A stretch of DNA of 64,000 bases from an uncultured cyanobacterium (GCA_963744145.1 CAVUSO010000001.1:2208001-2272000); one strand, 5' to 3'; shown: positions 1 through 64,000, numbered from the stretch's first letter. The notes: a model not told the origin generated them from the letters alone. Numbers and translations are program-made.

Positions 1-1
1 T

Positions 2-2761
2 GAAAGTATTCGTCATGCGCTGTTACAACCAGCAAATTTACTCCAAGGGCGCAGTGTAGAAGAAGTGATGAATAGTCGTGTGATTACTGCACCAACAAAT
101 GCTTCCGTCTTAAGTATTGCGAAGATGATTGCCGAGCATGGTGTTAGTTGTGTCGTCATTATTCAACCTCAAGCAGCAGAAGATGAGCGATCGGTAAATA
201 CGGAGAATAGGATTGGCAAATTATCAATTCCTGTCGGTATGATCACGGAACGAGATATCGTCCAGTTCCAAGCACTAGAAGTAGATTTATCCCAATTACA
301 AGCAGAAATGGTGATGAGTAGTCCCTTATTTTGCTTGTGTCCTACGGATACTTTATGGGATGCTCATCAGCAAATGCAAGAGCGATATGTGAGACGTTTA
401 GTAGTATGTTCTCCGACAGGAGAACTGATCGGAATAGTTACCCAGACCAGTTTATTGCGTGTTCTCGATCCGATGGAAATGTCAGGGGTAATTGAGGTAT
501 TGCAACAAGCGGTGGAAAAACGTACAAGCGAATTAAAAGAGGCGATCGCCTCTTTAAGTTTAGCTAATACTCAACTAGAAAATGAGATATCCTCACGAGA
601 AAGAGCCGAGGAGCGTTTACGTTTACTAGAGTCTGTGGTAGTGAACGCTAATGATGCGATCGTAATTATGGATGGGGGTAAGGATGATATCTCCAATCCG
701 AATATTCTTTACGTCAATGAAGCTTTTACTCAAATGACTGGTTATACCAGTGCGGAAATAGTTGGTAAAACACCAAGTATTTTACGTGGACCAGCAACCG
801 ATCCGGTACAAATTAGTAAAATTCGGCAAGCTTTGTCAGCGCGATCACCTTTACGAGTGGAAATAATTAACTATCGTTGTGATGGTAGTGAATATTGGGT
901 AGAACTTAATAGTGTACCTGTGACTAACGAACAAGGAGAATTCACTCATTGGGTATCGGTGCAACGGGATATTACCCAACGCAAATTGATGGAACAAGCA
1001 CTCTTTGAGGAAAAAGAACTAGCTCAGGTTACTTTACAATCGATTGGAGATGCAGTGATTACCACTGATGCGATCGGTAATATTTCTTATCTTAACCCAG
1101 TGGCAGAAAAGCTCACAGGTTGGGCACCAGAAATGGCGATCGGATTACCCCTGATCAGGGTATTTAGAATTGTCAACGAAATTACTCGTGAGCCAATCGA
1201 AAACACAGTTGAACTCACTTGGGGTGAAGGCAAAATAGTAGATCTGGTGAATAATAGTGTCTTGATTGCGCGGAACGGTCACGAATTTGCCATCGATCAT
1301 TCGGCAGCACCAATTCATGCTAGTGATGGTCGGATTGTTGGTTCTGTGCTAGTCTTTCGAGATAGTACCCACACTCGGGCTTTAGCACGTCAATTATCTT
1401 GGCAAGCTAGTCATGATGCGCTAACTGGTTTAGTGAATCGACGTGAGTTTGAAAGTTGTTTAAATGAAGCAGTCCAAAATGCCAAAGACCAGAATCAACA
1501 ACATATTTTGTGCTATTTAGATTTGGATCGATTTAAAATCGTTAATGATACTTGTGGTCATGTAGCTGGAGATGAATTGCTACGTCAAGTCACAGTTTTA
1601 TTTAAAAATAGAGTCCGCAAAACTGATCTTTTAGCACGTCTGGGTGGGGATGAATTTGGCTTATTACTATACCAATGTCAACTGGAACAAGGTGTGCAAG
1701 TCGCGAATACTTTATTACAAAGTATTCAAAGTTTTCGATTTGTGTGGCAAGATAAAACTTTTACAATTGGTGTGAGTATTGGGGTGGTTGTTATTGATGA
1801 AAATATTGATAATCCAGACAGTGTTTTAATTGCCGCTGATGCAGCTTGTTATGTCGCTAAAGATAAAGGTCGTAATCGGGTCTATATCACTCCTGTTAAT
1901 GACTATGAATTTGCCAAACAGCAAGGTGAAATGCAGTGGGTGGTCCGGATTAATCAAGCTTTAGAAGAGGATCGCTTTTGTCTTTATTATCAGCCAATTA
2001 TCCCAATTACTGCTCCAGAAATAAATCGCATCCATTATGAAGTTCTGTTGCGTTTAAAAGGTGAAAATAATCAAATTATTTCCCCAATGGCATTTATTCC
2101 AGCCGCAGAAAGATACCATTTAATGCACACAATTGATCGGTGGGTAATTCGCAAATTATTTACGATGAAACATGAAGAATTAAGCTACAAAAAGCAGGAA
2201 AATAGTTCGCAATTTCCCAATCTTAAACTTCCCAGCTATGCGATCAATTTGTCTGGTGCTAGTATTAATGATGACCAATTTATTGACTTTCTCTATGAAC
2301 AGTTTTCTTTATACAAAATTCCTCCCGAAATGATTTGTTTTGAAATTACCGAAACCGTCGCGATCGCTAATTTGACGAAAGCATCTGAATTAATTCGCTC
2401 TCTGAAGGAATTTGGTTGTCATTTTGCTTTAGATGATTTTGGGAGCGGGATGTCATCCTTTGCTTATTTAAAAAATTTGCCGGTAGATTATTTAAAAATT
2501 GATGGTAGTTTTGTCAAAAATATCGTCAACAATCCAATTGATTTAGCCATGATTGACGCCATTAATAAAATTGGTCATGTGATGGGGATTCAAACCATTG
2601 CGGAATTTGTTGAAAATGAAACCATCTTTGAGAAAATCAAAGAAGTTGGGGTGGATTACGGTCAAGGTTATGGTTTAGCTGAACCCTGTCCTTTAAATGC
2701 TAATGAATTTCCTTTCCAAGGGGATTTTTGTCAAATTTACTCATTGAAAATAGCATCCTAG
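2..2761 (+). CDS. CBS-PAS-PAS-GGDEF-EAL diguanylate cyclase/phosphodiesterase (5' partial)
   Basis: Frame is open from base 2 ([14 protein letters not shown]...), so the gene starts before the window. CBS pair, two PAS/PAC, RLGGDEF with RKTD I-site, EVLLR and DDFGSG EAL motifs. Confidence 0.93.
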
Positions 2762-5700
2762 TTGATTTGACAACGCAGTAAAGCTTCAGCTAAACCTTCA
2801 ATTCTGATCGGTTTACTAATATAATCATTCATCCCTGCGGCTAAACAAGTTTCGCGATCGCCTTGCATTGCATTAGCTGTCATGGCAATAATCCAAGGAC
2901 GTTTAGACCAGGTTTGACAAATTACTTGTGTAGCTTGTAACCCATCCATTTCGGGCATTTGTACATCCATAAAAACCAGATCATAATGTTGTCTTTGTAA
3001 TGCTTCAAGCACTTCTAATCCATTAGCTACTACATCGGCTCGATATCCAAGTCTTTCTAGCATTCGCAGGGCTACTTTTTGATTCACCACATTATCTTCA
3101 GCTAATAAAATGCGTAAGGGTATAGTCAATAACTGCTGGGGAGTAAATAAATCAGAGTTAATCATTTTTTTGGCTGCTGGTGCTGTAGATTTAGCTATAA
3201 CTGTAAAATAAAAAACCGCACCAACCGACTTTAAGGATTGCGGTGATTTGGCTATTGATGAACCTAAAAATGCCCTGATAATTTCGGGATTTTCATCTAA
3301 TAAATATTCACTTTCTTGAAAATTTGTCGGTGGATTTCCTCCAACTATACCCAGACTCTCCACCCACATCGTACCTTGCATCATTTCGACTAAACGTTTG
3401 CTAATTACTAATCCTAAACCCGTACCTCCATATTGACGAGTGGTAGAGGAATCTACTTGACTAAAAGATTTAAATAAACAATCCATCCGATCGCTAGGGA
3501 TACCAATCCCCGTATCTTTAACAATAAATAAAATTTCATAATTGGATTCAGACGAAAATGTTTCTGGGTTCAGTAGTTTTGCTGTTACGCACAGTTTTAC
3601 CTCACCGCTAGCTGTAAATTTCACAGCATTACTAAGTAGATTTACTAAAATTTGCCGCAATCTAGTCACATCACCGACAAAATTAATTGGCATTTTTTCA
3701 GCAATTACATAAGCTAAATCTAATTTTTTTTCTGCTGCTTTTAGTGCAAGTAGATCAATAGCTTCTTCTACACAACTGCGTAAATTAAAGGGCTGCTCTT
3801 CTAAACTTAATTTACCCGCTTCAATCTTAGAAAAATCCAAAATATCATTAATAATTGTCAATAAATTATCTCCACTGTTACGAATAGTTTCCACAAAATC
3901 TTTTTGCTGAGAAGTTAAGGCTGTATCTAGCAATAAACCGGTCATTCCAATTACTCCATTCATCGGAGTCCGAATTTCATGGCTCATAATTGCCAAAAAC
4001 TCACTTTTAGCAAGATTAGCAGATTCAGCCGCAGTTCTAGCTTTTTCTAAAGCTAAATTTTGTTTAGCTAATTGTTCTTTATGAGTTCTTTCTTGCTCTA
4101 AAAGATGCGCTTGGGCTAGAGCAATTCCTACTTGAGTCGCAACTGCTTCTAGTAATTCAATTTCATCGCTTGTCCATTGACGAAACTTGTTACATTGGTG
4201 TAATTCAATGATCCCATTAGGTTCTTGTTGATAGGAAGTTCGGATTGCTAGTAGAGATTTGATGCTGATTTCGTAGCAACTTTGGATGATTGGTTGCAAA
4301 AGTGGCTCAAGGTAAACATTGGGAGATGCGATCGCTTTGTCCGTCGCTAATATTGCTTCAGCATAGATATTACCTTGAATCGGCATTTTTTGAATAAATT
4401 CTTCGTAACCTGGTTGAGCATATTGAGCTACAAATGGTAGTTGGGGAATTGGTGTAGTCAGATAGCTATAAATTAAACAGCGATTAATCTCAAATGCACT
4501 CCCTAGTAATCTGCTCGTAGTTTGAAAAATTTGTTGAGTATCTAATTGCGCTCGAATTTCTTCAGTAATTTGTCTCAGCAATTGCGCTTTTAATATTTGT
4601 TGGTGGAGAGAATTTTGAGATATATGACGCTCAATCACACCTCCTAACCATTCAGTCATTAAATTTAAAAGCTGTTTATCACTAGGTTTAAACCGTCGAT
4701 TTTGTCTAGTATAATCCCAAAAACTTAGAGTCCCATAAACTTGACCCAAAACAATAACTCTTGTGCCAATATAAGATTGGATCATGAAACCTAGGTGTTT
4801 ATCTGGGAGATTATTTAATGAATGTGAACAAAATTTAGTCTCACCTGTTAACTCAAAACATAGGGGATCTTTGGCTTTAATTGTTTCACGACAATAGGTT
4901 TGGATTAATCCAAAAACTTCTCCTTTTTTGAAGTAATTACCAGGAGTTCTAGCAGCGCTAATTTCATAGCGATCGCCTTTAATTTCCGCTAAGATACCGA
5001 TGTTAAGTTTAAACCGTTTACACCCCATTGCTAAAAGTCCAGCTAGGTGATTTTCTAAAGTTATTCTTTTGGCTGAAGCCACTTTATATAAAGCACGAAT
5101 TGACTGCTCACTTTCCCGTAATTCTTGTTCTGCTAGTTTGGTAAGTGTGATATTTCGTACTTGTGCTATGACTTGATCCTTGGGAAAATATATTAATCTC
5201 GCTTCATAATTTTGTAGTCCAGTAGATGTGTCTAAAGAGTATTCAAAAATTGTCAGTGATTGAGTTTGCAAAACTTGAAAAATTGCGGTTTGAATTTTAT
5301 TTCCGATCGCATCAGGAAAAACTTCTTTAATTGTTTTACTAATTAATTCTTCCCCAGAAATGTTAAATTCACTCTGGTTCATTCCTGATTTATAATCAAG
5401 AATTTTACCGTTAGCACTAATCCGAAAATATAAATCTGGAAAAGCTTCAAACATGGTTTGAAATTCCGCGTTGATTTGCTGAAGTCTTTCGTTGGTATTA
5501 GCTAATTCTTGAGTGCGATCTCTAACTCGTTGTTCTAGGTTTTCATTAGTACGTTTGATTTCTTGAAATTTTTCATTCAGAACAATTGCCATTGATTGAA
5601 AATTTTGGGTTAGGGAATTTAGCTCGGTCACCGAACTATTGGGCAAATCAATATTTTCTTGAGCAAGTAATTTATCTGGTAAATTAGTTGTTGCTAATGC

Positions 5701-7209
5701 TAATTTCGCTAAATGAGCAACTAAACGACGGCTAATTAAGACCGCAATAATTAAGCTAATTAATGCGTTTAACAAGATGATAGCTAGATTTTTAATGTAG
5801 ATATTTTCTAAATAATCCATATAATCTGCTAGCGGTACTTGAATTAATAAAGTCCAAGGAATATTCTCACTAATATTAATCTTATATAGGTAAAAAGATT
5901 GTTTCCACCGAATCATTAAAGGTGAATTTTTGGCAGAAGGAAACCATTGATAAATATTGCTATCAATGGGAATAATTTCTCCATTTTTGCTCAAATCAAA
6001 ATTTGGTAAAGGTAAATTTGGAATGGTACTTGAAATCACCCGATCGCGAGCATCAAGTAAAGTAATTTGCATATTTCCATGAGGGGATTTTAAAATTTTA
6101 TCAATCTCGTTTAATTTTAAACTCCCATAAACAAACCCATCTAAATGATGGCGTTTTAAGATGGGGACTACTAATCCAACTCGATTTTGTTCAGAATTAT
6201 TTTCGCGATCGATATCTGTGATCAATTGATTTTGGAGCAAAGAATTATTAATCTTCAATAATTTCGCTGGCTCTAGCTCTGCTCGATCTGGTACAGATGC
6301 AATAATTTTCTTGGATTCATCAATTAGATAAATTTGTTCTATGTCATTGCTTATTTCTTTGAGCAATTGCAGCTGATCTAACAATTTTAAATTCTGATCA
6401 CCGTTTGATTGATTGATGAAATCAGATAGAGTATTCAAGGCTTTTAAATGTTGTTGATGCCAAGATACAATTTGATCTACGATCGCGATCGATGTATTTT
6501 GTAAGATATTTTTAATGTTACTTTCTACTGGATTAAATACTGCTTGGCTAGTGATAATCGTAAAAATTACCGTGGTCATAAATACAAACATTACGAACAG
6601 ATTAAATAACGCTTGTTCAAAGGAAAAAGTATTTTTTACTTGAGCAAACCCTAGCCATTTAGATAAAGGTAAATAACTAATGATTAAACTAGCAATCAAA
6701 GCATTAAAAATCCCATTGACAGATTGTTTGAGGAGAATAATTATTACTTGTGTAAATTGCATATCCATCACCCCTCCATAAAAGATCCATACCAGGGGAA
6801 TTCCGATCAAAATCCAATAAATACTATCGAGTAACACTAAGTTTTGACGTTGGGTCCAAAATATTCCCTTTGACTGCAAATTCTTTCCTAAATTGGGAAT
6901 GCGATCGCGATGTAATAATAAACCGACAAATAATGCTTCGCTAGGAAAAATAATCATTCCGAAGGGATGTCCCCATTGGACAAAAGTATTCCAGCTAGCA
7001 ATCAGAGCAATGAGTGTACCCCAAATAGTTCCATAAGTATATACTCCTACTAAAGCAGCAATACTACCAAATATGAAACTAACTCCAAACATAAGTGGTA
7101 CACTAAAAAAATTGCCGAGATAAGCCGCAGCAATTAGAGTTGCTAGTCCAAAAATAGACTGATAAGGTGATGAGCCAAAAATTTTTGGTAAATGATAATT
7201 CCTATTCAT
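2758..7209 (-). CDS. Membrane hybrid sensor histidine kinase (TM bundle, Cache-like, PAS, 2x GAF, HisKA, HATPase, REC)
   Basis: [12 protein letters not shown]-box, [24 protein letters not shown]-terminal receiver (LLAEDN, MDVQMP). ATG at 7209 preferred over GTG at 7275. Confidence 0.92.
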
Positions 7210-7308
7210 AGCTATACGACTCAGCCGATTTTTATGTTTATTTGGAGCTAATACCAATTTAATTTGAAGTTGCACAGAGCTAGATCCCCCTAAATCCCCC
7301 TTAAGAAG

Positions 7309-9026
7309 CTATCCATTAGTCACATCTTTCTTAACAATCCTGAAACTATTACCTAGTAACGGTTTCAGGATTCATGGCCGCAGGTGGAGTTGACTAATTG
7401 CACAGAATATGCAATTGAGAGCTGCGGGCGGACTAGGAGTGAGCTATACAGCAGTGGTCGCTCAGAAGAAAAGTCTTGATGAGTATAGTATAGAGAGGAA
7501 AAGAAGAAGTAAGGTGGAAGGAAAAAATGGAAAAGTGGGCAGAGCAAGAATTAGCCACAGTAGACTTGGGAGATGCGAGGAGAAACAAGCGATTAATTCG
7601 GTTGGTGGAAGATTTAGCCGCACAACCAACCAGCAGCGTCCCACAAGCTTGTGGCAATAGTGCAGCTACTAGTGCGGCTTATGACTTGTGGAAGTCGCCC
7701 TATTTTCAGCCATCAGATATCCGACAGGCACATACAGCCAGCACGATCGAAAGAATTAAAGCGCATCAGACAGTATTAGCAATACAAGATACCACAAATA
7801 TCGATTTAACCAATCATCCTAGCACGAGAGGGATTGGTTATTTAGATCACCGAAAATCAGCCGGAATAAAAGTACATTCAACGCTAGCTGTAACCACTTC
7901 AGGAGTACCATTAGGGATAATTGAGCAACAGGTATGGACTAGAGAGCTGGCGAATTTGGGGATAGCCAAAAAACGGCGGGAAAGAGAAATTAAAGAAAAG
8001 GAAAGCCACCGCTGGTTGGCAGGATTAAAAGTTACAGAAAATTTAATCCCAAGTGATATTCAAGTAGTAACCGTGGCGGATTCAGAAGCTGACATATTTG
8101 AGCTATTTAGCCAGCCTCGTGCCGCCAATTCCCATTTACTAATTCGCGGTACTCATAATCGGAAAGTAGACCATTCTGCCCAATATTTACATCAAGCGAT
8201 CCGTCAAACTCCCGCAGCAGGAGAATTAAGTATAGAAGTCAAAAGAAATCCGACACATCAAGCTAGAACTGCCGTTCTGACAGTACGATTCGCCACTTTA
8301 GAGATTCAAGTTCCAGCACACCATATCGGGCGAAAGCAACTCCAACCAGTCAAATTACAAGTAATTCTAGCATTAGAAGAAAACCCAGAACCCGGAGTTA
8401 AACCGATTAGTTGGTTGTTAATTACCAGTCTGGAAGTTAATGACTTAGCAGCGGCAGTCCAATGTGTAGAATGGTATACATACCGTTGGTTAATAGAACG
8501 CTATCATTACACTCTAAAAAGTGGGTGTGGAATTGAGAAATTACAACTAGAAACCGTGCGAAGAATCGAAATGGCCTTAGCGACTTATACGATTGTAAGT
8601 TGGCGTTTATTATGGCTTACATATTCGGCTAGAACGAATCCAATGGCATCGAGTGCTGAGGTTTTAGAAACTCATGAATGGCAATCTTTATGTGCGACTA
8701 TTACTAAAAATCCTATCCCTCCAAAAACTCCACCTTCTTTACAAGAAGCCGTCCGTATGATCGCGATGTTGGGGGGATTTTTAGGTCGAAAAGGTGATGG
8801 TGAACCGGGAGTAAAAACGATTTGGAGAGGATTAAGAAGATTACATGATATTGCAGCTACCTGGAAATTATGTACTTAAATTGGCTGGTGTATAGTTATT
8901 ACTCTCCAACTCGTTACCAGATCATATTCTGGATCATTTTGTCAAGTAGCTTAATTACTATTAATCCTGAAACCGTTACGGGGTAATAGTTTCAGGATTG
9001 TTAAGAAAGATGTGACTAATGGATAG
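7309..9026 (+). mobile_element. IS4-family (Tn5/IS50-like) insertion sequence, complete
   Basis: 64-bp terminal inverted repeats 7309-7372 / 8963-9026 (2 mismatches). 9-bp target duplication CTTAAGAAG at 7300-7308 and 9027-9035. Confidence 0.95.
7527..8879 (+). CDS. IS4-family (Tn5-like) transposase
   Basis: WAEQEL..LGDARRNKRL N-terminus, LAIQDTT, VADSEADI, YTYRWLIERYHYTLK (YREK), GGFLGRKGDGEPG dimerisation domain. Confidence 0.95.
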   Translation: MEKWAEQELATVDLGDARRNKRLIRLVEDLAAQPTSSVPQACGNSAATSAAYDLWKSPYFQPSDIRQAHTASTIERIKAHQTVLAIQDTTNIDLTNHPSTRGIGYLDHRKSAGIKVHSTLAVTTSGVPLGIIEQQVWTRELANLGIAKKRREREIKEKESHRWLAGLKVTENLIPSDIQVVTVADSEADIFELFSQPRAANSHLLIRGTHNRKVDHSAQYLHQAIRQTPAAGELSIEVKRNPTHQARTAVLTVRFATLEIQVPAHHIGRKQLQPVKLQVILALEENPEPGVKPISWLLITSLEVNDLAAAVQCVEWYTYRWLIERYHYTLKSGCGIEKLQLETVRRIEMALATYTIVSWRLLWLTYSARTNPMASSAEVLETHEWQSLCATITKNPIPPKTPPSLQEAVRMIAMLGGFLGRKGDGEPGVKTIWRGLRRLHDIAATWKLCT

Positions 9027-9091
9027 CTTAAGAAGGGGGACTTTAAATCCCCCTTTTCAAGGGGGTTGGGGGAATGGCTCCCCCTTTTCAA

Positions 9092-10581
9092 CTACGGTGT
9101 ACACACAAGTTGAGATAGAGTAAGGAGAGAAGGGAAGTAAGGAGAAAAAAGTAGTGGAAAATCCAATTTTAATTCATGTGCAACAATGTGAGAGAACAGC
9201 ATTCGGAGATCCAAGACTGGGAAAAAGAGGGGCTTCATTGTATGCAGCAATGGCACAACATCAATCAGTAAATATTCGGAAAATCAGTAAAAATCGAGCC
9301 GAGCAAGTTGGATATTACCGATTTTTAGGGAATGAGAATGTAAAAACTGGAGAATTAGTCGTAAGTTTAGGAGAGCATTGCGCCTTACAGGTAGATGGAA
9401 AACACCACGTCTTAGCGATAAGTGATAGTAGTGAAATTAACTTAGAGTCTCACAAAGGGAGATTGAAATCCGAGGGAATTGGAGTAGTAGGAAACAATCA
9501 AGATATCGGATTTTATATTCATCCCACACTGGTATTAGATGCAGAAAATGGATTCCCACTTGGATTAAGTACAGTGCAATTGTGGACAAGAGAACCTGAC
9601 CATCAGGATCAGCATGAAAGAAAATATAAAAACTTACCGATTGAAGAAAAAGAATCCTATAAATGGCTCAAGTCAGCCGCTCAAACCCGCACCTGTTTCA
9701 GCTGGTCTAATGTGAAAATGGTGACTCATATAGGCGATCGGGAAAGCGATATATTTGAAGAATTTGTCAGAGTACCTAATCAACAGCATCATCTCTTAAT
9801 TAGAGTCGGACAGAACCGTCGGCTCAAAGAGCAGTCTGAGTCTCTGTATACCTATTTAAGTCAGCAACATTGTGAAGGAACTTATGCCATTGAAGTCCAG
9901 GCTGACTCACGGGTTGGACGAACAGCGAGAGAAGCATTCATGTTAGTACGTTGTGCCCTCGTTCAAATTCAGCGTCCTGAGCATTTATCTGCCGCAGATT
10001 ATCCAGAAAGTGTCAATCTTTACGCAGTGGAAGCTGTAGAAGTCAATCCACCAAAAGGTCAACAACCGATTCACTGGCGATTACTCACTACACATAGAGT
10101 AGTTTGTATTGAACAAGCATTACAAGTAATTGAATGGTACAAATGGCGCTGGCGGATTGAACAACTGTTTGCTACCCTCAAATCCGTTGGCTTAGATCTC
10201 GAAGCAACTCAATTAGAGTCAATTAAATCTATTCAAAAATTGTGTGTTTTAGCTTTATCGGTAGCTGTCAGAATTTTGCAGTTAATTGTCGGGCGTGACC
10301 AGCCTGAATTACCTGCAACCTACGCATTCAATGATGAACAACAGCAATGTTTATCCCAGATTGCTCCCACTGTTTCCGGACCAACTTTAGCACAACAAAA
10401 TCCTTATCCACCTCATTCTTTACCTTGGGCAACTTGGATTATTGCTCGACTGGGTGGTTGGTCTGGCTATCGGTCTCAAAAACCGCCAGGAATTACTACT
10501 TTAGTGCGCGGACTAAGCCAATTTCAATCCTTTTTTGATGGCTGGAAACTCGCTCTAGGTATGGTTGTGTGTACACCGTAG
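9092..10581 (+). mobile_element. Second, distinct IS4-family (Tn5-like) insertion sequence, complete
   Basis: 17-bp perfect TIRs CTACGGTGTACACACAA (9092-9108 / 10565-10581). 10-bp target duplication CCCTTTTCAA at 9082-9091 and 10582-10591. Confidence 0.95.
9154..10581 (+). CDS. IS4-family (Tn5-like) transposase
   Basis: FGDPRLGKRG, LAISDSSE, IGDRESDIFE, YKWRWRIEQLFATLK, LGGWSGY motifs. The stop codon lies in the right TIR. Confidence 0.93.
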   Translation: MENPILIHVQQCERTAFGDPRLGKRGASLYAAMAQHQSVNIRKISKNRAEQVGYYRFLGNENVKTGELVVSLGEHCALQVDGKHHVLAISDSSEINLESHKGRLKSEGIGVVGNNQDIGFYIHPTLVLDAENGFPLGLSTVQLWTREPDHQDQHERKYKNLPIEEKESYKWLKSAAQTRTCFSWSNVKMVTHIGDRESDIFEEFVRVPNQQHHLLIRVGQNRRLKEQSESLYTYLSQQHCEGTYAIEVQADSRVGRTAREAFMLVRCALVQIQRPEHLSAADYPESVNLYAVEAVEVNPPKGQQPIHWRLLTTHRVVCIEQALQVIEWYKWRWRIEQLFATLKSVGLDLEATQLESIKSIQKLCVLALSVAVRILQLIVGRDQPELPATYAFNDEQQQCLSQIAPTVSGPTLAQQNPYPPHSLPWATWIIARLGGWSGYRSQKPPGITTLVRGLSQFQSFFDGWKLALGMVVCTP

Positions 10582-10714
10582 CCCTTTTCAAGGGGGTTGG
10601 GGAAATGGCTCCCCCTTTTCAAGGGGGTTGGGGGGATCAATTCTATGCAGATTCATCAAAAATTGCTATAAGTTATCCTATTAAATAGAATAGAACATTT
10701 ATGAAGGAGTGAAA

Positions 10715-10972
10715 ATGCCAGATCCCTTAATGTATCAGGAAGATATCTTTGTGGTGTTAGAATCAAATCAACCAGAACAATTTCTCTCGGTTGCCGAGTT
10801 GCTAGAAAAATTACAGCATATTTTAGCAACTCGACAACAAGATTTACCTCGAGACTTGCAAAAATTTCCATCAATAACGGCACAAGCACAACATTTATTA
10901 AATACATCCTGTGAACTAGATATGGCACCAGGACAATTTTTACAATGGTACGCTGTCCGTTTAGAAAAATAA
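10715..10972 (+). CDS. crr7: Chlororespiratory reduction protein 7 (CRR7) family, NDH-1 assembly
   Basis: MPDPLMYQED.FVVLE..QPEQFL start and CELD..PGQFLQWYAVRLEK end typical of cyanobacterial CRR7. Confidence 0.82.
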   Translation: MPDPLMYQEDIFVVLESNQPEQFLSVAELLEKLQHILATRQQDLPRDLQKFPSITAQAQHLLNTSCELDMAPGQFLQWYAVRLEK

Positions 10973-11011
10973 CAACCAGCTCAGTTAATCAACGGTACAT
11001 TTATCACCTCT

Positions 11012-11569
11012 TTAGCTTTTAGTCTCAGGTGCAACAATTAAAGCTAACTCAATTTTTTCTTCTGGTTGAGCTGTTAATTCAACTCGAATTCCTGGTCCAA
11101 AAAAGTTAGCGATTTTTTGTTGCTTTTCTAGCCAAGTTGCTAAAGTAATTAGTGGTGAGTAAAATTCCAGCATCAATGTATAAGCACCTTCCACCTGGGT
11201 TTCCCTTAAACCAGTGAGGAGCGGTCTTTCTTCGTCTGTGGGTCTGAACCCTAGTCGATTTAAAGATTCATCCAGATGAGCTGCTTGACCATACCGATAT
11301 CTAGTCACATCTTTAATCAGTTGTTTTTGGGTCGCGGTAGCTTGTTGATTTCGTAGGATCAGAATTTCCGGAGCAGTTGGTTGGGTAAATGGGACTGGTT
11401 TTAGTTCCGATGCTTTTAGTGCAAGTCCTCCTAAACACAAGGGAATTCCATAAAAAAAACCCGCCAGATTTAGAGTAGCATTACCACTAGCATAAGCAGC
11501 AGTTCCTACCACTGTTAAAATCCCTCCCACGATTAAGCCTAGTGTTCCCAGGGAAATTTTACTTAACAT
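11012..11569 (-). CDS. DUF2854 (APE1/Slr0575-like) thylakoid membrane protein
   Basis: Two N-terminal TM helices, GFFYGIPL.LGGLALK.SELKP, DVTRYRYGQ.AHLD, FFGPGI. Confidence 0.82.
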   Translation of the reverse strand: MLSKISLGTLGLIVGGILTVVGTAAYASGNATLNLAGFFYGIPLCLGGLALKASELKPVPFTQPTAPEILILRNQQATATQKQLIKDVTRYRYGQAAHLDESLNRLGFRPTDEERPLLTGLRETQVEGAYTLMLEFYSPLITLATWLEKQQKIANFFGPGIRVELTAQPEEKIELALIVAPETKS

Positions 11570-11728
11570 TTGATTTTAATTCTCTCCGCACCTGATCTAG
11601 TTAAACTATTATTGCTTTTGGGCATTCGATTCAGATTAATAACGCTAAATTCCAGAAATATCCACTACCATTAAACTAACATGGTACTGGCAATTATTTG
11701 CTGATCCGATTTTTTAGGGCCATAAAAT

Positions 11729-11989
11729 ATGATCAAAGATGTAGAACCACAGTCAACCAATAAAAATCGTGCTTTAATCGATCAATTAGATTCATTAAAA
11801 CGAGAAGACCAAACTCTGTATAATATTTTAGCAGTAGATGTTTGGGCTTTGGCCAAAACGATGGATGAATTTCAACCAGGATTTTGGACAGCGTTTATGA
11901 AAAACCGTGAAAAAGCTCTGAAGCGTTTTATTGCGGAAATGATTCAAAATAAATCGGTAGATGTTAAACGTCCACCTTTTCTCCGTTAA
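11729..11989 (+). CDS. Small hypothetical protein
   Basis: 86-aa ORF with ATG start and protein-like composition filling an intergenic gap. No domain recognised. Confidence 0.7.
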   Translation: MIKDVEPQSTNKNRALIDQLDSLKREDQTLYNILAVDVWALAKTMDEFQPGFWTAFMKNREKALKRFIAEMIQNKSVDVKRPPFLR

Positions 11990-12062
11990 ACAAGCTGAAC
12001 TTGGTCTAACCTTTCTAGATGGTTGGGGAAATTAGCTGCTTGTTGTTACCAAATAAATTAAC

Positions 12063-13073
12063 ATGGCTCAACGTATTTATTTTCAATCTGTTACTGCTAT
12101 ATTAGGAGTCATGACATTTATTTCCCCAAGTATTGCCAGGGGAAGTCATGAGATGGTGTTCCCAGGAAATATCCCCACAATTATCTCTCAAAATAGCCAA
12201 GCTGTTGAATATTTTAAACAAGGTAGCATTCTTTATGATCAAGGAAATATTCAAGGTGCGGAAATAGCTTTGCGAAAAGCAATTGAAATCGATCCTAATT
12301 ATGCAGATCCACAGATAATTTTGGGGCTGATTTTAATTAATCAAAAAAAATCATCTGAAGCTAGTGATGCTTTTCGTCAAGCAATAAGGATTGATCCGAG
12401 TAATGTCGATTTTCATACTTTATTAGGAATTTCTTTAACTGAACAGGGTAAATTTACCGAAGCAGTGAGCGAGTTTGAAGAAGTAATTCGTCTCAATCCT
12501 ACCCGGGCTGAAGCTCATACCAATTTGGGACTTGCTTTAGCAGCTCAAGGAAAATTAATGGAAGCAACTGAATCTTTTCGAGCAGCGATTCGTCTTGATC
12601 CTCAAGCACCATTAACCTATAATAATTTAGGCAGAGTTTTAACCGATCAAAGGAAATTTAATGAAGCGGTGGTTGCGTATCAACAAGCAATTAGTTTAAA
12701 TCCTAAACTACCTGAGACACATAATAATTTGGGAATAGTGCTAATTAATCAAGGTAAGTTAGCAGAAGCAATCAGACAATATCGTCTAGCAATTCTGTTT
12801 AACCCTAAATATGCAGAAGCTTACCTAAATTTAGGATTAGCACTTAAACAACAAGGTGATGTTGATAGCGCGATCGACAATTATCGCACTGCAATTAATA
12901 TTGATCCTAACTATGCAAATGCTTATTTTCGTTTAGGAGTAATTTTAATCGAACAAGGAGAAGATGCGGAAGGTATAGAAAATCTGCAAAAAGCTAGAAG
13001 CTTATTTAAAGACCAAGGTGATTTTCAACAAGAAGCCAATATTACTCAAATTCTGCGTCAATTAGGTCAATAA
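12063..13073 (+). CDS. Tetratricopeptide-repeat protein with N-terminal signal peptide
   Basis: About eight 34-aa TPR units (NNLG..L..QGK..EA...Y..AI..NP). Confidence 0.9.
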   Translation: MAQRIYFQSVTAILGVMTFISPSIARGSHEMVFPGNIPTIISQNSQAVEYFKQGSILYDQGNIQGAEIALRKAIEIDPNYADPQIILGLILINQKKSSEASDAFRQAIRIDPSNVDFHTLLGISLTEQGKFTEAVSEFEEVIRLNPTRAEAHTNLGLALAAQGKLMEATESFRAAIRLDPQAPLTYNNLGRVLTDQRKFNEAVVAYQQAISLNPKLPETHNNLGIVLINQGKLAEAIRQYRLAILFNPKYAEAYLNLGLALKQQGDVDSAIDNYRTAINIDPNYANAYFRLGVILIEQGEDAEGIENLQKARSLFKDQGDFQQEANITQILRQLGQ

Positions 13074-13086
13074 TCAGATCAAAGGT

Positions 13087-14649
13087 TCAACTAGGTTCAT
13101 GTTTTTTTAAACAATGAATTGCTTCTAAAAGACCTTTAGCTTTATTAATGGTTTCTTCATACTCTTTTTCTGGATCAGAATCAGCTACTATTCCTGCACC
13201 TGCTTGCACACTAACAATCTGTTTACCTGTTTGGGACCTTTGCACAATCATCGTCCGAATGGTAATCGCTGTATTTAATTGACCTTCAAAATCATAAAAT
13301 CCGTAAGCACCAGAATATGGTCCCCGACGACTACCTTCGAGTTCATAAATAATTTCCATTGCCCGAATTTTTGGCGCACCACTCACTGTCCCTGCTGGAA
13401 AACAAGCTTTCAGTAGTTCCCAAACGCTTTTAATGTCATGATCTAGTTCTCCCACCACATTACTAACAATGTGCATAACGTGAGAATAATATTCTATTTC
13501 TTTTAATTTAGTCGCTTTGACACTACCACTCACACAAACTCTACCCAGGTCATTTCGTCCTAAATCAACTAACATAACGTGTTCTGCTAGTTCTTTGGGA
13601 TCTTCGAGTAATTCGGTAGCTAACTGGACATCTTCTTGAGGTGTTTTACCCCGGGGACGAGTACCAGCAATGGGACGCACTGTGGTCATGATTTTCCCTG
13701 TTGGTAAAGTTTCCGCTTTGACCATGACTTCCGGACTAGAACCAATTATTTGCCAATCATGCAAGTGGAAATATGCCATATAAGGAGAAGGATTAATCAA
13801 ACGTAGCGATCGATAAAGTGCAAAAGGATCTCCTGAGTATTCAGTTGCTAAACGCTGGGAAAGAACTACTTGAAAAATATCTCCGGCTTTGATATAATCC
13901 TTAGCTTTTTTGACATTGGCGCAAAATTGGGCGCGAGTAGTGTTACTACTATATTCGCTTTTCTCTAGGCTCTGGTGAGTAGGAGGAGTCCATTCCAAAA
14001 AGCGATCTTGCTTGGTCAAAGGACATTCCAGTTTACTCACCAGTTGAGCCACCCGATCGCTAGCTCTGTGATATGCTGTGGCTAAATCTAGACTGGGATC
14101 ACGTAAATCAGCATAAGCGATCGCCCAAATTTTCCGTTTTACCTGATCAAAAATCAATAATTGATCAACTTGCATCCACAATCCATCCGGTAATTCAGTT
14201 TCATTAGTCGGATAAATCGGTACAGAAGGTTCAATCCACTGAATTAATTCATATCCCCAAAATCCAAATAAACCGCTTACACCTGGGGGAAGTTGAGCTA
14301 ATTTAACTGGGTTAATTGAAGCCAGACAATTAGCTAAAATGGCAAAAGGATCACCATTAAAAACTTTTTCTCCACCATCGCGCGGAATTTTAAGAGTGCG
14401 ATCGCCTTTAGTGGTCAATATCCATAAGGGATCGCAACCTAAGAAACTATAACGTCCAATTTTTTCTCCCCCTTCCACTGACTCCAACAAAAAGCTGTAG
14501 GGTTCACCAGCACAAACCTTATACCAAGCTGAAACCGGAGTTTCTAGATCCGCTACCCACTCTTGGTATACAGGGATAAAATTAAATTTACCATTCTGGT
14601 TACTAGTTTGAGCCAGTTCAGAAAAATGGGAGAAATTTGGAAAAACCAT
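13087..14649 (-). CDS. trpE: Anthranilate synthase component I
   Basis: LLESVEGGEKIGRYS, GDIFQVVLSQR, NPSPYM, PIAGTRPRG, EHVMLVDLGRND, GAPKIRAM. Confidence 0.96.
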   Translation of the reverse strand: MVFPNFSHFSELAQTSNQNGKFNFIPVYQEWVADLETPVSAWYKVCAGEPYSFLLESVEGGEKIGRYSFLGCDPLWILTTKGDRTLKIPRDGGEKVFNGDPFAILANCLASINPVKLAQLPPGVSGLFGFWGYELIQWIEPSVPIYPTNETELPDGLWMQVDQLLIFDQVKRKIWAIAYADLRDPSLDLATAYHRASDRVAQLVSKLECPLTKQDRFLEWTPPTHQSLEKSEYSSNTTRAQFCANVKKAKDYIKAGDIFQVVLSQRLATEYSGDPFALYRSLRLINPSPYMAYFHLHDWQIIGSSPEVMVKAETLPTGKIMTTVRPIAGTRPRGKTPQEDVQLATELLEDPKELAEHVMLVDLGRNDLGRVCVSGSVKATKLKEIEYYSHVMHIVSNVVGELDHDIKSVWELLKACFPAGTVSGAPKIRAMEIIYELEGSRRGPYSGAYGFYDFEGQLNTAITIRTMIVQRSQTGKQIVSVQAGAGIVADSDPEKEYEETINKAKGLLEAIHCLKKHEPS

Positions 14650-14722
14650 AGATTTTTACTTGACTCGATCGGATCACCGAGTTGTTTTCACAAGATCAGA
14701 TTAACTTGATTTGATCAAAAAC

Positions 14723-14763
14723 AATATTAGCCTCGGAAGTAGTTAACTTCCGAGACTGATATT
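14723..14763 (-). terminator. Hairpin downstream of psaD, probable terminator or stability stem
   Basis: aatattag-cctcggaagt-agtta-acttccgaga-ctgatatt inverted repeat between psaD stop and trpE start. Confidence 0.55.
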
Positions 14764-14861
14764 AATATTATGGCATTGAGTGTGCAACACAATCAGCGCG
14801 TTGCCTCTGAGGCACAACTTTAATCAGACAGACTACGAAACTCGCATCACTAGCCGCAATT

Positions 14862-15290
14862 TTAGACTTCAAAAGTCTTATGACCAGTGAACTTAACTGT
14901 CGCAGGGTTCGGATTACTACCGATATTGCGAGCAATATTGCCCACATGAGGACGACCTGGATTTACCTTTTCTGGGAAAACTCCATCACTCGGATGTAGG
15001 AATTGGATTTCCCCATTTGGGAAGATCCGGTAAATTTTGTAGTTGTCAATTTTGGGCTTAATTTTTGTCCGCAGTTGATTTCCCAAAGCGATACATTGTT
15101 CCTTGCGAGCTAGATAAAGGAGGTTATCACCTTCGTGCATAGTAGCAGCACCACCTGTCGGCAATTCAAATACGATTGCTTTCGGGCTAGTCCAAGTAAT
15201 TGCGTATTTTTCTTCTACTAGAGCTTTGGTTAATAAGCCACCAGTGCTACCACCAAAAGCAGGGGTTTGTCCAGTTAAGGTTTCTGCCAT
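14862..15290 (-). CDS. psaD: Photosystem I reaction centre subunit II
   Basis: [39 protein letters not shown]. Confidence 0.97.
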
Positions 15291-15398
15291 TGAATTAACT
15301 CTTTAGAACGTTCTAGGGAATAGTATCATTGAAACCCTACTCATCTAGAAAATTTGTCAAGAACTGTAACATTTCTGTGAACAAACCTGACACTGAAA

Positions 15399-15426
15399 GT
15401 AGGGGCGTATTGCCATACGCCCCTAC
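15399..15426. repeat. REP-like palindrome, GTAGGGGCGTA..TACGCCCCTAC family
   Basis: gtaggggcgtattgccatacgcccctac. Related copies near 23848, 36847, 37226, 42857, 42904 and 45258. Confidence 0.85.
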
Positions 15427-15451
15427 CAGTCAGGTGAAGAAATGGCCAGAT

Positions 15452-17476
15452 TTACTCAGGATTTTTGGCTTTTAGTTTTCGTGCCGATCGCTTAATCGCG
15501 ATTGGTGCCGAGTTAGAATTAACTGGATTGGAGGATTCTAGAGAACTATCAGTAACAATCGGAATTGTGAAATGAAATTCACTACCTTGGTCTTTACCAA
15601 CGGATTTTGCCCAAATTTGACCACCCCAGCTCGTGACAATTTGCCGACAAATCGCCAAACCCAGACCAGTACCTCCCGTAGAGCGTCTGAGGGCACCTTC
15701 TTCCTGATAAAATCGATCAAAAACTGCTTCTAGTCGATCTGGAGTAATTCCCCTTCCTGTGTCGGCGATCGTTACTTCTAGCATTTGACTATTATAAAGA
15801 TGAGCCAGTAGGGTAACTTCTCCCTCCGAACCGGTAAATTTACAAGCATTATCCAACAGTTTCGCCAATACCTCCACCAACCATTCCCCATCAGCGCGAA
15901 CTAAAGGTAGTTCTGGGGGTAATTTGGTTTTAATGACAGGCAATTTTTGATCATAATGACGTGCGCGAATATTACTGAGGGCTAAATCTATACATTCTTG
16001 TAAGGGGAGAGACTCTAAATGCCATTCGACTCGACCACTTTCTAATTGAGATAGAGTGAGAAAATCCTGCACCAGTTTACGCAATCGTTCGGCATCAGCG
16101 AGGGCTGTATTGAGCATGACCTGCTGTAATTCTGGTGCCATATTTGGTTCAGTGGCTAAACTTTCTAGACAAACTTGAATCGTTGAAAGGGGAGTGCGGA
16201 GTTCGTGACCAGTAATGGCGATTAAATTGCTGCGAGTGCGTTCTAGTGCTTCTAGTTGCTGATTAAGGTCTTCTAGGTTAGCATAAGCTTCCCCTTGAAT
16301 TAAGGCTACTCCTACTTGGGCAGCGATCGCCTCAACTAGGGATAGGTCATCAGCTTGCCAATGAGGTAAACAATCCGCACAATGGTGTAATTCTACTATG
16401 CCGCGAATTTGTCCGCCATAAAGCACAGGCACCATTAACCATGAATTAATCTGAAATTGCTCAATTAGTTCGGCAATCTGAGTTTTCCCAAATCGAGGGT
16501 CATTTTTAGCACTTTGCACATAAACTTGTTCTCGACGCTGTACTACTTCGGCAAATAAGGGATTAGTTTGGAGTGACCATTCTTTTCCCGTTAAAGCCAC
16601 CACCGCTGAACCTAAAAATTCATGTCGAATTGTTGCTACTTTATCATTGGCTTGACAACGATAGATCAGACAACGGCAAACTCCGAGAGCCTGTCCTAAT
16701 TCTTGGGCTGCAACTTGCAGAATTTCCTGGGGATTCAGGGTGCGTCTAATTGCAGCTGTAATTGAGTTGACTAAACGTTCTTTTCTTTCCTGACTAGAGC
16801 GAGCTGCGTAAGCTTTGAGTAATTTATATTGTCCAGCTTGGAGATAATTGACTAGACGTTGAGCAAAGGGATCGGGAGCCACACTTTGACATTCGAGTGG
16901 TTGCTGTTGCAATAATTGCGATCGCGCTTGCTTGATTTTTTCCTTTAGCTCTGGTCGATATTTGGCGATCCGATTCAGTAATATTGCTGCCATTTTGCAA
17001 CTAACTTGACGGTCAAACGTCCAGATTCCTTCAAATCGACGAGATGTGTCCATATCTATGCTCGTCTCCGTTTTAAAGTTATCTTTTGTGGTTAACCCTT
17101 CTCTTTCCCGACAAATTAAACAACTGGTATATTGCTGTCCAATCACGACTAAGTGCCATTCGTGACTCAGAGGATCGCTCGGTCTAAATGCTACTGTTTC
17201 ATATCCATCGGAGCGGTTGCTAAAATCGGTTTCTGGGGCAGCTAGTATGTATAACTGATTGGTAAGTTCCGCAATCCGTTCATAGCGATGGGCTTCTTGA
17301 CGATAGAATCGTTCTGTTTGGAAGCAGGCAATTACTAAAGGGCTATCAGACCCAGCCAATACCTGATCTTCCATCGCATGGGAAAGAGCTGTTAAGGAAG
17401 ATTTAAAATAAATTTGCGGTCGTAACTGAGGCAGGGCTTGTAGTAGTTCATCCAGTACCGAATTAGGAACGCGCAT
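15452..17476 (-). CDS. DICT-GAF sensor histidine kinase
   Basis: YFKSSLTALSHAMEDQ...FQTERFYRQEAHRY and EWHLVVIG (DICT), a GAF domain, GHELRTPL, LLDNACKFT, GGTGLGL. ATG at 17476 preferred. Confidence 0.9.
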   Translation of the reverse strand: MRVPNSVLDELLQALPQLRPQIYFKSSLTALSHAMEDQVLAGSDSPLVIACFQTERFYRQEAHRYERIAELTNQLYILAAPETDFSNRSDGYETVAFRPSDPLSHEWHLVVIGQQYTSCLICREREGLTTKDNFKTETSIDMDTSRRFEGIWTFDRQVSCKMAAILLNRIAKYRPELKEKIKQARSQLLQQQPLECQSVAPDPFAQRLVNYLQAGQYKLLKAYAARSSQERKERLVNSITAAIRRTLNPQEILQVAAQELGQALGVCRCLIYRCQANDKVATIRHEFLGSAVVALTGKEWSLQTNPLFAEVVQRREQVYVQSAKNDPRFGKTQIAELIEQFQINSWLMVPVLYGGQIRGIVELHHCADCLPHWQADDLSLVEAIAAQVGVALIQGEAYANLEDLNQQLEALERTRSNLIAITGHELRTPLSTIQVCLESLATEPNMAPELQQVMLNTALADAERLRKLVQDFLTLSQLESGRVEWHLESLPLQECIDLALSNIRARHYDQKLPVIKTKLPPELPLVRADGEWLVEVLAKLLDNACKFTGSEGEVTLLAHLYNSQMLEVTIADTGRGITPDRLEAVFDRFYQEEGALRRSTGGTGLGLAICRQIVTSWGGQIWAKSVGKDQGSEFHFTIPIVTDSSLESSNPVNSNSAPIAIKRSARKLKAKNPE

Positions 17477-17939
17477 TGATCTCCGTTTCAGCTCCATCTG
17501 GCCAAATTCTACGTTTTTACTGGTTTTGTTGGTACTTGTTACCTAGTAGCAGGTTGGGTTAAACAAATTATTGACTAAATTTCAATCTACTTTTTTTTTT
17601 GACTATATCTTACTCAGTTTAACCAAAATTACGAGAATTTTTATAAATAGAAAAATTTACATAAAACTTTACAAATTTGCTTCATTACCCCCAAACTTGA
17701 TTTGCCAAATATTACTAATGATGGCTGTTCGTGGCCCACTTTTGCTGACCTTCCTTTTGCCAATTAATGATAAGATCGGGTTGAGATTGTGGGAGATTTT
17801 GATAAAATGTTTTAAAATAAAATATCAGCCTCTGCTACTTAAATAAAAGTCAGGTAACTAAGATGATTGGTGCCAGTCAAAAATTAAACCTGTAGGGGAC
17901 TTACTGCTCAATTTAAAATCAAATTATCCGCAATTGAAC

Positions 17940-20405
17940 ATGATGCTAAACCAGTTACGATTTGTGCTAAATAGTGATGAAAAAACCGATTTGCGCCAGT
18001 TTATTATCGAATTACGTTCCAGTGATAATTCCGGTGATTTTAGCTATTTTTTACGAAATCAAATTGCCCACGCTTTTGCTGAATACTGCATTAAGCAGGA
18101 AAAACCAGCCTACTTTTATCATGCTTCGTCTCTAGGAGAATTCATTAAACATGTTCATGAAATGATTCTCGAAGAAGAAAGTATCTGGTTTATCGTCCGA
18201 CCCAAAATTGCGACTCAAGAAATTTATCGAATCACCACAGATTTAACAGTAGTAGAAACGGTTTCTATTCAAGATTTACTTGATCTACGCGATCGCAAAG
18301 TTCATCCTCACCACCACCATCAAGGTGGAGTTCTCGAAATCGATTTTGAGCCATTTTATGACCAATCTCAGATCATCCGTGATCCGAGAAATATTGGTAA
18401 AGGGATAGAATTTCTGAATCGGTATCTAGCAGGTAATTTATTTGCTAATCCCGATCTGTGGCTAAATTCGCTGTTAAAGTTTTTACGAGACCATCAGTAT
18501 AATGGGATTCCTTTACTAATTAACGATCGCATTCAAACCAGTACCCAGTTAAGTGAACAAGTTAAACTAGCTTTAAATTTTCTGAGTAAGCAATCAACTG
18601 ATCAACCTTATGTAGAGTTGCGATTCAAATTACAAGAAATGGGATTTGAACCAGGTTGGGGAAATACCGCAGGGACAGCACAACAAACCTTTGAATTACT
18701 CGATAAGTTAATTGAATCTCCCGTAATCGAAATTGAACGCGATCGCATAGTTCATGGTTTATTAGAAGCTTTTATCTCCCGGATACCTCTAATTTTTCGG
18801 ATTGTCCTGGTTTCAGTTGATGGTTGGGTCGCTCAATCCGGTGTAATTGGACGTACAGATACAGCAGGTCAAGTAGTTTATGTAATTGAACAAGCAAAAA
18901 ACTTGGAAAAACAATTACAACTAGACTTCAAACTTGCTGGTTTAGATCTCCTAGAAATCAAACCTCAAGTTATTGTTCTAACGCGGTTAATTCCCCATAG
19001 TGAAGGAACTCTTTGTCACCAGCGTAAAGAAAAAATTGATGATACAGAAAATGCTTGGATCTTGCGAGTTCCTTTCCGAGAATGTGACCATAAAATTCTT
19101 GAGAATTGGATTTCTCGCTTGGAAATATGGCCCTATTTGGAAAACTTTGCTATTGATGCTGAAAATGAATTAATTTCCGAATTACATGGACATCCAGAGT
19201 TAATTATTGGTAATTATTCCGATGGCAATTTAGTAGCATTTTTGCTGGCGAAGAAGTTAAAATCAATTCATTGTTTTATTGCCCATACTTTAGAAAAGCC
19301 TAAATATTTATTTAGTAATCTCTATTGGCAAGAATTAGAATCTCAATATCATTTTTCTTTGCAGTTTACAGCAGATTTAATTGGGATGAATGTAGCTGAT
19401 TTTATTATTACCAGCACCGATCAAGAGATTGTGGGCACCCATGAAAGCTTTGGGCAATATGAATCCTATAAGAGTTTTACTATGCCAGGATTATATCGGG
19501 TGATTAATGGGATTGAGTTATTTAGTCCCAAATTTAACGTGATTCCTCCAGGAGTAAATGAACATATATTTTTCCCCTACAGTGAAACTGAAAATCGAGT
19601 CAGTGCTGAACGCGATTGGATTAATGATTTACTTTTTATGAAGGAAGAAACACAACAGATTATTGGTAAACTTGCTGATCAAAACAAACGACCAATCTTA
19701 GCGATCGCACCGCTCAATAGTAGTAAAAATTTAACTGGTTTAGCAGAATGTTTTGGTAAAAGTATCGCTTTACAGGAACAATGTAATTTGATTATCGTCA
19801 CCCATAAAATTAACCCGATCGCAGCAAGCAACCCAGAGGAAAAAAATGAGATCGAGAAATTGCAGGAAATCATCGAACGATATCATCTACATGACCGAGT
19901 TCGGTGGCTCGGTTTACGATTAAGAAAACCGGAGATTGGTGAGGTATACAGAATTATTGGCGATCGGGGTGGGATTTTTGTCAATGCTGCCAAATTTGAA
20001 GCATTTGGGCTAACAGTTTTAGAAGCAATGATCTCGGGTCTACCCACTTTTGCCACTCAATTTGGCGGACCTTTAGAAATTATCCAAGATGGAGAAAATG
20101 GTTTTCATATTAACCCAACAGATTTGGAGGGAACAGCTACAAAAATTTTGGATTTTTTTGAGCGATGTGACAATAATTCCCACTACTGGGACCAAATATC
20201 AGAGCGAGCTATCAAACGAGTTCGTGATAAATATAACTGGCATAATCATAGTAAACAACTACTGTTACTGGCCAAAATCTATAGTTTTTGGCATGATGCT
20301 GCTAAACCAAATCGTGAAGCGTTACGACGCTATGTAGAAGCATTATTTTATTTGATTTACCAGCCCAGAGCAACTCAGATGTTAATGTCGCATTGTCAAA
20401 AGTGA
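17940..20405 (+). CDS. susB: Sucrose synthase, divergent SusB-like type (GT4)
   Basis: GFEPGWGNTA, DTAGQVVY, IIGNYSDGNLVA, GQYESY, KNLTGLAE, EAFGLTVLEAM. IAPLNSSKN replaces the canonical MARLDRVKN. Confidence 0.85.
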   Translation: MMLNQLRFVLNSDEKTDLRQFIIELRSSDNSGDFSYFLRNQIAHAFAEYCIKQEKPAYFYHASSLGEFIKHVHEMILEEESIWFIVRPKIATQEIYRITTDLTVVETVSIQDLLDLRDRKVHPHHHHQGGVLEIDFEPFYDQSQIIRDPRNIGKGIEFLNRYLAGNLFANPDLWLNSLLKFLRDHQYNGIPLLINDRIQTSTQLSEQVKLALNFLSKQSTDQPYVELRFKLQEMGFEPGWGNTAGTAQQTFELLDKLIESPVIEIERDRIVHGLLEAFISRIPLIFRIVLVSVDGWVAQSGVIGRTDTAGQVVYVIEQAKNLEKQLQLDFKLAGLDLLEIKPQVIVLTRLIPHSEGTLCHQRKEKIDDTENAWILRVPFRECDHKILENWISRLEIWPYLENFAIDAENELISELHGHPELIIGNYSDGNLVAFLLAKKLKSIHCFIAHTLEKPKYLFSNLYWQELESQYHFSLQFTADLIGMNVADFIITSTDQEIVGTHESFGQYESYKSFTMPGLYRVINGIELFSPKFNVIPPGVNEHIFFPYSETENRVSAERDWINDLLFMKEETQQIIGKLADQNKRPILAIAPLNSSKNLTGLAECFGKSIALQEQCNLIIVTHKINPIAASNPEEKNEIEKLQEIIERYHLHDRVRWLGLRLRKPEIGEVYRIIGDRGGIFVNAAKFEAFGLTVLEAMISGLPTFATQFGGPLEIIQDGENGFHINPTDLEGTATKILDFFERCDNNSHYWDQISERAIKRVRDKYNWHNHSKQLLLLAKIYSFWHDAAKPNREALRRYVEALFYLIYQPRATQMLMSHCQK

Positions 20406-20680
20406 AGTAATCACCAAAAATCGAAGAAAATTGCCGGAAGTTCGACCGGCTTACACCGGAAAAAATTAACTTTTCTCATATCATCCACTTCCGGATATTC
20501 TAAACTTATCCGGAAAATCAATGTGAGGCAGATTAAACTATAGATAAAGGCAAAAATGTCATTACATCTTTGCTCCTCCCATTACACTTTTATTTAGCTA
20601 CGGTTCATAGCTTTTATATATTCTATCTGGGCATCTATATAGCGCAATTGATCGTACTGATTTCCGGAATTCCCGATCCT

Positions 20681-23600
20681 ATGACTAAACCCTTGCTCAG
20701 CGAATTGTCAAAAGTGCAAAAATTTACCAGACCATCAACCAAAAAAGTTGCCACAAATGCAACCCTAAATAGACAAAATTTCCAATATACAGACTGGATA
20801 GTTCAAGAAACGAGTTTTGAGCCGAAACGTTTACATCATCGCGAAACAGTATTCACTATTGGTAATGGCTATTTAGGTACTCGAGGTAGCTTTGAAGAAA
20901 GCTATGCTGGAGCTTGGCCAACTACCTTCATTCATGGTATTTATGATGATGTGCCAGTAGTACATACTGAACTAGCAAACTGTCCAGATTGGCTAGCATT
21001 GATTGTATTGATTGACGGCGATCGCTTCCGTTTAGATCGAGGCGAAATTGTCCAATATCAGCGTCAATTGGACTTAAAAAGAGGTTTGCTGAGTCGGTAT
21101 ATCCGCTGGCGCAATCAAGCTGGTCATACAGTAGATATATATTTTGAGCGTTTCGCTAGTCTAGCAGATCCTAATATTGCGGCGATCCGTTGTCAAGTGA
21201 CACCAATAGATTTTGAGGGTCTGATTGAAGTTCAGGCCAGTATTAACGGTTATCCTGATAACCAAGGTGTGCGACACTGGGAATGGCTTGATCAAGGAGC
21301 AACCGAGAAAACAGTTTGGCTCCATTCATGCACCCGTCATAGTGGGATAGAGTTATCAATGGCAACTCAACTCGAGGTAGTTGGTGTCAAAGATGTGAAA
21401 ATTGACATCAAAGGATGTCAAGGTTATCCCACGATCGCAGCTACTTTTCAGGGTAGACCAGGAGAGACAGTCACCCTAGACAAAATAGTGACGATCTTTA
21501 GCACTAGAGAAACCCCCACTCCCACTCAGATGGCTCAGGATAAACTAGCAGCGATCGCATCAAGCAACAGTGGTGAAACCTCATTTAACAGCCAAAACTC
21601 ACCCTACACCAGTTTACTCTCTGCCCACGAACAAGCTTGGGTAGAAGTGTGGGATGCTTGCGATGTGATCATTGAAGGTGATTTAACTGCTCAAATCGCC
21701 ATCCGCTATAATCTATTTCAATTAATCATCGCTGCACCTCGTCATGATGAACGAGTCAGTATCCCAGCCAAAACTCTATCTGGTTATGCTTATCGAGGGC
21801 ACATATTTTGGGATACAGAAATCTTTATTGTGCCCTTCCTCACTTATACCCAACCGCAAATAGCCCGCAATTTACTCACCTATCGTTATCACACTTTACC
21901 AGGAGCGCGACGCAAAGCCCAAGAATCTGGTTATCAGGGGGCTTTATTTCCTTGGGAAAGTGCTAACTCTGGTGATGAAGTTACTCCCCGTTGGGTTCCT
22001 GATGCTGCCGGAGGTAAGGATTTAATCCGGATTTGGTGTGGTGATATTGAATTACATATCACTAGCGATGTTGCTTATGCAGTTTGGCATTATTGGCAAG
22101 CTACTAATGATCATCAATGGATGCGAGACTATGGTGCAGAGTTAATGCTTGATACTGCGGTTTTTTGGGGTTGTCGAGTTGAACACAATCAAGAAAAAGA
22201 TCGCTATGAAATCCGCGATGTGATCGGTCCTGATGAATATCACGATCATGTCAATAATAATGCTTTTACCAATCGGATGGTGCAGTGGCATTTGTCCAAG
22301 GCACTTGCTACCCTAGAATGGCTCGGGCAAGAATATCCCGATCGCGCGGCTGAGTTAGTAGCACAGCTCAATTTAGGTGCAGAACGACTCAATCATTGGG
22401 CGGATATTATTCAAAAATTATGGATTTCCCAAGATCCTAAGACTGGATTAATTGAACAGTGCGAAGGTTTCTTTGACCTGAAAGATATTAATCTGGATGA
22501 TTATGAACCTCGCACTCGTTCCATGCAATCTCTCTTAGGGATTGAAGGAGCAAATGCAGTTCAGGTATTAAAGCAAGCTGATGTATTGATGCTTTTGTAT
22601 CTGTTGCAAGATCAGTACGATTTGCCGACTATCCAAGCAAATTGGAATTACTATAATCCGCGGACTGATCACACTTATGGCTCTTCCTTAGGTCCAGCAA
22701 TTCATGGGATTTTAGCTTGCGAAATGCAGCAGCCAGAAATTGGCTTTGAACACTTTATGCGAGCAGCATTAGTTGATCTTGAAGATGTGCGTGGGAATGC
22801 AGCTGAGGGAATTCATGCTGCTTCGGCTGGGGGTGTGTGGCAAGCAGCTGTTTTTGGTTTTGGTGGGATCAGCATCACCCCATCAGGATTAGTAGCTACA
22901 CCTCATTTACCTCCAGGATGGACTAGGCTTAAGTTTAAATTACAATGGCGTGGGAAACAGCACGAATTTGATTTTAATTCCGATGGTGAAAAGGGAATAT
23001 CAGTTATGATAAACGGAGAAGAATCAGCTCAATTGTTATTTAGTCATCCGACATTTCCTCCACCTTTACCAATTCTTGGAGTAATCTTTGATTTGGATGG
23101 TGTGTTAACCGATACGGCTGAATATCATTATTTAGCTTGGCAAAAATTAGCTGATGAAGAAGGGATTCCTTTTGATCGTCAAGCTAATGAAGGAATGCGT
23201 GGTGTAGCTAGAAGAGAATCACTTTTACAAATGTTAGGCGATCGCCAAGTTTCAGCCGCCAAATTCTCAGAAATGATGGAGCGGAAAAACCGTTATTATT
23301 TGGAATTAATTCAAGGGATTAGTCCGGTAAATTTGTTACCCGGTGCAAGGGAATTATTAGCAGATTTACGTCAAGCAGGAATTAAGATTGGGATTGGTTC
23401 TGCTAGTAAGAATGCTCGCGCAGTAATTCAACGTTTAGGAATTGCTGATCAAATTGATGCGATCGCTGATGGTTATAGTGTAGAAAAAGCAAAACCAGCT
23501 CCAGATTTATTTCTCTATGCTGCTAATTTGTTAGGACTACTACCTGTACAATGTGTCGTAGTAGAAGATGCTACGGTCGGAGTAGAAGCAGCTAAATTAG

Positions 23601-23716
23601 CTGGAATGTGGGCGATCGGTTTAGGTCCGGTGGAACGAGTCGGTGAAGCTGATCTGGTTTTACCTAGTTTAGCTGGAACAAGTTGGAGTTCTTTATTGAC
23701 GAAATTGATTAAGTAA
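20681..23716 (+). CDS. GH65 (kojibiose/maltose phosphorylase-like) fused to C-terminal beta-phosphoglucomutase (HAD)
   Basis: ETVFTIGNGYLGTRGSFEE, YRGHIFWDTE, VIGPDEYH, KQADV, SSLGPAIH; HAD domain IFDLDGVLTDTAEYH, KPAPDLF, VVEDA. ATG at 20681 preferred. Confidence 0.92.
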   Translation: MTKPLLSELSKVQKFTRPSTKKVATNATLNRQNFQYTDWIVQETSFEPKRLHHRETVFTIGNGYLGTRGSFEESYAGAWPTTFIHGIYDDVPVVHTELANCPDWLALIVLIDGDRFRLDRGEIVQYQRQLDLKRGLLSRYIRWRNQAGHTVDIYFERFASLADPNIAAIRCQVTPIDFEGLIEVQASINGYPDNQGVRHWEWLDQGATEKTVWLHSCTRHSGIELSMATQLEVVGVKDVKIDIKGCQGYPTIAATFQGRPGETVTLDKIVTIFSTRETPTPTQMAQDKLAAIASSNSGETSFNSQNSPYTSLLSAHEQAWVEVWDACDVIIEGDLTAQIAIRYNLFQLIIAAPRHDERVSIPAKTLSGYAYRGHIFWDTEIFIVPFLTYTQPQIARNLLTYRYHTLPGARRKAQESGYQGALFPWESANSGDEVTPRWVPDAAGGKDLIRIWCGDIELHITSDVAYAVWHYWQATNDHQWMRDYGAELMLDTAVFWGCRVEHNQEKDRYEIRDVIGPDEYHDHVNNNAFTNRMVQWHLSKALATLEWLGQEYPDRAAELVAQLNLGAERLNHWADIIQKLWISQDPKTGLIEQCEGFFDLKDINLDDYEPRTRSMQSLLGIEGANAVQVLKQADVLMLLYLLQDQYDLPTIQANWNYYNPRTDHTYGSSLGPAIHGILACEMQQPEIGFEHFMRAALVDLEDVRGNAAEGIHAASAGGVWQAAVFGFGGISITPSGLVATPHLPPGWTRLKFKLQWRGKQHEFDFNSDGEKGISVMINGEESAQLLFSHPTFPPPLPILGVIFDLDGVLTDTAEYHYLAWQKLADEEGIPFDRQANEGMRGVARRESLLQMLGDRQVSAAKFSEMMERKNRYYLELIQGISPVNLLPGARELLADLRQAGIKIGIGSASKNARAVIQRLGIADQIDAIADGYSVEKAKPAPDLFLYAANLLGLLPVQCVVVEDATVGVEAAKLAGMWAIGLGPVERVGEADLVLPSLAGTSWSSLLTKLIK

Positions 23717-23723
23717 GTTTGAC

Positions 23724-23871
23724 TAGACCAGAAAGCAAAAATAACTAGGACAGTCAAGATGACTGTCCCACAAAAGTCTTTTTCTGGTGGGTGGGACAGA
23801 CATCTTGTCTGTCCAGAGCTTGTCTGTCCAGAGCTTGTCTGTCCGATGGGGCGTGTTCTTTTGCGCCCCTA
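23724..23871. repeat. MITE/REP cluster (TAGAC end, GGACAG-CTGTCC hairpins, 15-bp tandem repeat)
   Basis: ggacagtcaagatgactgtcc and ggacagacatcttgtctgtcc hairpins; cttgtctgtccagag about 2.7 times at 23804-23844; degenerate GGGGCG..CGCCCCTAC REP. Confidence 0.75.
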
Positions 23872-23876
23872 CCACA

Positions 23877-24158
23877 TTAATTCGCAGGATTATCCCCTTG
23901 ATTTCGCTGGTTGAAAAGCAGATCAAGTAGACGAATTGTTTCTGTTCTCAAACCGATAATTTGTTCTTGTTGTTGATCAAATTTGGCAAATAACTGATCC
24001 ATCCTGGTGAATAACTGTTCCCGTTCTTCTCTTGCTTCTACTGCCACATTAGTTAATGCTTGGATTACACGGGCATTACTTTCGGCGATTTTAGCTATGC
24101 TCTCTAGCCGATCGCCCAAACGATCTAATCGCTCATCATCCCAGCGTTGTGTAGTCAT
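23877..24158 (-). CDS. Small coiled-coil hypothetical protein
   Basis: WDDERLDRL...heptad-rich ORF with AGGAG RBS upstream on the minus strand. Confidence 0.75.
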   Translation of the reverse strand: MTTQRWDDERLDRLGDRLESIAKIAESNARVIQALTNVAVEAREEREQLFTRMDQLFAKFDQQQEQIIGLRTETIRLLDLLFNQRNQGDNPAN

Positions 24159-24197
24159 CAATTTTTCTCCTTTAATTATCTAGAATAAATTAGCTTT

Positions 24198-24614
24198 TCA
24201 ATAACGCCAATAAGGACGACCTTTCCAAAATATGCCCAGAGCCATCCCTACTAATGTATATCGAGATAAATCTATTAGCGTGCTGGGCAGCTTAAATAGT
24301 TCTTTGATAATTAAACCTAATAGCAAGTATAGTAATAAACCCCAGAGAATAGAAGTATTAATATATACTTGTGGTTGGAAACGCTCTAGTAAATAAACTG
24401 CTAAAGCACCTACTCCGATTCCCAGAATAATGGGCATCAATAAAGCTAATGGACCCGAAAATAGGATTGCTAGAGTATTATGGATCACAAATACATGATT
24501 GTAACCCAAATATAAAAATGTTTCTACTCCGAAAATAATTAGATGAGTAGCTAGAGAAATTTTGAGCAGCGATCGCCAAGGTAACCGTTGAAACCAACGC
24601 TTAGGATTATACAT
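24198..24614 (-). CDS. Hypothetical membrane protein
   Basis: Four hydrophobic segments and a GIFWKGRPYWR C-terminus. Confidence 0.75.
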   Translation of the reverse strand: MYNPKRWFQRLPWRSLLKISLATHLIIFGVETFLYLGYNHVFVIHNTLAILFSGPLALLMPIILGIGVGALAVYLLERFQPQVYINTSILWGLLLYLLLGLIIKELFKLPSTLIDLSRYTLVGMALGIFWKGRPYWRY

Positions 24615-24697
24615 CTTCAAGTTGGGTAGGGTGGAATCTCCATTATAGCAAAAATGTTAATAGCGCCCAAATAGCTAGGATTTAGGCACTTACACAT

Positions 24698-25666
24698 TTA
24701 ATTGTTATTGCAATTCACAATTTCGACTGGTTCAAAATCTTTAAACAGTGGTGTACTTAGGTAACGTTCACCAAAACTGGGCTGGATCATGACAATCAAA
24801 AGACCTGCATTTTCTGGACGTCGAGCTACTCTAATTGCTGCACCTAAAGCAGCACCAGACGAAATTCCTGATAGTAATCCTTCTTCCCGAGCCAGACGAC
24901 GACTATAGTACATTGCTTCTTCATCAGCAATAGTAACTATTTCATCAATCAAATCTCTCCGGAGAATGTCGGGAATAAACCCAGCACCAATCCCTTGAAT
25001 TTTATGCGGTCCTGGTTTACCTCCAGAGAGGACGGGACTATTGACTGGTTCAACTGCGATCGCTCGAAAACTCGGTTTACGTGCTTTGAGGACTTCTGCT
25101 ATTCCGGTAATTGTTCCTCCTGTACCGACTCCTGAGATCAAAATATCTACTTGTCCATCCGTATCAGCCCAAATTTCTTCAGCGGTAGTTTCCCGATGAA
25201 CTTTGGGATTAGCGGGATTACGAAATTGTTGTAGGACAAAGGAGTTAGGAGTAGCAGCAGCTATTTCTTCCGCCCGATTGATCGCTCCGCGCATTCCTTC
25301 TGAGCCTGGAGTTAATTCTAATTTAGCACCATAAGCTTTGAGCATAGCTCGACGTTCCGCACTCATGGTTTCGGGCATAGTTAAAATTAACTGATAACCT
25401 TTAGCCGCAGCAACCATTGCTAAAGCAATTCCTGTATTCCCCGAAGTTGGTTCAATTAAAATTGTTTTTCCAGGTTGAATTAATCCTTCATCTTCAGCTA
25501 CTTGAATCATGCTGACACCAATCCGGTCTTTCACTGAAGCAGCTGGATTCATTCCTTCGAGCTTGACCACAATTCGAGCTACACATCCTTCAGCAGCAGG
25601 AATTTTATTCAATTGAACTAGGGGAGTCTTCCCTACTAATTCAGTTATATCTTGTGCAATTCGCAT
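24698..25666 (-). CDS. cysK: Cysteine synthase A
   Basis: [10 protein letters not shown] (PLP Lys), [32 protein letters not shown]. Confidence 0.97.
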
Positions 25667-25685
25667 CTTTTCCCTCCTGAATGAA

Positions 25686-26123
25686 CTAAATTTGGTATGT
25701 GAAATTCACGCCTTCACCATTATCCATTTTTTGACAGAGATCCTGTAATGTATAGTCTTGCCAAACCGCGATCGCTTTTTGTTGAGATTCTTGCCAGATC
25801 TCTTGTAATAAGGAACTTTCTAAAGATCGAGGGGGTAATTGACCATCTTGTTTGTGGCTGGGAGTTCCCTCGAGACAAGTAATTACTTCCCAAAGTGTAA
25901 TCTGTTCGGGAGCGCGAGCTAAAACATAACCACCTTTAGCACCTCGTTGAGAACGAACTAAGCCACATTGTCGCAGACTCATAAATAATTGGGCCAAATA
26001 GCGATCGGGAATTTGCTGATCAGTCGCAATTTGCTCTATTTGGAGGAATTTTCCCTGTTGATTGTGCCGGGTTAGTTCCAGCAGAGCCACTAAAGCATAT
26101 TTCACTTTCGCGGAAATTTCCAT
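25686..26123 (-). CDS. Rrf2-family transcriptional regulator, CymR-like
   Basis: [32 protein letters not shown]. Lacks the IscR Cys triad, sits directly upstream of cysK and ends FTYQI. Confidence 0.88.
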
Positions 26124-26248
26124 GCTTATGTCCCGAGCTAATGACCTTAATCGATAGGAAATCAATTCCTTATACCACGGATTATAATATACTACTGTTA
26201 TCCGCTAGATTTTTTGTAGTTTAGGCAACACTGAGTCCAAATCTTTGG

Positions 26249-26327
26249 TAGACATATAGCCCAATGTTTGGGCTACCCTTTGTGGGACAGTCATCTTGAC
26301 TGTCCTAGTTATTTTGGTAAGAAGTCT
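26249..26327. repeat. MITE/REP copy of the GGACAG-CTGTCC family
   Basis: 26279-26315 is an exact 37-bp inverted copy of sequence at about 23738-23774. Confidence 0.7.
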
Positions 26328-26465
26328 TGTCACCCAAGATTTTTGCAGAAATTCTAAATTTTATTAAATTTTAATACAGTATCTCGACCAACTTACCGTA
26401 TATTATTTAGGATAAATCAAATTTCCATTGCCAAATACCTAGGTTTAATCCTCAATTATTTAGTC

Positions 26466-27200
26466 GTGTTAAAAAATTTATTGAGTGAGTTCGAGATTAT
26501 TTTCCAGCGTGACCCTGCTGCCCACAACTGGTTAGAAGTGCTATTCTGCTATCCTGGGTTACACGCGATCTTGTGTCATCGAATTTCCCATTGGCTATAC
26601 TTGCGAAAAATCCCCTTGATCCCAAGATTAATGTCCCACGTCAGTCGTCTGTTTACTGGGATTGAAATCCATCCAGGAGCCCAAATTGGTCAAGGTGTGT
26701 TTATTGATCATGGTCATGGGGTGGTCATTGGGGAAACAGCAATCATCGGTGATTTTGCGCTAATTTATCAAGGAGTTACCCTGGGGGGGACAGGGAAAGA
26801 AACTGGTAAACGTCATCCCACGATCGGACAAAATGCGATCATTGGAGCTGGGGCTAAAGTTTTAGGTAATATCAACGTGGGAGATCATGTGCGGATTGGA
26901 GCTGGCTCAGTAATTCTGCGAGATATACCTTCTAATTGTACTGTGGTGGGGATTCCTGGGAGAATTGTCAATCGTCAAGTTAAACCAGAAGATCCCTTAG
27001 ATCACGGGAGCTTACCTGATACTGAAGCACAAGTGATTAGAAGCTTAATCGATCGAATTAAATCCTTAGAGCAGGAAGTTGAGCGTTTAAAAACCAAATC
27101 ACCCGTACCTGTAGGGATAAAATATCAGACCCATACTTCAGATTGGAAAGACTCGTCTAATCTGCTGATTAAAGATTTTCTAGATGGAGCGGGAATTTAG
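26466..27200 (+). CDS. cysE: Serine O-acetyltransferase
   Basis: RDPAA, YPGLHA, TGIEIHPGA, FIDHGHGVVIGET, GKRHPT hexapeptide repeats. Confidence 0.96.
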   Translation: MLKNLLSEFEIIFQRDPAAHNWLEVLFCYPGLHAILCHRISHWLYLRKIPLIPRLMSHVSRLFTGIEIHPGAQIGQGVFIDHGHGVVIGETAIIGDFALIYQGVTLGGTGKETGKRHPTIGQNAIIGAGAKVLGNINVGDHVRIGAGSVILRDIPSNCTVVGIPGRIVNRQVKPEDPLDHGSLPDTEAQVIRSLIDRIKSLEQEVERLKTKSPVPVGIKYQTHTSDWKDSSNLLIKDFLDGAGI

Positions 27201-27263
27201 TTTTTGGCAAAATTCTCAATTTTCTATTGTTAACTGAATTTTATTGCAGTACCGTCCTAAATT

Positions 27264-27857
27264 ATGACTATTTCCCCAGTTTTACCACCACATTTTTCCG
27301 AACTAATTCAACAGAAATTTAAGCGTCGTGTTCTGATCCCACTAAGACAAGATTGCTTATGGAAAATTGAAACTGGGGTTGTCCGGACTTTAACATGGAG
27401 AGAAGATGGTACGGTGATTACCTTGGGATTGTGGGGTCCGGGGGATATTGTGGGTAAAATTCTTTCCCACACTGATCCTTATCAAATTGAATGTATGACG
27501 GAAGTACAAGCATCAGTATTACCTCGAGAAAAATGGGGACAAGCTATAGATGCTTTCATTTTACAAATACAGCGTTGTGGAGAATTAATGGAAATTTTGC
27601 ACAATAGTAGACAAGCGGACTATTCGATTTTGCAATTATTTAATTGGTTAGCTAAACGTTTCGGTCAGGATGTGGAACAAGGACAATTAATTAATTTGCG
27701 TTTAACTCATCAAGAAATTGGTGAAATCATCGGTTTAAATCGCGTCACAGTTACCAGACTACTTAATAATTTTGAAAAACAAGGAGTTATTCAGAAAAAA
27801 CATAGTCGATTTATCCTAGTTCAGGAACAATCTCCTTTCTGGCACTATGAAATTTAA
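27264..27857 (+). CDS. Crp/Fnr-family regulator, CysR-like
   Basis: LWKIETGVVRTLTW.EDG..ITLGLWGPGD and HTH LTHQEIGEIIGLNRVTVTRLL. Located in the cysteine cluster. Confidence 0.88.
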   Translation: MTISPVLPPHFSELIQQKFKRRVLIPLRQDCLWKIETGVVRTLTWREDGTVITLGLWGPGDIVGKILSHTDPYQIECMTEVQASVLPREKWGQAIDAFILQIQRCGELMEILHNSRQADYSILQLFNWLAKRFGQDVEQGQLINLRLTHQEIGEIIGLNRVTVTRLLNNFEKQGVIQKKHSRFILVQEQSPFWHYEI

Positions 27858-27892
27858 TCTCTAAATGTTGAATTTCTAGCTAGCAGTACCAA

Positions 27893-28417
27893 TTATTGAT
27901 TTAGCCAAAAAAAACCACCCAGGATGATGATTATTCCCATCAAAGCAATCCAAATAAAGCGATTATCTGCTGGTTTAACTTGATCTAAATTAATTGGTTG
28001 AAGTTCAAAAGATGGAGGTGATTGCTGATTTTTGGTCGAGGGAGAACTAATTTGAGCTGGTTTGGTATCACTACCATCTAAAGCTGTTAAATCTGGAATT
28101 TGAGTTAAACATTCTGGACGGGATTTTAGTCTTGGTGCTTCTAAAATATAAAGCAAGTTACGACTTTGTTGACGAGTATCTAAATGGGGATGACGAGTTA
28201 ATTTTTTGCACAGCGCGATCGCTTCTGGGTGCTGGTTAGCTGCATCATAAGCTGTCACTAACCACATTTGGACTTCTCCTCCTAAGCTGGAACCTTGTCC
28301 CACGATCGCGGTTGCTGCTTCTAAATGATCTACTGCTTTTTGATATTCACCCCGCTCAAAAGCAGATTTTCCCGCTTGGTATTCGATTTGAAAGGTGTCT
28401 AAGTTATCTGAATTCAC
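27893..28417 (-). CDS. TPR-like protein with C-terminal membrane anchor
   Basis: YQAGKSAFERGEYQKAV, GGEVQMWLVTAY, LLYILEAPRL, C-terminal TM helix. Confidence 0.8.
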   Translation of the reverse strand: MNSDNLDTFQIEYQAGKSAFERGEYQKAVDHLEAATAIVGQGSSLGGEVQMWLVTAYDAANQHPEAIALCKKLTRHPHLDTRQQSRNLLYILEAPRLKSRPECLTQIPDLTALDGSDTKPAQISSPSTKNQQSPPSFELQPINLDQVKPADNRFIWIALMGIIIILGGFFWLNQ

Positions 28418-28513
28418 TTGGATTTACTGATCTAGCCAAATTTAATAAAATAGTTTATCCTGAATGTCAAGAGCCAAATATAAAATTTCTATAAATTGAT
28501 TGGATGTGAAATT

Positions 28514-29005
28514 ATGTCAAGGATCATAAACTACCTCCCTAGTTCTCTGAAATTTTGGTTAACGGTGGGAGTTACCCTATTTACTACTAATGTTGCAGTT
28601 TCTCCTGTTTATGGAAATCCTGTAATAACTAGACAATATCCTATTACTCAAATACCTGCAAGCACTACGCTCTACTATGGTGGTTCACCAGTTTACTATC
28701 AACCCATTACTCAAATACCTGCAAGCACTACGCTCTACTATGGTGGTTCACCAGTTTACTATCAACCCAATGCTGTCCCTTCTGTGATTACCGTACCCTG
28801 TCCGTCTGGTTATGAGAATTCTGGATGGTATCATCGTCACAGAAGTGTGAGAAATGTGATTATCATTAATCCGACCGTAGTAGAGTCACAAACTGATACG
28901 GTAACGATCGTTAATCCTGTAGTTATTGATAATACTAACCAGGACTTGAGCCGATCGCAAGTAATTGTCAATCCTCCGAGTGCTACTGATCCTTGGAGCA
29001 AATAA
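28514..29005 (+). CDS. Hypothetical secreted protein with internal 21-aa duplication
   Basis: Signal-peptide-like N-terminus; PITQIPASTTLYYGGSPVYYQ occurs twice. Confidence 0.65.
   Translation: MSRIINYLPSSLKFWLTVGVTLFTTNVAVSPVYGNPVITRQYPITQIPASTTLYYGGSPVYYQPITQIPASTTLYYGGSPVYYQPNAVPSVITVPCPSGYENSGWYHRHRSVRNVIIINPTVVESQTDTVTIVNPVVIDNTNQDLSRSQVIVNPPSATDPWSK
28640..28765 (+). repeat. 63-bp tandem direct duplication
   Basis: Units 28640-28702 and 28703-28765 differ at one base. Confidence 0.95.
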
Positions 29006-29021
29006 ACAATGACAGTTCATA

Positions 29022-29050
29022 AAGGGGGTAGATTGATTTTACCCCCTCTT
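29022..29050. terminator. Hairpin between convergent genes, probable bidirectional terminator
   Basis: agggggta-gattgattt-taccccct inverted repeat. Confidence 0.55.
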
Positions 29051-29055
29051 GATTG

Positions 29056-29958
29056 CTACTTGAGTGAGGAAATGAATTCCGAAGCGACAATCATTGACCC
29101 AATCCCAGCATCTGTAAATATTTCCAACAACAGCGCATGGGGAATACGACCGTCAATGATATGAGTAGCATGGACACCTTGAGCGAGACTCCGAACACAA
29201 CAGTTAACCTTGGGAATCATTCCTCCAGAAACGATTCCATTTTGAATCAACTCTCGAGCTTCCTGGATGTCTAATTTAGCAATTAAGGTAGAAGGATCTT
29301 TAAAATCCTTCAAAATTCCAGCAGTATCAGTCAATAAAATCAACTTTTCTGCTCCTAAAGCCGCAGCAATTTCACCAGCTACAGTATCAGCGTTAATATT
29401 ATAAGCTTGACCAGTTTCATCGGCGGCTACACTAGAGACAACTGGAATATAGCCATTATTGACCAAAGATTGTAAGAGTTGGATCTTGACGCTGCTTACT
29501 TCCCCCACAAAGCCAATATCTTCTTGACCCTGGGGACGTGCTTTAATTAAATTACCATCCTTACCGCACAGACCAACTGCTAGACCGCCAGCTTGATTAA
29601 TTAAAGCGACAATCTCTTTATTTACTCGACCAACTAAGACCATTTCTACCACATCCATGGTAGCAGCATCTGTTACCCGTAGACCATTTTTAAATTGGGG
29701 TGCAATTCCCAGTTTATCCAACCAACTATTAATTTCTGGACCTCCACCGTGAACTAGCACTGGACGTAATCCGACACAAGCTAGAAAAACCACATCGCGC
29801 ATGACCTTATCTTTAAGGTTACTGTCTTTCATCGCAGCACCACCATACTTGACGACCACCGTCCGACCAGCAAATTGTTGGATGTAGGGTAGAGCTTCGC
29901 TTAATACCCGGACCCGAGTCGCTTCAGCTTTTTCGAGATATTCTTTTTCGCTAACCAT
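29056..29958 (-). CDS. argB: Acetylglutamate kinase
   Basis: [38 protein letters not shown]. Confidence 0.97.
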
Positions 29959-30048
29959 GGGCACCTGAAATACTATAATTGCAATCTGAATGGAGTCTAA
30001 ATGAGCTTGGCATTTTCAACTATGTCAACGAACACACTTTTCTATTGT

Positions 30049-30606
30049 CTAATTTGATGCAGAAATAGAATGGATATCTGGTTTAAGAACTTTGGGAATT
30101 TCGCTCATTACTAATGCTGCTACTGTTTCTGGGGTTTGTCCCGCTTCAATCCTAATCCGGATATCAGCTTGAGCATAGAGGGGACTACGACTTGCTAAAA
30201 GCGATCGCAGTTTGGCTTGGGGATCTGGATCTTTTAATAATGGTCTCGTGGTATCTTCAAGTAAACGAGCATATAGTTGTTCTAAGGGAACATCTAACCA
30301 AACCACAATCCCGTGGTGGAGATAACTCCAGTTGTGTCTTGCTAAAACTATCCCACCACCTGTCGCGATCGCTAATTTGGTATAAGCTGATAACTCAGCT
30401 AAGACTTTTGACTCCATCTCTCGAAATTTCGCTTCTCCAGCTTGGGCAAAAATCTCACTAATTGATTGACCCGCGATTTTTTCAATCAGGATATCTGTAT
30501 CAAAAAAACGATAACCTAGATGTGGGGCTAACAATTGCCCCACAGTAGTTTTTCCAGCACCCATCATCCCGATTAAATAAAGATTAACTCCCTTTAAGTA
30601 ATTCAC
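30049..30606 (-). CDS. aroK: Shikimate kinase
   Basis: LIGMMGAGKTTVG, GEAKFREME, IATGGGIV, RPLL. Start uncertain (GTG 30606 or TTG 30618). Confidence 0.94.
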   Translation of the reverse strand: MNYLKGVNLYLIGMMGAGKTTVGQLLAPHLGYRFFDTDILIEKIAGQSISEIFAQAGEAKFREMESKVLAELSAYTKLAIATGGGIVLARHNWSYLHHGIVVWLDVPLEQLYARLLEDTTRPLLKDPDPQAKLRSLLASRSPLYAQADIRIRIEAGQTPETVAALVMSEIPKVLKPDIHSISASN

Positions 30607-30808
30607 CTTAATTACCAAAAATTAATCAAATGTTTTTTACCACAACATTTCCCTGTCGCTGTCTTCTATTCATATCACACTAATTTGCCAAAATTATATA
30701 TGTCCATTGATTAATATGACCGATTTGCCGATCGCCAAAGTTAAGTTTTACATCAGGTAAAAATAGTGACATACTAGGTGTCTTGACCTAATTCACTACT
30801 TTACCAAC

Positions 30809-31063
30809 ATGGACTATATTAGTATAATTGGCTTTGCCGCAGCTACCTTAACTACAACTGCTTTTTTACCACAGTTGAGGAAAACCTGGAAAACCAAATC
30901 AGCAGGAGATGTATCGATCGAAATGTTGATTGCTTTTTCGACAGGAACTTTTTTGTGGTTAATTTATGGTCTTTATTTGCAAGCAATACCCGTTGTGGTG
31001 GCTAATTTTTTTACATTGGTGTTTAATTTAATTATTTTATTTCTCAAATTAAAATATAAATGA
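30809..31063 (+). CDS. SemiSWEET / PQ-loop sugar transporter
   Basis: AFLPQL.KTWKTKSAGDVS, LWLIYG, VVVAN; three TM helices. Confidence 0.9.
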   Translation: MDYISIIGFAAATLTTTAFLPQLRKTWKTKSAGDVSIEMLIAFSTGTFLWLIYGLYLQAIPVVVANFFTLVFNLIILFLKLKYK

Positions 31064-31114
31064 ACAAATATTTGGCAATCAACCTCATGATCTGTTTCAC
31101 TACTGGGAGTCAGG

Positions 31115-32725
31115 ATGAATAATGCAGTATGGTCGATGGAACATCTTTTGTTTACTCCAGCAACACCTGAACCCAATGCGATCGCGACTATCTTTGCTTT
31201 TCCAAATGAATATAGTGTGGGGATTACCAGTTTAGGTTATCAGATTGTCTGGACAACTTTAGCGATGCGTTCAGATGTCCAGGTAAGTCGTTTATTTACA
31301 GATCTGCATGAATCCTTACCAGCACAACCAGAATTAGTAGGTTTTTCGGTATCCTGGGAATTAGATTATGTGAATATTTTAAATTGTCTGGAATTCCTAG
31401 AAATTCCGATTCGTGCTGTGAATCGTTCCGATGATCATCCCTTAGTTTTTGGTGGTGGACCAGTTTTAACCGCGAATCCAGAACCTTTTGCTGATTTTTT
31501 TGATGTGATTTTACTCGGAGATGGAGAAAATCTATTAGGAGATTTGATTGAAGCATATAAAGAAGTCAGGACTGTAGAGCGGAAAAAGCAATTACAGCAC
31601 TTAGCAAAAGTTGCAGGAATTTATATACCGAGTTTATATCAGGTAAATTATCAAGATCCTACCGGAGCGATCGCGTCAATTGAACCGATCACTCCTGAAA
31701 TTCCCCACCAGATTCACAAACAAACTTATCGAGGTAATATATTATCCGCGTCAACAGTGGTAACTGAAAAAGCAGCTTGGGAAAATATTTATATGGTGGA
31801 GGTAGTGCGTAGTTGTCCAGAAATGTGTCGGTTTTGTTTAGCTAGTTATTTAACTTTACCATTTCGGACTGCTAGTATAGAATCTTCATTAATTCCCGCA
31901 ATTAATCGAGGGTTAACTGTAACTAATCGATTGGGTTTATTAGGTGCTTCTGTTACTCAGCATCCAGAATTTGAGGTTTTATTAGATTATTTAAGTCAAC
32001 CAAAATTTGAGCAAATTAGAGTTAGTATTGCTTCGGTCAGGACCAATACAGTTACCGTAAAATTAGCCGAAACTTTAGCCAAACGTGATACGCGATCGCT
32101 GACGATCGCGATTGAGAGCGGTTCAGAAAGAATCAGACAGATTATTAATAAGAAGCTCGATAATAATGAGATTATTCAAGCAGCGATTAATGCAAAAATT
32201 GGAGGAATAAGTAATTTAAAGTTTTATGGGATGGTAGGAATTCCGGGAGAAAAAATAGAGGATTTAGAGCAAACTGTAGATATCATCAAAGCTTGTAAAA
32301 AAGCAGCATCTGGGTTACACTTAACTTTGGGTTGTAGTACCTTTGTACCCAAAGCACACACTCCTTTTCAATGGTTGGGAGTTAATCCAGAATCAGCAAA
32401 AAGGTTAAAATTTTTAGAAAAACAATTGCGATCGCAGGGAATTGATTTTCGTCCAGAAAGCTATAATTGGTCAGTCATTCAAACCCTAATTTCTCGGGGT
32501 GATCGTCGTCTATCATCTCTGTTAGAATTAACTCGACATTATGGTGATACATTAGGAAGTTACCGTCGTGCTTTCAAAGAAATGCGTGGTAAATTACCTG
32601 AATTAGATTATTATGTTCATGCTGATTGGAAATTAGACCAAATTTTACCCTGGAATCATTTACAAGGACCATTACCTCAAGCAACTTTGCAAAAACATTT
32701 AGCAACTGCTACAGCTCTATTTTGA
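31115..32725 (+). CDS. Radical SAM protein with B12-binding-like N-terminal domain
   Basis: EVVRSCPEMCRFC (CxxxCxxC), FPNEYSVGITSLG, FVPKAHTPFQW. Confidence 0.9.
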   Translation: MNNAVWSMEHLLFTPATPEPNAIATIFAFPNEYSVGITSLGYQIVWTTLAMRSDVQVSRLFTDLHESLPAQPELVGFSVSWELDYVNILNCLEFLEIPIRAVNRSDDHPLVFGGGPVLTANPEPFADFFDVILLGDGENLLGDLIEAYKEVRTVERKKQLQHLAKVAGIYIPSLYQVNYQDPTGAIASIEPITPEIPHQIHKQTYRGNILSASTVVTEKAAWENIYMVEVVRSCPEMCRFCLASYLTLPFRTASIESSLIPAINRGLTVTNRLGLLGASVTQHPEFEVLLDYLSQPKFEQIRVSIASVRTNTVTVKLAETLAKRDTRSLTIAIESGSERIRQIINKKLDNNEIIQAAINAKIGGISNLKFYGMVGIPGEKIEDLEQTVDIIKACKKAASGLHLTLGCSTFVPKAHTPFQWLGVNPESAKRLKFLEKQLRSQGIDFRPESYNWSVIQTLISRGDRRLSSLLELTRHYGDTLGSYRRAFKEMRGKLPELDYYVHADWKLDQILPWNHLQGPLPQATLQKHLATATALF

Positions 32726-32770
32726 TTATTTGTTAAAATATCGGGATGTCGCGATCGAGCAATAACTTAT

Positions 32771-33217
32771 ATGCTGTATTTTCAATATTCCTCGTTAATT
32801 AATGCACCAGTAGAAGTAGTTTGGAATTTTCACACTAGACCTGATATCTTACAATTACTCACCCCACCTTGGCAACCTGTACAAATTATACGTCACGAAG
32901 GTGGTCTGGAGATTGGTGCAATTTCTGAATTTCGTTTGTGGTTAGGAATATTACCAATCCGATGGGTTTGTGTCCACACTCAATATGAAGAAAACCGTTT
33001 ATTTACAGATGAACAAAGAGAAGGACCAATGTTAAATTGGACTCATCAGCACCAATTTAGTCAGGAAAATGGAAAAACTAGATTAACTGACGCGATCGCT
33101 TTTTCCTTACCAGGTGGTTCGATCGCAGAATTTTGTCTGGGTTGGTGGGTAAAAATGCGATTAGAAGATATGTTTCGCTATCGTCACCAATTGACTCAAC
33201 GGTATTGTGAACTTTAG
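32771..33217 (+). CDS. SRPBCC (polyketide cyclase-like) family protein
   Basis: INAPVEVVWNFH..PDILQLLTPPW, FTDEQ.EGP...WTHQHQF, MFRYRH. Confidence 0.85.
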   Translation: MLYFQYSSLINAPVEVVWNFHTRPDILQLLTPPWQPVQIIRHEGGLEIGAISEFRLWLGILPIRWVCVHTQYEENRLFTDEQREGPMLNWTHQHQFSQENGKTRLTDAIAFSLPGGSIAEFCLGWWVKMRLEDMFRYRHQLTQRYCEL

Positions 33218-33311
33218 GTTTTGATGGGGAAAATATTTAATTAGTTATGATCGCGATCGCTAATTGGTTGAATTGATTGGTAGATGCGATCGCTAACATT
33301 CCAAATTTTTA

Positions 33312-33764
33312 TTACTGATTGAAAAAATTAGACTTCAAAGTTTCTTCTAGAGTAAAAGGTGATTCTTTGGGGAAAAAGTTTAATTTAATCCCTGTTTCCT
33401 CAGATGCTTTCACACAAGCTTTTTGATAACAACCATCAAATACTTCTAAAATTACAGCTTTTAAGCTAGGACTATCCTCTAACAATTCTTCGATATCAAT
33501 CCGCTGTTCAGTGATTGTACTACGCCAACTTTCACTACGTTTCTCTGGCTGATATTGCCATTTTAATAGGTGCATTAAAAGTACAATCAAACGACTTCTT
33601 AATTCTCGTCTTTCACTTCGGCCCATAGATTCAATTTCTTCAATTAAATTAGGAATATCTATCTCATTAAATTTACCATCTTTTAAAGATTGAGCTGTTG
33701 TTTGCAACCATAAATAAAAATCTTGCTCATAAATACTTTTTGGAATTGCGCTCGGCCATTTCAT
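33312..33764 (-). CDS. DUF29 family protein
   Basis: YEQDFYLW, NLIEEIESMGRSE, LLMHLLKWQYQPE, SPSLK, A..ETG...FP..SPF. Confidence 0.92.
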   Translation of the reverse strand: MKWPSAIPKSIYEQDFYLWLQTTAQSLKDGKFNEIDIPNLIEEIESMGRSERRELRSRLIVLLMHLLKWQYQPEKRSESWRSTITEQRIDIEELLEDSPSLKAVILEVFDGCYQKACVKASEETGIKLNFFPKESPFTLEETLKSNFFNQ

Positions 33765-33930
33765 ATTTAATCTCCAATATTGATTGATTAACAGAGCAAA
33801 AGCTTACTCTAGTATCATTATATTTAATCACAATTTAGAATAGATATATATTTCTAATTTAATAGCGATCGCGACCAATTAGCCATAAAAATAGTTAAAA
33901 TTCTAGTCACAACCTTACCAGATATTTTCT

Positions 33931-34893
33931 ATGAATAATCCTACCCGCTTGCCACCTCACTTCGATCTACCACTCTTATCACAGCAAAACTTGCCGACCA
34001 TGTATGATTTACCAAGCGAAGATCCAGAGGAGCCAGGGTTGCCAGATACTTTTCACCTCGACCAACCGCTATTTTTAGATTTGACTTTCAAACCTGAGAA
34101 CTACGACCCAGAACAAGTTTTCAGCGCGATCGATCTCTATCTTTACTACGATATCAACCACCTCAACTGGCATAAGCGCCCTGATTGGTTCGCGGTTGTG
34201 GGTGTGCCACGTTCCTACGATGGTTGGGATATGCGTTTAAGCTATGTAATGTGGCAAGAACTTGTTAGCCCCATTGTGGTGGTGGAGTTATTATCTCCTG
34301 GTACAGAAAAAGAAGATTTAGGACAGAGGGTTAGTTTACCAGGCGAACCACCAACGAAGTGGGAAGTTTACCAGGAAATCCTCATGGTGCCCTACTATGT
34401 AGTTTTTAGCCGCTACACCAACGAGATGCAAGCTTTTCAATTGATTGATGGTAATTATCAACCTGCTAATTTGACTGATGGACGTTTGGTAATTCCTCAA
34501 ATCGGATTAAGTTTAGGTTTGTGGGAGGGGGCTTTTAAAAATCAAGCGCGATTATGGTTGCGCTGGTTTACGGCTGAAGGAAATTTGATTCTTACGACCG
34601 AAGAGAAATTAGTCGAAGTCGAACTCGAAGCGATCGCCGCTCAACGACAAGCCGAACAGCAAATAGCTCAAGCTCAACAACAAGCCAAACAGCAAATAGC
34701 TCAAGCTCAACAACAAGCCAAACAGCAAATAGCTCAAGCTCAACAACAAATAGCCCAAGTCCAACAACAAGCTGATGAAGCCCAACGACAAGCTAACCAA
34801 GCTCAACTTGAAGCGATCGCCGCTCAACAACAAGCGGAAAGACTAGCGGCAAAACTCCGAGAGTTGGGTGTTGATCCAAATACATTGGCTTGA
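33931..34893 (+). CDS. Uma2-family PD-(D/E)XK putative endonuclease with Gln/Ala coiled-coil tail
   Basis: LPTMYDLPSEDPEEPGLPD.FH, KRPDWF, VVELLSPGT, LWLRW, ERLAAKLRELGVDP. 33-bp tandem units at about 34657-34755. Confidence 0.9.
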   Translation: MNNPTRLPPHFDLPLLSQQNLPTMYDLPSEDPEEPGLPDTFHLDQPLFLDLTFKPENYDPEQVFSAIDLYLYYDINHLNWHKRPDWFAVVGVPRSYDGWDMRLSYVMWQELVSPIVVVELLSPGTEKEDLGQRVSLPGEPPTKWEVYQEILMVPYYVVFSRYTNEMQAFQLIDGNYQPANLTDGRLVIPQIGLSLGLWEGAFKNQARLWLRWFTAEGNLILTTEEKLVEVELEAIAAQRQAEQQIAQAQQQAKQQIAQAQQQAKQQIAQAQQQIAQVQQQADEAQRQANQAQLEAIAAQQQAERLAAKLRELGVDPNTLA

Positions 34894-35187
34894 AATTGAC
34901 AATAGTCCGGCAATAGACAAGAAAGCAAAAGTCCTTATTGATCTATTTATTGACAGGCAAGATGCCTGTCCCACCAGAAAAAATCCCTTTTGTGGGACAG
35001 GCATCTTGCCTGTCCTATTTATTTTTGCAAGAGGTCTAATTAGTACCAAACTGGTTACGAATAAAGTCGCGATCGCACCTTGAAAAATATAACGTCTTTG
35101 TTGCTCTGGGGATGGGTATTGGGCGTAATACATTTGAGGCTCAGTGGCGTAGTTGTTGAGGATGCCTTCTTCATTGGTGGTATACAT
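34843..35187 (-). CDS. psb34: Psb34 (Ssl1498-family) PSII assembly protein; C-terminus altered by MITE insertion
   Basis: MYTTNEEGILNNYATEPQMYYAQYPSPEQQRRYIFQGAIATLFVTSLVL matches the family. Residues after position 35039 derive from the MITE. Confidence 0.75.
   Translation of the reverse strand: MYTTNEEGILNNYATEPQMYYAQYPSPEQQRRYIFQGAIATLFVTSLVLIRPLAKINRTGKMPVPQKGFFLVGQASCLSINRSIRTFAFLSIAGLLSISSQCIWINTQLSEFCR
34914..35038. mobile_element. MITE with TAGAC...GTCTA ends (TA flanks) and internal GGACAGGC hairpin pair
   Basis: Left end tagacaagaaagcaaaa, right end ttttgcaagaggtcta; internal gacaggcaagatgcctgtcc / ggacaggcatcttgcctgtcc. Confidence 0.7.
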
Positions 35188-35218
35188 TTGGGTTACTCCT
35201 GGTTAGCATTGATTTCCT

Positions 35219-35236
35219 TATGTAAATAAATGTAAC
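35219..35236 (-). promoter_or_regulatory. HLR1 (RpaB-binding) direct repeat upstream of psb34
   Basis: Minus strand GTTACATT-TA-TTTACATA fits (G/T)TTACA(T/A)(T/A)-N2-(G/T)TTACA(T/A)(T/A). Confidence 0.65.
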
Positions 35237-35589
35237 AGATTGTTAAGAAAGATTGCTGTGACTTGACAAGGGAATTGGTGTGATGTTGAACACAAGGAAT
35301 TTGCTCCAATCAGTAAGAAATACCCAAAAAGTTTTCAGCATAGGGAATTCTGGAGGTTTTAGGCTGGTAAGATTTTTTTAGTAGGAAACTGGTAGTGAGT
35401 GAATTTTGTTTAAATTATCTCAATTAATGAAAATATTGTTAAATAACTAAAGGGTTGTGTTTTTGTCCTTAGTTTCTTAGTTCTAGTAGCGATCGCTCTA
35501 TCAGGTTAAAATCCACCCAAACTCTTAACATTGGACTGCATCTATATTAGTACCAGACTGGTTCGCGATCGCACTTTGACCGCAAAAGC

Positions 35590-35745
35590 GATGGGATTAG
35601 AAGATGTGTTTCGCGATCGTCAGTTTTCGTTAATCTGTTATCAGTGAGTGCTGCGATCGCCCAAATAGTTCCTGATGCAACTTTACCAGTCAATTCTCTA
35701 GTTACTAATAGTAATAATACCATTACTATCACTGGTGGGACTAAT
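35590..35745 (+). pseudogene. Remnant N-terminus of a filamentous-haemagglutinin (TPS) exoprotein
   Basis: AIAQIVPDATLPVNSLVT..NTITITGGT is the typical start of cyanobacterial TPS domains. Similarity is lost after it and repeats follow. Confidence 0.7.
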
Positions 35746-35812
35746 ACCAGTTTCATAAATTTGTACTACATAAGATTGCTTGATCGCGAACAGAAAGGAA
35801 ACATCAACAGAA

Positions 35813-36185
35813 CCCTTCGACTACGCTCAGGGCAAGTTTTGTCCAGATTTGTAGGGGCAAAGCATTTCGGCAGATCAATAATTGCTTAGAGCGAGAGAAC
35901 TATAACCGAAATGCTTTGCCCAGCCATTGATGAATCAAATCGATTGACTATATAGATGATCTGTAGTCAGAATTTCCCTAATTGCTATAAATTGGATTTT
36001 CATAGCTTTAGTTGATCTGTTGGCTGCATAGATGGTGAGGGCAAAGCATTTCGGTAATATTATTCTGAGTTGAAGCCATCATTGATTTGCCGAAATGCTT
36101 TGCCCCTACAGTTAACTGAACCATATTGATCTCTAGTCAGAATTTCAATAATTGGTATAAGGTTGGAGGGAATTTATTTCATAGT
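35813..36185. repeat. REPIN-like cluster (two GGGCAAAGCATTTCGG...CCGAAATGCTTTGCCC stem-loops plus a CCCTTCGACTACGCTCAGGG REP)
   Basis: Arms at 35855-35870 / 35906-35921 and 36039-36054 / 36090-36105. Each is followed by a similar gatct.tagtcagaatttc segment. Confidence 0.85.
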
Positions 36186-36265
36186 TTTAAAGATTTTTCA
36201 GTGCCGACTAAAGGCACTAAAAATAGTTAAAATTCTAGTCACAACCTTATTGGATGTTTTTTTTT

Positions 36266-37145
36266 ATGAATAATCCTACAGGCTTGCGACCGAACTTCGA
36301 TCTACCACTCTTATCACGGCAAAACTTGCCGACCATGTATGATTTACCAAGCGAAGATCCAGAGGAGCCAGGGTTGCCAGATATTTTTCACCTCTACCAA
36401 CTGCAATTTTTAGATTTAACTTTCAAACCTGAGAACTACGACCCAGAACAAGTTTTCAGCGCGATCGATCTCTATCTTTACTACGATATTAACCACCTCA
36501 ACTGGCATAAGCGCCCTGATTGGTTCGCGGTTGTGGGTGTGCCACGTTCCTACGATGGTTGGGATATGCGTTTAAGCTATGTGATGTGGCAAGAACAAGT
36601 TAGCCCCATTGTGGTGGTGGAGTTATTATCTCCTGGTACAGAAAAAGAAGATTTAGGACAGACGGTTAGTTTACCAGGCGAGCCACCAACGAAGTGGGAA
36701 GTTTACCAGGAAATCCTCATGGTGCCCTACTATGTAGTTTTTAGCCGCTACACCAACGAGATGCAAGCTTTTCAATTGATTAATGGTAATTATCAACCTG
36801 CTAATTTGACTGATGGACGTTTGGTAATTCCCCAAATAGGGTGAAGGGGCGTATTGCAATACGCCCGTACTGTGGCAGGGGGCTTTTAAAAATCGAGCGC
36901 GGTTATGGTTACGATGGTTTACTGCTGAAGGAAATTTGATTCTTACTGCTGATGAGAAATTAGTCGAAATCGAACAAGCGATCGCCGCTCAACGACAAGC
37001 TGAACAAAAAATCGCCCAAGTCCAACAACAAGCCGAACAGCAAATAGCTCAAGCTCAACTCGAAGCGATCGCCACTCAACAACAAGCGGAAAGACTAGCG
37101 GCAAAACTACGGGAATTGGGTGTTGATCCAAATACATTGGTTTGA
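36266..37145 (+). pseudogene. Uma2-family endonuclease paralog disrupted by a REP palindrome
   Basis: Near-identical to 33931-34893. TGA at 36842-36844 and a frameshift at the palindrome 36847-36866; the C-terminus continues in another frame to 37145. Confidence 0.88.
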
Positions 37146-37325
37146 AATTGCTAGGGTGAACTAAATAGCGGGAAGTCCCAGGATAGATTCAGAGGGGATT
37201 TCTGGGAGAGCGTATGGGCCTGGGAGGGCGTATGGCCATACGCCCCTACGAAAATTAGAGATGATCTGATCGACCTATAACTAAACTAAGATTTGAAATG
37301 GTGAGAGTGAAGTAAGGGTCAGGTC

Positions 37326-38180
37326 ATGGACGCGATCGAGTTAAAATTTCTCCTGAAGTTACTGGAATTTCCGGATTATCGGGCTTCTATAACTGAGGTT
37401 AAACCAACTCCTAATCTCAATGCAGCAGAAAGAGATGTAATTTGTCGTCAATTAGCCGATCGCGGTTTAGTGGACTTGTCTATAGAAGTAATAAAATTTA
37501 AAATTGCGCCCCCTGGTAAAGTGCTACTGAAACTAGACACGGGGAAATTACCTATTACTAAACAAGAACTCAAAGTCCTCCAAGCTAGTGCTGAAGGTGT
37601 CATTACTCCCGCAGAAAGTGGAATTACTGGGGAAAATCGGCAAATCCTGATCCAAGGTTTAGTCGAAAGGGGTCTAATTAAAGCCGAAAAAGTCCAAATT
37701 AAAGAAGTATGGTTGACCGAAGGAGGACAGCAATATCTCCTCCATGAATATAATCCCAGTGGTAATGCACCGATGATTAGTTTGGATCTGCTTGGTAGTT
37801 ATTTACGATTAATGCGTAAATACTGGAAGAGTCTAGAACAAATTAATCCAGTAACATCTATACCACCAATTGTACCTGAAGAAAAAATTCAGGTTACCAT
37901 CACACCTACCAGTAAACCTAATGATGAAGAAATTTTGGCACTCATTCAAGATTTAGATCGACAAACGGGTTCGGACAATTATTTGCCAATTTTCCAGCTA
38001 CGAGAAAAATTAACCTTTATGTCTCGGGAAGAATTAGATCAGATACTCTATCGACTCCAACGGAATGACCAGATCGAACTCAGTTCCCTACAAGAAGCGA
38101 TCGCTTATACCCCGGAACAGATTGAATCTGGAATTCCCCAAAATGTCGGTGGTCCGCTCTTTTTTATTATAGTGACATGA
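37326..38180 (+). CDS. rcaD: RcaD-like protein with multiple predicted winged-helix segments
   Basis: MDAIELKFLLKLL..PDYR start and NYLPIFQLREKL..SREELDQILYRLQRNDQIELSSLQE...GIPQ..GGPLFFI end. Recalled as the RcaD family, and followed by an ATPase as rcaD-rcaG is in Calothrix PCC 7601. Confidence 0.65.
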   Translation: MDAIELKFLLKLLEFPDYRASITEVKPTPNLNAAERDVICRQLADRGLVDLSIEVIKFKIAPPGKVLLKLDTGKLPITKQELKVLQASAEGVITPAESGITGENRQILIQGLVERGLIKAEKVQIKEVWLTEGGQQYLLHEYNPSGNAPMISLDLLGSYLRLMRKYWKSLEQINPVTSIPPIVPEEKIQVTITPTSKPNDEEILALIQDLDRQTGSDNYLPIFQLREKLTFMSREELDQILYRLQRNDQIELSSLQEAIAYTPEQIESGIPQNVGGPLFFIIVT

Positions 38181-38308
38181 TAAAATAAATCCTGGACGGC
38201 GGATCGCGATCGCTGGACAACTAGCCATCCAACTCGATTAGCTGTTTACTGTCATTTTTCCTACTGGACTCTGTATTTGCCAAACACTTATCCATTTTTA
38301 TTGTAATT

Positions 38309-40330
38309 ATGCTATCTATCGATCAGATTATTCAACGAGATCCCAATCCTTTTGATGCTGAGACCTTTTGGTCGGGTAATTTTTGGCAAGAAAAACAAGA
38401 TCCAGCACTGACCGTTGTCTCCATTCATCGAGACTTAGTAGTTGATATTCAAAATATTCTCAATCAAGTAGCGATTGATCATCGGACTCGAACACTTCTC
38501 CTCGAAGGTGAAACTGGTTCGGGCAAAACTTATCTCTTGGGTAGACTTAAACGTCTGTTTAATTGCAAAGCTTTTTTTGTTTATATAGAACCATTTACTG
38601 CTAGTGATTATATTTGGCGGCATATTTTACGTTATACTGTTGATAGTTTACTAGAAATTCCTGCTGAACAAAAAGAATCCCAATTATTGCTCTGGCTCAA
38701 AGGATTATCTGCATTTGGTAAACGCAACTTGCGAGATTTATTCCAAGGTGAACGACAGGTTTTTATTCGCAATATTAGTGATTCCTATCCAGCGGGTATT
38801 TATAACGCTGGAGAGTTTTTTGGTGTTCTCTATGACTTGACTAATCCCAAATTATCTCGGTTAGCTTGTGAATGGTTACGTGGAGATGATTTAGATGAAG
38901 ACAGTTTAAAGACGCTGCGAGTCCAAAATTCAATTGAAACCGAAGATGCAGCTCAGAAAATGTTAGCTAATTTTGGGAGAATTTCAGCGGAAACTGTACC
39001 AATTGTATTATGTTTTGATCAATTAGATAATATTGCTCGCACCTCAGAAGGACAGATAGATTTGCAAAGTTTGTTTAATGTTAATTCGATTATCCACAAT
39101 CAAAAGCTGAAAAATTTTCTCGTAATTATTAGTATTATAACAGATACTTGGCGACAAAACAAGAATCGCATTCAACCGACAGATAAGGATCGGATTGATA
39201 CAGAGATGCAACTTAAACAAATTACGATCGAACAAGCAGAAGAACTCTGGATCAGTCGTCTCAATCCTTTACATCGACAATCCTATCCCCTACCTAATTC
39301 TCATCTGTTTCCTTTATCTAAGCAAATTTTAGAAGAGAATTTTCCTGGTAGTAAAACTAAACCCCGAAATGTTTTGATGCTAGGAAGACAGGTTTTTCAA
39401 GATTATAAAGTTGGGCTATTTCGCAATTATGATTCATTACAGCTTAATCATAATCATCATCAACCAGTTAATCCAGTTCATACAGTTACAGATTCCTTAG
39501 CAGCATTTAAATTAGTTTGGCGGAAGAAATTTAACCAAACTCAGGAAAGAATTTCACGAATTCGTCAACTAGCTTCACCAGAATTAATTCAAATGTTAGC
39601 TGAAGCATTAGCAGCTCTACAAGTAGCAGGGATTCAACCGCGTCTGTTACCACGAAGCTATGCAAGTTATTCGATTAGCTATCAAAATGTAAATGCTCAA
39701 AGACGCGGATTAGTCTGGACAGAAGATTTGAATATGACTAAGTTTTGCAATTTGATGAAATCTTGTCAAGAGGCGATCGATGAGGAATTGTGCCATAGTT
39801 TATATCTGATTCGCTATGAAGGAATTGGAACGCAAAGTAATATGGGTTATCGACTTTATTCACAAATTTTCAATAATTCCCATCATGCTCATATCATGCC
39901 AGATTTGACTTCTATTCATTATTTAGCAACTTATCATAGTTTGGTAAATGATGCTTATTCCGGTGAATTGGTAGTGGGCGATCGCACTCCTGATTTAAAA
40001 GAATTAGAAAATTTAATTCGGGAGTCAAATATCTTCCAAGATTGCCAACTTTTACAAGATTTAGGGGTAATTCCATCTACTCCTAATATTGACAATAAAG
40101 AAACAGATTGGCGCAGTGTGGAAGATTTGCTGTTAAATCTAATTGTCAATCAAAAATGTATCGCTCGACACCGATTGACTCAAGAAGTCTTAAGCCAGTT
40201 TTCCGAGTTAAATGAATCGGACATAAATCACCTGATTGGTAATTTATGTCAGGAGCATGAAAATATCCAAATTCATAATCCGAATGCCAAACTGGAAGAA
40301 CAACTGGTAGTCATGAAAAGCGAAAAATAA
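38309..40330 (+). CDS. P-loop AAA+-type ATPase (RcaG-like), paralog 1
   Basis: NPF motif, Walker A GETGSGKT, Walker B IVLCFDQLD, KPRNVL sensor-II-like motif, helical C-terminal domain. Confidence 0.85.
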   Translation: MLSIDQIIQRDPNPFDAETFWSGNFWQEKQDPALTVVSIHRDLVVDIQNILNQVAIDHRTRTLLLEGETGSGKTYLLGRLKRLFNCKAFFVYIEPFTASDYIWRHILRYTVDSLLEIPAEQKESQLLLWLKGLSAFGKRNLRDLFQGERQVFIRNISDSYPAGIYNAGEFFGVLYDLTNPKLSRLACEWLRGDDLDEDSLKTLRVQNSIETEDAAQKMLANFGRISAETVPIVLCFDQLDNIARTSEGQIDLQSLFNVNSIIHNQKLKNFLVIISIITDTWRQNKNRIQPTDKDRIDTEMQLKQITIEQAEELWISRLNPLHRQSYPLPNSHLFPLSKQILEENFPGSKTKPRNVLMLGRQVFQDYKVGLFRNYDSLQLNHNHHQPVNPVHTVTDSLAAFKLVWRKKFNQTQERISRIRQLASPELIQMLAEALAALQVAGIQPRLLPRSYASYSISYQNVNAQRRGLVWTEDLNMTKFCNLMKSCQEAIDEELCHSLYLIRYEGIGTQSNMGYRLYSQIFNNSHHAHIMPDLTSIHYLATYHSLVNDAYSGELVVGDRTPDLKELENLIRESNIFQDCQLLQDLGVIPSTPNIDNKETDWRSVEDLLLNLIVNQKCIARHRLTQEVLSQFSELNESDINHLIGNLCQEHENIQIHNPNAKLEEQLVVMKSEK

Positions 40331-40374
40331 TTTCCCTAGGAAAAATAGTTAAATCAAAACTTAGTAATTTGTTT

Positions 40375-42396
40375 ATGCCCAATTCTGTAGATATTGATCA
40401 GTTTCTTCGGTGCCAAGTAAATCCTTTTGACTCGACCACTTTTAGACCTGGAAATTTTTGGGAAGAACAGCAGGAAGCTGCTCTCACGGTTGATTCTATT
40501 CATCAAGAGGTAGTCAGCGATATAGAACAATGTTTAGATGGGGTGATTAAAGATCAACGGACAAGGACAATTTTACTAGCTGGAGATTCGGGTTCGGGCA
40601 AAAGTTATCTGTTGGGGAGATTAAAAGGTAATTTTAACCCAAAGGCATTTTTTGCTTATATTGGTCCTTGGCCCGAAAGCGATTTTATTTGGCGTCATAC
40701 TCTGCGGAATACGGTTGATAGTTTAACTTATATTCCAGATGGCAAAAAAGAGTCTCAGTTGTTGTTGTGGCTGAAAAGTTTATTGGAATTTAGCGATCGC
40801 AACATGATGACTATGTTACTGAACGAGCGACAGCTATTTATTCACAATTTAAAAAACGCTTATCCGACGGGAATTTATAATCCGAATGAATTTTTTGGCG
40901 TGCTATATGATCTGACTAATCCTCATTTAAGTCATTTAGCTTGTGAGTGGTTAAAAGGTGATGATTTAGATGAAGAAAGTTTGAAAGCTTTGCATGTAAA
41001 ACGGGCGATCGAAAATGAAGAAACTGCTCAAAAAGTCTTAGCTAATTTTGGCAGAATTTCTGCATCGACTCAACCAATAGTCCTCTGTTTTGACAATTTA
41101 GATAATATCGATCGAGCGTTAGATGGATTTATTAACCTCCAAGCTTTGTTTACACTTAATTCAATTATTCACAATCAGAAATTAAAAAATTTCTTGATTG
41201 TTATTAGTATAGTTACTAATACCTGGAAATTTAATTCTAAACGCATCCAATCTGCTGATGTAGCTCGGATCGATTTACCGATTCAGTTAGAACAAATCAA
41301 TTTAGATCAAGCCGAATTAATTTGGGCAAGTCGTCTTTATCCCTTATATAAAAGGGCAAATTATCAACCAGATACACCAATTTATCCTTTGACTCGGAAA
41401 AATTTAGAAGATAATTTTGAAGGTGGAAAGACTCGTCCTCGTTATGTATTAATGTTGGGACGTCAGTTATTCCAAGAATTCAAAAATGGGACGATGATTA
41501 GGTTAGGAGAAAATGCCCAAGAACAACGTCATGATAATTTAGCTGCATTTCAATTATTATGGATTAAGGAATTTGATAAAACTCAGCAAAAATTAACTCG
41601 AATTCGTCAATTAGCTGGACCGGAATTAATCCAAATCTTGCGAGAAGCATTAGTTGCTTTACAAATTCAAGGAATTCAACCGAAACTATTACCAAGTCCA
41701 ACCTATGCTAGTTATTCTTTCAGTTATCATTTACCAAATCAACTCGGTCGAATTGGAATTTTATGGACAGAAGATCAGAATTTGACTAATTTTTATCATG
41801 TCATGAATGCTTGTCAAAAAGCTCTGAAGCAAAAATTATGTCAACATCTCCAACTAATTCGCGCTGATAACTTGGGAAATCCTAAGAATCAAGGATATAA
41901 GCTTTATGAAAAAATATTTAAGCGATCGCGTCATCATCATGTCATCCCAGATTTAGGATCAGTTCATTATTTAGCGACTTATCATAGTTTAGTGAATGCG
42001 GCTTGTGCTGGAGAGTTAGTAGTGGGCGATCGGACTCCTAGTTTAAATGATTTACAAGTGTTAATTCGTCAATCTAAGATTTTGCACAACTGTGTTTTAT
42101 TGCAAAATTTAGGTATTTTGAGCGGGCATAATTTAGAACAAAAACCTGAAGTTATCCCTAGGGTTGAAGTTAACAAACCGCTCAAAGAGGTAAAAGAGTT
42201 TTTATTAGCTTTAGTCAAAACTCAACAATTAATGGGATATCAAGTTTTGCTGGAAAATGTTTTGGGTCAGTTTCCCATCATGGAACAATCTGAAGTTGAG
42301 AGCTTAATTGCTCAAATTTGTGAAGAAAAACAAATGTGTATTATTGGTACTGATGCAAATCTAGAGTCTCAATTGGTTTGTTGGTTAAATAAGTAG
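40375..42396 (+). CDS. P-loop AAA+-type ATPase (RcaG-like), paralog 2
   Basis: NPF motif, Walker A GDSGSGKS, Walker B IVLCFDNLD, RPRYVL. Colinear with paralog 1 over its full length. Confidence 0.85.
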   Translation: MPNSVDIDQFLRCQVNPFDSTTFRPGNFWEEQQEAALTVDSIHQEVVSDIEQCLDGVIKDQRTRTILLAGDSGSGKSYLLGRLKGNFNPKAFFAYIGPWPESDFIWRHTLRNTVDSLTYIPDGKKESQLLLWLKSLLEFSDRNMMTMLLNERQLFIHNLKNAYPTGIYNPNEFFGVLYDLTNPHLSHLACEWLKGDDLDEESLKALHVKRAIENEETAQKVLANFGRISASTQPIVLCFDNLDNIDRALDGFINLQALFTLNSIIHNQKLKNFLIVISIVTNTWKFNSKRIQSADVARIDLPIQLEQINLDQAELIWASRLYPLYKRANYQPDTPIYPLTRKNLEDNFEGGKTRPRYVLMLGRQLFQEFKNGTMIRLGENAQEQRHDNLAAFQLLWIKEFDKTQQKLTRIRQLAGPELIQILREALVALQIQGIQPKLLPSPTYASYSFSYHLPNQLGRIGILWTEDQNLTNFYHVMNACQKALKQKLCQHLQLIRADNLGNPKNQGYKLYEKIFKRSRHHHVIPDLGSVHYLATYHSLVNAACAGELVVGDRTPSLNDLQVLIRQSKILHNCVLLQNLGILSGHNLEQKPEVIPRVEVNKPLKEVKEFLLALVKTQQLMGYQVLLENVLGQFPIMEQSEVESLIAQICEEKQMCIIGTDANLESQLVCWLNK

Positions 42397-42489
42397 AACT
42401 TATTGCTCCGAAGCAATGAAAATTAAATAATACCAGATTCACCAAGCACTACTAAACATCCAGATCCCCCTAAATCCCCAGAGGTCTAC

Positions 42490-42975
42490 TTGACACTCCC
42501 CGGTCTAAAGACGCAGAGATTCTTAAGACCAGCCTCAAGAGACGAGCTGAAAGGGATGGTCAAACTCCCCCTAGACGCTCAAAACAACTACCAGTACAAG
42601 AGGTATTGCAATTGCGGTTACTTTTCATCACTTTCAGAATCCATCACAACAGCCAGATCCGGTACGCTCGGCAACCTGCCTTTACTTGCCATCCCTCGTC
42701 ATACGCCATTAGGTTTTCCTAATCCGTTGTTACTCGGTGGCTGGGATTTCTCCGATACTAGGATGCTTTCAACAGGTAGATGGTTTATTATTCTTACTTG
42801 TTCTTGTATGCTAACATACTTTTGATTAGTTAGCCAGGTTTTAAAAAGTTTAAGTAAGGGCGCAAGAGCTCTTGCGCCCCTTCACGGCAGCGATATTTTC
42901 TGTGTACGGGCGTATTGTGCGCCCCTTCTGTTTTCATCCCCGGCTTAAAAGCCGGGGTTTTCAACTCTGCTCCTT
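42490..42975 (-). mobile_element. Non-autonomous IS200/IS605-family element (both ends, no transposase)
   Basis: Minus-strand right end GAAT-hairpin(ctctgcgtctttagaccggggag)-tg-TCAA; left end TTAT|aaggagcagagttg-AAAA-ccccggcttttaagccgggg. Confidence 0.8.
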
Positions 42976-42995
42976 ATAATTTGTAACTATTTCCC

Positions 42996-43358
42996 ATGAA
43001 CCCGACAGATCCGGAAACCAAATCTCAGGATAAAACGCTAGAAGCGATGAGACATTTCGCTGAAACTTATGCCCAACGCACTAACACCTTTTTTTGTGCC
43101 GAACCTTCGGTAACAGCTGTAGTGATCGAAGGATTAGCAAAAAATAAAGAAGAACTAGGTTCACCTCTGTGTCCATGTCGTCACTACGACAATAAACAAG
43201 CTGAAGTGAAAGCTACCTTTTGGAATTGTCCTTGTGTTCCCATGCGAGAACGACAAGAGTGCCATTGTATGTTGTTTCTGACTCCAGATAATGAGTTTGC
43301 TGGAGATCAACAAAAAATTTCTCTCGAAGTCATTAAATCTGTGAGAGACAACATCTAA
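42996..43358 (+). CDS. ftrC: Ferredoxin-thioredoxin reductase catalytic subunit
   Basis: LCPCRHY, WNCPCVPMRER.ECHCMLFLT. Confidence 0.96.
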   Translation: MNPTDPETKSQDKTLEAMRHFAETYAQRTNTFFCAEPSVTAVVIEGLAKNKEELGSPLCPCRHYDNKQAEVKATFWNCPCVPMRERQECHCMLFLTPDNEFAGDQQKISLEVIKSVRDNI

Positions 43359-43772
43359 ATGAATGAGGACCAAATACCTCAAGAGTTCTGGACAGGTGTA
43401 GAGCAGTTTAATCAAAAACAGTTTTATGCTTGTCACGATACTCTAGAAGCTTTGTGGCTGGATGCTGGTCAACCCCAAAAAACTTTTTATCAAGGGATTT
43501 TACAGATTGCTGTAGCCCTCTATCACTTAGATAATCATAACTGGCTGGGTTCAGCTATTTTACTGGGGGAAGGAATCAGTCGGCTTCATCCTTACCAGCC
43601 AAATTACGCAGGGATTAATGTCACTTTACTGTTGCAGCAAAGTAGTCAGTTATTGACTGTGATCCAACAGCTAGGACCAGACAAAGTGGCTGAGGTGGTA
43701 GCACAATTAGGTCAAAGTCCAGAATTAGCCCAGGATAATTGTCGATTACCCGAAATTAAAAAAGCTAATTAG
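43359..43772 (+). CDS. DUF309 family protein
   Basis: GVEQFN..QFYACHDTLEALW, FYQGILQIAVALYHL. Confidence 0.9.
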   Translation: MNEDQIPQEFWTGVEQFNQKQFYACHDTLEALWLDAGQPQKTFYQGILQIAVALYHLDNHNWLGSAILLGEGISRLHPYQPNYAGINVTLLLQQSSQLLTVIQQLGPDKVAEVVAQLGQSPELAQDNCRLPEIKKAN

Positions 43773-43936
43773 TGATCTAGAGAGGAGCAATATTCCTGAG
43801 CATTGATTTTCCTGGTAGTAACTAGCCATTGAGTTGAACCAGATGTAAACTAAGGAAAGAAGTGTTTTCAGTTCTTCCCTTGATGAAGTCTGGAACCACA
43901 AGGAAGTTTTGGCGTTCTGATCTAGCACATAAAACT

Positions 43937-44404
43937 ATGCCTGCTGTTCGATTCCTGCACTCATTTATGCTTCGTCTTCGGGTAGCTGCGATGCTAACAC
44001 CAGTAGCGATCGCGATCGCTACTCCTGCAACGCCCCAATCGGCTCCGAACAGTGATGCTGGTCGAGTCATGACTGTCCGTTCTGATATCCAAGAAGCTGA
44101 TTCTAAAACTGGAATTATCACGGCTCGGGGTAATGTGCAAATCAATTATCCAGCCCGAGAAATTCAAGCTACATCAGCCCAAGCTCAATATTTCAGTCGG
44201 GAACGTCGCATTGTCCTCAGTGGAGATGTGTATGTTTTACAACAAGGAAATAGTATCCGAGGAGAAACAGTCACTTATTTAATTGATCAAGGGATTTTTG
44301 TGGCTACACCCAAGGTGAATCGACAAGTCGAATCTGTTTATATTGTGCCGGAACAAACTACCCCAGTCGCATCACCCGCACCTTTAGCCAGTCCGTCGCT
44401 CTAA
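43937..44404 (+). CDS. lptA: LptA/OstA-family LPS transport periplasmic protein
   Basis: SDIQEADSKTGIITARGNVQI, QAQYFSRERRIVLSGDV. Directly upstream of lptB; start uncertain. Confidence 0.85.
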   Translation: MPAVRFLHSFMLRLRVAAMLTPVAIAIATPATPQSAPNSDAGRVMTVRSDIQEADSKTGIITARGNVQINYPAREIQATSAQAQYFSRERRIVLSGDVYVLQQGNSIRGETVTYLIDQGIFVATPKVNRQVESVYIVPEQTTPVASPAPLASPSL

Positions 44405-44409
44405 TTGCT

Positions 44410-45138
44410 ATGAGAATAGTGCTAGAAAATATCCATAAATCCTATGGTAAGCGCGTGGTGGTAAATCGGGTGAATATTTCCGTCAGACAAGGAGAAATTG
44501 TCGGACTGTTAGGACCTAATGGGGCTGGTAAAACCACAACTTTTTATATTGCTACAGGTTTAGAAAAGCCCAATCAAGGCAAAGTTTGGCTTGATGATCT
44601 TGACATTACCACCGTACCCATGCACCAAAGAGCGCTATTGGGTATTGGTTATTTAGCCCAGGAGCCGAGTATTTTTCGGAATTTAAGTGTTCAGGAAAAT
44701 ATTTTATTAGTCTTAGAGCAAACTCATGTACCCCGTCGGGAATGGACGGGACGTTTAGATCATCTGCTCCAAGAGTTTCGGTTGGAAAAAGTCGCCACTA
44801 CTCTAGGAATAAGAGTTTCTGGGGGTGAAAGAAGAAGGACTGAACTAGCGCGAGCTTTAGCCGCAGGACCAGAAGGACCAAGATTTTTATTGTTAGATGA
44901 ACCCTTTGCGGGGGTAGATCCGATCGCTGTGGCAGAAATTCAACAGATTGTTGCGAAATTACGCGATCGCCAGATGGGGATTTTAATTACTGATCATAAC
45001 GTGCGGGAAACCTTAGCAATTACCGATCGAGCATATATTATGCGCGATGGTCAAATTTTAGCCGCAGGTAGTGGGGAAGAACTTTATGAAAATCCCTTAG
45101 TTCGACAATATTATTTAGGTGATAATTTTAAAATCTAA
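44410..45138 (+). CDS. lptB: LPS export ABC transporter ATP-binding protein
   Basis: GLLGPNGAGKTTTF, GYLAQEPSIFR, SGGERRR, LLDEPFAGVDP, ITDHNVRETL. Confidence 0.95.
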   Translation: MRIVLENIHKSYGKRVVVNRVNISVRQGEIVGLLGPNGAGKTTTFYIATGLEKPNQGKVWLDDLDITTVPMHQRALLGIGYLAQEPSIFRNLSVQENILLVLEQTHVPRREWTGRLDHLLQEFRLEKVATTLGIRVSGGERRRTELARALAAGPEGPRFLLLDEPFAGVDPIAVAEIQQIVAKLRDRQMGILITDHNVRETLAITDRAYIMRDGQILAAGSGEELYENPLVRQYYLGDNFKI

Positions 45139-45144
45139 AATGAC

Positions 45145-45166
45145 AGGGTGGATCATGATCCACCCT
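45145..45166. terminator. 22-bp perfect palindrome after lptB
   Basis: agggtggatcatgatccaccct between convergent lptB and petH. Confidence 0.5.
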
Positions 45167-45214
45167 AAATCATGAGAACTGAGAGCTAATGGGAGCATCA
45201 CCACTGGAAATCAG

Positions 45215-45338
45215 GGCGTTATTTAATTAGGGGATGAACATAGATAACTCCTGCGTTGTAGGGGCGTATAGCAATACGCCCCTACTAATTTTCCTGCGCT
45301 GGCAGATTCAGTCTTTCATCCCGTAAATCAGCAACGCC
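45215..45338. mobile_element. MITE with imperfect 24-bp TIRs and 8-bp TSD, carrying a nested REP
   Basis: TIRs ggcgttatttaattaggggatgaa / ttcatcccgtaaatcagcaacgcc; GAAATCAG duplicated at 45207-45214 and 45339-45346; REP at 45258-45285. Confidence 0.85.
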
Positions 45339-45351
45339 GAAATCAGAACCA

Positions 45352-46581
<1,230 letters not shown>

Positions 46582-47062
46582 TTAACTTATAGGGACAATC
46601 TACCCATTACACCATATAACAAAGGTAGTAATTGTTTCAGATTTTTCTCAAAGTAGCTTTAATTCTGGCTGATGCCCAATTACCTCAAGGGGAAAGTTTT
46701 TGCTGAGGATAAGAGGGTAAATTTCTGGCATGATGTCAACAGGGTGTCAGTTTTACATTTTTTTAACAAAAAATGTCCAACAAACCTTAGCATAAATACT
46801 GAGCTAAATAATTCCACTTTCGCACTTACCTAGGAGGGACACTCCCACTGTAGGGTAAGCTTACATGAATAGTGTAAGACTAAATACTTAATCGAAAGTT
46901 TGAGCCTGCCCTAACTGGCAGCAGCCAGACTGCTAGATAGCTTGGTTATTGCTTCGTACTTTGGTACGAAATAGTCTAACTGCTATGGGGAAAATATATG
47001 GCTCATGGAATTAGCTCGTGACCAACCTGGGTGAAGACAATTTTATTCGTTAGAGGGAAGCT

Positions 47063-48067
47063 ATGACCAGTAAGCCGGATCGCGTGGTTATAATTGGCGT
47101 TGCCGGAGACTCCGGATGCGGTAAATCAACGTTTTTGCGTCGCTTAACAGATTTGTTTGGCGAAGATTTGGTGACAGTAATCTGCTTAGACGACTACCAC
47201 TGTCTAGATCGTAAGCAACGCAAAGAAACTGGGATTACTGCGCTTGACCCCAGAGCCAACAACTTTGACCTGATGTCCGAACAAATAAAGGCCCTTAAGC
47301 ATGGTCAGGCGATCAACAAGCCGATCTACAATCACGAAACCGGTATGATTGATCCACCAGAACGGATTGAGCCCAATCATATTATTGTGGTAGAGGGGCT
47401 GCATCCGTTGTATGACGAACGGGTGCGATCGCTGCTGGACTTCAGTGTTTATCTTGATATCAGCGATGATGTCAAGATTGCTTGGAAAATTCAGCGGGAT
47501 ATGGCAGAAAGAGGTCACCGTTATGAAGATGTACTCGCTGCGATTAACGCCCGTCGCCCGGATTTTACCGCTTACATCGAGCCACAGAAAGAGTTTGCTG
47601 ATGTAGTAATTCAAGTGTTACCCACCCAATTAATCAAAGACGACCAAGATCGCAAAGTGTTGCGGGTTCGTCTGCTCCAAAGGTTTGGGGTGGAAGGTTT
47701 TGAACCTGCTTATCTGTTTGATGAAGGGTCAACTATTCACTGGACTCCTTGTGGACGCAAACTCACCTGCTCTTGGCCCGGAATTAAGATGTTTTACGGA
47801 CCTGATAGCTACTATGGTCATGAAGTTTCAGTCCTGGAAGTAGATGGTCAGTTCGACAATCTGGAAGAAGTGATTTACATCGAAAGCCATTTGAGCAAAA
47901 CTGCGACTAAGTACGAGGGTGAGTTAACTCATTTGTTACTACAACATAAAGAATATCCAGGTTCTAATAATGGTACTGGTTTATTCCAAGTGATTACTGG
48001 TCTGAAAATGCGTGCTACTTATGAACGGTTAACCGCGAAAGAAGCCAAAATCGCTGCTAGTGTATAG
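47063..48067 (+). CDS. prk: Phosphoribulokinase
   Basis: GVAGDSGCGKSTF, ICLDDYH, KPIYNH, KIQRDMAERGH. Confidence 0.97.
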   Translation: MTSKPDRVVIIGVAGDSGCGKSTFLRRLTDLFGEDLVTVICLDDYHCLDRKQRKETGITALDPRANNFDLMSEQIKALKHGQAINKPIYNHETGMIDPPERIEPNHIIVVEGLHPLYDERVRSLLDFSVYLDISDDVKIAWKIQRDMAERGHRYEDVLAAINARRPDFTAYIEPQKEFADVVIQVLPTQLIKDDQDRKVLRVRLLQRFGVEGFEPAYLFDEGSTIHWTPCGRKLTCSWPGIKMFYGPDSYYGHEVSVLEVDGQFDNLEEVIYIESHLSKTATKYEGELTHLLLQHKEYPGSNNGTGLFQVITGLKMRATYERLTAKEAKIAASV

Positions 48068-48094
48068 AACGATTGAGGTTTAAAGTTACTCCTC

Positions 48095-48130
48095 AACGCG
48101 AGATGCTATCCTTGGCGCTCGCGTTTTTTT
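48095..48130 (+). terminator. Rho-independent terminator of prk
   Basis: aacgcgag...ctcgcgtt stem followed by a T run. Confidence 0.7.
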
Positions 48131-48326
48131 ATGTGTTAAAAACGACTAGCTATACCCAAAAATAACTTGGGGAGTAACTACTTGCCAAGAGCCATAAAAA
48201 TGTGCTATAATGCCTAGTGGAAAAAAGTAGTTAGATTAGCTATTTAGAGCGTAAGTAATTAGCTCAACTCACAATAAAATTGGAAATTAAAATATAGAGC
48301 CGTCAGGGAGCGGTTAAGGAAAAACT

Positions 48327-50078
48327 TTGAATAACCCGATCGCCAATTCTAACCTCTACCGTCCCATTGCTGAGTGGACTGGACGTTTAATTTTACCATT
48401 GCTGTCAGAAAGACGTAGTGATGGTGGTGTCTATATCGAAGTTCAAAATGCCCCCGACACCTATAATCAACTCAAAGGTAAGAAAATCTGGGTGAATTGG
48501 GACCAAAATTCCATCCATAGAGCTTGGCTCCAACGGGCGACAATTGACATTAAATTTGACGATATTACTCGTCAAAGTATGAAAAATCTTTTTGTGCATC
48601 CAGTTCGATTAGATGGATGGAAACAAGTTAGTCCGTTAGAATCAATTGCAGGATTAAGACCTCAAGATGATGTTCAAGTCCAACTAGATGTTCTCAATGT
48701 AGAGCAAAATGGGGACGCTTGGGTACTCAGGATTGGGGATGAACCGATCCAAATTAGCGGAGTAAAAAAAGCTTTTATTACCTTTGTCGCACCTGCGGGA
48801 GAAAAAAGCTATAGTGTCAAACACTACAACCCAACGAGTGGGATTTTCGATGGTGCTGTAGAAGTAATGGCTTTTCCTGATGTAGGTACAGTTACTCCTG
48901 GAAATAAAGTTGAACAAAGTTCGATTCTAAACATCGAAAAGTCACCTTTAAATGCGGCTGGATGGTATGTCTATGGTGATCAGGATGGAGATGGCACATT
49001 TAAAGTCCAAGCCCTAGAACCAGCAGCAGCACTATTACTTGCTCCGACTAGGATAAAATCAGGAAGAGCAGAAGCTTTGGATTATGTGACGGATAGTCAA
49101 TGGAATCAGATTCCCTTACACCGAATTGAAAGAACCCTAGTAGATAACAACGGTCCAATAATTTCCGATAGCCAAAAAACCCCTGAGTTAATGCAGAAGC
49201 GCACTAGCGAACTTTGGTATCTGGATGATATTGCATTAATAGTTCATACTTTTGGTTGGAGAGGAGGTCCAAGAGGAGATAGCGCTCTCTTAGGGATAGT
49301 TACCACCGGACACTTTGCTTATGGTTTTGCTAAAGTAATTAGCGATGAATTTACTTCCCAACTGCGTTTTGATCTAGTTTATCGCCAAATTTATGGTCAT
49401 GGTCGCGAAGGGATTATCGCTGGAGCGCAAAAATGGCATGCTTATATGGGCAGTTTGAAACGTGGTTGGATGTACACCTTACCTGTTTCTGATGTAGCCA
49501 TCCGCATCCCGGAACTGACTGTTCCTTATCAATTAGGAGATAAAACCTTCGATCCCTTATTAACCATTCTCCAAGAATTGGCCCTGATGGAGGCTCGCTA
49601 TCGGACTGGACCGGGAAATGGTGCTTCTCTAGTTAGTCCATCAACATCATGTGTGAAAGATTCCAGTCAAGCTTTATTTGCAGCAGTGAAACGTCTCAAA
49701 AATGACGCGATCGCCGATCCAACTGTAAAAAGTTGGCTGGATCAGAATCAGGACAACTATGACAAACAGCGTTTTAATCGCATGGAATCCCTGCTAGATG
49801 ACGTAGAAAATAGTATGTTGATTCCGTTGGGATATGTACCAAAAGGTTGGCGTGGAGATAATGAATATGTGGCGGCTCATAGTCAAGGTGGTAATATTAG
49901 TGTTGGGGGAATAGTAGAGGCTCTCAAAGCTTGGAAAACTATGCTTCCTCGTCGTGCTGAAAAGGAACTTTTGAAAATTATGTGCCGACATGGAGGAACT
50001 ATGATCGATTTTCAATCAGCAGCGATCGGTGGAGACATTCCTGGGATTGTCCCTGCACCACCTACGGTAATTTTTTAA
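48327..50078 (+). CDS. Hypothetical protein resembling the soluble part of cyanobacterial CAAX/Abi-annotated proteins
   Basis: YRPIAEWTGRLILP, RLDGWKQVSPLESIAG.RP.DDV, TGHFAYG, SCVKDSSQAL, WKTMLPR motifs recalled from that family. No TM protease segment. Confidence 0.6.
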   Translation: MNNPIANSNLYRPIAEWTGRLILPLLSERRSDGGVYIEVQNAPDTYNQLKGKKIWVNWDQNSIHRAWLQRATIDIKFDDITRQSMKNLFVHPVRLDGWKQVSPLESIAGLRPQDDVQVQLDVLNVEQNGDAWVLRIGDEPIQISGVKKAFITFVAPAGEKSYSVKHYNPTSGIFDGAVEVMAFPDVGTVTPGNKVEQSSILNIEKSPLNAAGWYVYGDQDGDGTFKVQALEPAAALLLAPTRIKSGRAEALDYVTDSQWNQIPLHRIERTLVDNNGPIISDSQKTPELMQKRTSELWYLDDIALIVHTFGWRGGPRGDSALLGIVTTGHFAYGFAKVISDEFTSQLRFDLVYRQIYGHGREGIIAGAQKWHAYMGSLKRGWMYTLPVSDVAIRIPELTVPYQLGDKTFDPLLTILQELALMEARYRTGPGNGASLVSPSTSCVKDSSQALFAAVKRLKNDAIADPTVKSWLDQNQDNYDKQRFNRMESLLDDVENSMLIPLGYVPKGWRGDNEYVAAHSQGGNISVGGIVEALKAWKTMLPRRAEKELLKIMCRHGGTMIDFQSAAIGGDIPGIVPAPPTVIF

Positions 50079-50247
50079 TTGGTTATTCCTCTAGCCCTTC
50101 ACACTCCAACCTGATTTTACCCCCAGATTGACGAATAAATCGGTAAGAATGTATGGTAGGGGAAGTAATGCTTAGTTTTGTTTTCTCCAAAAATAATGGG
50201 GGAAACAAAACTTAGGCTATGGTTTTTTACCGATTCGATTTAAAATA

Positions 50248-51528
50248 ATGACACAAGCAGCAATAGAAGCTTTACTGAAACAAAAAATAGGCTTAGATGC
50301 TATGTCAATCGGTTCTAGTACAATTACTAGACTGGTACAAAGACGAATGGCAAATCTGGGGATAAAGGATATTAACATTTATTGGCGGCGATTGCAAGCA
50401 TCCAGCCAGGAATTAGAAGAGTTGATCGAAGAAGCAATTGTCCCGGAAACTTGGTTTTTTCGCGATCGAGAACCATTTGTATTTTTAAATCGCTTTGTGA
50501 TTAAAGAATGGTTACCGAAAAATTTCAACCGGATGCTGAGGGTGTTAAGTGTACCTTGTTCAACGGGGGAAGAGCCATATTCGATCGCGATCGCTTTTTT
50601 AGAAGCAGGATTAAACCTCAAAAATTTTATAATCGATGCGGTTGATCTGAGTAAGATATCCTTAGAAAAAGCGCGACAAGGAAACTATACTAAAAATTCT
50701 TTTCGGGGTGAATTACCAAACTTTACCTATAGCAAAGGGGAAAATTTACAACAACGCTATTTTCAGGAGTCAGACAATAAGTATCAAATTAGTGACTTAG
50801 TTCGTCCTAGTGTTAACTTTCTCCATGGCAATTTACTCGATTATCATTTTTGGAGTGATAAGAGAAATTATGACATTATATTTTGTCGGAATGTCTTAAT
50901 TTATTTTGATGATGCGGTGAGAAAACAGACGATCCAGTTATTAGAGCGTTTGCTCACAGATACAGGATTACTATTTTTGGGACACTCAGAAACATTACAG
51001 ATTATCAACTCGGGATTTATCTCAATTCCCCATCCCTTAGCTTTTGCTTACCAAAAAGTACCAAGCAAAGTAGAAATCCGAGTAAATGAAAAGTTAGCAG
51101 TAGGAATAAACCCAGAAGCAAAAATCAATAAATTATCACCTAAACCCATTGTTAATCTGACCAGTACACCGAAACTGCTTACTTCTACCCCATCGACCGA
51201 ACTGAAACTATTGACATCATCAATTCAAAATGCTAGTCAATTAGCAGATCAAGGAAAGTTAACAGAAGCAGCGATGATCTGCGAAAATTATCTGAAAGAA
51301 AACCGTACCAGTGTGGAAGCTTATGTATTATTAGGTCAAGTGAGATTAGCAGAGGGTAATCAAGACCAAGCTGAAGAATGTTTTCAAAAAGCAATTTATC
51401 TAGAACCTCACCATTATGAAGCGCTGATCCATTTAGCTTTAATTAAAGAAAAAAATGGTGATTTAGCGAAAGCAGTCTTGCTCCGACAAAGAATCCAAAG
51501 ATTAGAAAATTTGCGCGATAAACCCTAA
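50248..51528 (+). CDS. cheR: CheR methyltransferase with C-terminal TPR (WspC-type)
   Basis: VPETWFFRD, SVPCSTGEEPYS, IFCRNVLIYFD, GHSE; TPR tail (AYVLLG...KAIYLEP.H.EALIHLA). Confidence 0.92.
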   Translation: MTQAAIEALLKQKIGLDAMSIGSSTITRLVQRRMANLGIKDINIYWRRLQASSQELEELIEEAIVPETWFFRDREPFVFLNRFVIKEWLPKNFNRMLRVLSVPCSTGEEPYSIAIAFLEAGLNLKNFIIDAVDLSKISLEKARQGNYTKNSFRGELPNFTYSKGENLQQRYFQESDNKYQISDLVRPSVNFLHGNLLDYHFWSDKRNYDIIFCRNVLIYFDDAVRKQTIQLLERLLTDTGLLFLGHSETLQIINSGFISIPHPLAFAYQKVPSKVEIRVNEKLAVGINPEAKINKLSPKPIVNLTSTPKLLTSTPSTELKLLTSSIQNASQLADQGKLTEAAMICENYLKENRTSVEAYVLLGQVRLAEGNQDQAEECFQKAIYLEPHHYEALIHLALIKEKNGDLAKAVLLRQRIQRLENLRDKP

Positions 51529-51557
51529 TTAAAAATCAACTAAAAAATTGACTCATT

Positions 51558-53147
51558 ATGTTCAACAATATCACCTTACAAAAATCCTTGATATTTTCGT
51601 TTGTATATATGGTTCTGGGATTATTTTTTATTTCCCTAGTTAGTTGGATTTCTAATTCTGATTTATATGCACAAGTTGATACATTAGGTAATAACAGTTT
51701 ACCCAGTGTGACTGGATTATATAAAGTGTATGACGGACAAACCAAAATAGATGCAGCTGAACAATCCCTACTGAATCCTAAATTGACTAGCGAAGATAGA
51801 AAAGCAGAATTAGGCAAAATTAAACAAGCTTGGACAGAAATAGAAACGGGATTCAAACTGTATGAAACTACACCCCGAAGTGATGAAGAAGATCGAGTCT
51901 ATAAACAATTACAAATTGATTGGCTTAATTGGAAGCAAAATCACGAACAATTTTTAAACTTAAATCAAGAATTTGAGCGATTAGGTATCATCAATCCTGA
52001 TGAGCTACAACTATCATTATTACGTCAGGGAAAAGAAAATTCTTCGGAAATAGCAGCTGCCAAAGCTGCGTCTGAGGCTTTAAATAGACTTTACACTCAA
52101 TCCAAAGACAATCGCGCTACCTATATAGTCGCAGCTAAATTAATTTTAGAAGATATTAAAATTAATGAAGATGCAGGAGAACAGGCAAAAAAAGACGCCA
52201 GCAAGGTTAATACTCAGAGCAAAATTATTGTCATCACTGCCATGATAATTGGGATCGGTAGTGCGATCGGTTTTGGATTTTATTTTATTAAACAAGTTAC
52301 CGAACCTCTGGCTAATCAAATTCAAAGTTCTGGGATAAAAATTACCACATCAACTACAGAAATAGCTGCTTCGGGTAAAGAATTAGAAGCAACAATGACG
52401 GAACAAGTTGCTTCAACTAATGAGGTAGTAGCAACTGCTAGAGAAATTGCTGCTACTGCGAAAAAGCTAGTTCAGACCATGGAAGAAGTAACGATGATGT
52501 CCCAAACAACTGCCCAATCAGCTAGTAATGGACAAAAAAATTTAGTGCAGATGGAAACAAGTATGCGTCACTTAGCAGATGCTACTGCTTCAATTGCGTC
52601 CAGACTGGAAATAATTAGTGAAAAAGCTGATAATATTAATACCATTGTCTCTACCATTACTAAAGTAGCAGATCAGACTAATTTACTCTCACTTAATGCG
52701 GCGATCGAAGCAGAACAAGCAGGAGAATATGGGATGGGTTTTGCTGTAGTTGCTCGAGAGATTCGGCGTTTAGCCGATCAGACAGCGGTAGCTACTTTAG
52801 ATATTGAAAGTATGGTAAAAGAAATGCAATCGGCGGTTTCAAGTGGGGTGATGGAGATGAATAAATTTACCACAGAAGTGAGTCGCAACGTGCAAGAAGT
52901 CCGCAATATTAGTGTGCAACTGTCCAATGTTATTGAAGAGGTACAAAGCTTAACTCCGCGATTTAGGAATGTGAATGAGGGGATGGATGCTCAATCAGAA
53001 GGAGCTAGTCAAATTAGTGAAGCGATGTTGCAATTAAGTGAAGCATCAGGTCAAACAGCTGATGCAATCCGGGAAATTAATCGAGCTTTAGAGGAATTAA
53101 CTGATGCTGCTCAAAACTTAAGGCGATCGACGTTAGCTTTAAAATAG
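51558..53147 (+). CDS. Methyl-accepting chemotaxis protein (WspA-type)
   Basis: Two TM helices around a helical sensor; VADQTNLLSLNAAIEA..AGEYG.GFAVVAREIRRLADQT. Confidence 0.93.
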   Translation: MFNNITLQKSLIFSFVYMVLGLFFISLVSWISNSDLYAQVDTLGNNSLPSVTGLYKVYDGQTKIDAAEQSLLNPKLTSEDRKAELGKIKQAWTEIETGFKLYETTPRSDEEDRVYKQLQIDWLNWKQNHEQFLNLNQEFERLGIINPDELQLSLLRQGKENSSEIAAAKAASEALNRLYTQSKDNRATYIVAAKLILEDIKINEDAGEQAKKDASKVNTQSKIIVITAMIIGIGSAIGFGFYFIKQVTEPLANQIQSSGIKITTSTTEIAASGKELEATMTEQVASTNEVVATAREIAATAKKLVQTMEEVTMMSQTTAQSASNGQKNLVQMETSMRHLADATASIASRLEIISEKADNINTIVSTITKVADQTNLLSLNAAIEAEQAGEYGMGFAVVAREIRRLADQTAVATLDIESMVKEMQSAVSSGVMEMNKFTTEVSRNVQEVRNISVQLSNVIEEVQSLTPRFRNVNEGMDAQSEGASQISEAMLQLSEASGQTADAIREINRALEELTDAAQNLRRSTLALK

Positions 53148-53158
53148 GGTAATCGGTA

Positions 53159-53833
53159 ATGAGCAATGATTGTTGGAAAAAAATTGGTGTTACGGGCGAT
53201 CGCTCCTGTCCAGAACTAAAAAAAGTTATTCATTGTCACAATTGCCCGATTTATGCAGCTGCGGGTCGTAATTTATTAGAGCGGACAGCACCAACAGGAT
53301 ATGTAAATACTTGGACTAATTTGCTTTCTCGTGATAAAGATATTGAGATTACCTATCGAGTTGCTTCAGCAGATACAATTTCGGTGGGGATATTTCGGAT
53401 TGGTGCTGAATGGTTAGCATTACCAGCTAAATTATTCAAAGAAGTGACTGAAAATGCAGTAATTCATATTTTGCCCCAGCGAAGTAACGAAGTTCTCTTA
53501 GGGTTAGTAAATGTGCGGGGTGAAATTCAACTCTGTATCTCATTACAAGCTCTATTAGGAATTGAAACTGCTGTAGTTAATTCTCAGAATATTAATCCTT
53601 TGGTCTATGGAAGAATGGTAGTGATCGAAAAAGCTGGTAGTCGTTGGGTATTTCCTGTCGATGAAATCTATGGGATTCATCGGATCTATGGAAATGAATT
53701 GGGAAATGTCCCAGCAACGGTAAATAAGATTGCTGATAATTATACCAAAGGAATGATTAAATGGCAATCCCAAAATGTGAGTTATTTAGATGATGAATTG
53801 TTATTTTATACGTTAGATAAAAAACTTTTATAG
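53159..53833 (+). CDS. cheW: CheW adaptor (WspD-type)
   Basis: DCWKKIGVTGDRSCPEL...HCHNCPIY N-terminus typical of WspD; LGLVNVRGE. Confidence 0.92.
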   Translation: MSNDCWKKIGVTGDRSCPELKKVIHCHNCPIYAAAGRNLLERTAPTGYVNTWTNLLSRDKDIEITYRVASADTISVGIFRIGAEWLALPAKLFKEVTENAVIHILPQRSNEVLLGLVNVRGEIQLCISLQALLGIETAVVNSQNINPLVYGRMVVIEKAGSRWVFPVDEIYGIHRIYGNELGNVPATVNKIADNYTKGMIKWQSQNVSYLDDELLFYTLDKKLL

Positions 53834-53843
53834 GTGCTAAATT

Positions 53844-56744
53844 ATGGATGAAAATATGACTAATCATGATCTAAGTAATGTATCCATGCTCGATTTATTT
53901 CGCATGGAAGTAGAAGCACAAGCAACGATTCTCAATGATAATTTGTTAGTGCTGGAGACTAACCCAAAAGCAGCAAACGAATTAGAAGCTTTAATGCGTG
54001 CATCACATTCAATTAAAGGAGCAGCTCGGATCGTATCACTAGATTTAGCAGTCCAAATCGCACATTTAATGGAAGACTGTTTTGTCGCAGCTCAAACAGG
54101 TGCGATCGCGATTGATGCTGCTGACAAAATTGATGTATTATTACAAGGAGTTGATCTGCTGCTGCGGATTTCCCAAACCCCACCGCATGAAATTGAAGCT
54201 TGGACAACCACCCATCAAATCGAGTTTGACAATTTAGTGACAGCGATATCGGCAATTTTAACCACAGAAAAACCAGCAATTAAAACTGAATATTTTGCTC
54301 TAGAAGAGAGAGTTAATGAACCTGATCAACCAGAAAATTTATCTGCTCCCACTCCTGACCATCTACCTGAACAAGAACCAACTTTACTGGAACAATCTCC
54401 CGATCGAGATTTATCAATGCTAGGATTATTTCGGACAGAACTAGTAGCACAGATTACCTTGATCCATAACTGTTTTGTTCAACTTAAAAATCACCAAAAT
54501 GTAGAAGAGATCAAAATTGAATCCTTAATTGCAGCAGTAAACTTAATTAAGGGTGCTGCGATGATCGTTAAACTAACCGGAGTGATCAATATTAGTCGGA
54601 AATTACAAGAGAGATTTCTGACTATTCAAGAAAAAAATATTTCTTTAAGTCTAGCAGAAATTGATGATTTAATTCCCGCTATTGATTTATTATTAAATCT
54701 AGCCGAAGTACCAGAAAATGACCTAGATAATTGGTTATTTGAACATCATAATGAAATTGAGAATATAGTTGCATTGATTAGAAATAAACCTGAAAATAAT
54801 CAAATAAATATAGCCGGAGAAATAACTCCTCATCCACCATCATTAATAATTAATTCAGCTCCTCATGAACAGCAATTATCTAATCTTAATCAAACGCTGC
54901 AATCAACAGCTAAAAGTTTAGTAGAACCAGGATCTACTATCACCAAAAGTGCAATTTCATCTACTCATAAACAACCAGATAAAAATCTAGTAAATCACCA
55001 AGAATCATCTCATCGCGTTGTGCGGGTCAGTGCAGAGAACTTAAATCGTTTAATGGGATTAGCTGGTGAATCTTTATTAGAAGCAAACTGGTTACAACCG
55101 TTTGCTGATTCTTTATTTAAACTGAGAAAACAACAAAGAGAACTGTATAATTTAATTGAAAAATTGCAAGAATCTTTAAGCGGATTACCTTTAAGTTCAC
55201 GAACTGAAAATTATCTTAAAGCGACTAGAAAAAAAGCAAGTGAATGTGGTTATATATTGACCGATCGGCTCAATGAATTAGAACTTTTTTCTCGTCGTTC
55301 TGCTAATCTTTCTGACCGTCTTTACCGAGAAGTTATTGCTAGTCATATGCGTCCTTTTGCTGATGGAGTCCAAGGTTTTCCCCGGATGATGCGAGATTTA
55401 GCTAGACAGTTAGGTAAACAAGTCAAGTTTGAAATTATTGGTAAATCAACGCAAGTTGATCGGGATATTTTAGAAAAATTAGAAGCACCCCTTACTCATA
55501 TTTTGCGGAATGCGATCGATCATGGAATTGAATCTCCCCACGATCGCGTTCTTGCAGAAAAACCTCCAGAAGGTACGGTACGTTTAGAAGCTTTTCATCG
55601 AGCAGGAATGTTATCAATTACAGTTACCGATGATGGAAAAGGAGTGGAATTAGAACGACTCCGTCAAAAAATTATTAGTAAGGGAATGTTAACGATAGAA
55701 ATGGCTAATCGTTTGACGGAACCGGAACTAATGGAGTTTTTATTTTTGCCAGGATTTTCTACAGCTAGTAAGGTTACAGATGTTTCCGGTCGTGGGGTAG
55801 GATTAGATATAGTTCAGAACATGATCCAGGAAGTAGGAGGTCAGTTACGAGCAATATCTAAACCAGGACAAGGAATGATTTTTCATTTACAATTACCCCT
55901 CACTTTATCCGTAATTCGGACACTTTTAGTCGAAATAGCGGGAGAACCTTATGCTTTTCCACTGACAAGGATTGTCCGGATTGTGATGGTGAAACGGACT
56001 GAAATTCAGATGGTGGAAAATCGCCAATATTTTACTCTTGATCAGCAAAATATTGGGTTAGTCGCTGCACATCAAGCTTTGAGATTAACCGAAACTTCCT
56101 TTCCAGGAGAAGTTTTGCCCACCGTGGTAGTTAGCGATCGCGGCTCAAAGTATGGTTTAGTAGTAGATCGACTCCTAGGTGAACGAGATTTAGTAGTTAG
56201 ACCTTTAGATTCGCGGTTAGGAAAATTACCAAACTTTAGTGCGACAGCTTTAATGGAAAATGGTTCTCCCCTGTTAATTATTGATGTTGATGATTTAGTG
56301 CGATCGATTTATAAATTGTTGCATGAAGAAGAATTAACCAAGGTTAGTCAAACTTTGCCGATTTCTGGTAATCGAAAATCGGTTTTAGTTGTGGATGACT
56401 CTATGACTGTGCGGGAAGTGGAACGTAAATTATTGGAAAATTGGGGCTATCAAGTTGAAATTGCTGTGGATGGAATGGATGCTTGGAATGCAGTCCGAAG
56501 TAATAATTATGATTTAGTCATTACTGATGTTGATATGCCCCGCATGAATGGGATTGAGTTAGTGAGGAGGATTAAAAATAGTGATCATCTCAAGGATTTA
56601 CCAGTTATGATTGTTTCTTATAAAGATCGAGAAGAAGATCGGATTCGCGGTTTAGATATGGGTGCTGATTATTATTTAACTAAAAGTAGTTTTCAAGATG
56701 ATAGTTTTTTAAATGCTGTGATTGCTCTAATTGGGGAAAGTTAG
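53844..56744 (+). CDS. cheA: CheA-REC hybrid kinase (WspE-type) with two Hpt-like domains
   Basis: MRASHSIKGAAR Hpt, HILRNAIDHGIE, DDGKG, PGFST, SGRGVGLD, CheW domain, REC (VVDDS, TDVDMP). Confidence 0.94.
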   Translation: MDENMTNHDLSNVSMLDLFRMEVEAQATILNDNLLVLETNPKAANELEALMRASHSIKGAARIVSLDLAVQIAHLMEDCFVAAQTGAIAIDAADKIDVLLQGVDLLLRISQTPPHEIEAWTTTHQIEFDNLVTAISAILTTEKPAIKTEYFALEERVNEPDQPENLSAPTPDHLPEQEPTLLEQSPDRDLSMLGLFRTELVAQITLIHNCFVQLKNHQNVEEIKIESLIAAVNLIKGAAMIVKLTGVINISRKLQERFLTIQEKNISLSLAEIDDLIPAIDLLLNLAEVPENDLDNWLFEHHNEIENIVALIRNKPENNQINIAGEITPHPPSLIINSAPHEQQLSNLNQTLQSTAKSLVEPGSTITKSAISSTHKQPDKNLVNHQESSHRVVRVSAENLNRLMGLAGESLLEANWLQPFADSLFKLRKQQRELYNLIEKLQESLSGLPLSSRTENYLKATRKKASECGYILTDRLNELELFSRRSANLSDRLYREVIASHMRPFADGVQGFPRMMRDLARQLGKQVKFEIIGKSTQVDRDILEKLEAPLTHILRNAIDHGIESPHDRVLAEKPPEGTVRLEAFHRAGMLSITVTDDGKGVELERLRQKIISKGMLTIEMANRLTEPELMEFLFLPGFSTASKVTDVSGRGVGLDIVQNMIQEVGGQLRAISKPGQGMIFHLQLPLTLSVIRTLLVEIAGEPYAFPLTRIVRIVMVKRTEIQMVENRQYFTLDQQNIGLVAAHQALRLTETSFPGEVLPTVVVSDRGSKYGLVVDRLLGERDLVVRPLDSRLGKLPNFSATALMENGSPLLIIDVDDLVRSIYKLLHEEELTKVSQTLPISGNRKSVLVVDDSMTVREVERKLLENWGYQVEIAVDGMDAWNAVRSNNYDLVITDVDMPRMNGIELVRRIKNSDHLKDLPVMIVSYKDREEDRIRGLDMGADYYLTKSSFQDDSFLNAVIALIGES

Positions 56745-56827
56745 GCGATAATAGATCAACGGGTAATCATAGATTTGAAAATTTATGATCTACGCCCCAT
56801 CATCCTTGACCCATTCCTAACCAGCCC

Positions 56828-57856
56828 ATGAGAATAGCTATTGTTAATGATATGTTAATCGCTGTAGAAGCTTTACGGCGAATTGTAGTGACAGTCCCAG
56901 ACTATGAAGTTGCTTGGATTGCTCGTGATGGTGCCGAAGCTGTGGTGAAATGTGCTAAAGATACCCCTGACTTGATTTTAATGGATTTGGTAATGCCAGG
57001 GATGGGTGGAGTTGAAGCAACTAAACAAATTATGCGGGATTCTCCCTGTGCTATCCTTATTGTCACTGCGACAGTTAGTGGTAATGCTTCTAAAGTTTTT
57101 GAAGCGATGGGATATGGAGCTTTAGATGCAGTTAATACACCCATTTTAGGTAGTGGGGGAAGTACGGAGGGTGGGGCAACTTTACTAGCCAAAATCGGGA
57201 CGATCGCGAAATTACTAGGGAAATCGAGTGGTAAAAAAAATCAACGGACAATGGATTTAGAACAACGTGGTGCTTTACCCCAAACTACTCCCCGTTTATT
57301 AGTAATTGGGTCTTCCACTGGTGGTCCACAAGCTCTAGCTAAGATTCTCTCTGGTTTTCCTAAAGATTTTAGTGCCGCAGTTGTGATTGTTCAGCATGTA
57401 GATGTGCAATTTGCCGCAGGTTTAGCAGAATGGTTAGATAGTCAAGCATCTTTACCAGTAAAGTTAGCGATCGCTGGTGATCATATCCAATGTGGAAAAG
57501 TTTTAATTGCGGCGAGTAATGACCATCTGGTGTTAACGTCTAATCTGACCCTGAAATATACTCCCGATCCGAGGGATTGTCCTTATCGTCCTTCGGTTGA
57601 TGCTTTTTTTAAAAGTATTGCTGAATATTGATCAAAAAAAGGCGTCGCAGTTTTATTAACTGGGATGGGTAAAGATGGAGCCCAAGGATTACAGACTTTA
57701 CGGGCTCATGGTTGGCACACGATCGCTCAGGATCAAGCTAGTTGCGTAGTTTATGGGATGCCAAAAGCTGCGGTGGAATTGGGAGCTGCGGTGGAAGTCT
57801 TACCGATTAGTGCGATCGCTTCAGCCTGTACTAAAAATATTCTCTCCTTACGTTAG
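56828..57856 (+). pseudogene. cheB: CheB methylesterase (WspF-type) with in-frame TGA at 57629-57631
   Basis: REC plus GSSTGG and VQH. The same frame continues after the TGA as [19 protein letters not shown]...[12 protein letters not shown]. Confidence 0.9.
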
Positions 57857-57957
57857 TTATCTGTAATCAGTCATCGGTAGAGTGTAGCATCTTCGGATTA
57901 AACCTGACTTCCTCGGGATGATCCTTGAGCTATCTTTACACTACTGAGTATGATATT

Positions 57958-59097
57958 ATGACTAATTTTGATGGTGAATCTACATCGGTTAATTCATCTT
58001 TAACAAATTATCCAATCACTGTACTGCTGATTGATGATCAGCCCATCATTGGTGAGGCGGTCCGACGGATGCTGGCTGAGGAAAAAGATATTACTTTTCA
58101 CTATTGTGATCATCCCGCTAATGCGATTACTAAGGCGATCGAAATCCAACCCACGGTGATTTTACAAGACTTAGTGATGCCAGATATTGATGGGTTGTTG
58201 TTATTGCGTTTTTTTCGGGTTAATGAGCGGACTCGCTATATTCCGATGATTGTGCTTTCGACCAAGGAAGAGCCAAAATTAAAAGCAGAAGCATTTGCTT
58301 TAGGTGCCAATGATTATTTAGTGAAATTACCGGATAAAGTTGAATTAATTGCTCGGATTCGGTATCATTCTAAGGCATATATTAATCTCTTGCAACGCAA
58401 TGAAGCTTATCAAAATATGCAAGATTATTTAGAAAAATTAGAAATTGAACAGGAAAAATCAGAACGGCTATTGCTGAATATTTTACCTAAACCGATCGCG
58501 GAGCGGTTGAAAAAAGGACAAAGTATTATTGCGGAAAGTTTTTCTGATGTGAGTATCCTGTTTGCTGATATTGTGGGGTTTACAGACCTTTCCGCTCGGA
58601 CTTCTCCGATCGCATTAGTGCATTTGCTCAATGAAATATTCTCCCAGTTTGATTTACTAGCTGATCAACATGGGTTAGAAAAAATTAAAACTATTGGTGA
58701 TGCTTATATGGTGGTTGGGGGATTACCAAAACCTCGACCAGATCATGCAGAAGCGATCGCGCAAATGGCAATTGATATTCAAGCGGCTATTCTTAATTTT
58801 CAACAACAGCATGATAACGATATTATGATTCGGATTGGGATTAATTCTGGTCCAGTTGTAGCGGGAATTATTGGGACTAGAAAATTTATTTATGATTTGT
58901 GGGGTGATACGGTCAATACAGCTAGTCGGATGGAATCTCATGGTATACCTAATCAGATTCATGTCACATCGGCAACTTATGAGTTATTGAAAGATAAATA
59001 TTTACTGGAAGAACGAGGTATAATTAAAGTCAAAGGTAAAGGGGAAATGTTAACTTATTTTTTGCATGGCAAGAAATTAAACGGGGAAAGGAGTTGA
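57958..59097 (+). CDS. WspR-type receiver fused to a class III adenylate cyclase
   Basis: PTVILQDLVMP...IVLSTKEEP...GANDYLVKLPD.VELIARIRYHS (WspR-like); FADIVGFT, EKIKTIGDAYM, YDLWGDTVNTASRMES. Confidence 0.92.
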   Translation: MTNFDGESTSVNSSLTNYPITVLLIDDQPIIGEAVRRMLAEEKDITFHYCDHPANAITKAIEIQPTVILQDLVMPDIDGLLLLRFFRVNERTRYIPMIVLSTKEEPKLKAEAFALGANDYLVKLPDKVELIARIRYHSKAYINLLQRNEAYQNMQDYLEKLEIEQEKSERLLLNILPKPIAERLKKGQSIIAESFSDVSILFADIVGFTDLSARTSPIALVHLLNEIFSQFDLLADQHGLEKIKTIGDAYMVVGGLPKPRPDHAEAIAQMAIDIQAAILNFQQQHDNDIMIRIGINSGPVVAGIIGTRKFIYDLWGDTVNTASRMESHGIPNQIHVTSATYELLKDKYLLEERGIIKVKGKGEMLTYFLHGKKLNGERS

Positions 59098-59104
59098 AAA
59101 GAAT

Positions 59105-59866
59105 ATGGGGCCATTTATTACGATGTTTTTAGCTTTCTGTTCATATTTATTAATTGCAGGAGTAAAACTGGATAAAGAATATCAACGGGGAGTAATATTT
59201 CGTCTAGGAAGAATCAGTGCCCTTCGTGGGCCAGGTCTCTACTGGATTATTCCCATCATTGATCAAAAAACCCAGATTGATATTCGGACTAAAACCGTCA
59301 GCATTGAACCACAAGAAACCGTAACTGCGGATAGTGTTACGATCAAAGTAAATGCAGTGCTTTACTATCGAATTACTGATCCGACAGCAGCGATCAATAA
59401 AGTAGAAAACTATCAGATGGCTGTTTATCAGACTGCGCTAACTACTCTCCGCAATGTGGTTGGTCAAAATATTTTAGATGATGTGTTGCAAAATCGCACT
59501 AAAATTAATAACCAAGTTCAAGTGATCGTCGATGAAGTAACAGAAAATTGGGGAGTTGTGATTGAAAGGGTAGAAATTAAGGATGTGGAAATACCCCCAT
59601 CGATGCAACGAGCAATGGCTAAAGAAGCTGAAGCAATCCGAGAAAAACGGGCGCGGATTATTAAAGCTTCGGCTGAACAAGAAGCTTCTATGAAATTATC
59701 TCAAGCTGCTCAAACAATTATGGAAAATCCCGCAGCTTTAGAATTACGTCGCTTACAAATGTTAACGGAAATTGGAGCTGAGAATAATACTACAACTGTG
59801 GTAATGTTGCCTTCAGATTTTCTGAGTGTAGCCCGAAAATTTTCTGATTCTTTGCCAGAAAAATAG
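59105..59866 (+). CDS. SPFH / band-7 (stomatin-like) protein
   Basis: EYQRGVIFRLGR, GPGLYWIIP, TTLRNVVG, ERVEIKDV, QRAMAKEAEA.REKRA. Confidence 0.93.
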   Translation: MGPFITMFLAFCSYLLIAGVKLDKEYQRGVIFRLGRISALRGPGLYWIIPIIDQKTQIDIRTKTVSIEPQETVTADSVTIKVNAVLYYRITDPTAAINKVENYQMAVYQTALTTLRNVVGQNILDDVLQNRTKINNQVQVIVDEVTENWGVVIERVEIKDVEIPPSMQRAMAKEAEAIREKRARIIKASAEQEASMKLSQAAQTIMENPAALELRRLQMLTEIGAENNTTTVVMLPSDFLSVARKFSDSLPEK

Positions 59867-59888
59867 GTTGATCAAGTGAAATCCGATC

Positions 59889-61268
59889 GTGAAACAACAA
59901 AAGAAAGAAAAGTCAGAAAAAAATCGCCAGCGCGAGGGTGAAATTAAACCAGAGTCACCCTTAATAAAAACTCTAAATCAAGAGCAAAAGCTAGCTCTAA
60001 CTGCGATGCAGGAATTCCGAGCATCTGAGCAAAGTTTTTTCTTACTTGAGGGTTATGCAGGTACGGGTAAAACAACTACTATTCAAGCATTTATCCATGA
60101 TTTGCAAGCTAAAAATCAGCGAATATTGATAGCTTGCTGTGCCCCTACTAACAAAGCAGTGAAGGTATTACAACGCACAGCAAATAAATGGGGAATCCAT
60201 CGTATCGATTTTGCTACTGTCTATCAATTACTAGGTTTGACATTAGAATTTGATGATGATGGTGGAAAGGTATTGAAGGAAGGAAAAGACTCTAATCTGA
60301 ATAAATATGACTTAATTATTCTCGATGAAGCATCAATGGTTTCGCGCAATCTTTGGGAATTACTTCAGGATGCAGCACCGAGAAGAAAGACGAAGATAAT
60401 TATGTTAGGAGACCCGGCCCAATTACCCCCAGTGAATGAACCAAGTTCTGTGATATTTGATGAGAATATATCTAGAACTAAGTTAACTGAAGTGATGCGA
60501 TGTGCTGGTTCTAATCCCATTATTGATTTAATTGATGCAGCTAGAGAGAAGGTATTTGATCCTAATAAAATTATTAACTTGGAAAGTAATTTTCTGGCTG
60601 ATCAATCCCAAGGAGTTTGGGTATTTAATCGATCGATGTGGTTAGAGAATATGGTCAAAGCTTTCCAATCCCCACGTTGGCAAAAAGATCCTGATTATGT
60701 TAGAGCGATCGCCTGGACTAATAGATGTGTTGATGGATTGAATGCTTATATTCGTAACGCTCTCTATGAAACCAAGGAACCTTTTATTGTGGGGGAAAGA
60801 TTAATAGCTAGGGATACCATATTCAACCCTTTTAGTGAAGATGAGATAATCATGCCTAATAGTACAGAATGTGAAGTAACTAATCTGCGCTATGGTACTG
60901 ATAAAGAGTATAATGTTTGGCATCTTCATGTCCTTGATGAAGAAGGTAATTCCCATCGTTTGATGGTATTAGATGAATCATCTAAACCTGCGTTTGATGC
61001 TACCCTAAAACAACTGGCTCACGAAGCTTATATCAAAAAAGCTATGGGGGAAAAGAAACCCTGGAAAGATTATTGGGCATTACGCAATCGTTATGCTTAT
61101 GTAAGTTATGCTTATGCTCTCACTTCCCATAAATCTCAAGGTTCGACATTTACCAATGTGTTTGTTGCTCAAAACGATATTCTGAGAAATCCCAATCTGG
61201 TTGAGAAATATCAAAGCTTGTATGTAGCGTATTCACGAGCTTCCGATCGGTTGATTGTTAATTATTAA
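59889..61268 (+). CDS. SF1B helicase, Dda/RecD-like
   Basis: GYAGTGKT, APTNKA, LDEASM, GDPAQLPPV, LTEVMR, ALTSHKSQGSTF, LYVAYSRA. Confidence 0.9.
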   Translation: MKQQKKEKSEKNRQREGEIKPESPLIKTLNQEQKLALTAMQEFRASEQSFFLLEGYAGTGKTTTIQAFIHDLQAKNQRILIACCAPTNKAVKVLQRTANKWGIHRIDFATVYQLLGLTLEFDDDGGKVLKEGKDSNLNKYDLIILDEASMVSRNLWELLQDAAPRRKTKIIMLGDPAQLPPVNEPSSVIFDENISRTKLTEVMRCAGSNPIIDLIDAAREKVFDPNKIINLESNFLADQSQGVWVFNRSMWLENMVKAFQSPRWQKDPDYVRAIAWTNRCVDGLNAYIRNALYETKEPFIVGERLIARDTIFNPFSEDEIIMPNSTECEVTNLRYGTDKEYNVWHLHVLDEEGNSHRLMVLDESSKPAFDATLKQLAHEAYIKKAMGEKKPWKDYWALRNRYAYVSYAYALTSHKSQGSTFTNVFVAQNDILRNPNLVEKYQSLYVAYSRASDRLIVNY

Positions 61269-61279
61269 GTAGAAGAAGG

Positions 61280-61485
61280 GTTTACCCTGAGTGTTCCCTG
61301 AGTTTACCCTGAGTTTACCCTGAGCGTAGTCGAAGGGCGTAGTCGAAGGGCGTAGTCGAAGGGCGGAGTCGAAGGGTGAAGCATTCGGATATAATATTAC
61401 TGCCCTTCGGCTACGCTCAGGGTAAAGTTTGATCATTCAATTGTCGCCCGAATGCTTCACCCCTACACTTAACTGAACCGTATTG
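61280..61485. repeat. Composite REP knot with 11-bp and 13-bp tandem arrays and interleaved inverted repeats
   Basis: gtttaccctga x4 (61280-61323), cgtagtcgaaggg x4 (61325-61376), partner cccttcggctacgctcagggtaaa (61403-61426), REPIN arms 61374-61388 / 61448-61462. Confidence 0.85.
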
Positions 61486-61488
61486 GAT

Positions 61489-63999
61489 TTAAACTAAAAT
61501 AAAATCCGTGGATTTCAAAGTAGTAGCTTGCACTCCTAATAAGGTAGCTAATAACTCATTGGTAGCTTTTACCTTAATTAGGGTATCTTGATTGCTCTGG
61601 ATGAAGGATAACTGGCTAAATTGTAATCCACCTTTCAAGCATAACAAATCTTCGTACTGGGTAAAATCTGTAATTACATCAGCTCCAGAACTTCCTTGGA
61701 TAATAAATTTATCGCGTCCCGGTCCACCAGTTAGGGTATCATTTCCTAGATCACCGCTGAGAACATCATCTCCATCACCACCAATGAGGATATCATCACC
61801 TTTACCACCATAAAGGGTATCATTTCCGCTGTCACCATAGAGAGTATCATTGCCTTCATTACCATAGATTAAATCATTACCATTTCCTCCATATAATAAA
61901 TCTTGTTCATTATTAGAGTCACTCGAAATAGAACTCCCATTACCACCAAATAAAGTATCATTCCCATCGCAACCACAGATGGTATCATTACCTCGATCGC
62001 CATACAGTAAATCATCCCCAGCATCACCTTCAACAATATCATCACCTTGACCAGCATGAATGGTATCATTACCATCACCTCCCGATAGAGAATCATTACC
62101 TTGATTACCAAAAAGTAAGTCATCTCCAGCACCACCATAAATTAAATCGTCTCCCGTCAGATCCGGATTGGTTGGATCGCTCGTACCACCATAAATCGTA
62201 TCGTTCCCCAAATCACCTAATAAAGTATCATTACCAAGATCGCCAAAAATTAAATCATTATCTTTACCACCGTTAACAACATCATTTCCTTGACCCGCGT
62301 AGATCAGATCATTACCTTCACCACCATTAATATAATCATTACCTTGATTACCATAAATCGTATCTTGGTCAAGATTAGAATTAACAGGAGTCAAACTTCC
62401 GACTCCACCATAAATAGCATCATTTCCATCTCCACCGATTAATAAATCATTCCCTTGATAACCCCGAATTTCATCATTACTATTAGTACCAATCAGAGTA
62501 TCATTATTTACCGTACCTAATATTTGATTGTCGGTGGAAATTGTAGGACTTGTACCAATATAGGTACTGATGGAAGCAGAATTATTACTCGTAACTGGAT
62601 CAATTACAGCTAAATTTGTGAGGGAATCAAGAACAGGATTAGGTGCAACGGTGACAGTATTAGTAATATTAATTCCCCCAACAGGTAGCAAGTTCATATC
62701 GCAACCAGTGGGAAAATCTATTGTACCGCTAATGGTTAGTCCTGCTTGGGAACCTGGACCAAGATTAATATCACTCCATTCACCATTTGAATTATTATAA
62801 TTACCGCTAGATGCTGTAAAGGTCGGATCAGGAATTTCGCTCGGTACAATATCTGCAAGATTGATATTTGCGATCGAGTCAGTAGTGCTATAATTAGTAA
62901 CAGTAATTTGATAGGAAATCGGATCACCTAGCATCGCATAAGCAGGGGCGCTAATATTTACCCCTAAATCAATAGTAGGAGGAGTAGAGCTATATTCAAA
63001 AGCACCAATATCTATAGTATTACCAACCTTTCTGGGGAAAGGTAAACCACGCTGATCACTGGTGGGAGAAGTAGCTACAGGATTTTTACCAGTATCGATC
63101 GCTTTTGAACCAGTAACTAATGCTTGAGTTTGGGTTAGTCCACCGTTATTAGCTAAGGGAGAAAGAATCGTGTTAATCGGTCCTGAAAAAGTAATATCGC
63201 TGGCAATTCCTGATGAAAAAATACCCCCATTACTGTTTTGTCCAAACAGGTTATTACCTTGGGATAAAATTAGTCCATTGCTATTAAATTCAGAATTATT
63301 AGTGGCAGTATCACCAGCAATAATACTGCTACTAATACTAAATTTAGCGTTACTGTTTGCATTACTTTTTTGATACAAACCTCCACCATTAATTGCAGAA
63401 TTACCACTAATGGTACTATGATTTATACTGACAGTACCAAATGCCTCATTATAAATACCGCCACCAAAGTTAGCATTATTACCACTAATTGTGCTGTTAA
63501 CTATAGTTGCGGTTGTGAGGTTGTTAATAGCACCAGCAAAGCTAGCGTTATTACCACTGATGGTACTGTTAGTAAGGGTTAGTGTGCCACCGTTGTTGTT
63601 AATTGCACCACCAGTCACTCCTAAATTATTGCTAATAGTGCTGTTATTTATGTTGACTACGCTGTTTGTGGATATCCCACCTCCAAAATGAGCAGAATTG
63701 GCATTAATGGTACTATTATTTAAAGTCAAAGTTCCAGTATTGTTACTGGAAATACCACCACCATTATTTCCAGCCGAATTATTACTTATAGTGCTATTGG
63801 TGAGGCTCAATGTGCCTTGATTGTTATATGCACCAGCACCCTTGCCATTTGTGCCAGTATTATTATGAATAATGCTATTAGTTACAGTTATATTTCCATA
63901 TCTGTTATAAATCCCACCACCATCAGTCTTAACAGAATTGCCACTAATAGTGCTGTTAGTAATATTAAGGGTGCTGCTAGTGTTATAAATCCCACCACC
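61489..63999 (-). CDS. Large secreted Ca-binding RTX-repeat protein with beta-helix (GGGI.N) repeats and DUF11-like domain (5' partial)
   Basis: Frame is open to the window end. NSTISGN.A..GGGI repeats, DQRG..R...DIGAFE, DUF11-like segment, many GG.GND.L.G nonapeptides, type-I-secretion-like C-terminus. Confidence 0.9.
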   Translation of the reverse strand, partial: GGGIYNTSSTLNITNSTISGNSVKTDGGGIYNRYGNITVTNSIIHNNTGTNGKGAGAYNNQGTLSLTNSTISNNSAGNNGGGISSNNTGTLTLNNSTINANSAHFGGGISTNSVVNINNSTISNNLGVTGGAINNNGGTLTLTNSTISGNNASFAGAINNLTTATIVNSTISGNNANFGGGIYNEAFGTVSINHSTISGNSAINGGGLYQKSNANSNAKFSISSSIIAGDTATNNSEFNSNGLILSQGNNLFGQNSNGGIFSSGIASDITFSGPINTILSPLANNGGLTQTQALVTGSKAIDTGKNPVATSPTSDQRGLPFPRKVGNTIDIGAFEYSSTPPTIDLGVNISAPAYAMLGDPISYQITVTNYSTTDSIANINLADIVPSEIPDPTFTASSGNYNNSNGEWSDINLGPGSQAGLTISGTIDFPTGCDMNLLPVGGINITNTVTVAPNPVLDSLTNLAVIDPVTSNNSASISTYIGTSPTISTDNQILGTVNNDTLIGTNSNDEIRGYQGNDLLIGGDGNDAIYGGVGSLTPVNSNLDQDTIYGNQGNDYINGGEGNDLIYAGQGNDVVNGGKDNDLIFGDLGNDTLLGDLGNDTIYGGTSDPTNPDLTGDDLIYGGAGDDLLFGNQGNDSLSGGDGNDTIHAGQGDDIVEGDAGDDLLYGDRGNDTICGCDGNDTLFGGNGSSISSDSNNEQDLLYGGNGNDLIYGNEGNDTLYGDSGNDTLYGGKGDDILIGGDGDDVLSGDLGNDTLTGGPGRDKFIIQGSSGADVITDFTQYEDLLCLKGGLQFSQLSFIQSNQDTLIKVKATNELLATLLGVQATTLKSTDFILV

Positions 64000-64000
64000 T

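Follow-up and report, generated by a model that had tools for sequence, protein, structure and literature searches.

Within a 64-kb stretch of DNA from an uncultured cyanobacterium (the window), three intact open reading frames follow one another on the plus strand. The first, an rcaD-like gene (37326..38180), encodes a protein of 284 aa. It is followed directly, 128 nt on and on the same strand, by the gene for a P-loop ATPase of 673 aa, rcaG paralog A (38309..40330), and then, after a further 44 nt, by its paralog, rcaG paralog B (40375..42396). The public gene call starts B at the ATG at 40375, which gives 673 aa; the reading frame opens with a TTG at 40369, from which the protein has 675 aa and the A–B gap measures 38 nt. 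These coordinates agree with the sequence-only reading, which had described three co-oriented genes with gaps of about 128 and 44 bp. It had also described two ATPases of about 675 aa aligning end to end, and indeed A and B are 54% identical over their full length (364 of 678 columns). Downstream of B lies a non-coding spacer of 599 nt that separates it from ftrC (42397..42995, no strand assigned), with G+C-rich hairpins at 42859-42880, 42908-42924 and 42939-42958, the second of which is a terminator-like site. The transcription unit likely ends in this spacer. It contains neither a nuclease gene nor an FtsK gene, only short pieces of it are repeated elsewhere in the genome, and no Rfam family was detected between 30000 and 48000, spacer included. 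A promoter scan was uninformative (19 sites versus 18.6 expected). The 5-kb stretch is present in one soil-metagenome DNA run, and no RNA run was listed with it.

The surroundings of the triad were only partly as anticipated. The DUF29 gene and the two Uma2 genes named as neighbours were recovered by ORF calls and domain scans, the second Uma2 copy being broken into ORFs of 196 aa and 69 aa, and the predicted MITEs are there as dispersed MITE-like repeats between the Uma2 copies. The segment 34900-36250 matches 101 places in the genome, and a MITE-like element of about 115 nt was counted in 27 copies, at 94-100% identity, among the matches listed. No Pfam match backed the claimed IS605 derivative in ORFs of at least 100 aa within 34843-35187 and 42490-42825. 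The proposed accessory or defence island did not materialize: the triad is flanked by the housekeeping genes aroK, argB, ftrC, lptB, petH and prk, and PADLOC returned nothing specific. In PADLOC-DB v2, RcaD and A matched 0 families, B gave only a weak DndF match (E 4.8e-4, spanning 50 P-loop residues), and the scan across 16 neighbours yielded generic ABC-ATPase matches for lptB and nothing else. None of the triad proteins thus matches significantly a protein model of a known anti-phage system in that database.

The name given to the first protein is sound, since its relatives are called 'Transcription factor RcaD' in UniRef at 54-58% identity, a figure that refers to these named relatives and not to RcaD of PCC 7601 itself. 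At E<=0.001, 1270 database proteins match RcaD and 1344 match A, numbers that place both sets of alignments far above chance. The structural model of RcaD contains three winged-helix modules (aa ~1-60, 62-130 and 195-284), a long helix at 153-173 and a low-confidence linker at 174-191. Conservation is strongest in the C-terminal third, folded as a winged helix in the model, and the C-terminal tail GIPQxxGGPLFF is invariant. Family scans of the RcaD pieces alone retrieved nothing meaningful at E<=10. The RcaD-RcaG pair of Calothrix/Tolypothrix (Fremyella) sp. PCC 7601 was reportedly presented by Noubir et al. in 2002 (Mol Microbiol 43:749). The sole lengthy treatment that our search of the RcaD/RcaG literature found is PMC2799420. 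According to its available text, rcaD was described in 2002 together with a downstream gene, rcaG, for a putative ATPase; in PCC 7601 only, RcaD is described as binding the cpc2 promoter and changing the expression of red-light operons, and gel shifts showed promoter DNA bound by an RcaD homolog from Lyngbya. As in the PCC 7601 pair, a DNA-binding protein of ~285 aa, conserved in its C-terminal region, precedes a P-loop ATPase encoded on the same strand; the locus studied here differs in having two ATPase genes, which belong to distinct clades, and in the absence of any visible link to phycobiliprotein genes. RcaD of the triad presumably binds DNA as well.

Both ATPases carry the motifs quoted in the sequence-only reading, namely NPFD, GETGSGKT or GDSGSGKS, YPxGIYN..EFFGVLYDLTNP, ACEWLxGDDLDE and HYLATYHSLVN. 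In A, the conserved N-terminal NPFD..NFW motif, which lies outside the model, is followed by an AAA+ core (~35-375), then by a middle domain of the alpha/beta type (~396-590) and, at the C-terminus, by a modelled winged helix (~601-669), and the domain order of B is identical. Walker A, GxxxxGK[ST], is present in both: GETGSGKT in A (38507..38530, plus strand, aa 67-74) and GDSGSGKS in B (40582..40605, plus strand, aa 72-79 from the TTG start). All 30 sequences share G67, G70, G72 and K73; E68 and T69 are specific to A, the corresponding residues being D and S in B and in single-copy RcaG. The Walker B strands read IVLCFDQLD in A (39002..39028, plus strand, aa 232-240) and IVLCFDNLD in B (41077..41103, plus strand, aa 237-245 from the TTG start). 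The catalytic Glu is missing from CFDQLD and CFDNLD, as had been pointed out; this is a family-wide trait rather than the mark of one dead paralog. Indeed, the canonical hhhhDE motif is absent in all 30 aligned ATPases: D237 is invariant and is followed by Q (Q238 in A) or N instead of Glu in 30/30 sequences, and the position two residues further on, D/E240, is acidic in 30/30. This D-[Q/N]-x-[D/E] motif may be comparable to the extended Walker B motifs of the NACHT type, and it may slow ATP hydrolysis.

The predicted fold of the AAA+ core is closest to Cdc6/Orc, in fold searches that covered residues 5-551. Of the earlier suggestion of an Orc1/Cdc6 or STAND architecture, the first half is therefore kept, with a Cdc6/ORC-like core in the model; the second is not, as neither a NACHT/NB-ARC-type NTPase above the family threshold nor C-terminal sensor repeats were found. 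Similarly, the model supports a winged-helix tail and corrects the 'helical domain' with which it had been described: residues 601-669 of A, scarcely covered by the fold searches, are arranged as helix-strand-helix-helix-hairpin, a winged helix with a beta hairpin. The middle domain (39494..40078, plus strand, aa 396-590 of A, delimited on the secondary structure of the model) has a core of the alpha-beta-beta-beta-alpha-beta type at aa 423-501, with E425, S455, W470, E472 and R502 invariant. A D...(D/E)xK motif is not conserved there in the family alignment. The available text of PMC10853773 places an inactive restriction-endonuclease-like domain at this position; hhalign gave a probability of 0.13% between the middle domain and the active nuclease region of the FtsK fusion proteins discussed below, so a common origin of the two is without sequence support. 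Known families contributed little. Pfam and NCBIfam gave generic P-loop matches only, at or below threshold, the family profile had no match below E 0.07 among PDB sequences, the C-terminal halves alone retrieved nothing meaningful in family scans at E<=10, and residues 395-673 fell into unnamed cyanobacterial clusters only in the protein atlas.

The side-by-side arrangement of two diverged paralogs, noted at this single locus, is a recurrent one. A genome search returned matches in 346 genomes. An RcaG-like ATPase adjoins rcaD in 78 of the 79 fetched loci, and rcaD with two ATPases occurs in 31 of these 79 related loci, in several families. Loci of Baaleninema simplex PCC 7105, Oscillatoria sp. 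PCC 10802 and Laspinema isolates are among those with a triad. A tree of 107 ATPases groups all of the second-position genes, 29 in number and B among them, in a single clade (support 99). The first-position genes, all 28 of them and A included, fall with four others in one clade of 32 (support 100); the position label of these four is unclear, B being cut by the contig end or rcaD lying outside the fetched stretch. The tree is midpoint-rooted only, and the sisterhood of A and B is not fixed by this root. Moreover, the two clades show mirror-image branching, and A-A and B-B pairwise identities are strongly correlated (r=0.95, 406 pairs). Within one locus A and B are 46-60% identical; here identity ranges from 61% in the AAA+ core to 27% in the C-terminal winged helix. 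The two are fixed differently at 18 positions, several of which adjoin the P-loop, the Walker B strand and the invariant R295, and 113 positions are conserved across A, B and single-copy RcaG, including the P-loop, the Walker B Asp, R295 and R353. By these trees and alignments, A and B are anciently duplicated and co-inherited. The RcaD proteins encoded upstream of A also cluster (4 label changes versus 24.5 in shuffles), though not as one clean clade, which is partly an effect of the ORF filters. The locus is a distinct, conserved form of the rcaD-rcaG module of filamentous cyanobacteria, with two rcaG genes and without an effector gene.

The term effector refers here to the 'Orc/CDC6 - HerA/FtsK capture' systems, counter-invader systems predicted by comparative genomics (Rakesh, Aravind and Krishnan, Nucleic Acids Res 2024; PMC10853773). 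In the available text of that paper, an Orc/CDC6 ATPase with an inactive REase and a wHTH domain is predicted to cooperate with proteins that contain several wHTH domains, with an active REase and a 3'-5' exonuclease, and with HerA/FtsK, and the module found here is predicted to be the DNA-recognition part. The triad was thus not the uncharacterised module it had been taken for: rcaD with a downstream rcaG figures in PMC2799420 and the wider architecture is predicted in PMC10853773, at least in the parts of these sources covered. The rcaD-rcaG module itself is already known, and what is new here is the twin-ATPase architecture. We found no description of twin rcaG genes in the literature; the 2002 RcaD paper and the supplements of PMC10853773 may bear on this point. 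The resemblance to the capture systems, as the available text outlines them, extends to an Orc/CDC6-type AAA+ protein with an extra domain before its modelled C-terminal winged helix and to a separate multi-winged-helix protein; RcaD, with three such units in its model, fits the description of a separate protein with 2-4 winged helices. Loci related to the triad also carry the predicted fusion of a 3'-5' exonuclease, PD-(D/E)XK, FtsK-alpha and FtsK. In contrast, the triad locus lacks the FtsK motor and both nucleases, and their place is taken by a second ATPase paralog. The only two-Orc/CDC6 arrangement mentioned in the same text has one copy whose Walker B is disrupted, together with a KAP NTPase, neither of which is found in the triad.

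The missing effector was followed across loci and genomes. A fusion gene (exonuclease/PD-(D/E)XK nuclease/FtsK) or a piece of it comes after 38 of 46 single-ATPase modules: 17 with an FtsK motor, 4 cut by the locus end and 17 with a nuclease-only ORF of ~300 aa. Pfam confirmed the fusion domains in L017, L058 and L040. A nuclease or FtsK-motor match adjoins B in 0 of 21 triads, a set limited to those where B is followed by 3.4 kb or more of sequence, or by another rcaD. No HerA/FtsK translocase, active REase or 3'-5' exonuclease was found in our triad locus, and its genome has one rcaD, two ATPases and no fusion gene anywhere. There, the fusion query met only a stand-alone exonuclease domain and, elsewhere, an FtsK motor of 31% identity in a 698-aa frame; the only relatives of the exonuclease domain lie 1.2 Mb and 1.8 Mb off, without the nuclease and FtsK parts. 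The missing effector, together with the MITE-rich DNA and the broken Uma2 copy just upstream, could be taken to mean that the triad is a decaying, functionless remnant of a defence system. We regard this as highly improbable, given that all three ORFs are intact, that the conserved residues described above (113 positions in total, P-loop, Walker B Asp, R295 and R353 among them) are maintained in A, B and single-copy RcaG, and that the arrangement is kept at 31 of 79 loci in several families.

Another explanation is that the triad remains the sensing or targeting half of an Orc/CDC6 - FtsK capture system, which would mark or hold foreign DNA for destruction by a nuclease or translocase encoded elsewhere or by a host enzyme. 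It is the prediction made for such protein sets in the available text of PMC10853773, and the linkage of 38 of 46 single-ATPase modules to an effector gene or its remnant speaks for it. Some triads are themselves close to a further module: those of L015, L038 and L048 are immediately followed by a second rcaD-rcaG module, after which L015 and L038 show the start of a fusion gene before the contig end, L048 showing no fusion gene. On the same strand in G364, 3.4 kb separate B from a full-length fusion gene. A layout like that of L015 and L038 would fit this case, although neither an rcaD nor a third ATPase was shown in the 3.4-kb gap. A full-length fusion gene is also present elsewhere in 6 of the 9 sampled genomes with adjacent ATPase pairs, and a conjugative Pseudanabaena plasmid with rcaD-ATPase-FtsK (n=1) is the only plasmid copy among 72,556 records. 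Because of the effector-tied single-ATPase modules and the triads upstream of a second module, the triad could conceivably serve a defence system as its accessory sensor instead of acting as a regulator. However, the genome of our triad contains no fusion gene, no effector adjoins B in the 21 triads, and the fusion gene is absent in 3 of the 9 pair-bearing genomes, one of them only 92% complete. Defence genes are missing nearby, the phage collection gave no match, a single plasmid copy is known from those records, and in the literature covered, partly available as it was, we found no anti-invader activity for any member of the family. We therefore consider this explanation possible and rather unlikely.

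We favour, at about even chances, a different view, in which RcaD and an A/B hetero-oligomer together form a DNA-binding complex that is gated by ATP and lacks an effector. In this proposed mechanism, RcaD would recognise DNA and bring in the ATPases; A and B would then bind ATP through their intact P-loops and form a hetero-oligomer on the DNA, with their Cdc6/ORC-like AAA+ cores facing one another. DNA contacts may be made by the strongly diverged C-terminal winged helices and by the middle domains of A and B. The unusual Walker B motif would make hydrolysis slow, and the complex would therefore behave as a switch or clamp and not as a motor. Because no nuclease or pump is present, we propose that the output is DNA occupancy, that is, modulation of transcription or nucleoid structure rather than DNA destruction. 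A regulatory output is also what the 2002 RcaD genetics suggest. As for the assembly itself, the A/B heteromer is presumed, and a structure prediction hints that RcaD may bind A. The RcaD+A pair scored 0.57 (best of 3 controls, 0.00), with contact agreement between runs of at least 56% and a partner pLDDT of at least 76; a pass in this band is wrong more often than not, except where binding was already likely. In the benchmark, 116 of 157 solved complexes passed the mark, as did 2 of 215 mismatched pairs, and passes scoring <=0.60 comprised only 18 of the 157 solved complexes and both passing mismatches.

A simpler explanation would make RcaD an ordinary sequence-specific transcription factor and the ATPases redundant accessory chaperones, with no heteromer and no DNA surveillance. 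The available text of PMC2799420 is in keeping with it in several respects, as the Lyngbya homolog alone shifted promoter DNA and the cpc2 promoter was bound better by native than by recombinant RcaD; the authors guessed that RcaG or phosphorylation aids binding. Redundant copies, however, would not be expected to stay separate as two clades that mirror each other in several cyanobacterial families and differ at 18 fixed positions; each ATPase also has a modelled winged helix of its own, plus another conserved domain, and the genetic tie of rcaD-rcaG to a nuclease-translocase in most other lineages is unexpected for a factor of this kind. We judge this explanation distinctly unlikely. A stronger version of the complex favoured above would be an obligate RcaD/RcaG-A/RcaG-B machine of the ORC type, with RcaD as the subunit that recognises DNA and with slow, non-equivalent AAA+ subunits that close on it as a heteromeric clamp. 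It would stem from a domesticated defence branch that has shed its nuclease and pump, and would now serve as an ATP-gated regulator of chromatin or transcription on the cyanobacterial chromosome. It would account for the first discovery of RcaD on photosynthetic antenna promoters; taken as a whole, we hold it to be unlikely.

Other ATPase systems offer partial parallels to the proposed complex. The heteromeric ORC/Cdc6 initiators, such as the archaeal Orc1/Cdc6 heterodimer on origin DNA (2qby) and eukaryotic ORC-Cdc6, are distinguished from the triad ATPases by several features: the latter match Pfam AAA_16 only, at or just below threshold, contain an extra middle domain of 200 residues, have a Walker B without Glu and show no link to replication genes. 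Compared with TnsC and MuB, ATPases that select targets for transposition, the triad has no nearby transposase or Tn7/Mu genes, and its domain additions are different. SspB-SspC and DndG, as described in the available text of PMC10853773, similarly pair a triple winged-helix DNA-recognition protein with a Cdc6/Orc-clade ATPase; the triad differs in having no phosphorothioation genes, the weak DndF match of the B P-loop notwithstanding.

Since 2002, rcaD-rcaG has been a poorly understood co-regulator of phycobilisome genes and, since 2024, also a predicted part of anti-invader DNA capture. The triad is a natural separation-of-function case, in which the recognition and ATPase parts have been kept, duplicated and specialised and the DNA-destroying effector is gone. 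In the genome studied here it stands alone, without the fusion effector, and it could thus reveal how the RcaD/RcaG core acts on DNA by itself. Furthermore, it could show whether two ORC-like paralogs assemble into a heteromeric clamp in bacteria, and by what route a defence module turns into a regulatory one, or the reverse.

The three genes of the triad lie on one strand of the window, as the sequence-only reading had claimed, with gaps of 128 nt and 44 nt. The rcaD-like gene D (37326-38180, + strand) is an ORF of 284 aa and is followed by two rcaG-type ATPase genes, A (38309-40330, +; 673 aa) and B (40369-42396, +; 675 aa from a TTG start; the public gene call P0226 takes an ATG at 40375 and gives 673 aa). 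The end-to-end paralogy of the ATPases also held, with 54% identity over the full length; all the quoted motifs were found, and the Walker B strands, CFDQLD and CFDNLD, indeed lack the glutamate. Identity between A and B was 61% in the AAA+ cores and only 27% in the C-terminal winged helices. The whole genome contains exactly one D, and A and B are its only such ATPases. However, the complex is less novel than that reading proposed when it was called uncharacterised: the gene family and the rcaD-rcaG pair are already known, according to PMC2799420. As described there, 2002 work in Calothrix PCC 7601 found that RcaD bound the cpc2 promoter and altered several red-light operons, and RcaG, a putative ATPase encoded downstream of rcaD, was thought to aid binding. 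The same source tells of an RcaD homolog in Lyngbya, likewise beside an RcaG-like gene, that was recovered by pull-down with jamaicamide-cluster promoter DNA and also shifted that DNA (PMC2799420). PMC10853773 describes neighbourhoods in which an Orc/CDC6 ATPase, with an inactive REase domain placed ahead of its C-terminal wHTH, stands together with an active REase and with HerA/FtsK, the last in some cases fused with a 3'-5' exonuclease. These often include a protein with 2-4 wHTH units, kin of DndG/SspB, and a counter-invader role is predicted for such Orc/CDC6-REase-HerA/FtsK neighbourhoods.

One genome per species was scanned by pattern, which gave 346 stretches encoding an RcaD relative, of which 79 distinct loci were retained and assigned architectures by tblastn with D, A and B. 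The triad proved to be conserved, since D-A-B was present in 31 of these loci. Of these, 23 were complete and 3 lost B at the contig end; the others read D-A-B-D (2 loci), D-A-B-D-g (2) and A-B-D-g (1), where g is the ATPase gene of single-ATPase modules. D with one ATPase made up 46 complete modules, mixed loci included, and D stood alone at a single locus. In a FastTree phylogeny of 107 ATPases, rooted at the midpoint only, all 29 second-position ATPases fell in one clade (support 99), and all 28 first-position ATPases in the other (support 100), together with 4 whose position label was uncertain because B was lost at a contig end or rcaD lay outside the fetched stretch. Branching inside the A clade repeated that inside the B clade, and A-A and B-B identities were correlated (r=0.95, 406 pairs from 29 loci); A and B of the same locus were 46-60% identical. 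At eighteen positions A and B are each fixed for a different residue, for example in GETGSGKT versus GDSGSGKS, DQ versus DN, and TDKDR versus ADxAR beside the invariant R295 (numbering of A); in most of these cases B has retained the residue of the single-copy g and A is derived. Another 113 positions are conserved over A, B and g, including the P-loop lysine, D237, R295, R353 and the NPFD..NFW motif. The two clades, their mirrored branching, the identity correlation and the fixed differences argue that the duplication is old, that it was a single event and that the copies have been co-inherited ever since. Sampling of the phylum found the ATPase family in 50 of 401 genomes, and 17 of 31 relatives had it as well; it was absent from the phage records searched and present in 1 of 72,556 plasmid records. 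This sole plasmid copy found (L092; Pseudanabaena sp. PCC 7367 plasmid pPSE7367.01, 329 kb and conjugative, 186722-200737) is a row of a hypothetical protein (rcaD by position), a P-loop NTPase and a 'DNA translocase FtsK', adjoining genes for a DEAD/DEAH helicase with a SWIM zinc finger and for a phycobiliprotein lyase.

In single-ATPase modules, rcaG is usually followed by a fusion gene, here called the effector, or by a part of it; by Pfam this fusion combines exonuclease, PD-(D/E)XK, FtsK-alpha and FtsK domains in L017; the L058 fusion is without the exonuclease, and L040 has TPR repeats in addition. When the L017 fusion protein was searched by tblastn against all loci, an FtsK-motor-bearing gene followed g in 17 of the 46 modules, the start of a fusion gene cut by the locus end in 4 (5 kb downstream in L018), and a nuclease-only ORF (~300 aa, 41-46% identity) in 17; nothing was detectable in the remaining 8. 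The nuclease-only ORF, about 300-316 aa long, belongs to Okeania, Trichodesmium, Dapis and their relatives; its match is confined to the nuclease part of the fusion, and the single copy scanned, that of L029, had no Pfam match. The loci concerned are L024, L029, L031, L034, L036, L037, L043, L055, L056, L062-L064, L067, L071-L073 and L081. Domain order within the fusion also varies: exonuclease, nuclease, FtsK in L017 and others, and PD-(D/E)XK nuclease, 3'-5' exonuclease, FtsK in L041, L044 and L047 (Coleofasciculus) and L069 (uncultured Microcoleus). No nuclease or motor match adjoined B in any of 21 triads (in 19 the sequence ran on for at least 3.4 kb past B, and in 2 another rcaD then follows); in three (L009, L010, L013) the sole match was to the exonuclease domain, at the distal end of the locus and on the other strand.

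The main rival reading takes the triad as an accessory sensor of an FtsK-nuclease system. Ten sampled genomes were checked for the fusion gene, nine of them with adjacent ATPase pairs: it was full-length in six of the nine (G008, G014, G092, G328, G364, G403; three share one genus), and was not found in G194, G410 and G401, the last only 92% complete. In G364 it lies 3.4 kb past B on the same contig and strand, a layout that would fit the order D-A-B-D-g-effector suggested by L015 and L038, and the adjacency of the triad to a second module or fusion in these three cases is what a sensor of this kind would lead one to expect. The sensor reading does not fit the genome that holds the window, in which the effector was not found: all that the L017 query returned there was relatives of the exonuclease domain, at other places, and an FtsK motor of 31% identity. 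One stand-alone 451-aa protein of this genome, 1.2 Mb from the triad (G000:C1:1037975-1038523; L083 688-2043, minus strand), has a first stretch of 180 residues that shares 53% identity with the exonuclease domain found in RcaG-linked fusion proteins; its remainder is unrelated to the fusion and coiled-coil-like.

The triad of the window is flanked by housekeeping genes, namely sucrose synthase, a GH65 enzyme, a PLP-dependent enzyme, Rrf2 and Crp regulators, an amino-acid kinase, shikimate kinase and a radical SAM enzyme upstream, and ferredoxin-thioredoxin reductase, DUF309, LptA-like, LptB, ferredoxin-NADP reductase, phosphoribulokinase and a chemotaxis-type cluster downstream. Directly beside it were only the DUF29, duplicated Uma2 and MITE neighbours reported earlier, together with short repeats, and PADLOC on 16 neighbours gave nothing save generic ABC matches for LptB. 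The Uma2 (PF05685) gene, which has a repetitive tail rich in Gln and Ala, is duplicated in tandem over 33931-37145; of the two copies the first is intact (320 aa) and the second split into ORFs of 196 aa and 69 aa. The 1.35 kb between them consists of dispersed repeats with 101 matching places in the genome, including an element of ~115 nt (27 copies among the matches listed, 94-100% identity) and a palindrome whose arms are 72 nt long. Between B and ftrC stand three consecutive G+C-rich hairpins (42859-42958), one of which has a T-run behind it and was scored as terminator-like; matches of 30-55 nt to parts of this spacer occur at other places in the genome. Genes after triads differ among loci. 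Twelve loci from the group of Laspinema, Microcoleus vaginatus and Oscillatoria (L005, L007, L009, L010, L013, L014, L032, L035, L042, L049, L050, L057) have a convergent pair of 244-294 aa and 487-579 aa just after B on the opposite strand. The pair may reflect plain synteny among relatives or linked function; it is absent beside the triad in the window. In L007, the sole pair scanned, the longer protein matched HSDR_N_2 and AAA_31 (ParA/MinD-like) and the shorter no Pfam family. cobA-hemD follows the triad in L021, and in L004 (uncultured bacterium), a single case, a gene for a phytochrome-type histidine kinase (5410-7893; PAS_2-GAF-PHY-HisKA-HATPase) begins 314 nt past B in the same orientation, which is curious in view of the past link of RcaD with light-colour acclimation.

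D matched no family in Pfam or NCBIfam. It has 1270 database relatives, several of which, 54-58% identical, bear the UniRef name 'Transcription factor RcaD', and its AlphaFold model (pLDDT 77) shows three winged-helix units, with a long helix and a disordered linker as connections; in Foldseek the only matches were weak ones to tandem winged helices. A profile of aa 195-284 (37908-38177) matched Z-DNA-binding Z-alpha domains among PDB sequences (poxvirus 34L, 1sfu, E 1.9e-4; ZBP1, E 0.048), with recognition helices LYRLQRND in RcaD and LYKLQKED in Z-alpha. Pfam z-alpha reached 5 of 20 RcaD family members at E<=1 (best 0.0023), and generic wHTH families matched as often or more often, HTH_45 in 10 of 20. 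The conserved RcaD tail GGPLFF might correspond to the Z-alpha wing PPxW. The ATPases are Cdc6/ORC-like, in two non-equivalent copies with intact P-loops; Pfam-type matches were threshold-level AAA_16, AAA_22 and NACHT P-loops only, and PADLOC gave no specific defence-system match for A or B. Arginine-finger and sensor-2 arginines, candidates assigned by position alone, are conserved. Beyond the AAA+ core are an alpha/beta domain (396-590) and a C-terminal helix-strand-helix-helix-hairpin unit (601-669), both barely covered by the fold searches. The NPFD..NFW motif (seven residues between its halves; 38345-38386, A aa 13-26; 40417-40458, B aa 17-30 from the TTG start), common to A, B and single-copy RcaG, lies in a stretch disordered in the model (residues 1-34, pLDDT below 50) and looks like a docking peptide for a partner.

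We propose that RcaD would recognize DNA and recruit the ATPases. The predicted D+A complex scored 0.57 against 0.00 for the best control, with contact agreement of at least 56% and partner pLDDT of at least 76, weak support for RcaD-ATPase binding: 116 of 157 solved complexes reached the mark for such scores, as did 2 of 215 mismatched pairs, and with a score of <=0.60 only 18 of the 157 did so, together with both passing mismatches. A and B would then form a hetero-oligomer on DNA, because they go back to one apparent duplication, are co-inherited and differ in residues fixed close to the nucleotide site and to R295. The Walker B sequence D-[Q/N]-x-[D/E], present in 30 of 30 family sequences, suggests slow, switch-like ATP hydrolysis and not a dead enzyme; we take it to resemble the extended Walker B of NACHT NTPases. 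Since the triad includes no nuclease or pump, its output would be DNA occupancy, that is, regulation of transcription or of nucleoid structure, and a regulatory output agrees with the earlier reports on RcaD. In the papers covered by our literature search, the effector-less twin-ATPase triad was not described as a conserved clade. The triad is a clean natural system for asking how the RcaD/RcaG core acts on DNA.
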